This document shows, piece after piece, positions 1 to 39,435 of a stretch of 39,435 bases of DNA. Origin of the DNA: a virus; the UHGV virus genome UHGV-1377012. One strand, written 5' to 3'. The notes beneath the pieces were generated by a model. It was given only the letters and a program-made list of their open reading frames with translations. It did no database searches and was not told the origin of the DNA. The translations under genes were made by a program, and so were the position numbers. Each line of letters starts with the position of its first letter. Position 1 is the stretch's first letter.

Positions 1-37
1 GTAACAGAGGGTTTTGTTCATTCATAGTGCAGGGTCA

Positions 38-54
38 AATCATTCCCACTCAAT
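38..54. repeat. attL core: 17-bp direct repeat AATCATTCCCACTCAAT
   Basis: Identical 17-mer at 39382..39398; the two copies bracket the integrase and all phage modules. Confidence 0.8.
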
Positions 55-164
55 TATTTACGGATACCATAACCAATTGAGTGATAACATTTTTCCAAAG
101 ATGAATTTTTCTCGTACCGTTTTATATACCGTCACCGGAAATTAGTACCATGAAAAATGCCATG

Positions 165-647
165 CTATCTGGTCAGGGTGTCGTACTGTTTTTCGCAGAC
201 TCTTCCGGCTTCGGCTGCCCGGTCAGCATACTCTGCCAGTTGTCTATTTCTCTCGAGAGATTTGCTGAACACGTCGGCAAGCAAAACTCCGGTGTCTGCG
301 GCTGACGACCCAGCGCCGACAATGGCGTTATAGTGCCTGAGCTGCTCACGGATGGCAACGAGCTGTTGCTGCAACCGGCCAGCGCGAGCGGCAGCATCAA
401 GAGCATCATTGCGCGCCTGGTCGATCCTCTGCTGCGCTTCACGTTCATTGATCGATTTCTCCTGTTCGTAGTGCTGACGAACTATCTCATCTTCAGCTTT
501 GCGGTCTTCCTTCGCCTGCGCATACCCGGCATCGTACTGACGACTGCCGTGTGCATTCCAGGCTACAACTCCTGATATGACCAGAACAGCAAGCATCGCC
601 ATGATAACCAACTGTTTCCAGTATGCTTTTGCGAATGCCGAGATCAT
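165..647 (-). CDS. Rz-like i-spanin
   Basis: 160 aa with N-terminal TM helix then charged, coiled-coil-like periplasmic region; last gene of the lysis cassette; 4-nt overlap with the endolysin gene. Confidence 0.65.
   Translation of the reverse strand: MISAFAKAYWKQLVIMAMLAVLVISGVVAWNAHGSRQYDAGYAQAKEDRKAEDEIVRQHYEQEKSINEREAQQRIDQARNDALDAAARAGRLQQQLVAIREQLRHYNAIVGAGSSAADTGVLLADVFSKSLERNRQLAEYADRAAEAGRVCEKQYDTLTR
173..409 (-). CDS. Rz1-like o-spanin lipoprotein, embedded in Rz in another frame
   Basis: ORF nested inside Rz; signal peptide MMLLMLPLALAG followed by Cys (lipobox LALAGC); start placed at the internal Met (409) rather than the track start at 448. Confidence 0.5.
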   Translation of the reverse strand: MMLLMLPLALAGCSNSSLPSVSSSGTITPLSALGRQPQTPEFCLPTCSANLSREIDNWQSMLTGQPKPEESAKNSTTP

Positions 648-1273
648 ACCGCCAGCACCTTACTGGCAGTGATGTACCGCGCACGCCGGTCGTCGATACC
701 GTTCTGCCCGCCATTAATGATCTGCGTGACGCGCACTAGGTCGCCTGTGTACTTCATGCAGCCTTTGGTGGCGAAGAACCACGCCGCGCTGCGGGCTGCA
801 TACTCATCCTGCGCCAGCAGCTCTGGCTTCTGCACCAGATCAACCTTCAGGCCGTTGCCGCAGTCGCGATAGTTGTTCAGCCCGGTGATCTGGATAAGCC
901 CGCGCCCGCGGTAAAACCAGCCGTCTGTCGGCCCGTTGTTCCCCATGCGTTTGCTGTACACCAGGTTGGCTATCGCACGCTGGCGCTCCAGCGGTAACGA
1001 TGGTTCGCCGGCACGGCGGCCCAGCGCGTTGGCCTGACCCTGGGTGAGTCGCCCGGCGCGGACGAATCCTGCCAGCCCGGTCACGCTGTAGTTAAAATTC
1101 TCCTGCAGCCGGGTAAATCCGCCGGATTCATGCCCCACCTGCGCGATAAACATCGCCTGGTGCAGCGGATGCTCAATGCCAAACTCTTTCATTGCTGCGG
1201 TGATATGCGGGAACCAGCGCGTGGCCAGTACCTCACTGACACCAGCTGCACGCTGGAATTGTTTAATGTCCAT
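644..1273 (-). CDS. Endolysin, glycoside hydrolase family 19 (chitinase-like lysozyme)
   Basis: 209 aa; motif VGHESGGF resembles the GH19 catalytic region; sits between holin-like genes and Rz/Rz1. Confidence 0.8.
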   Translation of the reverse strand: MDIKQFQRAAGVSEVLATRWFPHITAAMKEFGIEHPLHQAMFIAQVGHESGGFTRLQENFNYSVTGLAGFVRAGRLTQGQANALGRRAGEPSLPLERQRAIANLVYSKRMGNNGPTDGWFYRGRGLIQITGLNNYRDCGNGLKVDLVQKPELLAQDEYAARSAAWFFATKGCMKYTGDLVRVTQIINGGQNGIDDRRARYITASKVLAV

Positions 1274-1550
1274 GCTGGGACCTCGTTATCTTGAAGATTT
1301 GTACCACGTTCCCTTTTGTCTTGATCAGCGCAGCCAGGAACACGGCTTTGATGATGATTTCTGACCAGTCGGCGCTGACGTAGTACCCGTAGAACGTCCG
1401 GATAGGTACGCTGGCAGCAACGACGATCAGCAGATAGGCGAGCCACCCTCCCCACCAGCGATGGCGTGACCCGTCACGGCGGAACAGCAGGACTCGGATT
1501 GCAATGCCGCCACATATAGCGGCGTTCAGGATGAGCTCAGGACTGATCAT
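1263..1550 (-). CDS. Small membrane protein, holin/antiholin candidate
   Basis: 95 aa with two hydrophobic segments, immediately upstream of the endolysin and overlapping it. Confidence 0.5.
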   Translation of the reverse strand: MISPELILNAAICGGIAIRVLLFRRDGSRHRWWGGWLAYLLIVVAASVPIRTFYGYYVSADWSEIIIKAVFLAALIKTKGNVVQIFKITRSQHGH

Positions 1551-1941
1551 CGTCTTTTCTCCCCGGAATCAGGTCGCGTGGATTTCCAGAACGGTGATAC
1601 AGCCAGGTACCGATACCAACAGCAACGATTGAAGAAACAAACGCCCCTGCTGAGTAAGCAACACCTTTCTCAAACATATCTGTGGTAATACCAGGGAAAG
1701 CGGATGCGAAGCCGATGAGAAGTGTTGCTGTCGGTTTGTAGAAGAGAAGGCCGCAGAAGAAGCTGAGGAACGCCAGAAGTAACCGTCGCTTTATGGGATA
1801 CTCCACCGCCGAGGTAACAAAAATTACCGCGCCAGCGAGCGCCCCTAAAGCCACCTCAGGCGGCGCACCCGCGACCACAGACATCAGCGCGCTCAGGCTA
1901 AGCCCCTGATTCAGCGTTTCAGTGGTTAACGAGTGCGACAT
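1537..1941 (-). CDS. Holin-like membrane protein
   Basis: About 134 aa with three or four hydrophobic helices and a charged C-terminus; ATG at 1941 preferred over the GTG at 1950; first gene of the lysis cassette. Confidence 0.5.
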   Translation of the reverse strand: MSHSLTTETLNQGLSLSALMSVVAGAPPEVALGALAGAVIFVTSAVEYPIKRRLLLAFLSFFCGLLFYKPTATLLIGFASAFPGITTDMFEKGVAYSAGAFVSSIVAVGIGTWLYHRSGNPRDLIPGRKDDDQS

Positions 1942-2046
1942 AGTTACCACCGTTTAATGTGCATAAAGAACCCCCTTAGTTGGTGAGTTCATTATACACA
2001 ATAAACCATATGTGGATTAAATTTGATCGGATAACTCTTAACGAAA

Positions 2047-2061
2047 TTACCCTAGAGGTGA
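2047..2061. promoter_or_regulatory. Palindrome TTACC-CTAGA-GGTGA (one mismatch to TTACC-N5-GGTAA), candidate operator
   Basis: Lies 6 bp past the esterase stop and upstream of the holin-like gene; a minus-strand TATAAT (1991..1996) and CCACATATGG (2006..2015) lie between it and the holin start. Confidence 0.5.
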
Positions 2062-2066
2062 TTTGC

Positions 2067-3443
2067 CTAAATTTCTATCTCAAACGGAAGGCAATAATTC
2101 AGCATGCAATTGTCTGCATGATAGCGATCTTTAAAATGATTTGGGAATTCATCACTATCGCAAAGCTCTCCTATCCGTGACTCTTTAAGATAACTCACCG
2201 TACCTTTAAGGCCGGAAGTATTGATGCTCACAGTATCATCTGAAATGATCTTAACGTCGCTAGCAGATAGTTTTTTTCCTGTGAAATGAAAACCCATAGG
2301 ACAACCATCTTTTATAAATGAATACATTCCGTTGAGGGTTTTTCTAAATTGCAATGGCTTCACAGGAATATTAAATTTTATAATAATGCTGTTACCATCG
2401 ATAGAATGTGATTTATAACATAGAGGTGACCATGATGAACCTGACAACTTACTAGTTAAATACGCCTGTGCCATTTTTTCGCCATGTGCACGCTGGGCAT
2501 GTGGGTACATATGAATTTCGTTCGTCAGGTGATATCTTGGGCCAGAGATGTACATCTTAATGCCGGAATGTTTTGCTTCATCATGGGCCATGCGTTGCTC
2601 GACGTTAAGACCAAAGTGTGAGTTTATCCTTCTACCTTCGGTTTTAAAACCATGCCAACAGTAATTGCTTTGCTCAAAAATAAACTCTGGCTCTTTGCCC
2701 TGCCCTGTGATTTTTACAATATCTTTAACGTAATCATTTCTGAATGATAGAAGTTTTTCAGAATATCCTTTAGGGGCGATGGCATCATTTTCCCCCTGAA
2801 TCCAGAAGATGCCATCAACTTGAATATCACTTTTGATAATATCTTTTATTTTTTCGAGCATCCACATACCGTTCAGATAAGGGTAGCGGAATTTTGGCTC
2901 GCGATAATAAAGCAGTGATTTATTTCCTGATACTACATTGTAGTCAGAAGACTCTTTAGTTAGAGGTTTGTTATAGTTGTCACCATTAAGAATTAAATCT
3001 TTGCTAGGCTTAATAAGTTGCTCTATATACTGGGATCCCCTTCCGTGCCCGAAGATAATAAGATTGTCATTTGGAAACGCTTTTGAGATATGTGAAATTA
3101 TTCCGTATACAGGCCCTTCTCCTGCATCAATACCAAATGCCATTCTGTCTAAATTGGTTAAGCTTGCGCCGCCTGAGGACAAAGTAAATGCACTTGCCAA
3201 ATCAGTTGTGATGAATTTACTACCGTCTCTCTCACCCTCATATGATTCAAGATAAGAATCCCATGGGCTTGGTGTTCTCCATGTCTGTGAATAATCAACG
3301 GTTCCTGTTGAGTTGGATTGTCCGTAAATAATGAATACGCGGTTTTTCCTTCCAGCAACAAAATCTGCAAAAAGAAGACCAGATCCTGACAGCGCGCCGA
3401 TGGCCGCAGCTAATTTAATAAAATTTCTTCTGGAAACTGACAT
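2067..3443 (-). CDS. Secreted SGNH/SASA-family esterase (sialate O-acetylesterase-like), Tat signal peptide
   Basis: N-terminus MSVSRRNFIKLAAAIGALSGS is a twin-arginine signal; IIYGQSNSTG matches the GQSN catalytic block of SASA/SGNH esterases; visibly AT-rich; start moved to the ATG at 3443 with GAGGTG upstream. Confidence 0.65.
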   Translation of the reverse strand: MSVSRRNFIKLAAAIGALSGSGLLFADFVAGRKNRVFIIYGQSNSTGTVDYSQTWRTPSPWDSYLESYEGERDGSKFITTDLASAFTLSSGGASLTNLDRMAFGIDAGEGPVYGIISHISKAFPNDNLIIFGHGRGSQYIEQLIKPSKDLILNGDNYNKPLTKESSDYNVVSGNKSLLYYREPKFRYPYLNGMWMLEKIKDIIKSDIQVDGIFWIQGENDAIAPKGYSEKLLSFRNDYVKDIVKITGQGKEPEFIFEQSNYCWHGFKTEGRRINSHFGLNVEQRMAHDEAKHSGIKMYISGPRYHLTNEIHMYPHAQRAHGEKMAQAYLTSKLSGSSWSPLCYKSHSIDGNSIIIKFNIPVKPLQFRKTLNGMYSFIKDGCPMGFHFTGKKLSASDVKIISDDTVSINTSGLKGTVSYLKESRIGELCDSDEFPNHFKDRYHADNCMLNYCLPFEIEI

Positions 3444-3482
3444 AAACACCTCAAAAACGTCCTTGTTAATGAGGATATCACA

Positions 3483-5834
3483 TTAGAGATTTCCTGTTGA
3501 CTGCCAAGTGCCAGGAGTGCCGGCGGTAACACATACCCACTCCTTAGGGCTCCCGACAGCAGGAGAGGAATTTATGCATCGCGATCCCCTTGGCCAGGTC
3601 AAAGTGGTTGGAGCGGCGGTATCGTAAAGCACAGGGAGAGATGACCCTTGTTTCACCAAACTTCCAAGCCACGCTGGAACTGTTGGCACATCCCAACGAC
3701 AGCCAGAGTGGAAGAACGCTCCAACACCATCTCCGTACATTCTGATTGCGTCTCCAGTTGTATTTGTGCTGTGACAATCGATAAGGATTAGTGGTTCATT
3801 GTTCCATGAAACGTTTCTGAAGAAACCGTTGAACCTAACTCCTTCAAGTTTCGTAGCGGAGGTTACAGTGAATGCTATATCAGATGTGCCTGCGCCAATG
3901 TGGCTAAAGTTACAATTTTCAAATGTCAGATATCCGGTGGTTCCACCTGTACCTGTCATAACAACGCCACAAGAAGCAGAGCAATTTCTTACGGTAGTAT
4001 TATTGGCAGTGTTACCGAAAGCAGCAGATACGTTAGAAATGCTGACGTTTTCAACTGTGATATTGTCGCCATTGCTACAATGGATCGCCGTTGAATCGTA
4101 AATGTCACCATATTTTGTTATACTTCCTCCATTGAAATGGCAGCGAGTTCCTTGCAAAGAAATCATATAGCTTCCGCTAAATGACTGGCTCCATCTATGG
4201 ATATGGCAATTACTCAACTCAACGTTAAGTAGTGTTCCTGCATCATTGTAAATGTAGATGTCTATTTTTTTGTTATCGCCAGCCAGATGGTCGAAAATGT
4301 GGATGTAACGTGTAGTGGCATCATCTCCAGATTGTGAATACACACGAATGCCGTACTCGCTATTTCCGAATGTTTGATTTCCTTTAAAGGTTGTACCAGT
4401 GCTCTTCCAGGCAATACATCCTCTGCCGCCATCAGATATTTCTGTATCACTCAGATAACCATTATAGTTACCGACAGAATTGATAATTTCATTGAATGTC
4501 CCGTAACGGTCTTCAAGACCCATACCCCAGTTATTTTCAGAAATGCAATCCTGAATTTTACAACGTGTGCAATTGATCATCTGAATACCAGAGCCAGGGA
4601 CCCTTCTTACTGTCATTCCTTTAACAGAACTATAAGAGGTATCAGCAACTAATACCGCAGACACTACACTGTTTGCTCCAGCCCTGACACCTGTGCCAAC
4701 TATAAAACCACCTGAGGTATGTGTATTAGCCCCCCTTATCGCCAATATATAATTTGCCAGCGAAGTACCCTGGATTAACCTTGATGATCCAAAGTCTACA
4801 GACCTACCTGCTTGCAATGTTATAGTGGCATCAAGAAGATAATCACCACCTGTAAACTGCATTCTCTTGCCAACAGCAAACATGGCGTTAATTGCTGCTG
4901 AGCACGGGGTAACTCCATCAGGCACTGCGCCAGCCATTAATGGGTTAATGATATCAGCATTAACACGAATCCATGCCGCTCCACCAGGAGTCTTGAATAC
5001 GGTAACGCCGTTGTCTGTATATGCACTTCCATCAAGCACTGCGCGAAGCTGGCCACCACCGTAACCTGTGCCAGAGGTATATTCTTTCAGGAGCACCCGC
5101 TGACCATCGGAAGCTGGCTCCGTTGCACGGAGAACTGTGACGTTAGGGAATTGCCCTATCAATTTGAAGCCGTCACTTTTTGCCAGCTCCATCAGAACTT
5201 CAGATGCGGAAGCTGATGGCGGGAGAACGACAATTGCATTACCCATGCTATCAAACGCGGGCATTTTGTTTGCCCTGTCAACTGCTGATGGTAGCTGATT
5301 GATTGGCTCTGGTACGCGCAGAGTACGCATCAGGTTGCCACTGGACAGCGTATCAACATAATTCTTGGTAGCTGCATCCTGAGGGTCCCGTGGGTCGCGG
5401 AGATTGCGAATATAGTTGTTCAGCGCATCGTACCAGTTCGCGATGCTTGATGGTTTACGCAGCGCCAGGCGGAACACGCTGAATGCCTGTTGGATCAGCA
5501 TCGTCAGCTTATCGAATGCGTCCTCATGCACCTCTGCGAAGAACTTACCCTGGTTGCGCAGATCGGTATCCTGCGTAACCGGTAGCTCTCTTGATATAGA
5601 AATCTGATAACCGTTAACCAACGCCTTCGACAGAATTACATTGCCGCCGTTATACCCTCCCGCACCAGTGACTATGTAATCAGTATCAAGAGCCAGCACA
5701 GCGATATTTTCGTCAAGGTCAACCACCTGCACTACCAGATCAGATTCATTGAAAACCCTAAAGGTATAAGGGAATGAAGTCGTAACGCCATTGCCTGTGT
5801 ATTCGTTGTGGTCAACTTCGGTTGAGACCGTCAT
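3483..5834 (-). CDS. Tailspike / receptor-binding protein with probable beta-helix depolymerase domain
   Basis: 783 aa; N-terminal roughly 150 aa look like a virion-attachment domain, the remainder is rich in Gly/Asn/Ser/Thr repeats typical of right-handed beta-helix tailspikes; last structural gene before the cargo and lysis genes. Confidence 0.7.
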   Translation of the reverse strand: MTVSTEVDHNEYTGNGVTTSFPYTFRVFNESDLVVQVVDLDENIAVLALDTDYIVTGAGGYNGGNVILSKALVNGYQISISRELPVTQDTDLRNQGKFFAEVHEDAFDKLTMLIQQAFSVFRLALRKPSSIANWYDALNNYIRNLRDPRDPQDAATKNYVDTLSSGNLMRTLRVPEPINQLPSAVDRANKMPAFDSMGNAIVVLPPSASASEVLMELAKSDGFKLIGQFPNVTVLRATEPASDGQRVLLKEYTSGTGYGGGQLRAVLDGSAYTDNGVTVFKTPGGAAWIRVNADIINPLMAGAVPDGVTPCSAAINAMFAVGKRMQFTGGDYLLDATITLQAGRSVDFGSSRLIQGTSLANYILAIRGANTHTSGGFIVGTGVRAGANSVVSAVLVADTSYSSVKGMTVRRVPGSGIQMINCTRCKIQDCISENNWGMGLEDRYGTFNEIINSVGNYNGYLSDTEISDGGRGCIAWKSTGTTFKGNQTFGNSEYGIRVYSQSGDDATTRYIHIFDHLAGDNKKIDIYIYNDAGTLLNVELSNCHIHRWSQSFSGSYMISLQGTRCHFNGGSITKYGDIYDSTAIHCSNGDNITVENVSISNVSAAFGNTANNTTVRNCSASCGVVMTGTGGTTGYLTFENCNFSHIGAGTSDIAFTVTSATKLEGVRFNGFFRNVSWNNEPLILIDCHSTNTTGDAIRMYGDGVGAFFHSGCRWDVPTVPAWLGSLVKQGSSLPVLYDTAAPTTLTWPRGSRCINSSPAVGSPKEWVCVTAGTPGTWQSTGNL

Positions 5835-5938
5835 GTTAAATCTCCAGATAGTCGCAGCACCCGTTGCGCCGCATATCTGGTTATTCTATTACCTGAAAAA
5901 CCACATATGGATAGAAAGACTGTGAATACGAATAGATA

Positions 5939-5953
5939 TTACCTTTCGGGTAA
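5939..5953. promoter_or_regulatory. Perfect palindrome TTACC-TTTCG-GGTAA, candidate operator
   Basis: Immediately upstream of a TTGCAA hexamer (5955..5960) and of the LexA box; a half-site plus CCACATATGG lie at 5889..5910. Confidence 0.55.
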
Positions 5954-5990
5954 TTTGCAAAACGTGCTGGATAGCAAATAAATTATTTGA

Positions 5991-6010
5991 TACTGTATAT
6001 TTATACAGTT
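5991..6010 (+). promoter_or_regulatory. LexA (SOS) box TACTGTATATTTATACAGTT
   Basis: Perfect CTGT-N8-ACAG with AT-rich spacer, 20 bp upstream of the ATG at 6030 and just downstream of a promoter-like TTGCAA-N17-ATAAAT. Confidence 0.75.
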
Positions 6011-6029
6011 ATTGCATGGAGAAGATAAG

Positions 6030-6287
6030 ATGCAGCAGTATCACTATCCACTGGAAGACGGATTTACCGAAAGGATTTACACGCCGGGAGGCGTCAGGTC
6101 ACTGGTGGAGGGATCGCACTTGATGAAATTACTCCTGGATCTCGATAAGGATGGATTTAATGTCGATGGCCCACTTGCCGAACTGACTGCACTGATTAAC
6201 TACGTCACCAGCTCACAGATGTCTATGCAGGATCTGCAAACACATCTCGACTATTGTGCCGAACAATTACGAAAACAAACCACATAA
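6030..6287 (+). CDS. SOS-box-controlled small acidic protein (85 aa), candidate antirepressor
   Basis: ATG at 6030 with GGAGAA 7 nt upstream (the track start at 6012 is a TTG); plus-strand gene embedded in a minus-strand structural operon; preceded by the LexA box. Confidence 0.6.
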   Translation: MQQYHYPLEDGFTERIYTPGGVRSLVEGSHLMKLLLDLDKDGFNVDGPLAELTALINYVTSSQMSMQDLQTHLDYCAEQLRKQTT

Positions 6288-6292
6288 AGAAA

Positions 6293-6310
6293 AGGCCGCG
6301 AAAGCGGCCT
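6293..6310. terminator. Hairpin AGGCCGC-GAAA-GCGGCCT between convergent genes
   Basis: 7-bp GC-rich stem; T-rich run follows on the minus strand and A-rich on the plus strand; sits between 6030..6287 (+) and 6319..6615 (-). Confidence 0.5.
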
Positions 6311-6318
6311 GTTACATG

Positions 6319-6615
6319 TCACGTCCCTTTTCTTAATGATAGCCATTCGAAAAATGATGACATTCCACCGCAGACAATAGCAAAGATGATCCCACCAAAG
6401 AAGAGAAGGCCAGCCTGCCACCACTCCCACCGCCATACATCCACAGCGCCAACCATACCAACAATCGCTCCAACAAATGGAATATAGCTCACGATGAAAG
6501 CAATGGGGGCTGCAATTATCCAGTGCAATCCCCACCATGATTCAAGCCCAGCCATAATTGCTGCCAACTGAAAAAGACCAACGACGATATAAACAATGAA
6601 TCCTATAGCTTGCAT
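6319..6615 (-). CDS. Small integral membrane protein (98 aa)
   Basis: Three hydrophobic helices, Trp/Gly-rich; convergent with the SOS-controlled gene. Confidence 0.5.
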   Translation of the reverse strand: MQAIGFIVYIVVGLFQLAAIMAGLESWWGLHWIIAAPIAFIVSYIPFVGAIVGMVGAVDVWRWEWWQAGLLFFGGIIFAIVCGGMSSFFEWLSLRKGT

Positions 6616-6810
6616 GTAGTCACCTATTTACCCAGTAAAAATAAGAGGCCTCCCCTCAATAAGGCTTGCAACAAGAACTACTACCTGCATAACAAAGATG
6701 AACCAGCAAATAGCTTGAGTCTGAGGGTTAAGAAAATATTTGTAGCGGTCAATAAATAACAATCCACCAGAAATTATCACACTCAAAATAATTAAAAACA
6801 CAACACTTCC

Positions 6811-9285
6811 TTATTGCGGAGTGACATCCTGAGGTCGCCACCAGTATGTCTGGTTAAACTCTTTCTTCGAACGTTGCTCCATTTTACGCAAATAGCCTGG
6901 TGAAAAATACTCCTGCATCTGGTTAAAGATCATGTGATCGAGAGCCGCCTTCAAGTACCAGAGATTCGCACCAGGCATCAAACCTTTCCCCAGCTTCACC
7001 AGATCACCACCAGTCTGCTCACTCTTCCCTTCCACAGCATTTAACGGTATGCCCTGAGCAATCTTCACTACGTCATCAACCAGACCAGCTACCGGGCCAA
7101 GCATCGACGCCAGCGCGCCGCTTCCGTACCTAGTGTGATCTGACAATAAAAAGTCACCGTAAAGGCCAAGACCACCACCTTTCAGTAGAGCACCAAGCCA
7201 AAATTTAGCAGCATCTTCTCCTGTCATCTCGCGAGGATTACGACCAGACGCAAGGTCGTTAAGTTGCTGCGACAAAGCGCCAAGAATGGTAGTACTGGCA
7301 ATAAACGTCGCAATATATGCCGCACGCCCACCAGCAGACGGCATACCCATAGCGCGTGACCAGTGACGCATAACAACCGAGATAGGGAACGATTTAAACA
7401 AGAAAATACTTCTCGTTAATTCACCTTTCCATGTTCCACGCTGAATACCAGAACCGGTTATCAGCTGCTCACGTGCTCCAGGTGTAATAACAGCCATATC
7501 AACTTCTTCAGTTACGGCACCGAGCAGTTTACGCATTGCCTCAAATTTCACGCGTTCAGGCTCACCAAGATGTTTAACTGCTGAATCAGGGATACGCATA
7601 ATGCTTTCCGGTGTCAGCATCGTATTATTGCCGTTCCCCCAGTCCTCCTGTTGCGCCAGCTTCCATACGCTCCAGTCTGTGTCAGTAATCCCTTTGCTTT
7701 TCAGGATGCGAAAATCAGAATCATCGAGGCTACGAAGGTCTGGTGTCCGTGACACTACTTCTCCCAGGCTTCCCATCATGGTTACGCCATAGGCGCGCTT
7801 GTGCGCATCTGACCATGCTGTAAGCCCACTGGCACGCATTACCGCCGTTGCCGCCCAACGAGACACAGACGGCCCCATATTATCCATCGCCCAGCGGTTA
7901 ACGCTGCCAAGTAGAGATTCCATCGCCAGACCAGCGCGGCGCGCCCGCGCAAGTTCTGTACGGTTCGTTGGGTCCATAGCTTCAAGCTGGTTGCGGAATA
8001 ACTGGTTCATTGGAAGGTTGGTAACCTTCGCAGACAGATACATGGTTCCAAGATCAGAGAACGATGACAGCAACGCGGATCCGAGTCTGCTGGCAACCAA
8101 CCAGTTGCGGATATTGTCAGACCATCGCGCGATGTGCGGATTCGCTACAGGCTGTGTCTTTCCGGAAATAAAGTTGTACAGATTCTCTGTGTTGTTCGCC
8201 AGCCGCTCGACTTTACCGGTTTTACTCGGGTTAGCTGTTGCCGTTTCTGCCTTCACCTGATCAAGAAGAGAGCGGAAAACATGATCGGGGTTTGGGCCAT
8301 ATGTTTCCACCAGTGCAATATCTTTACTGATACCTTCAAGGTGACCGACCATGATTTCCCATAGAGAGCGATCGCCATAAAGTTGCTGATATTGCAGATA
8401 GGAATCTGCATCTTTGAAATGTATCTGTCGTGATGCATTACCACGGTTAGCACGTGCGCCGGAAATTCGCATTCCGGTATCAGTAAGCTTATTCAGCCCA
8501 CCAGTAGCGATCGTGTTATAAGCCTCTCCAAGAAATGCAGACAACTCGGCATCGTTCATCAGCTGTCCATCGGATCGGGTATAATATTTGCGATCCAGCT
8601 TACCTATAACATCGCTAACCCATTTATCTTTTGATACCGCCCCAACCTTTTCCATAGAATGATGTTGAGGGATCCCCCAGTTTTCGAGATAGCCAATATC
8701 CCCACCAGCATCATTAAACCGGCGGCGAAGTAGATCTGTCACTTCTCTCCACGCCTTAGCACCTTTTCTTGCTTTAGCATTGCCAGTATTTTGCCCTCGC
8801 ATTTCATATACCAGGTCACGTACGCCCGCTTCATCTTCAAACAGACCAAAAAAGCGAGGATCAACTGCTTCGAATGCCTCCTGCAATTGACTCAATGCAT
8901 AATCACGAGTGGCTTTTGTTCTGGACTCAACAGAGAGGAAGTTCGATTTACCGTCTGCATTAAAAGCAATAGTACGGTTAAGAGCGCCAAGTTTCCCATC
9001 AGCCCCTTGATAGCTATTGATAAACTTATCCAATCTCTGACGCGCGGCTATAGTGAGAGCCACACGACGTTTCTTTAATGCCGCTTCTCGCTGTAATTCT
9101 TCAGATGCCAATTGTGCTGCTCGATATAGCCGCTCTGATTCGGAAAGTTGTCTCCACGACATCGGGTCATCACGAGCAATGGAGCGCATATTTCGATAAA
9201 TGCGGTCTTCAATGTTCTGTATTTCTCGCGCCGTTAACGTGCGCTGCGCCGCCTGCTGGACCGCTTGTATACATTCCTGTCTCAT
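6811..9285 (-). CDS. Large internal virion / DNA-ejection protein
   Basis: 824 aa ORF in the tail-proximal block of three very large ORFs typical of podovirus core proteins; assigned by size and position only. Confidence 0.6.
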   Translation of the reverse strand: MRQECIQAVQQAAQRTLTAREIQNIEDRIYRNMRSIARDDPMSWRQLSESERLYRAAQLASEELQREAALKKRRVALTIAARQRLDKFINSYQGADGKLGALNRTIAFNADGKSNFLSVESRTKATRDYALSQLQEAFEAVDPRFFGLFEDEAGVRDLVYEMRGQNTGNAKARKGAKAWREVTDLLRRRFNDAGGDIGYLENWGIPQHHSMEKVGAVSKDKWVSDVIGKLDRKYYTRSDGQLMNDAELSAFLGEAYNTIATGGLNKLTDTGMRISGARANRGNASRQIHFKDADSYLQYQQLYGDRSLWEIMVGHLEGISKDIALVETYGPNPDHVFRSLLDQVKAETATANPSKTGKVERLANNTENLYNFISGKTQPVANPHIARWSDNIRNWLVASRLGSALLSSFSDLGTMYLSAKVTNLPMNQLFRNQLEAMDPTNRTELARARRAGLAMESLLGSVNRWAMDNMGPSVSRWAATAVMRASGLTAWSDAHKRAYGVTMMGSLGEVVSRTPDLRSLDDSDFRILKSKGITDTDWSVWKLAQQEDWGNGNNTMLTPESIMRIPDSAVKHLGEPERVKFEAMRKLLGAVTEEVDMAVITPGAREQLITGSGIQRGTWKGELTRSIFLFKSFPISVVMRHWSRAMGMPSAGGRAAYIATFIASTTILGALSQQLNDLASGRNPREMTGEDAAKFWLGALLKGGGLGLYGDFLLSDHTRYGSGALASMLGPVAGLVDDVVKIAQGIPLNAVEGKSEQTGGDLVKLGKGLMPGANLWYLKAALDHMIFNQMQEYFSPGYLRKMEQRSKKEFNQTYWWRPQDVTPQ

Positions 9286-9290
9286 TTAAT

Positions 9291-11093
9291 TTAACCTCTC
9301 AAGAAACACGCCACAGCAACATCAAACAGGCTGGAATCCTGTATTGCCTGCTCACTTTCCCTGTTCGCTTCATCCAGTACTTCACGCGCACTGCGCGATT
9401 GTGGATTACCATCATCATCCAGCACGGTGATTATCATGTCCGGAGATTCAAGCAGCGAGTCTTCAGCTATACGCAGATCAATATCTCCTGCCGGATCTGC
9501 CATCATTTTTTGTTCTGTCTGTTGCAATATCTTACCGGGCTCAAAAGGAGCTACTTCGTCTGGCGTCCTGACCTCTGCTGTTTTATAGAATGAAACAGCC
9601 TGAGCATTAAGTTCACTTTCTGCCTGCTGTCGCCGTGCCAGTTCTGCTCGAGCTTCAAAAAACTGACCTCCAGGCTCGTGCGGCGCCAACGCGTTACGGG
9701 AAAATTCCAGGCGTTCTTGTGCCTGCCGGATTCGTTGGTCAATATCGCGAATTCTGGCCTGTTTATCTGATCGAGCACGAGACAAAGCTTTACCGCTACC
9801 AGTTGGCTCTTCTGCAAGAATTTGTGCGCGCTGTTCAGTGAGATTGTCGATAATTCGTTGGCTATTAGCGATTTCAGACTGGTAAACCTGTCTATCGCCA
9901 CGCGGCAAAAGCTGCGCAGCCTGTTCTTCAAGCAACCGATTTTCGATAGCGCGCGCCGTTACTCCATCATCTACAGATGACAGAGCCTCATTAACTGCCT
10001 GAGACAGCAGATTCTTGCGCCCAGGAATTTCACTGAAAGATGCAGACTCAACAATGCTGGCAACGTCTACAGGTCTCCCTTGGCTAACATCAGACATAGC
10101 TTTTCGCAGAGCCTGAATGTGAGAATTGCGCGAAAGCACATTGATCGGCACGCCGGGAGCAATATCAATTTCAGCATGATGAGCGGCATTCGCCGCCAGT
10201 GCAGCATCGATATCAACTGGTGAAAAGTTTGGTGCGTTTGTAGACTCGCCGCGAGAGTTAATAAATCTGCCGACACCACCCAAAGCCACCCCAAGAACAG
10301 CATCAATAGCAATTGCCTGTCGATCCAACACATCATACTGGTTAGCCATTTCGCTATAGCCACCATCACGAAGCGTTTTTGCAGTAAGCCCGCGCTGTGC
10401 CATACCGAACGCAATATTTGTACCTGCGGCATAGGCAATATCTGGCGTTGCACGTACTGCTGTTGCTGCGGCGCGTCGCACTGAACTTTCACCCGTCCGC
10501 GCAAGCTGGGCCGCCACACCTTCCGCCAGCGCACCACCAGCACGTAACCCGAGGCTCATAGGGATCAGTGTTCCGGCACCAGCAGTAATACCCTGCACTA
10601 ATCCTGCTTCCTGCGCCGTCCTAAAATCAACACCCTGTGCTGTCAGCCGTTCAAACTCAGAAAAACCCTGTAGCGAAGTTACCGCCGCTGCACCTCCGAC
10701 CGGACCACCGAGCGTTGTACCGACGACAGCCTGCCCGCCCATATCGAACAACCCATAAAGAACCTGCCCGGCGGTTCCGGTTGTCGCCGCATCAGGCGTC
10801 AGCCGCTTAACCTGCTGCTCTGCTAGTTTTCTCTGCTCGGCAATGTATGAAACTGAAGTGTCATTGAGCGAGGTGTTTTCGTTAACAAACTGAGCAATCG
10901 GGGATACGATTTTATCCATCCCTGCCCATAGCAACTGATCTGGCTTTGCCACCAGCCCGGAGTACAAACCAGACAATGCCGCTCCTACAGCATTGTCGAA
11001 AAAACCAACATCGCTGTTAAAGTCCGCTGGATTTGATGCTGCTTCGTCAAGCTGCTGATTCTGGTTTACTGGATTAAGGCCAAAGTAACTCAT
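9291..11093 (-). CDS. Internal virion protein
   Basis: 600 aa, Ala/Gly-rich with C-terminal coiled-coil-like region; contiguous with the other core-protein genes. Confidence 0.6.
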   Translation of the reverse strand: MSYFGLNPVNQNQQLDEAASNPADFNSDVGFFDNAVGAALSGLYSGLVAKPDQLLWAGMDKIVSPIAQFVNENTSLNDTSVSYIAEQRKLAEQQVKRLTPDAATTGTAGQVLYGLFDMGGQAVVGTTLGGPVGGAAAVTSLQGFSEFERLTAQGVDFRTAQEAGLVQGITAGAGTLIPMSLGLRAGGALAEGVAAQLARTGESSVRRAAATAVRATPDIAYAAGTNIAFGMAQRGLTAKTLRDGGYSEMANQYDVLDRQAIAIDAVLGVALGGVGRFINSRGESTNAPNFSPVDIDAALAANAAHHAEIDIAPGVPINVLSRNSHIQALRKAMSDVSQGRPVDVASIVESASFSEIPGRKNLLSQAVNEALSSVDDGVTARAIENRLLEEQAAQLLPRGDRQVYQSEIANSQRIIDNLTEQRAQILAEEPTGSGKALSRARSDKQARIRDIDQRIRQAQERLEFSRNALAPHEPGGQFFEARAELARRQQAESELNAQAVSFYKTAEVRTPDEVAPFEPGKILQQTEQKMMADPAGDIDLRIAEDSLLESPDMIITVLDDDGNPQSRSAREVLDEANRESEQAIQDSSLFDVAVACFLRG

Positions 11094-13603
11094 TGCGGAA
11101 TATCTCCGGAGAATCTCTGACGCTTCTGAGTCAGATCAAGAACAACGGGAGAACCATCATCTTTCAGCAGATAACCAGTACCAAGTTTCACCAGGTACTG
11201 ACTATCGCCGTAACTTTGCAAACCATACTGACCAGGCGGTGTTTTTATCCCTGTGCCAACAACTTGTTCATTCCAAGCCTGATTAACCTGCTTATCGAAT
11301 TGCTCTGCAGACATTCCCCACGGCAAAAGAACATTCCCCATTCCGTTATAGTCATGCACGCCACCTGTAGCTACGTTAACAGCCTGTTTCCAGATATCAT
11401 TGTCAATTTCGCCTGATACCACGCCTTTTTTCGCCATCACACCAGCGTAATAGTCCTTTGCGATCTCGTATGCCATTGATGCCCCCTGAGCATCACCAGC
11501 AAATGCATCCTTCACCATGTCAGAAAACTCAAGGCGAAGATCAGCATCTTTAGGCATCGGAATACCTTTCGCATCATCAGTACCTTTACGAGCCGCCGCG
11601 CCAGCAAGAATTGTCTGCGCAGCGGTTTCAGGAGACACGGAAACATCCGGATTAAACCAGTTTTTTTCTGCCAAAATACCACCAGGCTTATCCATCAGTA
11701 TCCCGGCAACGGCAGCAGATGGAGCGTTGGCACTGATCTGCTGTAGTGCTGACATATACACCTGCCCACCGCCAGTGCTTTGCCTGATGGTATCGAGATA
11801 TGCTGCCTGTTGGGAAACGGGCGCATCACGAAAGAAAACACCGATCTGATTGGCCTCGTCTTTGGAAAAGAACGTCAGTGGAGTGCCATATGACTTGGCA
11901 AGGTCACTGACCTGAGCGGCACGCAAGGCAACGCTCTGTCCAAAGTTATCCTTATTGCTCATGTCGATAGGCTTAGCCTGTCCGGCGGCAAGAGAGAACT
12001 GCACAGGATCCGATTGCCGCTGCTTTATCACCTGATTTGCAGCCGAAACAACGTTGTCATAAAGAGCTGCGCGTGCCGCATACCCCTCCCCTGTCTCACC
12101 AGTATCCGGGCGTAATTGCTCAACATATGCTGTAATGCTGCTTGTCGGCATGTTGCGGAAAGAACCTATATACTGTCCGGCGATCTGCGTATTCTTAAAC
12201 TCGGTATATCGCAGGTTTCCTTCTCTGACACCATAAGCTGCAATAAAATCATCCTCACCAGGTGGGTTAGGAAATTCAACGCCACGCATATACGCAGCTG
12301 TCGCATCGCGAACCTGGCTGTCAATCATCGTTTTATATTCAGCCTGCTGCTGCCGACGCAGTTGATCCGCCTGTCGCATAAAACTTGCCTGCGCCTCAGG
12401 AGATGCCGCATCGAATGCTGCATTACCGGTATAGCGTTTGGTGTTGGTTGGAATTGTTGATAAACCAAGTGCTGCACTGACACCAGCAGTTAACTGCTGA
12501 TCACTGTATGGCTGGCTACCGTTCTCATGATGGATAATGGCTGCACAAAGCGCCTTCAGGGTATCAGGATTAGATGCATCGAGAGGCTCATCAGCAGAAA
12601 CGCCAAGTTGTTCGCACACTGCTTTGATATACGACATAGTGTCATTTTTATCAGTAGGCGGTGCCCAGCGATTAATTATCTCACTGACGGTATCAATACC
12701 CTGCCTCTGATACGACATCAGGTTCCGCCCTAATGCACGAATCCCGTGTTCAGGTGTTTCGAATTTCGCAAATCGACCATCATCACCGGTCTGGCCTACC
12801 CACGGATTAGTTTTGCTGTATTCGAGATTTCCTGGGTTATTGTTGCGTATGCCACGGGCAAGCTCGGAAGAGTCACTATCTGCTACAGCACGGCGAGCTC
12901 CAGCAGCAGTATCACTTAACTCGCCATTACTTTGGATGAATGCGGTCGCATTGTTTGCCGACCACTGGGACAATGCGGCATCAGCAACCTTCTCTTTAAA
13001 CTCGATTTTCTTGGCCTGTATTTGCTCGTCGCTCCAGCCATGCGCAATGCCGTAATCCTCAATTTGCTGGAAAGTTTGCTTATTAGCCAATACGTATGCG
13101 GCGTTGTCGCCATACAATGCTGCGGCATTTTTACCATTGTTCAGCAGCGTCGCCTGAAACTGTCCTTCTTCGTAGGCATTTATTTGCCCTATCTCGTGCC
13201 GCCCGGCCTGCGTAGTGAACTGAATACGCTGCTGCTGCGCCTGCTGCATGAAAGCATTACGAGCCTGTTCATCCGGCAGCGACATAGCCAGTTGTTCGAC
13301 CTGAGCATCAAACTGCTGCGTATACTCCTGACCTTTTCCAATAGCATTTTTCCCTTTCAGGTTAAGCAATCCTGTTTCAGGATTATTCAGCAGATCACTG
13401 CTTATCTGACTGAGGTTAAGAGATGCCTCCTGAGCCAGAGCGATATTGGCACGCTGTTTTGCCTGACCAAAAACATCAATAGCCTCTGCCCCTGCCCGAA
13501 CAAAAGCATCACCAATACCTGGCTGAGAAAACGTCTGCAAGCCTGCTGACTGAACTCCACGGCTCTCAACCTGACGTCCGGATACTGTTGGTACGACTGG
13601 CAT
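11090..13603 (-). CDS. Large internal virion protein
   Basis: Start moved to the ATG at 13603 (GGAGG 6 nt upstream, shares one nt with the upstream stop) instead of the track start at 13678; about 837 aa. Confidence 0.6.
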   Translation of the reverse strand: MPVVPTVSGRQVESRGVQSAGLQTFSQPGIGDAFVRAGAEAIDVFGQAKQRANIALAQEASLNLSQISSDLLNNPETGLLNLKGKNAIGKGQEYTQQFDAQVEQLAMSLPDEQARNAFMQQAQQQRIQFTTQAGRHEIGQINAYEEGQFQATLLNNGKNAAALYGDNAAYVLANKQTFQQIEDYGIAHGWSDEQIQAKKIEFKEKVADAALSQWSANNATAFIQSNGELSDTAAGARRAVADSDSSELARGIRNNNPGNLEYSKTNPWVGQTGDDGRFAKFETPEHGIRALGRNLMSYQRQGIDTVSEIINRWAPPTDKNDTMSYIKAVCEQLGVSADEPLDASNPDTLKALCAAIIHHENGSQPYSDQQLTAGVSAALGLSTIPTNTKRYTGNAAFDAASPEAQASFMRQADQLRRQQQAEYKTMIDSQVRDATAAYMRGVEFPNPPGEDDFIAAYGVREGNLRYTEFKNTQIAGQYIGSFRNMPTSSITAYVEQLRPDTGETGEGYAARAALYDNVVSAANQVIKQRQSDPVQFSLAAGQAKPIDMSNKDNFGQSVALRAAQVSDLAKSYGTPLTFFSKDEANQIGVFFRDAPVSQQAAYLDTIRQSTGGGQVYMSALQQISANAPSAAVAGILMDKPGGILAEKNWFNPDVSVSPETAAQTILAGAAARKGTDDAKGIPMPKDADLRLEFSDMVKDAFAGDAQGASMAYEIAKDYYAGVMAKKGVVSGEIDNDIWKQAVNVATGGVHDYNGMGNVLLPWGMSAEQFDKQVNQAWNEQVVGTGIKTPPGQYGLQSYGDSQYLVKLGTGYLLKDDGSPVVLDLTQKRQRFSGDIPQ

Positions 13604-14148
13604 TATAATCCTCCGGGTAATCTGGTTCCTGCTGCTGCCCCGATTGGCGCAGGAGTGCTTTGAGTAAACGGACTCCACGCCCCACCAAACATCTGGTACG
13701 CACCGTATGCCTTCAGAGGCGCAGTGAGCAAGGTTGTTGCTGCTCCCATATTCCCCTGTTTACGGGCTGAACTGGCTTCTGCTTTATAGTTGGCAGCCTG
13801 AACCTGATAACCGTAAGCCTCGCGTTGCGCGTTATTCACCGTTGTCAGCGAATCAAGAGCGCCAAACTGAGCAGTGTCACCAAATATATCCAGCGCGTTA
13901 CCTGTAGATAAATCGGCGCCGGTCGCCCCCATTGTCGCCGCCTGTGTACCAAGCCGCTGCCGGGTCTCTCTGCGCCGTTGCTCAGCTTCAGCGTTACCTC
14001 TGTTTATTGCATCATTTGCCTGAGCAGTGGCTATATCTGCGTTCGCTTTTGCAACCTTAGAGGCATACTTTCCCTGTTGGTACTGGGTGTATGCCTGAAT
14101 GCCACTCATGGCAAGCATTGCACCACCAGCAATAACCGGATCGCACAT
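13603..14148 (-). CDS. Virion structural protein (internal protein candidate)
   Basis: 181 aa, Ala/Gln-rich, tightly coupled between the tail tube and core-protein genes. Confidence 0.5.
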   Translation of the reverse strand: MCDPVIAGGAMLAMSGIQAYTQYQQGKYASKVAKANADIATAQANDAINRGNAEAEQRRRETRQRLGTQAATMGATGADLSTGNALDIFGDTAQFGALDSLTTVNNAQREAYGYQVQAANYKAEASSARKQGNMGAATTLLTAPLKAYGAYQMFGGAWSPFTQSTPAPIGAAAGTRLPGGL

Positions 14149-14612
14149 TATTTTCTCTCCATGTGAAATCTGTGGAAATTAAGACCAAGAGCACCATAAG
14201 GCGCGGCTTCTTCAAGCCTGAATCCAAGCCAGTGCAGCCATGCTTTGGCAACATGGTTTCGCTCGTCGACGTAGTTTTCCAGGCGCGGATAAACTGCCAG
14301 CATCTGCTGCAATACAGGGCGGCAGTGGCGAAGAAATGTCTTCTGGTATTTTTCAATACGGCTGGTACCGACCAGCCAGGGCGTACCATTGCCACCGATC
14401 ATTGACGCCGGAGATACGCCAAACATGGTTACCAGTTCTCCGTTCGCAAATCCTGACCAGGCCATAGTCGCAGTGCGAAGACCAACACGCAGCGCATCTT
14501 CGGTAGTCATCAGCGATACCGCATACAGTTCGTCAATATCAGCCTGACGAACATCCGGCAAAATCATCTGAAGATGCTCTTCGGTAGCGGGAATAATTCG
14601 AACATCGATCAT
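14148..14612 (-). CDS. Virion structural protein
   Basis: 154 aa ORF translationally coupled to its neighbours in the tail module. Confidence 0.5.
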   Translation of the reverse strand: MIDVRIIPATEEHLQMILPDVRQADIDELYAVSLMTTEDALRVGLRTATMAWSGFANGELVTMFGVSPASMIGGNGTPWLVGTSRIEKYQKTFLRHCRPVLQQMLAVYPRLENYVDERNHVAKAWLHWLGFRLEEAAPYGALGLNFHRFHMERK

Positions 14613-17083
14613 CAGAACCCCCCAACAGTAAGGCGAGGAATAACGGCAAGAACAGACAGCGGCAACGGGTCAAGCTGACGGATTCTTACACGTCCGTTTT
14701 TGCCCCAGTTACTGTCCAGTTTCACTTCTACTTTTCCGGTAGCGTCATCAACAGGATCATCGTAGAACTCGAATTCACGCTGTGGATATTCGTACCATTT
14801 ACCGCCGGGCGTAGTCGCCCAGATGCCGCGACTGGCATTCACAACCAGAGTAACGGACGGGATCACCTGTTTTTTGTCCAGTAGCGTTTCCTGTCCGTTA
14901 ATGTTGATATCCAGTGTTTCGAATTCAGCAGTTATTGGCAGGCCGATGTGCACTACAGCCCCCGGAGATTCCAGCGTGACGGCACCTCCGGAAACCACTT
15001 TCTGTGGTTCCACGTTCGCATCAGAGAGAATGTTTACGGTCTGGCCTTCAAGATGAGACAGGCCTCCAAATGTCCGGCGCGCCATCTGCCAATTCGTGGT
15101 GGCCGCATTCCTGAGGGATGGCGGGACGTTCCTGTTAGCACGAACCACTACAGCGGTATTGCTGGTTACAGAAATAATGTCGCAACGTAATTCTTTTGAC
15201 ACTTCATCGCCAGTATCAGGATCAGTTCCGGTATAAGGGAACTGTAGTTGCGCACCGACATCGCCACTGGCGAAGTACGCACCACCAGAAACACTGATTG
15301 TATATTCCGCGCGGTAATCCCATTCACCAGAACCACCAGTGATGGTCATCGTTCTGTCAGACGTATTTCTTCCATCATAGCTAAGGCCAGAATCAACAAA
15401 GAAAGCATCTTCATCGCTGGTAAATAAACGGCTGGACAGTCGCTCGATGTATCTCACTGTTTGCCCGTTAACGGTTCGGTTAACGACGAAATACACCGCA
15501 TCTTCATTGCCTTCGCTGATACTGCATGTGCTTTCATATTTTCCGGTACTGGACTGTGGTGCCCATGCAAAAACCTGTTGATCACGCAAATAGGTCATCA
15601 CCAGTAATTTACCGTCATCACGGATGCAGAAGGCGCTGGAGTAAGGGACTATCGAGAAGCACCAGTCAACAATGCTGTGCTTCTGAAAAAGATGATTGGC
15701 AAGGATAGTAAGGTCGTTCCCCTGATAGCCGTCAACATCGAATGAGTAGGCCAGATCACGGACAACACTGCCTTTCTCCTGGACGAACAGAGCAATATTC
15801 GCCACGGCAATTGGTGGGACATTGCTCGAGCCATTTGATCCCTGAGAGCTAAATGCAAATGATGATGGGGTTAATACTTTGTTCTGGTCGCCGGTGATGA
15901 CGTACTCACCTCCAGAAGTCAGCGCCACCAGCGAACCAACATCAATCAGGTGGCGGATCTCATTAACCTGACGCCCGGCATAGGTGTAGATAATTCTGTC
16001 GTCATCCTGCGTAGGATTGCTTTTGCCAAAATCCTTATAATCCCCAGTACGGCTGGCCCAGATAGTCTGAGGGAACGCAGTCGATGCGGCGAAGTAAAGA
16101 CGTTGTTGATAATAAACAACAGTGCCAGGATAACCATTAACACTGTTCCAGGCATATTTAGCCCATTTATAGCTGGCATTATCCTCGCCAACGACCTGCG
16201 AAGGGATATAGGAAATCACCTCGGCAGTTGCAGTAGTGCCATTTGCAGCAGTGATACGGGCAATGCCAAAGCCACTGTGCAGATACTCCCACTCAATGCC
16301 AGTATCATCATCACCGGATCCGCCCCAGCCATCCCATGATGTGCCTTCTGTATGCGAAGGGCGCAAAGTACCTGTTTTGCCTGCTGTAACGGCTCGATAG
16401 TAGTTACTGTCTGCACGGCGAATATCGCCAATCGACGTACTCTTACTGGTTTCCCATACCGGTACTGAATCCACTGCTGGCTGTTCCAGATAGAACAATT
16501 TGCCTACCTGCTCCGCGCCAAAAATAGAGGCGCTTGCCGTTAACGTAATTGTCCCGGTGCTGGCGCTGGCATAAACCGTCACTGACTCGTCAATATTGAT
16601 ATCTTCAAATGGCCCGTTCTTCGTTACCACATCAACCAGTTGCCAGTTGTCATGCGCATAGCGACGCAACTCTTTCGGCGGGTATGCCGGATGAACCAGC
16701 GTAAGCACGTCGGCGCTTTGCGTGAATTTAATTCGGAACAGATCGGCTTCAGTATATGGCGTGGCAATTTCATAAATAACATTGCTGCTGTTCAGCACCA
16801 ACGCACCATCTTTGATAACGCGCATGTACTGGTGTCCGAACTCCAGAGCGTAGGTCTGAACCGTCGAGAACTGGAACGGGATCAGGCGGCATTTCCGATT
16901 TGGGTATTTGGCGGCACCGACAAAACGCGTACCAGGTCGATTCTCAACGCCGCCATACTGCCGCACGATAAAGTTATCGCACTTGCGCAATGCCACCTGG
17001 TACTTCGCCATGTCGATACGACCGTACAACGACGGTCCAATCTCACCACCGGCAAAGCTGGGCTGGATCCAACTGATAGCCAT
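14612..17083 (-). CDS. Tail tubular protein B-like (T7 gp12-like nozzle)
   Basis: 823 aa; the N-terminal FAGGEIGPSLYGR block resembles the start of T7-type tail tube protein B; follows the tube protein A-like gene. Confidence 0.65.
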   Translation of the reverse strand: MAISWIQPSFAGGEIGPSLYGRIDMAKYQVALRKCDNFIVRQYGGVENRPGTRFVGAAKYPNRKCRLIPFQFSTVQTYALEFGHQYMRVIKDGALVLNSSNVIYEIATPYTEADLFRIKFTQSADVLTLVHPAYPPKELRRYAHDNWQLVDVVTKNGPFEDINIDESVTVYASASTGTITLTASASIFGAEQVGKLFYLEQPAVDSVPVWETSKSTSIGDIRRADSNYYRAVTAGKTGTLRPSHTEGTSWDGWGGSGDDDTGIEWEYLHSGFGIARITAANGTTATAEVISYIPSQVVGEDNASYKWAKYAWNSVNGYPGTVVYYQQRLYFAASTAFPQTIWASRTGDYKDFGKSNPTQDDDRIIYTYAGRQVNEIRHLIDVGSLVALTSGGEYVITGDQNKVLTPSSFAFSSQGSNGSSNVPPIAVANIALFVQEKGSVVRDLAYSFDVDGYQGNDLTILANHLFQKHSIVDWCFSIVPYSSAFCIRDDGKLLVMTYLRDQQVFAWAPQSSTGKYESTCSISEGNEDAVYFVVNRTVNGQTVRYIERLSSRLFTSDEDAFFVDSGLSYDGRNTSDRTMTITGGSGEWDYRAEYTISVSGGAYFASGDVGAQLQFPYTGTDPDTGDEVSKELRCDIISVTSNTAVVVRANRNVPPSLRNAATTNWQMARRTFGGLSHLEGQTVNILSDANVEPQKVVSGGAVTLESPGAVVHIGLPITAEFETLDININGQETLLDKKQVIPSVTLVVNASRGIWATTPGGKWYEYPQREFEFYDDPVDDATGKVEVKLDSNWGKNGRVRIRQLDPLPLSVLAVIPRLTVGGF

Positions 17084-17688
17084 CAGGACAACCTCGCAAT
17101 GGTAAACTCGTCAACCGGTGGCTGTGGTTCCTGCGATTCATTCTGGCTATGCGAGCCAGCACTAAGAATCACGCGATTGTACATATTGAGGGCAAACGTA
17201 CCGAGGTCTGCATTCCCAGTCAGCGCCATGTTAATAGCTGCCGCAAGACGCCAGGCCAACGCCTCCATAAAAATGGCATCAAACATGTTCACATCTGAAA
17301 CGCGAGAGACATACTTGATCCATGCCTGCGGCTGGTCTGTGTAGATCAACTTTCCTGTTCCGTTGGTGTCTGCACCAACTTCGTACTGAACGCGCATTGC
17401 TGCTGTTGGATTGCGTACACCAGGAAGCATAATTTCAGTAATGCGCAGACAATCGGACGGGTACTGGTACGCATATTCCCAGTCAGGCGGTGGATTGCTC
17501 GTATCTGCAAGCGCCACGCGTTTGGTAGCAAAGTTCCAGTCAAAATCAGAAAGCACAGCATCACGGCAGGCCTCAAAGTGCAGCGAACATTCCCCCGCTT
17601 CCTTGCTGGCTTCCTTCAGGCTGTTAATGCTGCGGCTGTTGCCAATATTGGACAGCGCACGATTACAGATCTCTACTACAGAGGCCAT
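17083..17688 (-). CDS. Tail tubular protein A-like (T7 gp11-like adaptor)
   Basis: 201 aa, about the size of gp11, positioned between head-completion genes and the tube B-like gene. Confidence 0.55.
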   Translation of the reverse strand: MASVVEICNRALSNIGNSRSINSLKEASKEAGECSLHFEACRDAVLSDFDWNFATKRVALADTSNPPPDWEYAYQYPSDCLRITEIMLPGVRNPTAAMRVQYEVGADTNGTGKLIYTDQPQAWIKYVSRVSDVNMFDAIFMEALAWRLAAAINMALTGNADLGTFALNMYNRVILSAGSHSQNESQEPQPPVDEFTIARLS

Positions 17689-18017
17689 TACTCACCCCCA
17701 TTGCCATACAGAGTTTCAGCCGCTGATTTTTCTACATCCCCGGAAACAGGAGCGATCGCCATATCAGTGATCTGCAGATCGGCGCTGCGATTAACACCAT
17801 CGTCAGTTTCTCTGGCAGACAGACCTCGAATAACAGCCTTTGCAGTTATCATCACTTCGGTTCCGACGCCCTGAGGTTGCGCCTTCAGCTTATTCAATGT
17901 GTCGTTATTAAGAGTGATGCACAGCCCCCACGGGTATTCATCGCGAGTTCTGGTTTCTCCGCTCTCATCCTGGTAGCTGTCAGTGCCGGTTTTGAGGTTT
18001 ACGAGTTCCATATACAC
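17688..18017 (-). CDS. Head-tail joining protein (hypothetical)
   Basis: 109 aa ORF coupled to the tail tube A-like gene. Confidence 0.45.
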   Translation of the reverse strand: MYMELVNLKTGTDSYQDESGETRTRDEYPWGLCITLNNDTLNKLKAQPQGVGTEVMITAKAVIRGLSARETDDGVNRSADLQITDMAIAPVSGDVEKSAAETLYGNGGE

Positions 18018-18061
18018 TCCTGCAATAAAGGGGCCGAAGCCCCTTGTCTGATTCGCGAGGC

Positions 18062-18406
18062 TTACACGCCCAGTTCTTTACGCTTATCTGCGATCTTCTC
18101 GCGGAGCGTTTCTGCTTTGGCGTTATGGTGTGGCTTCTCGTTAAAGAGCAATTCGTACTCTTCACGGAGCTTATCCAGTTCACCATCATCTGACGCATCG
18201 TTGATGATTTTGGTGCTGATTGCTGCCATTGACACCTTTCCTGCAACTTTTGCTTTTGCCTGTCTGGCTGCATCGTTAACAGGTTCCAGTGCGCTACCAG
18301 GCTCACCTTCGTATTCGATTTCTGCCCCCTCCGGCCACAGAGTGTTATGGATATGAGAGAGGCGCAGAACGCGGTATCTTGGTTTCTCACCTGACATCGA
18401 TATCAC
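18062..18406 (-). CDS. Hypothetical virion protein
   Basis: 114 aa, charged, between decoration-like and head-tail genes. Confidence 0.45.
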   Translation of the reverse strand: MISMSGEKPRYRVLRLSHIHNTLWPEGAEIEYEGEPGSALEPVNDAARQAKAKVAGKVSMAAISTKIINDASDDGELDKLREEYELLFNEKPHHNAKAETLREKIADKRKELGV

Positions 18407-18407
18407 C

Positions 18408-18845
18408 TTAACCAGTTACTTTTGAGCGGATCGGATACGGCGTATTGGCATCAACATCAAGACTGATACCAGCAGTGAATTCGCCAGCCGTTAGTGGGCC
18501 AGTTGCGACGGAGTAGTTAACACGCAGATATCGCTGAACACCGGCAGGCACCTTTGCAGAAACAACTCGTTTACCTGCTGTCAGGGCGGTCTTTGCCAGT
18601 GCACCACTATCATAAATAGTGGTCCATGAGCTGTTATCCTCACTCGTCTGCAACTGGATGTTTACAGTTGCATCACCGCTTGCTGCGGCGGCTGTGTTAA
18701 CCAGCGCCCAAAACTCAAGCGGGTAACCCACGCCGATATCACGACGTTTCCCATCAATTGGACCGAGATCGATTACGTCAGTAGAAGCCGCGGTATCAGT
18801 TACCGCCTGTGCTTCGGAGAACATCAACAGTTTGTCGGTGATCAT
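18408..18845 (-). CDS. Capsid decoration / stabilising protein candidate
   Basis: 145 aa, Ala/Thr/Gly-rich, immediately downstream of the major capsid gene. Confidence 0.5.
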   Translation of the reverse strand: MITDKLLMFSEAQAVTDTAASTDVIDLGPIDGKRRDIGVGYPLEFWALVNTAAAASGDATVNIQLQTSEDNSSWTTIYDSGALAKTALTAGKRVVSAKVPAGVQRYLRVNYSVATGPLTAGEFTAGISLDVDANTPYPIRSKVTG

Positions 18846-18896
18846 CTTCTTTCTCCATTAGTGGGTCTGTTACGACCCTCAGGTTAATAACAGGCG

Positions 18897-19889
18897 TTAC
18901 ACCACGCGGGCTTCTGTTTCCAGAAGCGCATCAGTTTCACGGATTGGTACACCACGGAATGACGTCCACCACTCGCCTTCAGTCTCTTTTACGCTAATCG
19001 CCAGAGATGTTTTCTCCAGAGACTGCAGATCAAGAGCCTGGCCTACAGTGCGGTTCATGTAGAACACCGGGCGGCCCATGCCACGGTTTGGAATGCGATG
19101 TAGTGCTTTAACCATCAACTTCGCAATATTTGCGGCAGAGGAAGGTTCTGAAAGATTGCTGACATCGATGTTTGCAATGCGAACAACATAACGCCAGTCA
19201 CGCAGAGCAAGTCCGTTGTCCCATTTGTAATGGGTACGGTAGCCTTCGTACTTGCCGCCATTAGCATCTTCCAGTGTCACCTGGCCTTTATCTTCCATCT
19301 GGATGCCAGCCTTCTGCCCTTTCGGGAAGATGCCATGCACGGTGTTTTCGCCCCACACCACTAACCAGATTGAGGTGTTATCTGTACCCGTGCCACCAGC
19401 ATCAATGATGTTCTGAGCATTACCCGCAGACAGGCTGGAATAGCGGGAGGACAGTCCCATAAACTGCTGAGGGTTAACGCTGGAATCACCATAAAACAGC
19501 GTCTGCGCCATCTGCTGATTCATCGCTTCAATAAATGCTCGGTCTTCAGACAGGCGGAATTCGGCGGTATTGCCGTTCAGATCAGCCAGTGACTTATCGA
19601 CTTCAGCATAGGTTTCCAGCATGCCAACGGAATCGGTGACCTGCACTGTGGTTGATTTGCTTGGCTGTACGCCATAGTTCAGCAAACGCCAGGTAGCTGA
19701 AGGTAAACCAGAACGAATGGTGGTTCGGTGTCCCGTAGGAAGGTTCCCTTCGACAAAAGGCATATCCTGAAGGATCGGGTTAGTTTGACCGAGAAGCTCG
19801 ATAATCTTATCGACTTTCCCGTTTGGATCGACGCGCTTACCCCAGTCAGCCAGCGTTAGCGCAGTTAAGCCTTTAACAGTCATTGTCAT
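18897..19889 (-). CDS. Major capsid protein
   Basis: 330 aa ORF following the scaffold gene, with a strong GGAGG-type RBS; assigned by size and synteny. Confidence 0.65.
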   Translation of the reverse strand: MTMTVKGLTALTLADWGKRVDPNGKVDKIIELLGQTNPILQDMPFVEGNLPTGHRTTIRSGLPSATWRLLNYGVQPSKSTTVQVTDSVGMLETYAEVDKSLADLNGNTAEFRLSEDRAFIEAMNQQMAQTLFYGDSSVNPQQFMGLSSRYSSLSAGNAQNIIDAGGTGTDNTSIWLVVWGENTVHGIFPKGQKAGIQMEDKGQVTLEDANGGKYEGYRTHYKWDNGLALRDWRYVVRIANIDVSNLSEPSSAANIAKLMVKALHRIPNRGMGRPVFYMNRTVGQALDLQSLEKTSLAISVKETEGEWWTSFRGVPIRETDALLETEARVV

Positions 19890-19897
19890 TTCCTCTC

Positions 19898-20599
19898 TTA
19901 TTTGCCATAGAGCACTTCGGCCGCACTACGCTGGCCTTCATTACCACCGGTGACCATGCCATCTTCAGACATCGCCTTTCCGATTTTCACGAACGTTTTG
20001 ACCAGATCAGGGTGATTACCCAGTCCGGTGGTGTTCAGATATTCTTTGAGTTCAGGTGTCCCGAACTGGTCAAGCGCACGCTGTGCGGCGCTAAGGTTAG
20101 AAATCAACTTGTCGCCACCGATTTCTTTGTCAGCTTTTACATCCGCAGCCCACTGCTCGGTTGTTTTCTGCCAGGCTTCTGCCTGGCGCTGCTGAACACC
20201 TGCCAGAATCTTCGGATAAGCATCAACCAGCTTTTGCGCTTGCTCGTTGGTCAGGTTAAGTTCTCGCGCCACCGGCTCGAATTCCTTCAACGCTTCTGTA
20301 TCCAGCTCTACGCCTTCGGCAGCCTGAAACTCGTACTTCTCAGGCGCACCCTCTGGTTTATCGCCGTCCTTTTTTTCATCCTGCTTATCGTTTTCAGGCT
20401 TTTTGTCATCAGCAGGTTTATCGCCATCAGCAACAGGTTGTGGCTTATCACCTTCCAGTTGTGATGGATCACCAACTGGAGCAGGGTTATCACCTGCAGG
20501 CGCTGACGGTTCTGACGCAGCCGGAGCTGCTCCACCATCGACTGGTTGCTCATTGCAAAGACGGCGATACAGCAAACGCTCAAATAAATTCATGATCAC
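19898..20599 (-). CDS. Scaffolding protein
   Basis: 233 aa, acidic low-complexity N-terminal half (Pro/Ala/Asp/Lys), between portal and capsid genes. Confidence 0.6.
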   Translation of the reverse strand: MIMNLFERLLYRRLCNEQPVDGGAAPAASEPSAPAGDNPAPVGDPSQLEGDKPQPVADGDKPADDKKPENDKQDEKKDGDKPEGAPEKYEFQAAEGVELDTEALKEFEPVARELNLTNEQAQKLVDAYPKILAGVQQRQAEAWQKTTEQWAADVKADKEIGGDKLISNLSAAQRALDQFGTPELKEYLNTTGLGNHPDLVKTFVKIGKAMSEDGMVTGGNEGQRSAAEVLYGK

Positions 20600-20892
20600 T
20601 CCTGTTCACTGGCCTCTTTGGCCATCTTCAAATACTGTTCAGGGCAATGCGCCATAACGCGCTGAAACAGTTCCAGCGCCAGATTGCGTTGCCCCTCATT
20701 AAATGCCATTGCCATAGCGTCCATCGGTGAGATAGCGGAAAACACACGGCCTTTCTCTAGCACCGACCAGACAACGCGACGCCCCTGTTCACTGCTCATG
20801 ACAAAGCGAATGTCATCAATTTCACGCTGTGCCATGTCACGTTGCTTACGGGCGTTTTCTTCTTTCAGTTGATCGTCTTCGTAATCTGTCAT
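20596..20892 (-). CDS. Hypothetical head-assembly protein
   Basis: 98 aa acidic ORF overlapping portal and scaffold genes by 4 nt each. Confidence 0.45.
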   Translation of the reverse strand: MTDYEDDQLKEENARKQRDMAQREIDDIRFVMSSEQGRRVVWSVLEKGRVFSAISPMDAMAMAFNEGQRNLALELFQRVMAHCPEQYLKMAKEASEQE

Positions 20893-22568
20893 TGTGATTG
20901 CCCACCCTGACCACTAACTGCATTCGCCATAGCTGACAAAACACTCGGATCCGAAGTTTTAGCTTCGCTTAGCGTCTTGGCACCCTGTGCCGCCGCCATC
21001 CCCATCGCCATCATTTGTTGCTGCTGTTGCTGCTGTGCCCGTTGCTGGCGAGCCTGCTCAACCTGTTCCTGCGGAACAATAACGGTTGGAGACACTCCGG
21101 ACATATCAGCGAATGCATCGATCGCCTGATCAACGTTGAGTTTGTCGAGAGCTTCTGGTTTCGCTTGCGCAAGTTGACCAATGAAGTTAACCGTGGACGC
21201 CAGACTGGACAGGCCGATAGACTTCTGCGCCTGAGCCATGACGGAAATGTATTCGACCTTCAGGGGCATGCCTTCCATCGCGTCAGGCGGTGGCGGCAGC
21301 ATGTTTTTACGCACCATCATCGAGAAAGCGCGGTCAATGAGAGGATTAAGACATTCGTCGTTCAGACGCTCCAGAACCGGCCCCAACATCAGAAGTTTTT
21401 CTTCTTTCATTTCGATCACCGCTTCAACAGGCATCGAGCGGGTATTGATGTTCTGCAACATCATGAACAGATCGACAAAGTAGGCGCTGTTAATGATTTG
21501 ACGAGTGTCCTGAATGTCTGCCACCAAATCTGCTGTACTGGGGTTAACCAGATAAGCAGGCCTGAAGCCATCCTGACCAGTAATCTGATCGATATACGTG
21601 ATGTCGCCAGGAAGAAGGGAGGCGCGCTGATTCTTGAGGGAAGTCGGAGCAACCATCGGCGGATTGGTGGCTTTATCAATCAACTGCGACTTGCGCTTCT
21701 GGAGAAGCTGCAATGCCTTAACAGGTCCAAGCGCCAGCATGCCCGGGCATGATGATCCATAAACATCTTCACCGTTAACTTCCCAGCGCGGAGCCATAAT
21801 TGGAAACTCATCGAATCCGGACTCACGCAACAACTTGTCGTTATCGCCACCAACCTCGTAATAAACCGATTTGAATGGCTTGTTCTTGCTATCCAGCTTC
21901 GATGTATCGCGGTCAATGTTCGGGTAAACCGAATGCATCACGTCAATCCACTTCTCGTAGGTGCCGCTTTCCCACATGCTTTTTACGGATTCGCTGACGT
22001 TATTTAGCCCGAACTCCTGAACAAGCTGACGAACAGTCATAGAGAACTTGCGAAAACAGGTGTCAACACTGCCACGAGGTGAGTTAGCCAGGTAGTAACT
22101 GCCTATCGGGAATGGCATTGTGCGAATGATGTCCTCATCATCCTCCAGTACCGCCATTGCACCGGTGCTGTATGTGCCGAGGCTTCCGTATAACTGCGGC
22201 AGCGACTGGTAGAGATTCGACTTATTGAACATATCGTTCATGCGGTTCTGCACCGCCTCAAGCCACAACTTAACAGGGCCATAATCCATCATTTCAGGAT
22301 CTGGCGTAGCCAGGCGAAACCACGGACGCGCGGGGCTTGTGATGCCTGACATCATGCCGCTGGCGAGAGTGCGCGCCGCCATAGTCCCGGTCGAATCAAT
22401 AATGCGTGTATTGCGTCGATCGTTACGGTTGACCTCAGAAGTCAGAAAGCGGGAACCACGCGGGTTGATGTAATCACTCAACTCGCGCCAGTGCGGCTCG
22501 AACGACTGACGCTCGCTTTCAAGTTGTGCGAACTGTTTGTTCAATCGCTCTTTAGTTGTTTCCGCCAT
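20889..22568 (-). CDS. Portal (head-to-tail connector) protein, T7 gp8-like
   Basis: 559 aa; C-terminal Gln/Ala/Met-rich tail (QQRAQQQQQQQMMAMGMAAAQG) resembles the T7 connector C-terminus; position between terminase and scaffold. Confidence 0.8.
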   Translation of the reverse strand: MAETTKERLNKQFAQLESERQSFEPHWRELSDYINPRGSRFLTSEVNRNDRRNTRIIDSTGTMAARTLASGMMSGITSPARPWFRLATPDPEMMDYGPVKLWLEAVQNRMNDMFNKSNLYQSLPQLYGSLGTYSTGAMAVLEDDEDIIRTMPFPIGSYYLANSPRGSVDTCFRKFSMTVRQLVQEFGLNNVSESVKSMWESGTYEKWIDVMHSVYPNIDRDTSKLDSKNKPFKSVYYEVGGDNDKLLRESGFDEFPIMAPRWEVNGEDVYGSSCPGMLALGPVKALQLLQKRKSQLIDKATNPPMVAPTSLKNQRASLLPGDITYIDQITGQDGFRPAYLVNPSTADLVADIQDTRQIINSAYFVDLFMMLQNINTRSMPVEAVIEMKEEKLLMLGPVLERLNDECLNPLIDRAFSMMVRKNMLPPPPDAMEGMPLKVEYISVMAQAQKSIGLSSLASTVNFIGQLAQAKPEALDKLNVDQAIDAFADMSGVSPTVIVPQEQVEQARQQRAQQQQQQQMMAMGMAAAQGAKTLSEAKTSDPSVLSAMANAVSGQGGQSQ

Positions 22569-22582
22569 TTCAATGACTCCGG

Positions 22583-22789
22583 TTACTGACCAAGTAGCGT
22601 TTTACCGCTGGTATTAGCGGTTGATGTGTCGCCCTGAGAACCGGTAAGCAGCGTAGAACTACGACCAGCAGCAGCGCGACGGCGACGAGTTTCTTCGTCG
22701 CGGGCATCAACAACGGCGGCATCCTGCTCCTGTGGTGCTGCCTGAACTTCTGGTGTTGCAGGCACTGATGGTGAGCTACCCATGCACAT
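22583..22789 (-). CDS. Small hypothetical protein upstream of portal
   Basis: 68 aa ATG-initiated ORF; preferred over the overlapping TTG-initiated ORF 22570..22809; low-complexity sequence. Confidence 0.3.
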   Translation of the reverse strand: MCMGSSPSVPATPEVQAAPQEQDAAVVDARDEETRRRRAAAGRSSTLLTGSQGDTSTANTSGKTLLGQ

Positions 22790-22857
22790 ATCAATGACTC
22801 CGTACGCAATTAAATTATTACCAATTTAACCACATATGATTTATTTATCGTAGGTGG

Positions 22858-22894
22858 TTGACATTTAACGCACGAATTATTACCTTTCAGGTAA
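22858..22894 (+). promoter_or_regulatory. Promoter-like TTGACA followed 16 bp later by perfect palindrome TTACC-TTTCA-GGTAA
   Basis: TTGACA at 22858..22863, palindrome at 22880..22894; CCACATATG at 22830..22838; faces the tRNA-Arg gene. Confidence 0.5.
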
Positions 22895-23217
22895 CCAAAA
22901 AGTTCATTCCGGTTACTAACCTGACTGGCTTGTCGTTAAATTGAACAGGTGGAGTGAGCTTTTATTTTGAGCAGTACGGCGTATGGCACATGCGTCGTTA
23001 GCGGTCTGGTGACGTTAAAGGGGTTACCTTTTCCCCTAGCTCAGGCAACAAACCAGGTAGCCGGAATGTGCAAGCCCCGTTCATATCGTCGGACCGAGGA
23101 CTCACCATCCTGGCGATTCGGTGTGACGCCTCGGAAGAGACGAGGGTACAACGATGAGAGCATTTATGGAGCCGCGACAAAGTGTGGCGCCTTAACAGGC
23201 TAAGTGCTCTCAGCGTT

Positions 23218-23294
23218 GTGGCATTAGCTCAGCTGGACAGAGCAACCGCCTTCTAAGCGGTTGGTCGCAGGTTCGAATCCTGCATGCCACGCCA
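23218..23294 (+). tRNA. tRNA-Arg (anticodon TCT, reads AGA)
   Basis: 77-nt cloverleaf: acceptor GTGGCAT/ATGCCAC, D-stem GCTC/GAGC, anticodon stem ACCGC/GCGGT with loop CTTCTAA, T-arm GCAGG-TTCGAAT-CCTGC, discriminator G and encoded CCA. Confidence 0.9.
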
Positions 23295-23337
23295 GAATCA
23301 CGCCTAAGGACCGTGATGCCAGAAGTTCCAGGGGCTT

Positions 23338-23379
23338 GGCGGTGATGGTTTCCCTTGAAGGACTATCACCGCCCTTTTT
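23338..23379 (+). terminator. Hairpin GGCGGTGAT...ATCACCGCC followed by CTTTTT
   Basis: 9-bp stem with a large loop and a T5 run, 44 bp downstream of the tRNA. Confidence 0.45.
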
Positions 23380-23457
23380 ACAGCAGGACGCCATTGCGAT
23401 GACTTCATGCTGTAAACCAGTACAGCCACGGAAGGCATAACTCATTGCTTCCAGTTC

Positions 23458-23481
23458 GCCCACTTCAGTGGGCTTTTTTTT
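23458..23481 (+). terminator. Rho-independent terminator GCCCAC-TTCA-GTGGGC followed by T8
   Basis: 6-bp GC stem, tetraloop and eight T's. Confidence 0.7.
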
Positions 23482-23495
23482 CTAGTGACTACTGA

Positions 23496-23510
23496 TTACC
23501 TTATGGGTAA
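23496..23510. promoter_or_regulatory. Perfect palindrome TTACC-TTATG-GGTAA, candidate operator
   Basis: 33 bp upstream of the ATG at 23543, directly after the terminator. Confidence 0.55.
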
Positions 23511-23542
23511 TATACTGCAAACTAATAACACAAGGCCGTGAC

Positions 23543-24433
23543 ATGCTTGACTTCATCCGTGACATTTACTCCTCTTTCCGCCAAGCATCTCTTGAGCGAG
23601 TGAAAAGCCCGTTCCTTGGGGCATTTGTTTTTTCCTGGCTTTGCTTTAATTGGCAGATGTTAGCAATTCTATTTTTTAGTTCTAAGGATATTGAAAAGCG
23701 CCTTGCTATTATTAATGGCTCTTTCGGCATCGTCAGCTTTTTAATTGCGCCAATATGCACTACAGCATTGATAGTTATCCTTTTACCGCAAATTAATAAA
23801 TTGATTACAATAATACAAGATAAACCTAACTCAGACACAATTGAAATGAGCCTTGCATCTAAAATAAAGATCGCCGAACTGCAGCAACTATTAGCAGAAA
23901 ATGAAGCAAGAAAGAAACTTGCTGATAAAAAAGAAGAACGCTTCATTGAAGAGAATATTATTTCAATAAAAAAAGACCATGAAAAAGCAATAGATAACCT
24001 TAAAGACAAAGAAAGTAAAATCTCAAATCTCACGGACACAATAACTGAACTTCAGAGCAAACTGGTTAAAGCTGAGGCCACTCTCAAAGTTGAACAGGAG
24101 TCAAGATCCCAAGTGCAGAATGAATTGATTATTGAAAAAGAGAACAAGCGGAAATTAGAAGACAACATTCTGCACCTTAATTTAAGTTTAAAAAAAAACC
24201 AATCAGAATTGGCCATTGCAAAAGAAGCCTATGATAATACCTTGATGGCTTATAATGAACTTAACACAACATTAAAAAAAGCAGAAAGCTCAATAATAAA
24301 CTTCAATGCTAACTTTCCTTTTTTAACTGACATAAATAACAGCACCCCAAATACATACTTAAAAATAAATAAAAATGCATGGGAGCATTTAGTTAGTTTA
24401 AATTTAAGTCTAAAGGAAAAAATACAAAAATAA
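23543..24433 (+). CDS. AT-rich membrane-anchored coiled-coil protein (cargo gene, function unknown)
   Basis: 296 aa; two N-terminal hydrophobic helices followed by about 200 aa of Lys/Glu/Leu-rich heptad-like sequence; very AT-rich; opposite strand to the flanking terminase and portal genes. Confidence 0.7.
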   Translation: MLDFIRDIYSSFRQASLERVKSPFLGAFVFSWLCFNWQMLAILFFSSKDIEKRLAIINGSFGIVSFLIAPICTTALIVILLPQINKLITIIQDKPNSDTIEMSLASKIKIAELQQLLAENEARKKLADKKEERFIEENIISIKKDHEKAIDNLKDKESKISNLTDTITELQSKLVKAEATLKVEQESRSQVQNELIIEKENKRKLEDNILHLNLSLKKNQSELAIAKEAYDNTLMAYNELNTTLKKAESSIINFNANFPFLTDINNSTPNTYLKINKNAWEHLVSLNLSLKEKIQK

Positions 24434-24456
24434 ATAACCAATCCACTATGGCATAT

Positions 24457-25926
24457 TTACTCATACGGGTCATAATCTATTATAGCCTTACCCTGCAGCT
24501 GGCGCGGATCATTAAGTTTTTTTGTGACCGGAAAAGCAAACGTCAGCAGTAGCGCATCGCCTTTACCCGGCGAACGCCCAAGCCGCTCCTTGATATCTTC
24601 CTTCGGTTCGATAACGATTTTACCGTCCACGCGAACTTTGTACTCTGCCGCCGACAGATCGTCCGCTGTTTCCTGGTCATCCAGCATCCCGCCCAACCTC
24701 AGCCATGTCTTGCATGAGTTGAACATCTCCCCGCGCTTGTTGAGCATCTGAGGGTCAGTTGACGCACCACCAAACGGAACAAGTTGCCATGTACGTCCCC
24801 AGCCATCACCGATTGACTTCAAACCGGTTCCGTAACCGAAGTCGATGAATACCGCGTCAGCCTGATACTGGTCTTCAAAGTCAGCGATGCGCTTCGCCAT
24901 AATCAGATCGTCGGTGGTCTTGTTGCCAGTCCATAGCACCTTACTATGCAACCCCTGCCGCAGGTATATCACCGCGTCATCAACACCTGAATATGCCGGG
25001 TCAACACCGATTATCACCGGTGCATGTGCCACCTGCGCAGCAGTTACCACCCGTTTCATTGCCTCGTCAGTAAGACCGGTAGGGATAAACTGCAATTCAG
25101 ATGCATCAGGGAATATGCCGCGCACACGGATTTTAACGAAGTCGCTGTCTTCCCCGTAGTCATCAACCCATTTCTGCAATTGCTGCTTGTTAGTACCTTC
25201 CACCGTCCGGCTGTCAATCTGCGCAGTTTTCCAGCGGTGTTTATATTTGCGGAAACATTCACGGAAACGTCCGGTATTACGCGTCGGGTTTCCGAACGCC
25301 ACCCAGATAATCTCAGTGTCTTCGTCCGTAAGCGCACCCTCAGCAACTTCCCACACCAGATCCGCAATGTTCGACGCTTCATCGAATACCACGATGATGC
25401 GTTTGCGCTCGTTGTGTAGTCCGGCGAATGCCTCAGTGTTGTGCTCAGACCAGGGGATTGCGTCAGCTCGCCACCGCTTGTCGTGCCCAGGATCATTGCT
25501 GTACATCGCAGTAGCGGTACAGGTAAACCAGTCTTTCGTGATAGCAAGGTTCGACCACTTGATAATTTCCGGCCAGGTCTTCGTTCGTAGCTGGTTGTCG
25601 GTGTTGGCGGTCACCACGACCTTACAATCCTCGCAAGTGGACATGCCCCAGTTGATCAGCATTGAGATGAGTGCTGATTTACCAATACCGTGACCCGAAG
25701 CACGTGCCAGCATAAGCGGCTGATAGCGCGTCTCGGGATTCTGCAGGTGATCACGTATCTCTCGGAACGCATCGGCCTGCCACTGACGTGGGCCGGAAGC
25801 ATGTGCCAGTTCAGTCCCCTCTTCCCCCCACGGGAACGCATAGAGGGCATAGCCAAGCGGATCGTGAGTGAACCCTGCAATATCCTCGATCAACTGCTCT
25901 TCAGGAGATAACGCTGTATCTGTCAC
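24457..25926 (-). CDS. Terminase large subunit
   Basis: 489 aa; Walker A-like GHGIGKS near the N-terminus, acidic nuclease-like C-terminal half; overlaps the small terminase gene by 4 nt. Confidence 0.85.
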   Translation of the reverse strand: MTDTALSPEEQLIEDIAGFTHDPLGYALYAFPWGEEGTELAHASGPRQWQADAFREIRDHLQNPETRYQPLMLARASGHGIGKSALISMLINWGMSTCEDCKVVVTANTDNQLRTKTWPEIIKWSNLAITKDWFTCTATAMYSNDPGHDKRWRADAIPWSEHNTEAFAGLHNERKRIIVVFDEASNIADLVWEVAEGALTDEDTEIIWVAFGNPTRNTGRFRECFRKYKHRWKTAQIDSRTVEGTNKQQLQKWVDDYGEDSDFVKIRVRGIFPDASELQFIPTGLTDEAMKRVVTAAQVAHAPVIIGVDPAYSGVDDAVIYLRQGLHSKVLWTGNKTTDDLIMAKRIADFEDQYQADAVFIDFGYGTGLKSIGDGWGRTWQLVPFGGASTDPQMLNKRGEMFNSCKTWLRLGGMLDDQETADDLSAAEYKVRVDGKIVIEPKEDIKERLGRSPGKGDALLLTFAFPVTKKLNDPRQLQGKAIIDYDPYE

Positions 25927-26519
25927 TGATTACCATCCTGACGTTCTTTCAGTCTCTTCCTGGCTGCTGCTATGCGATCAGCAATTGTCACATTCACATT
26001 AACATCCATGCGTTCTTTGAACGCGTTGACGTCGACGTGCTTACCAATCAGTTCGAGGTTCTTCACCTTGTCAGGCCATTTAATTTTTTTGAGGATTGTC
26101 TCTATCGAATCCTCGTTCATGTTCATGATGGTCGATGACAGATCAAAGCCGCTAAGCGTAGTGCGCCAGATTTTCGGCCACTCGCGGATTGGCTTAAGGC
26201 TCCCATCGTCGTTGAGGATATCAATCACGTCCATCTGGTCGATCTCCACCAGGCGCATGAGAACGTAATCGGCACTGACGCGCATTCGTTTGTTGCGCTC
26301 CTCCATCAACTCGGCAATCCGTTTTTGAATGCGTTCATCGCGCATCATGACACTGGCTTTAACTGCCGCTGTATTTGGGGAGAATCCTGCGTTAATCGCT
26401 GCCTGAGTCTGGTTTTCAGGCGTTTTGATGTATGACTGGCAATAAGCCTCCTGCATTGCTGTTAGTGGCTTAAATTGCGTTGATTTGCGTTTATAGGTTT
26501 TAGGTTCAGCAGGCATCAT
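25923..26519 (-). CDS. Terminase small subunit
   Basis: About 198 aa; start placed at the ATG at 26519 because the track N-terminus (TITTTVTITTVV) is the translation of the GGTAATAG repeat region. Confidence 0.65.
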   Translation of the reverse strand: MMPAEPKTYKRKSTQFKPLTAMQEAYCQSYIKTPENQTQAAINAGFSPNTAAVKASVMMRDERIQKRIAELMEERNKRMRVSADYVLMRLVEIDQMDVIDILNDDGSLKPIREWPKIWRTTLSGFDLSSTIMNMNEDSIETILKKIKWPDKVKNLELIGKHVDVNAFKERMDVNVNVTIADRIAAARKRLKERQDGNQ

Positions 26520-26536
26520 AACCACCGTGGTAATAG

Positions 26537-26551
26537 TTACCGTTGTGGTAA
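26537..26551. promoter_or_regulatory. Perfect palindrome TTACC-GTTGT-GGTAA inside tandem GTGGTAATAGT(T)ACC repeats
   Basis: Four alternating half-sites across 26529..26558, 18 bp upstream of the small terminase start and just downstream of a terminator. Confidence 0.55.
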
Positions 26552-26562
26552 TAGTACCATGC

Positions 26563-26588
26563 AAAATAAAGCCGCCATAGTTGGCGGC
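26563..26588 (-). terminator. Hairpin GCCGCC-N6-GGCGGC followed by U-rich tract on the minus strand
   Basis: Lies between the last early gene (26638..26976) and the terminase operon; minus-strand tail reads TTTATTTTG. Confidence 0.55.
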
Positions 26589-26637
26589 AGTATTCAAAAC
26601 CCATCAAATTCATCATGCATAATCTACTCGTGACATG

Positions 26638-26976
26638 TCACACTATTAATTTCGTTTCATGCCAGCCTTTAGTCACCCAGCATTGTGAGTCACCATTACA
26701 CGGACATGAATTAACTGGAACTCTCTCGCCGCACTTACCGCAACGTTTTCTGCTGATCGATTTTATACGCCCGCGCACGCGTGCATCATCCTGGCGGATC
26801 AGTAACGCTATATACTCACCAAATTCGTAAGGCGCACGCCCGGGGCGACGCGTGGCACAGTTACGCTCCAGCATTTCAATTTCCTGAGCATCAAGCACAA
26901 TTTCCAGCTTACGCACACCAGATGCAGCTTGTCTGGCTCTCTGAGCGGATTTGCGCTCTGCTGCGGATTTAGCCAT
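26638..26976 (-). CDS. Cys-rich (zinc-finger-like) small protein, candidate late regulator
   Basis: C-terminal CGKCGE...CPCNG cluster; start taken as the ATG at 26976, which overlaps the upstream stop by 1 nt; last gene before the packaging operon. Confidence 0.45.
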   Translation of the reverse strand: MAKSAAERKSAQRARQAASGVRKLEIVLDAQEIEMLERNCATRRPGRAPYEFGEYIALLIRQDDARVRGRIKSISRKRCGKCGERVPVNSCPCNGDSQCWVTKGWHETKLIV

Positions 26977-27206
26977 CAACCTTCTCTCCATGCCTGGTTT
27001 CTGGTTTTAAGTCCATTGCGCTTGGCATTTCTCTGAATCCGTTTCAGTTCTTCCCTGGACTGCTCTGGAGTTATTTCTCCTCTCATAACTCGTTCAACAA
27101 GACTCCTTCTAACTTCCATACTGTCAGCGATAAGACCTTGCTCTTCTAGCTTCTCGATATTCACGCGCTTATCAAGGCGAGCATCCCAACTTGAGCGTCT
27201 CATCAT
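26976..27206 (-). CDS. Small basic hypothetical protein
   Basis: 76 aa, Arg/Glu-rich; ATGA overlap with the upstream ORF. Confidence 0.4.
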   Translation of the reverse strand: MMRRSSWDARLDKRVNIEKLEEQGLIADSMEVRRSLVERVMRGEITPEQSREELKRIQRNAKRNGLKTRNQAWREG

Positions 27207-27433
27207 TCATCCTCCTGCTGTAATGCTGCAACCATGGCTTTGGTTTCAGCGATTAGATTTCGTGGTAACTGGCTACCCGCTTTTAGCATGCCTATCCCAA
27301 ACACCAGCCATCCCTTGCTACAGGCTTCACTGACAATCCACTGCCCACTCCTGTAAGCCATATAAAACCAGATGAGCAAAACCTGAAGGAATGCTATCCA
27401 GTCAATGATCGTATATTTCGCGAAGGAGTCCAT
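27203..27433 (-). CDS. Small membrane protein
   Basis: About 76 aa with two hydrophobic helices; start set at the ATG at 27433, which has GGAGG 7 nt upstream. Confidence 0.4.
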   Translation of the reverse strand: MDSFAKYTIIDWIAFLQVLLIWFYMAYRSGQWIVSEACSKGWLVFGIGMLKAGSQLPRNLIAETKAMVAALQQEDE

Positions 27434-27543
27434 CACTTCACCTCCTGCGCCGTTTTGATGATTGCTGCCAGACAATTCTTGCAAGGAACAAGCAGCGTTC
27501 CCTGCTCAATGCTCAATAGCGCATGCTGAGCATCCTGAAAAAG

Positions 27544-27645
27544 CTATTCGAATGACCATGGCCGATGACCGCACCATGTCTCAATCTCGTGCTTAGGGAT
27601 TTTAACTCCCTCTCGATAGTCATATTTGATGATGTGCTTTCTCAC
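27544..27645 (-). CDS. Very small ORF (33 aa), GTG start
   Basis: GTG overlaps the upstream stop (GTGA) with GGAGG 7 nt upstream; not in the ATG-based track. Confidence 0.25.
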   Translation of the reverse strand: MRKHIIKYDYREGVKIPKHEIETWCGHRPWSFE

Positions 27646-27833
27646 GACTTCACCTCCTGTTGAGCAGAAACCTGATTTTTGAGTGATTCAGAAATATTCC
27701 TGCAATACCTAGCGGATTCATCGTCGAAAATGCTTTCGAAATACTCAGCAATCCAGCCGAACACAACAACCTGCTCATTGCTTGGATTTGCACTTTGATT
27801 GAAGGCGGTTATTAGTGATGCACTCATACTCAC
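27642..27833 (-). CDS. Small acidic hypothetical protein
   Basis: 63 aa; ATGA overlap with the DUF550/DUF551 gene. Confidence 0.4.
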   Translation of the reverse strand: MSMSASLITAFNQSANPSNEQVVVFGWIAEYFESIFDDESARYCRNISESLKNQVSAQQEVKS

Positions 27834-28525
27834 TTAACCTCCTGCGGCGGTTCTGGCAGCGGCATCCAGTGGGTTACATTGCTAATCAGACCATATTCAT
27901 TAGTTTGAGGATGGTTGCCGCTATCGTCTCCGTATTTAAGACTCTCCATAAAGCCATAATGCCTATCCCCATTAACGCTCACAAAGCCGTAATAAGCTGG
28001 CATAACGCCGATCTCACACGTAACCAGTAAAGGAAAACTAGTTCTCCAATTTAGCTCGCCAATTACAGGCATTCGCTCACTACAGCTTATCCAACCATCC
28101 GTAATTACCGGAGAGTTGCCGGGTTCTTTAATGTGCAAGCGAGGCTCACCATCTTTTGGTTCAGGCCACTGGCGCTCCATGTTAATCTTCAATTTATCTT
28201 CCATAGCAGCGGTAATTTCAGCATCGCTGATGCCAGCACGGCGCTGTGCATCCCACAACAGAAACTGCATATCAGCCCACTCGCTAAGATCGTCTGGTTC
28301 GGCTGCGGCTTCCAGTGCCTCTTTTGAGAGGTGTTTCAGTGGACCAATGGGGCCAACGCAGCCAAATGTGGAGTCAGACCATTTGGCATGCTCGTGGCGA
28401 ATCTGTTCGCGTTTCAGTGATGCCAGTGCAATCCGTGCCAGTTCCATTTGTTCGCCACGGGTAAGCCCGTTATCAAGCGGATTTTTAATGAATAATTCGA
28501 TACGTTCTTTGGTTATAGCGCTCAT
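27830..28525 (-). CDS. DUF550/DUF551-type prophage protein
   Basis: 231 aa; C-terminal HWMPLPEPP tail and central Trp/Cys-rich segment recalled from DUF551-type enterobacterial prophage proteins. Confidence 0.55.
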   Translation of the reverse strand: MSAITKERIELFIKNPLDNGLTRGEQMELARIALASLKREQIRHEHAKWSDSTFGCVGPIGPLKHLSKEALEAAAEPDDLSEWADMQFLLWDAQRRAGISDAEITAAMEDKLKINMERQWPEPKDGEPRLHIKEPGNSPVITDGWISCSERMPVIGELNWRTSFPLLVTCEIGVMPAYYGFVSVNGDRHYGFMESLKYGDDSGNHPQTNEYGLISNVTHWMPLPEPPQEVK

Positions 28526-28526
28526 C

Positions 28527-29342
28527 TCACTCTCCTTTGATGCGAATGCCAGCGGCGCGGATTGCAGCGATGACCTCAGAAACTTTGTATGCCATTACCG
28601 TTTGGTAATCATCGTGAAAATCTGTTCGATGAAGCATGCTGCTACGTTCCGGGAGCGATATTTCCCGAGCATCCAGTTCCTTAACGCGTTCCTCCAGTTC
28701 GTAGACCCTGCATTGTTCTCTATCATCAATCAGATATAACCCAAGACATTCGCTTTCTACCCAACCGCCAAAATCATGATCGTAACGCTCACATGAAAAC
28801 TCACCGTCACCGTCCTTTGTTGGAATGGTGTAACTATCTAATGGGCCACCATATGTCGGCACATTTCCCAATGTTGGATGCTCAATCCACATGAAAAATG
28901 CACGTCCGGTTATTGGGCAAAGATCTGGCCGCCATTGGTTACGAACAGCCTTGGTTTCGGATAATTCTTCAGCGTGTTGTTTTACTTCCTCAAGCTCAAC
29001 TCTCAGCTTCCCTACCGTTAGCGCAATATCCTCGTTCTCCTGGTCACGGCGTTTGATGTATTGCTGGTTTCTTTCCCGTTCATCCAGTAGTGCCAGCACG
29101 GTAGCCGGATTGGCTGCGGCGATGAATTCAGCATTGGCCTGCTGTTCTATTTGGAAATCTTTATCGAAACCGCTTTCAGGATGCGCTCCTTCAATTCTGC
29201 AAATGGGAATATATCCAGCAACTTCACGATGAATTAGCGCATCATCACCATCAAATCGGCTCTTTCCATATTCGAGCGACCACTCGCCACACGTTGCTTT
29301 TTCTGCCTTAGCACGCAGTGCCTGATAATCAATTTTGCTCAC
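28527..29342 (-). CDS. Ead/Ea22-like protein
   Basis: N-terminus MSKIDYQALRAKAEKATCGEW matches the characteristic Ea22-family start; coiled-coil middle. Confidence 0.65.
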   Translation of the reverse strand: MSKIDYQALRAKAEKATCGEWSLEYGKSRFDGDDALIHREVAGYIPICRIEGAHPESGFDKDFQIEQQANAEFIAAANPATVLALLDERERNQQYIKRRDQENEDIALTVGKLRVELEEVKQHAEELSETKAVRNQWRPDLCPITGRAFFMWIEHPTLGNVPTYGGPLDSYTIPTKDGDGEFSCERYDHDFGGWVESECLGLYLIDDREQCRVYELEERVKELDAREISLPERSSMLHRTDFHDDYQTVMAYKVSEVIAAIRAAGIRIKGE

Positions 29343-29902
29343 TGGTTGCCTCCTTTGCGAAGCTGGTCGGCGAACAAACGTACACCAGACGCTTCACTGC
29401 GTAGAAACTTAACGGCATAATCAAAACCACCTCGTTCTGCGTCGTCTGCTCCGTTGTCGAGGTTATCTGCGTACATCTCTACCCCCTGCGCCCGTACTTC
29501 AGCCATGAAAGCATCGGTGGCTGGGGTTTTGTTGTCGCACATCAATTCAAGCGCGTCGTTCCCATCAAGATTGCAGAACTCCCATGCTGACGAATAGAAC
29601 TCGATGCCAGGCCAGACTAATAGTTTATTCAATTTGTCATTTAGCCCCGCATTCTCCGCTGCCAACGCCGAAAACTTCTCGTGTGCCAACTTAACAGCCG
29701 AATCAGCCTGCTTAATTGACTCAGTCGCCCTCTGGTGGTCTTCGGCCAGCGCATTAGCACGCACCAGTTGCACTTCCAGTTGCGTTGCCAAATCGCTGAT
29801 CAGCTTTGACACACTGCGCATATCAACGGCACCACATTCTGCTTTCAGTTCCGAAGCCATCTCATGCCCGGCGGCAACTAACCCTTTGATGTTACTTTCC
29901 AT
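29339..29902 (-). CDS. Coiled-coil early protein (Ea22-like region)
   Basis: 187 aa, coiled-coil N-terminal half; 4-nt overlap with the downstream Ea22-like gene. Confidence 0.5.
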   Translation of the reverse strand: MESNIKGLVAAGHEMASELKAECGAVDMRSVSKLISDLATQLEVQLVRANALAEDHQRATESIKQADSAVKLAHEKFSALAAENAGLNDKLNKLLVWPGIEFYSSAWEFCNLDGNDALELMCDNKTPATDAFMAEVRAQGVEMYADNLDNGADDAERGGFDYAVKFLRSEASGVRLFADQLRKGGNQ

Positions 29903-29963
29903 CTTTACCCTCGCTTATCCACATAACTTATTGATTACATTGATAACTAAAAAGATCGTCGAT

Positions 29964-30308
29964 TCAGAACTCTTCGATGTTCCAGCCGCCACCTGCTTTC
30001 TTTGGTTTAACCGTTACCCCGATGATTCGGAACGGATACTGATCTGCGGCGACTTTGGTTTTCACTCTGGCGTCGTCGGTCCAGAAACCTTTCACTTCGT
30101 GCAGTTCCATCTCGCCGGTGGCGAGCATCACAGCAAAATCGGGCGTATAGAACGTGTTGTCAGCTAACCGCAGCTTGATACCCTCGAATCGATACCAGGC
30201 GATTTCCCCTGCACGTTTACGCTGCTCAAGGTACTGGCAATACGCAGATTCTGTTTTGTTCATCTGGCCTGTTTTGAGTCGACCAAGAGCCTGTATCTGT
30301 TTTCTCAT
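29964..30308 (-). CDS. DUF1064-type PD-(D/E)XK-like protein
   Basis: 114 aa; YTPDF...ELHEVKG arrangement consistent with a PD-(D/E)XK nuclease core. Confidence 0.5.
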   Translation of the reverse strand: MRKQIQALGRLKTGQMNKTESAYCQYLEQRKRAGEIAWYRFEGIKLRLADNTFYTPDFAVMLATGEMELHEVKGFWTDDARVKTKVAADQYPFRIIGVTVKPKKAGGGWNIEEF

Positions 30309-30311
30309 AAT

Positions 30312-30326
30312 TTACCTCTGAGGTAA
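30312..30326. promoter_or_regulatory. Perfect palindrome TTACC-TCTGA-GGTAA, candidate operator
   Basis: 4 bp upstream of the DUF1064 start; followed by an A-tract and CCACATAAG (30334..30342). Confidence 0.55.
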
Positions 30327-30373
30327 TTAAAAACCACATAAGACACGAAATCAATAGATTTTAGAATGTTTTA

Positions 30374-30388
30374 TTACCCAGCAGGTAA
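30374..30388. promoter_or_regulatory. Perfect palindrome TTACC-CAGCA-GGTAA, candidate operator
   Basis: Second copy 62 bp from the first, between the P-like stop and the DUF1064 start; a weak 4-bp hairpin plus A7/T7 tract (30401..30420) lies between it and the P stop. Confidence 0.55.
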
Positions 30389-30425
30389 TCATCGAGACGT
30401 AAAAAAATGCGCTATCGCGCTGGTA

Positions 30426-31211
30426 TTACTTGATAAATCCTGCCGCCTTTCCCCGCCTGTATTCCTCCATCAGCCACTGCGCCGGTGTTATTCCCCCCAG
30501 GGTGGCGGCGTTAGGCATGCACCCGAAACTTCGCCCTGGTGAATGGTAAACGTCTCTCCCTGTGTCCGGAGGTGTACTCATGGGTTCTGGCTTTGCCTGT
30601 ATGCTGATCACCGGATCGGGTATCTGCTGTCCGGAAGCCACCTTTTTCGCCCAATCATCGAGCAGCCTGCGCGCGTGTTTCTCAACCTCAATCTCGCTAA
30701 GCTGGCGCTGATACATTGCACGGCGGGTATCACATACGACCCAGTACATAACCGGATGTCGCCACGGGAATCTTTCGGGACCACCAGGATATAAACTTTT
30801 TTCCTTGCTGTACCGGTGAAACTCCGCCATCACATCGTCAATGGTGACGCCAAGAACCATCTTGCTGTCTTTGCACCACTTGATGAATTGCCCTGGCGAC
30901 GGCCAGAACGGAGACTCACTGGCGCGGGCGTGGCGCATACCAGCAGAAACCTGTTCACGGGTTCGGATCCCACCTTCGGCAAACGCAGCAATCCACTGCT
31001 GTTTTGCAGCAACTTCCTGCTCTGGCGTCTTCAGGTTGGTTACCACTGCCGCCGGAAACAGTTGTTTCAGCTGTTTGAAAAGGGCATCAACAAGCCTCTC
31101 TGCTGACATGTTCACCACATTGTCATTGTTGACGTACTGATGCTCATAACCTGACATGCGAGCAAGGGCTTCTCCGTCACGGTTTTGTATCGCGGTAAAA
31201 ACGTTGTTCAC
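30426..31211 (-). CDS. Replication protein P-like (helicase loader)
   Basis: Block QQWIAAFAEGGIRTREQVSAGMRHARASESPFWPSPGQFIKWCKD aligns by eye with the lambda P region ...RRQWVLAFRENGITTMEQVNAGMRVARRQNRPFLPSPGQFVAWCRE; GTG at 31211 with GGAGG 8 nt upstream overlaps the O-like stop (GTGA). Confidence 0.8.
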   Translation of the reverse strand: MNNVFTAIQNRDGEALARMSGYEHQYVNNDNVVNMSAERLVDALFKQLKQLFPAAVVTNLKTPEQEVAAKQQWIAAFAEGGIRTREQVSAGMRHARASESPFWPSPGQFIKWCKDSKMVLGVTIDDVMAEFHRYSKEKSLYPGGPERFPWRHPVMYWVVCDTRRAMYQRQLSEIEVEKHARRLLDDWAKKVASGQQIPDPVISIQAKPEPMSTPPDTGRDVYHSPGRSFGCMPNAATLGGITPAQWLMEEYRRGKAAGFIK

Positions 31212-32023
31212 AAGAAATCCTCCCACGCTTCAGGGCTGTTCCAGTGCGGAACGTTGTTATCAGGTAATGTTGATTGCTTCTGTCTGCTAATCTGCAGCCG
31301 CCTTGCCAGCTTCTGCTCCCACTGCGCCTGATGGTATGCCTTACCCTCAGCCATCCAGTAAATTCTGAACTCTGCAAGTTCCTGTGCCGTTGGCAGACTG
31401 TCCAGGTAGATCCCCTGCAATGAGCTTTTCCGAAGAAAGTCATCTGATGGTTGCCATTGTTCATGCATGACAAATTTGCCTAATTGCCCTGGCCCACCAG
31501 GAGGAACAAAGTTATTCATCACGGCGTTGTTTGCGCCGGGGTCATGAGGCACAGAATCCCCGCTTTTTGTCCTGCTCTCCCTCTCTTGGTTAAATGACTG
31601 GTTATATGACTGGTTCTGGATCCCGTTTTTGGGATCATTCAACATCCCGTTTTTGGGATCATTCAACATCCCGTTTTTGGGTATATTCCCGTTTTCGGGA
31701 ACATTACCGTTTTTGGGTTCATTCCCCCATTCCCGGTTGCCTTTAATGTTCCCGTTTTTGGTTATATTAAGAGAGAAAACCCGCACTCTTTTCGTCGCTC
31801 CCTTTCTCTCTCCGGTATCTGAAATAAGCCCCATTTTCATGAGCGATATAAGTCCGGCCTGCACGGTTTTTTTATTCAGACAAGTGTCTTTAACGAGGCG
31901 TTCTATGCTGGGGTAGCAGAGGTTATATTCATCGGCTCTGTCAGCCATCGAGAGCAGTATGAGCTTTAATGATGAGCTGCCTGGATCTGTCTCCCAGGCC
32001 CAATCTGTTGCATGTCTGCTCAT
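31208..32023 (-). CDS. Replication initiator (O-like, N-terminal HTH) containing the origin iterons
   Basis: N-terminal WAWE...LKLILLSMADRADEYNLCYPSIERL resembles the HTH of phage replication initiators; central PKNG repeats are the translation of the DNA iterons; directly upstream of the P-like gene. Confidence 0.7.
   Translation of the reverse strand: MSRHATDWAWETDPGSSSLKLILLSMADRADEYNLCYPSIERLVKDTCLNKKTVQAGLISLMKMGLISDTGERKGATKRVRVFSLNITKNGNIKGNREWGNEPKNGNVPENGNIPKNGMLNDPKNGMLNDPKNGIQNQSYNQSFNQERESRTKSGDSVPHDPGANNAVMNNFVPPGGPGQLGKFVMHEQWQPSDDFLRKSSLQGIYLDSLPTAQELAEFRIYWMAEGKAYHQAQWEQKLARRLQISRQKQSTLPDNNVPHWNSPEAWEDFL
31594..31761. repeat. Iteron array (candidate origin of replication) inside the initiator gene
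   Basis: Six copies of CCCGTTTT(T/C)GGG (31622, 31646, 31670, 31688, 31706, 31751), the first three on an exact 24-bp period, preceded by ATGACTGGTT twice. Confidence 0.65.
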
Positions 32024-32038
32024 GATTAATCTCCGCTA

Positions 32039-32239
32039 TCAGCTTGAGTGTTGTGGGGAGGAATTAATCATGATCTGCTTAATCTCTGCCCTGATGCGAC
32101 GGTTTGATTCCATGGTGCACTCAACACAGTGCCCGTTGTAAACCCAGCGTTCACTGTCATGTCCGTGCTTACATTGTTTTCCGGTGTAATAGCGTTTAAG
32201 TCCGCGCTTTGCGGCATCAATACGTGTAATGATTTCCAT
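32039..32239 (-). CDS. Small zinc-ribbon protein in the cII position
   Basis: 66 aa from the ATG at 32239 (the track start at 32302 adds a hydrophobic leader); CKHGH...HCVEC metal-binding pattern. Confidence 0.45.
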   Translation of the reverse strand: MEIITRIDAAKRGLKRYYTGKQCKHGHDSERWVYNGHCVECTMESNRRIRAEIKQIMINSSPQHSS

Positions 32240-32319
32240 GGTAAGCCCTGTTATTAGTATTGGGATTACGGTTATTTTGTGCTGACACAAAAAAAAGATC
32301 AACCATATTTGGTTTTTTA

Positions 32320-32334
32320 TTACCTTTGAGGTAC
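32320..32334. promoter_or_regulatory. Palindrome TTACC-TTTGA-GGTAC (one mismatch), candidate operator
   Basis: Lies between the post-cro hairpin and the zinc-ribbon gene; adjacent to CCATATTTGG (32303..32312). Confidence 0.45.
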
Positions 32335-32348
32335 GAATAGATATGAAA

Positions 32349-32368
32349 AGACCGCCGGATGGCGGTCT
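32349..32368 (-). terminator. Hairpin AGACCGCC-GGAT-GGCGGTCT downstream of the Cro-like gene
   Basis: 8-bp GC-rich stem 21 bp after the cro-like stop; only a short U-tract on the minus strand, so intrinsic termination is uncertain. Confidence 0.35.
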
Positions 32369-32389
32369 ACAGAGGGTTGTGGCTGGATA

Positions 32390-32620
32390 TCATGAGTAGA
32401 AGAAGTATGCCAGTTCTGCTTTTGAGCGCAGCCATTGTCTTGTTTTACAGGCTTTAAAAAGCCCATTCATCAATACCTTACCTGGCATTTTGCGCTTACC
32501 TGTTAAGTGAGTCTGGATATAGTGACTCGTCGTTCCGGCTTCCTGTGCGAAGGCTTCACGCTCATCCGGAGTAAGTGCAAGCCAGTGCTTTTTGAAATCG
32601 AAATGTCCGTTATCGCTCAT
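32390..32620 (-). CDS. Cro-like HTH regulator
   Basis: 76 aa; GTTSHYIQTHLTGKRKMPGKV resembles the Cro/CI-type HTH; first gene of the rightward-equivalent early operon, divergent from the repressor-like gene. Confidence 0.65.
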   Translation of the reverse strand: MSDNGHFDFKKHWLALTPDEREAFAQEAGTTSHYIQTHLTGKRKMPGKVLMNGLFKACKTRQWLRSKAELAYFFYS

Positions 32621-32656
32621 AGCTATTGCCTGATATTTATTTCAGATAATAAATAT

Positions 32657-32719
32657 TCACCCATAAGGTAACAAAAATCAAGGATAGTTACCTATGGGGT
32701 GCATTTACCTGTTGGGTAA
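32657..32719. promoter_or_regulatory. Operator cluster (OR-equivalent): three TTACC-N5-GGTAA-type sites
   Basis: TCACC-CATAA-GGTAA (32657..32671), TTACC-TATGG-GGTGC (32688..32702) and perfect TTACC-TGTTG-GGTAA (32705..32719) in the 154-bp divergent intergenic region. Confidence 0.6.
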
Positions 32720-32774
32720 TATTGCTTTAAATTGAATCATCTACTGATTCATATATGAGGCGATTTTCCAGAAA

Positions 32775-33359
32775 ATGAAAAGTATCCAGGACGTCCGCAG
32801 GCAAAATCTCAACGACTTGATCGACCGTGAATTCAATGGTGTTCAGACGCGGATGGCAGAAAAACTTGGAACTCAGGCAAATCTGGTAAACCGCTGGGCT
32901 CTTGGCAAGAAGGTTATCGGCGACCAGGTTGCGCGAAAAATTGAAGCTGCCGCCAATAAACCCCGTAACTGGCTTGATATCGATCGCTCGCTTTCTCAGG
33001 AAGGTTTTCAGCCTGTCGGCCCGAGCGATATAGGTCAGCTGGCGGCTCACAACCTGGAACGCTGGATGAGCGAAAGCCGCGACCTTTCAACACAGGGAAA
33101 ACTTCACCGCGCATCCGGCGTCGCCCAGGTGACAATCAGCCGCCTGTTAAACAATGAGGTCAGCGTTTCCATTTCCACCCTGGAGAATGTTGCATCCGCA
33201 TTCGGGCGTCACGGCTATGAATTACTGATTCACCCGCACGACCCTGCGACCATCAACTATGACCGCTCGCGCTACGCATTGTTACCCGAAACCGAGAAAG
33301 CAAAGATCGAAAGTTACATTGAATTTGTCATCAACCAGAACGAAAAAAACAAACAATAA
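32775..33359 (+). CDS. Repressor-like DNA-binding protein with two HTH-like segments and no recognisable S24 autopeptidase domain
   Basis: 194 aa; TRMAEKLGTQANLVNRWALGKK and GVAQVTISRLLNNEVSVSISTLENVASAFG look like HTH motifs; no Ala-Gly/Ser...Lys LexA-type cleavage module seen in the C-terminal region; divergent from the Cro-like gene and followed by a strong terminator. Confidence 0.55.
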   Translation: MKSIQDVRRQNLNDLIDREFNGVQTRMAEKLGTQANLVNRWALGKKVIGDQVARKIEAAANKPRNWLDIDRSLSQEGFQPVGPSDIGQLAAHNLERWMSESRDLSTQGKLHRASGVAQVTISRLLNNEVSVSISTLENVASAFGRHGYELLIHPHDPATINYDRSRYALLPETEKAKIESYIEFVINQNEKNKQ

Positions 33360-33380
33360 AATCATATTTTTCATTAAGTA

Positions 33381-33406
33381 AGCCGCCTTCTGGCGGCTTT
33401 TTTATT
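33381..33406 (+). terminator. Rho-independent terminator AGCCGCC-TTCT-GGCGGCT followed by T-tract
   Basis: 7-bp GC stem followed by TTTTTTATT, 22 bp after the repressor-like stop. Confidence 0.75.
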
Positions 33407-33416
33407 GCCTGCACAA

Positions 33417-33493
33417 TTACCTTAAGGGTAATTTTTTTAACTCATATCTATTGACACCAAACCAAATACGCATAATCATTACCTCAACGGTAA
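33417..33493 (+). promoter_or_regulatory. OL-equivalent: two perfect palindromes flanking a TTGACA hexamer
   Basis: TTACC-TTAAG-GGTAA (33417..33431), TTGACA (33451..33456), TTACC-TCAAC-GGTAA (33479..33493), directly upstream of the early-left operon. Confidence 0.55.
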
Positions 33494-33512
33494 CAGACCG
33501 AGGTAACAAGTT

Positions 33513-33665
33513 ATGCAGTGGAAAATCATCAACGGTTGGTACTGCGTTACTGCATGCGGATTCATGAGCTGGAAGTTCCGCACCTTACAGGAAGGCATTA
33601 AGTGGGCTTTCGTCAGCAAAGAAGCTCGCGATGTGGCCAACGATAACGAGATATGGGAGGGCTGA
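33513..33665 (+). CDS. Small ORF (50 aa), first gene of the early-left operon
   Basis: ATG with GAGG 9 nt upstream; Trp/Cys-containing; below the track size cutoff. Confidence 0.3.
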   Translation: MQWKIINGWYCVTACGFMSWKFRTLQEGIKWAFVSKEARDVANDNEIWEG

Positions 33666-33667
33666 TA

Positions 33668-33967
33668 ATGAACGTTAATCAGCAGAAAAATCTTCAAAAA
33701 ATCATGCTGGAATTCGACAAGGACTACCGCCTGTCAGAACAGCTATATGACCGACAAGTCGAACTGATTGAGAGTATCCGGCTTCATCAACTGGCATCAA
33801 CTTTCGACGTTGTAACAGTTAAAGGCGTTCGCCAGGAAGTACTGGAGGCCGCTAAAGACAGCCCTGAGTTCGAAGAACTAATGGATGCCTACCGGCGCGA
33901 GGCAATGGCAATTATCGCCCGCTGGGATCTGGCTGATCAGCTTGATGGGCAGAGGGACGCGGCATGA
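33668..33967 (+). CDS. Hypothetical early protein
   Basis: 99 aa from the ATG at 33668 (GGGAGGG 7 nt upstream); the track start at 33653 is less likely. Confidence 0.5.
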   Translation: MNVNQQKNLQKIMLEFDKDYRLSEQLYDRQVELIESIRLHQLASTFDVVTVKGVRQEVLEAAKDSPEFEELMDAYRREAMAIIARWDLADQLDGQRDAA

Positions 33968-34170
33968 AACCAACACTCCTCTCATTGCTGCGAGGTGGAA
34001 AACACAGCATCCGAGATATGGCAAAGATTCTTGGTATCTCAAGATCGAAGGTTTCTTGGTTCATCGCTGAGCTTGAACGTCGCAAATGGGTAGAGGTAAC
34101 CAGGAGCGCAATATATTTCCACGATGGAACCCGTTCCAACAAGCAGAACGAATACAAGGTTAAGTTATGA
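33964..34170 (+). CDS. Small HTH/winged-helix DNA-binding protein
   Basis: 68 aa; SIRDMAKILGISRSKVSWFIAELERRKWV looks like an HTH; ATGA overlaps on both sides. Confidence 0.5.
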   Translation: MKPTLLSLLRGGKHSIRDMAKILGISRSKVSWFIAELERRKWVEVTRSAIYFHDGTRSNKQNEYKVKL

Positions 34171-34988
34171 ATACTGGCATCTATTTCGACATCAGCAATG
34201 AGGACTACCACGCCGGTGACGGCGTGAGTAAGTCGCAACTGGACATGGTTGCCAAGAATCCGGCGCTTCTTAAATGGGTTCAGGCAGCACCAGAAGACGA
34301 AGAGAAAAAGTCTGCACTGGATATGGGAACCGCATTGCACTGTCTGCTTCTGGAGCCTAGAGAGTTCGACAAACGCTTCATTGTTTCACCGAAATTCGAT
34401 CGTCGGACGAAACAAGGTAAAGCTGACGAAGAGGCATTTCTTCGTGATGTGGCGGATATGGGGATTACGGTACTTGATGCCGAGCAGTGGCGGAAACTGG
34501 AGCTGATGCGTGATAGCGCAATGGCTCACCCGGCGGCACGCTGGATGTTGGAAGCACCTGGTTACTGCGAAGCATCAATGTACTGGAACGATGAAGAGAC
34601 GGGTGAGTTGTGCCGAATTCGTCCAGACAAATGGCTGAACGAGCACAACGTGATCGTCGACGTGAAAAAGGTTGCAGATATGGACCGTTTTGCACGCCAC
34701 ATCGAGGAATTCCGCTACCACGTGCAGGACGCAATGTACCGCGAAGGCGCAATGAGGGTTACTGGTCAGCCGCATGGTTTTTTCTTTCTTGCCGTGAGCG
34801 AAAGCATTGATTGTGGTCGGTATCCGGTACGCGTGTTCGAGCTGGATGCGCAGGATGTCGATGCCGGGCACGCTCTGTTCCGCCGGGATCTGAATACCTA
34901 TCACGAATGCCGCATCAATGATGAATGGGGCGGTGTGGAAATCATTAAACGCCCTGAGTGGGCACGCAAACAGGATATGTACATATGA
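34167..34988 (+). CDS. RecE-like / PD-(D/E)XK exonuclease (recombination exonuclease)
   Basis: 273 aa; GIYFDISNEDYHAGDGVSKSQL N-terminus and downstream ...DVKK block consistent with the exonuclease VIII-type nuclease domain; immediately upstream of RecT. Confidence 0.7.
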   Translation: MNTGIYFDISNEDYHAGDGVSKSQLDMVAKNPALLKWVQAAPEDEEKKSALDMGTALHCLLLEPREFDKRFIVSPKFDRRTKQGKADEEAFLRDVADMGITVLDAEQWRKLELMRDSAMAHPAARWMLEAPGYCEASMYWNDEETGELCRIRPDKWLNEHNVIVDVKKVADMDRFARHIEEFRYHVQDAMYREGAMRVTGQPHGFFFLAVSESIDCGRYPVRVFELDAQDVDAGHALFRRDLNTYHECRINDEWGGVEIIKRPEWARKQDMYI

Positions 34989-35926
34989 GCAACGACATCG
35001 CAAACATCAACGCACCAGTAGACACAGCAATCGCTGGAACTGCTGCAACTATTTTCAGCCCAGACGGCTTGAACCAACTGATGAAATTCGCCGAGGTAAT
35101 GGCGCAAAGCCGCGTAACGGTACCGGCGCACCTCGCCGGGAAACCAGCTGATTGCATGGCCGTGGCAATGCAGGCTGCGCAGTGGGGAATGAACCCGTTT
35201 GCCGTGGCTCAGAAAACCCATGTTGTGAACGGCACGCTAGGTTATGAAGCCCAATTAGTAAACGCAGTTATCTCAACGATGTCGCCAACAAAAGATCGCA
35301 TCAACTACGAGTGGTTCGGGCCGTGGGAACGCGTGATCGGTAAGTTTGTTGAGAAAACATCCAAAAACGGCAATCCATATATCGCACCAGGCTGGACTCT
35401 AAAAGACGAAGAAGGCTGCGGTGTTCGCGTATGGGCAACCATGAAGGGCGAGGATCAACCTCGAGTGCTTGAGTTAATGCTGTCTCAAGCACAGGTAAGA
35501 AACTCCACACTTTGGGCCAGTGATCCGAAACAACAACTCGCATACCTTGCGACAAAACGATGGTCTCGCTTGCACTGTCCTGACGTAATCATGGGCGTCT
35601 ACACACCAGACGAATTACAGGAAACGGCACCGCGCGTTGAGCGAGACATTACTCCGCAAACGACTACTGCTGCGGGAATGAACAGTCTGATCAACGCTAA
35701 ATCAGTGAAAAAGCCTGATGAGCAAACGCGTAAAGCGGATAGCCGTGATCCAGAAGAAATGCTGATGGCCTTTACCAGCGCAGCGATGAATTACAGCACT
35801 GTCTCCGAACTGGATAAGGCTTACAAATACATTGCACAAAAACTTTCAGATGATGACGAACTGCTGGCAAAAGCCACCGACGTTTACAGCGTTCGTCGGG
35901 AAGAATTAAACGAAACATCTATGTAA
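34985..35926 (+). CDS. recT: RecT-family single-strand annealing protein
   Basis: 313 aa from the ATG at 34985 (ATGA overlap with the exonuclease); central region typical of RecT; paired with a RecE-like nuclease. Confidence 0.75.
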   Translation: MSNDIANINAPVDTAIAGTAATIFSPDGLNQLMKFAEVMAQSRVTVPAHLAGKPADCMAVAMQAAQWGMNPFAVAQKTHVVNGTLGYEAQLVNAVISTMSPTKDRINYEWFGPWERVIGKFVEKTSKNGNPYIAPGWTLKDEEGCGVRVWATMKGEDQPRVLELMLSQAQVRNSTLWASDPKQQLAYLATKRWSRLHCPDVIMGVYTPDELQETAPRVERDITPQTTTAAGMNSLINAKSVKKPDEQTRKADSRDPEEMLMAFTSAAMNYSTVSELDKAYKYIAQKLSDDDELLAKATDVYSVRREELNETSM

Positions 35927-35975
35927 CCACCACCGCGGCGCCACGCGCGCCGCACTGCAACCAAGAGAGGTATTT

Positions 35976-39435: not shown

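What the first reader, a model, noticed from the sequence alone, without database searches (positions are those of the whole stretch)
32320..33493. Lambda-like immunity switch built from the palindrome, with a repressor that appears non-cleavable
The divergent Cro-like and repressor-like genes are separated by 154 bp holding three sites, two of them adjacent (32688..32702 and 32705..32719). After the repressor-like gene comes a strong terminator, then two perfect sites bracketing a TTGACA hexamer. This is the OR / repressor / OL layout of lambda. The 194-aa protein has HTH-like segments but I see no LexA-type autocleavage module, so induction would need an antirepressor or another route.
Basis: partly seen in the sequence, partly recalled or inferred. 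Interest (0 to 1): 0.6.

Follow-up and report, generated by a model that had tools for sequence, protein, structure and literature searches.

The report
Known phage repressor–antirepressor immunity switch
This is the lysogeny control region of a common phiV10/epsilon15-type E. coli prophage, whose repressor cannot cut itself and is instead switched off by a small DNA-damage-induced antirepressor; the same system has already been solved structurally in the related Salmonella phage SPC32H, so it is real but ordinary.

Summary
TTACC-N5-GGTAA occurs 14 times at one mismatch or better, against 0.7 expected. Three copies lie in the 154-bp spacer between the divergent genes. Two perfect copies bracket TTGACA-17-AATCAT just past the terminator that follows the 194-aa gene.

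The 194-aa protein has no Peptidase_S24 domain, no Ala-Gly or Cys-Gly bond and no cysteine. It aligns over its full length with the Rep repressor of Salmonella phage SPC32H (PDB 5D50_A, E 4e-42). A near-consensus LexA box sits directly upstream of it.

The window is an integrated Uetakevirus prophage, 98-99% identical to phiV10 and ZX5 across this region. An identical repressor was shown by overexpression to shut off ZX5 lytic genes. The region occurs in 541 of 5,426 complete E. coli genomes.

Two corrections are needed. By homology the second "HTH" is a dimerisation domain, not a DNA-binding domain. The operators are not confined to OR and OL: 15 sites, all intergenic, sit at syntenic positions in five genomes, some as pairs with conserved spacing.

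Verdict: already known, low interest.

The parts
32775..33359 (+). rep: 194-aa non-cleavable prophage repressor (SPC32H Rep family; 100% identical to phiV10 gp40 and ZX5 ORF21)
   Evidence: phmmer against PDB: 5D50_A, E 4e-42, residues 1-190 aligned to 2-197. Pfam finds HTH_3 twice and no S24. tblastn gives 100% identity to phiV10 and ZX5. ZX5 overexpression data.
32390..32620 (-). cro-like gene (76 aa), divergent from rep
   Evidence: PHROG 35 'transcriptional repressor', E 5.6e-13. AF2 single-sequence model has pLDDT 82 with five helices. Its Foldseek hits to YdaS and the 434-repressor DNA-binding domain are not significant (TM 0.56-0.62, E about 1). No Pfam or PDB sequence hit.
32657..32671 (.). 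cro-proximal operator (TCACC variant half-site) inside the leftward cro-like promoter
   Evidence: It overlaps TTGTTA-17-TATTAT (32674..32646). It also lies in the spacer of the alternative TTGATT (32681..32676)-18-AATATT, whose -35 block is invariant in five genomes.
32688..32702 (.). middle operator (2 mismatches here; perfect in epsilon15, SPC32H and BUCT711)
32705..32719 (.). rep-proximal operator (perfect), 17 bp centre to centre from the middle operator
32349..32368 (-). intrinsic terminator after the cro-like gene
   Evidence: Annotated in phiV10.
32320..32334 (.). operator (1 mismatch) just past that terminator, upstream of the next early gene
   Evidence: Equivalent 1-mismatch sites occur in Tyrion and BUCT711.
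33380..33399 (+). intrinsic terminator after rep
   Evidence: Annotated in phiV10.
33417..33431 (.). distal operator of the early-left (OL-like) module, 19 nt upstream of the -35
33451..33479 (+). early-left promoter TTGACA-17-AATCAT (PL-like)
   Evidence: 10 of 12 consensus matches. TTGACA is invariant in five genomes.
33479..33493 (.). proximal operator of the OL-like module; starts at the last T of the -10 and lies 62 bp centre to centre from the distal one
6030..6287 (+). ant: 85-aa antirepressor
   Evidence: phmmer against PDB: 5D50_E 'Anti-repressor protein', E 1e-45. 86% identical to SPC32H Ant.
5991..6010 (.). LexA (SOS) box TACTGTATATTTATACAGTT in front of ant
   Evidence: 1 mismatch to the consensus pattern, 0 expected by chance. 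CTGT-N8-ACAG is also found upstream of ant in SPC32H, epsilon15, Tyrion and phiV10.
5939..5953 (.). perfect operator in the ant-tailspike spacer, abutting the -35-like TTGCAA (5955..5960)
   Evidence: The equivalent site in epsilon15 is annotated 'protein_bind: repressor'.
30312..30388 (-). second operator-promoter-operator module (operators 30374..30388 and 30312..30326, 62 bp apart; TTGATT-17-TTTAAT between them) in front of the DUF1064 gene
26519..26551 (.). adjacent operator pair (18 bp centre to centre) ending 3 nt upstream of the terS start codon
22880..22894 (.). operator upstream of the gp3/portal operon
   Evidence: Syntenic sites.
23496..23510 (.). operator in front of the 296-aa ORF of unknown function
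2047..2061 (.). operator (1 mismatch) at the head of the lysis cassette
   Evidence: Syntenic sites in epsilon15, SPC32H and Tyrion.
39234..39248 (.). operator (1 mismatch, ATACC) 43 bp upstream of int
   Evidence: The same 1-mismatch site is found upstream of int in all four relatives.

Best explanation
The region is the immunity switch of an integrated phiV10/epsilon15-type (Uetakevirus) prophage and works like the Rep-Ant-LexA switch of Salmonella phage SPC32H.

Shown here:
- The 194-aa protein is a full-length homologue of SPC32H Rep and lacks any self-cleavage module.
- The 85-aa protein at 6030..6287 is the Ant homologue and has a LexA box in front of it.
- The 15-bp palindrome TTACC-N5-GGTAA marks the cro-like promoter, the early-left promoter and about ten other intergenic control regions, at conserved positions in five genomes.

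Shown by others for close relatives:
- An identical repressor shuts off lytic genes in ZX5.
- SPC32H Rep has an N-terminal DNA-binding domain, a middle dimerisation domain and a C-terminal tetramerisation/Ant-binding domain. It binds palindromic DNA as a tetramer.
- Tetrameric Ant, made after LexA cleavage, splits the Rep tetramer and releases it from DNA.

Inferred for this prophage:
- In the lysogen, Rep tetramers occupy the operators. They block the leftward cro-like/replication promoter, the rightward early-left promoter, a second internal early promoter and several late, int and ant regions.
- DNA damage removes LexA from 5991..6010. Ant is then made, strips Rep from DNA, and lytic transcription starts.
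- The cro-like protein then presumably keeps rep off.
For: - Homology: Rep aligns with 5D50_A (E 4e-42) and 5D4Z (E 4e-20). Ant aligns with 5D50_E (E 1e-45).
- No S24 domain. No Ala-Gly or Cys-Gly bond and no cysteine.
- LexA box, conserved upstream of ant in relatives.
- Operators: 14 found against 0.73 expected, and all intergenic.
- The same palindrome is equally enriched in the relatives and sits at syntenic places: 13-18 hits against about 0.5 expected in SPC32H, epsilon15, Tyrion and BUCT711.
- The epsilon15 GenBank record already labels seven of these sites 'protein_bind: repressor'.
- The helix stretch NLVNRW is invariant across repressors that are only 43-78% identical overall, matching the invariant half-site.
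- Operators overlap promoter-like hexamers.
- Literature: ZX5 overexpression of the identical repressor cut endolysin and holin transcripts by more than 99.9%. SPC32H Rep tetramer, Ant and domain layout. LexA-controlled Ant in Salmonella prophages. phiV10-species prophages are induced by a DNA-damaging microcin.
Against: - There are no binding or induction data for this exact prophage.
- The primary SPC32H papers (Kim & Ryu 2013; Kim et al. 2016) and the epsilon15 genome paper could not be read here. Whether the TTACC-N5-GGTAA palindrome is the experimentally mapped Rep operator therefore rests on the epsilon15 annotation and on comparative evidence.
- Rep is only 43% identical to SPC32H Rep: 53% in the DNA-binding domain, 34% in the middle domain and 47% in the C-terminal domain.
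- The single-sequence structure prediction of Rep failed (pLDDT 45).
- The promoter of rep itself was not located, and rep has no clear Shine-Dalgarno sequence.
- The ZX5 study assigned the antirepressor role to a different, Bro-N-type protein, which this window lacks.
Confidence: 0.88

Rival explanations
1. The 194-aa protein is a classical lambda CI/LexA-type repressor that is inactivated by RecA-stimulated self-cleavage.
For: Only the lambda-like gene order and operator layout.
Against: There is no Peptidase_S24 match even at E up to 1. The protein has no Ala-Gly or Cys-Gly bond. Its C-terminal two thirds align with the dimerisation and tetramerisation domains of SPC32H Rep.
Confidence: 0.02
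2. The palindromes are mainly the sites of another regulator, such as the cro-like protein, another phage HTH protein or a host factor, and Rep recognises something else.
For: No direct Rep-DNA data could be read here. The cro-like protein is probably an HTH protein. In lambda, Cro and CI share operators, so shared use is likely at least in the rep-cro spacer.
Against: The invariant half-site goes with an invariant NLVNRW helix in otherwise diverged Reps. The sites guard ant, int, late and lysis regions, which suits a lysogenic repressor. The epsilon15 record labels them repressor sites. Papers describe SPC32H Rep as binding palindromic sites.
Confidence: 0.07
3. Induction does not run through the small Ant but through another route, such as a Bro-N antirepressor as proposed for ZX5 or spontaneous decay of repression. 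On this view the small gene is a bystander SOS gene.
For: The ZX5 paper reports effects of the Bro-N protein ORF4 and high spontaneous induction. In phiV10-type records the small gene is annotated only as hypothetical.
Against: This window has no Bro-N gene downstream of ant. The small protein is 86% identical to the crystallised SPC32H Ant. Its LexA box is conserved.
Confidence: 0.05

Closest known systems
Rep-Ant-LexA switch of Salmonella phage SPC32H (PDB 5D4Z, 5D50; Kim & Ryu 2013; Kim et al. 2016)
   Same: Same genus and same gene order. Rep is homologous over its full length and Ant is 86% identical. There is a LexA box in front of ant, the same TTACC-N5-GGTAA palindrome, and the same operator positions.
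   Different: Rep is only 43% identical. The middle operator of the rep-cro spacer is degenerate here. The OL-like module has two operators instead of three and a shorter leader. The variant half-site of the cro-proximal operator is on the opposite side.
Salmonella phage epsilon15 gp38 repressor and its annotated binding sites (GenBank AY150271.2)
   Same: Orthologous repressor (42% identical). Seven palindromes are annotated as repressor sites at terS, gp3, gp19/ant, OL (three) and after the replication genes. All have counterparts in this window.
   Different: The epsilon15 record does not annotate the three sites in the rep-cro spacer, the lysis-cassette site or the int site, although they are present in its sequence.
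Phage lambda CI/Cro with OR and OL
   Same: Divergent repressor and cro-like genes with three operators between them. Then a terminator, then a second operator cluster over the early-left promoter. A terminator also follows the cro-like gene.
   Different: The repressor has no S24 domain and is not self-cleaving. By homology it works as a tetramer with two DNA-binding pairs. Operators are 15-bp palindromes, spaced 17 or 62 bp apart. The weakest site, not the strongest, lies on the cro promoter. Operators also occur at late, lysis, int and ant regions.
LexA-controlled antirepressors of Gifsy/Fels-2 prophages and coliphage 186 Tum
   Same: The logic is the same: an uncleavable repressor, with the SOS signal passed on by a small LexA-repressed antirepressor.
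   Different: No sequence relation was found here. Ant matched only PHROGs of unknown function, plus a weak match to the C-terminal part of an 'anti-repressor' PHROG. From memory of the 2013 abstract, SPC32H Ant was described as structurally distinct from these.
Repressors with operators spread over the genome (P1 C1; mycobacteriophage L5 gp71 'stoperators')
   Same: One repressor with about 15 sites distributed across the genome, including late regions.
   Different: This is a resemblance recalled from memory, not tested here. Those sites are asymmetric and the proteins are unrelated.
Rco/Rap of Bacillus plasmid pLS20 (TetDloop tetramerisation domain)
   Same: A paper read here groups SPC32H Rep with Rco: an N-terminal HTH domain plus a C-terminal p53-like tetramerisation domain linked to DNA looping, with an antirepressor partner.
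   Different: Rep has an extra middle dimerisation domain. No sequence test against Rco was done here.

Membership tests
SPC32H-type Rep repressors (Uetakevirus) | Full-length sequence homology to the crystallised Rep | tested here: met
   5D50_A, E 4e-42, query residues 1-190 aligned to chain residues 2-197.
SPC32H-type Rep repressors (Uetakevirus) | N-terminal HTH DNA-binding domain with conserved recognition helix | tested here: met
   Pfam YdaS_toxin/HTH match at residues 21-61. NLVNRW (36-41) is invariant in five orthologues. The domain is 53% identical to SPC32H.
SPC32H-type Rep repressors (Uetakevirus) | Middle dimerisation domain plus C-terminal tetramerisation/Ant-binding domain | tested here: inconclusive
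   Residues 89-190 align with the crystallised fragment 5D4Z, E 4e-20. The fold itself was not confirmed because the single-sequence AF2 model had pLDDT 45.
SPC32H-type Rep repressors (Uetakevirus) | Cognate small Ant encoded in the same genome under a LexA box | tested here: met
   5D50_E, E 1e-45. LexA box at 5991..6010.
SPC32H-type Rep repressors (Uetakevirus) | Rep is not cleaved on SOS induction, binds DNA as a tetramer and is released by Ant | not testable with these tools
   Requires biochemistry. Reported for SPC32H in papers read here.
LexA / lambda CI-type self-cleaving repressors | Peptidase_S24 domain with Ser/Lys dyad | tested here: not met
   No S24 hit at E up to 1. The C-terminal part is homologous to a different domain.
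LexA / lambda CI-type self-cleaving repressors | Ala-Gly or Cys-Gly cleavage bond in the linker | tested here: not met
   Neither dipeptide occurs in the protein, and there is no cysteine.
Lambda-like OR / repressor / OL layout | Divergent repressor and cro-like genes with several operators in the spacer | tested here: met
   Three sites in the 154-bp spacer, conserved in five genomes.
Lambda-like OR / repressor / OL layout | Second operator cluster over an early promoter downstream of the repressor gene | tested here: met
   Operator - 19 nt - TTGACA-17-AATCAT - operator.
Lambda-like OR / repressor / OL layout | Cro-type small HTH protein as the divergent gene product | tested here: inconclusive
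   PHROG 35 'transcriptional repressor', E 5.6e-13. Five-helix AF2 model (pLDDT 82) whose Foldseek hits to YdaS and the 434-repressor domain are not significant (E about 1). No Pfam or PDB sequence hit.
Lambda-like OR / repressor / OL layout | Repressor maintenance promoter regulated from the same operators | tested here: inconclusive
   The scan found no promoter for rep. The only conserved candidate is my reading of TTTACC-18-TAAATT over the rep-proximal operator in the alignment.

The most novel reading that the evidence does not exclude
Rep may be a genome-wide regulator with a fixed site grammar that matches its tetrameric build. If so, each tetramer fills two palindromes.

- Pairs are either adjacent, 17-18 bp centre to centre (rep-proximal pair and terS pair), or 62 bp apart so that they clamp a promoter from both sides (OL-like module and a duplicated module after the replication genes). 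The 62-bp spacing holds in 9 of 10 cases across five genomes; the tenth is 63 bp.
- The Rep site abutting the LexA-guarded ant promoter would put the antirepressor under a double lock (LexA plus Rep). That gives positive feedback once Ant begins to strip Rep.

The site positions are partly annotated for epsilon15. I found no description of the spacing rule or of the double lock in the papers I could read, and one of them states that the repression mechanism of Rep 'has not been extensively characterized'.
Probability: 0.3. Interest if true: 0.4.

Novelty: already known. Interest (0 to 1): 0.15.

Why it matters
It matters little as a discovery. Identical repressor sequences are already annotated in phiV10, ZX5 and hundreds of E. 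coli prophages, and the mechanism has been worked out genetically and structurally in the sister phage SPC32H.

It is useful as an annotation correction:
- In the phiV10-type E. coli records inspected here, the small LexA-controlled Ant is labelled 'hypothetical protein'.
- The one functional study of such a phage (ZX5) tested a different, Bro-N-type protein as the antirepressor.
- About one in ten complete E. coli genomes carries this switch, so its SOS-linked induction route is relevant to prophage induction by antibiotics and bacteriocins.

The conserved operator grammar is a modest, testable addition.

Tried and rejected
- Reading the primary papers: Kropinski 2007 on epsilon15, Kim & Ryu 2013 and Kim et al. 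2016 are not held. Their content is taken from citing papers and, where marked, from memory.
- Single-sequence AlphaFold2 of Rep gave pLDDT 45 and is unusable. An alignment-based run was not possible because the orthologues came from annotated records, not from the permitted protein search.
- The cro-like protein has no Pfam, NCBIfam or PDB sequence match. Only a PHROG match and non-significant fold hits support the 'Cro-like' label.
- The Rfam scan of the whole window found only a tRNA. There is no antisense-RNA immunity element of the P1/P7 C4 type.
- The promoter scan of the whole window was not enriched over shuffles. It gave usable calls only at the OL-like and cro-like promoters.
- I looked for a promoter of rep and for late promoters next to the terS, portal and tailspike operators by eye and found nothing convincing.
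- I looked for a second, cleavable repressor. None was found among the 25 window ORFs scanned against Pfam. The structural and lysis ORFs were not scanned.
- Locus files for L003-L005 and L007 did not reach the Python sandbox. Cross-genome work was done with the search and alignment tools instead.
- The large protein-database searches were deliberately not run, because the PDB match already settled the family.
Full report
**What is in the sequence**

A 76-aa ORF on the minus strand (32390..32620) and a 194-aa ORF on the plus strand (32775..33359) diverge from a 154-bp spacer.
- The pattern TTACC-N5-GGTAA has 14 matches at one mismatch or better in the 39.4-kb window. Dinucleotide-preserving shuffles give 0.73 on average and never more than 3.
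- The spacer holds 32657..32671 (one mismatch, TCACC), 32688..32702 (two mismatches) and 32705..32719 (perfect). The last two are 17 bp centre to centre.
- A hairpin with a T-run follows the 194-aa gene (33380..33399). Two perfect sites at 33417..33431 and 33479..33493 bracket TTGACA-17-AATCAT at 33451..33479.
- A further one-mismatch site at 32320..32334 lies just past the terminator of the 76-aa gene (32349..32368).
- All 15 sites I count lie in intergenic DNA, which is 7.3% of the window on a hand-curated gene map.

**Where the window comes from**

- The region is 98-99% identical to E. coli phages phiV10, vB_EcoP_ZX5, BP9 and others of the genus Uetakevirus, and 77% identical to Enterobacter phage Tyrion.
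- The 17-bp attachment core reported for phiV10, epsilon15 and ZX5 is present at both ends of the window, at 38..54 and 39382..39398. The window is therefore an integrated prophage with both junctions.
- The immunity region occurs in 541 of 5,426 complete E. coli genomes.

**The repressor**

- Pfam finds two HTH_3-type stretches and nothing resembling Peptidase_S24, even at E up to 1.
- The protein has no Ala-Gly or Cys-Gly bond and no cysteine.
- Against the PDB it matches the repressor of Salmonella phage SPC32H over its full length (5D50 chain A, E 4e-42). It also matches the crystallised C-terminal fragment (5D4Z, E 4e-20).
- It is 100% identical to phiV10 gp40 and ZX5 ORF21, and 42-45% identical to the repressors of epsilon15, SPC32H and Klebsiella Uetakeviruses.
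- In ZX5, overexpression of this identical protein removed free phage and cut endolysin and holin transcripts by more than 99.9%.
- Papers I could read describe SPC32H Rep as three domains: an N-terminal DNA-binding domain, a middle dimerisation domain and a C-terminal domain. The C-terminal domain both tetramerises the protein and binds the antirepressor.
- The same papers say that Rep binds palindromic sites as a tetramer, and that tetrameric Ant binds two Rep dimers and breaks the tetramer.
- By homology, the segment with the best Pfam HTH score (residues 106-147) is the dimerisation domain, not a second DNA reader.

**The antirepressor**

That ORF matches the SPC32H antirepressor (5D50 chain E, E 1e-45) and is 86% identical to it.
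- Nineteen bases upstream of its start codon ends TACTGTATATTTATACAGTT (5991..6010). This is one mismatch from the LexA-box pattern searched, with none expected by chance.
- CTGT-N8-ACAG is found at the same place in SPC32H, epsilon15, Tyrion and phiV10.
- A review read here states that in Salmonella prophages, citing the SPC32H work, an Ant made after LexA cleavage inactivates the repressor by protein-protein contact.
- A 2026 preprint reports 21- to 47-fold induction of phiV10-species prophages by a DNA-damaging microcin.
- phiV10 and ZX5 carry an additional Bro-N-type 'anti-immunity' gene downstream of the small ant, and the ZX5 study tested that protein. The window lacks it, and the small ant is annotated only as hypothetical in those records.

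**The operators are a genus-wide, genome-wide set**

- The same palindrome is just as enriched in SPC32H, epsilon15, Tyrion and Klebsiella phage BUCT711: 13-18 hits against about 0.5 expected.
- The sites sit at syntenic places in these genomes:
  - an adjacent pair ending a few bases before terS;
  - one site before the gp3/portal operon;
  - one in the ant-tailspike spacer;
  - one at the head of the lysis cassette;
  - one, always with the same mismatch, upstream of int;
  - two or three at the OL-like module;
  - three in the rep-cro spacer;
  - a pair after the replication genes.
- Alignments show the palindromes as conserved islands.
- The epsilon15 GenBank record already labels seven of them 'protein_bind: repressor'.
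- The helix stretch NLVNRW of the DNA-binding domain is invariant in repressors that are otherwise 43-78% identical. This fits the invariant half-site.

**Promoters**

- The OL-like module reads: operator, 19 nt, TTGACA, 17 nt, AATCAT, with the second operator starting at the last T of the -10.
- An equivalent module lies on the minus strand at 30388..30312: operator, 19 nt, TTGATT, 17 nt, TTTAAT, operator. The start codon of the DUF1064 gene follows.
- In ten such pairs across five genomes, the centre-to-centre distance is 62 bp nine times and 63 bp once.
- For the cro-like gene the scan gives TTGTTA-17-TATTAT (32674..32646). The alignment points instead to the invariant block AAAAATCAA, whose complement TTGATT (32681..32676) is a likely -35. 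Either way the cro-proximal operator lies inside the core promoter.
- I could not place the promoter of rep. The best conserved candidate, TTTACC-18-TAAATT over the rep-proximal operator, is only my reading of the alignment.

**The cro-like protein**

- It has no Pfam, NCBIfam or PDB sequence match.
- It belongs to PHROG 35, 'transcriptional repressor' (E 5.6e-13).
- A single-sequence AlphaFold2 model (pLDDT 82) has five helices. Its best PDB fold matches are not significant (TM 0.56-0.62, E about 1). They go to the gonococcal HTH protein NGO0477 (3kxa), the prophage protein YdaS, a lambda-repressor-like protein and the 434-repressor DNA-binding domain.
- 'Cro-like' is reasonable but not proven.

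**How it most likely works**

- In the lysogen, Rep tetramers hold the operators and shut the cro-like/replication promoter, the early-left promoter, the internal early promoter and probably the late, int and ant regions.
- DNA damage cleaves LexA. Ant is then made and strips Rep from DNA, and lytic transcription starts.
- What is shown here: the homologies, the absence of a cleavage module, the LexA box, and the enrichment, intergenic position and conservation of the operators.
- What is taken from work on relatives: the protein mechanics.
- What is inferred: the assignment of each operator to repression.

**Comparison and verdict**

- The layout is lambda-like. The proteins and the induction route are those of SPC32H, and both were described before.
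The second HTH-like segment is by homology a dimerisation domain. The palindrome is a genome-wide operator, not a feature of this locus alone.
- Novelty: already known. Interest: low.
- The most novel reading left open is the operator grammar (adjacent and 62-bp pairs matched to a tetramer with two DNA-binding pairs), together with a LexA-plus-Rep double lock on ant. Neither can be tested with these tools.

Noticed in passing
window 38..54 and 39382..39398: The 17-bp attachment core ATTGAGTGGGAATGATT reported for phiV10, epsilon15 and ZX5 is present at both ends. The window is therefore an integrated prophage with both junctions and about 37 bp of host DNA on each side.
   Followed up: partly
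window 23218..23294 (+): A tRNA-Arg (anticodon TCT) lies between the portal-side operon and the terminase genes. ARAGORN and Rfam both find it, and SPC32H has a tRNA-Arg at the same place.
   Followed up: yes
window 31587..31726: Tandem repeats lie inside the DnaT/HTH_36 replication gene: 24 bp x2.6 (100% match), 18 bp x3.2 and 12 bp x2.4. They may be origin iterons inside the initiator gene, as in lambda O.
   Followed up: no
window 30312..30388 (-): A second operator-promoter-operator module copies the geometry of the OL-like module (19 nt, -35, 17 nt, -10, operators 62 bp apart) and shares ATCTATTGA with it. It sits after the replication genes and their terminator, and is conserved in five genomes.
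   Followed up: partly
window 23496..24433: A 296-aa ORF (23543..24433, +) has no Pfam hit and falls in PHROG 13369 of unknown function. A perfect repressor-type operator directly abuts a TATACT hexamer upstream of it.
   Followed up: no
L006 (phiV10) 3980..3994 and 4261..4845; L007 (ZX5) 3764..4459: phiV10 and ZX5 carry an extra Bro-N 'anti-immunity/anti-repressor' gene downstream of the small ant. In phiV10 it has its own TTACC-N5-GGTAA site and no LexA box. The window lacks this gene. The ZX5 paper tested only the Bro-N protein, and the small Ant homologue is annotated as hypothetical.
   Followed up: partly
window about 5883..5893: An invariant block ATTCTATTACC, containing a lone TTACC half-site, lies in the ant-tailspike spacer of all five genomes, on the tailspike side of the full operator.
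   Followed up: no
window 32657..32671; L003 33388..33402; L002 34437..34451: The cro-proximal operator always carries one TCACC half-site. The variant half faces the cro-like gene in the window and Tyrion, but faces rep in epsilon15, SPC32H and BUCT711.
   Followed up: no
window 33964..34170 (+): A 68-aa winged-helix (MarR/HTH_24-like) ORF lies in the early-left operon, upstream of the exonuclease and RecT genes.
   Followed up: no
window 32760..32777: rep has no convincing Shine-Dalgarno sequence: GAGG lies 14 nt upstream of the ATG. In epsilon15 and SPC32H a TACAAT hexamer sits 4 nt before the ATG, which hints at a leaderless rep mRNA there. This is my reading of the alignment.
   Followed up: no
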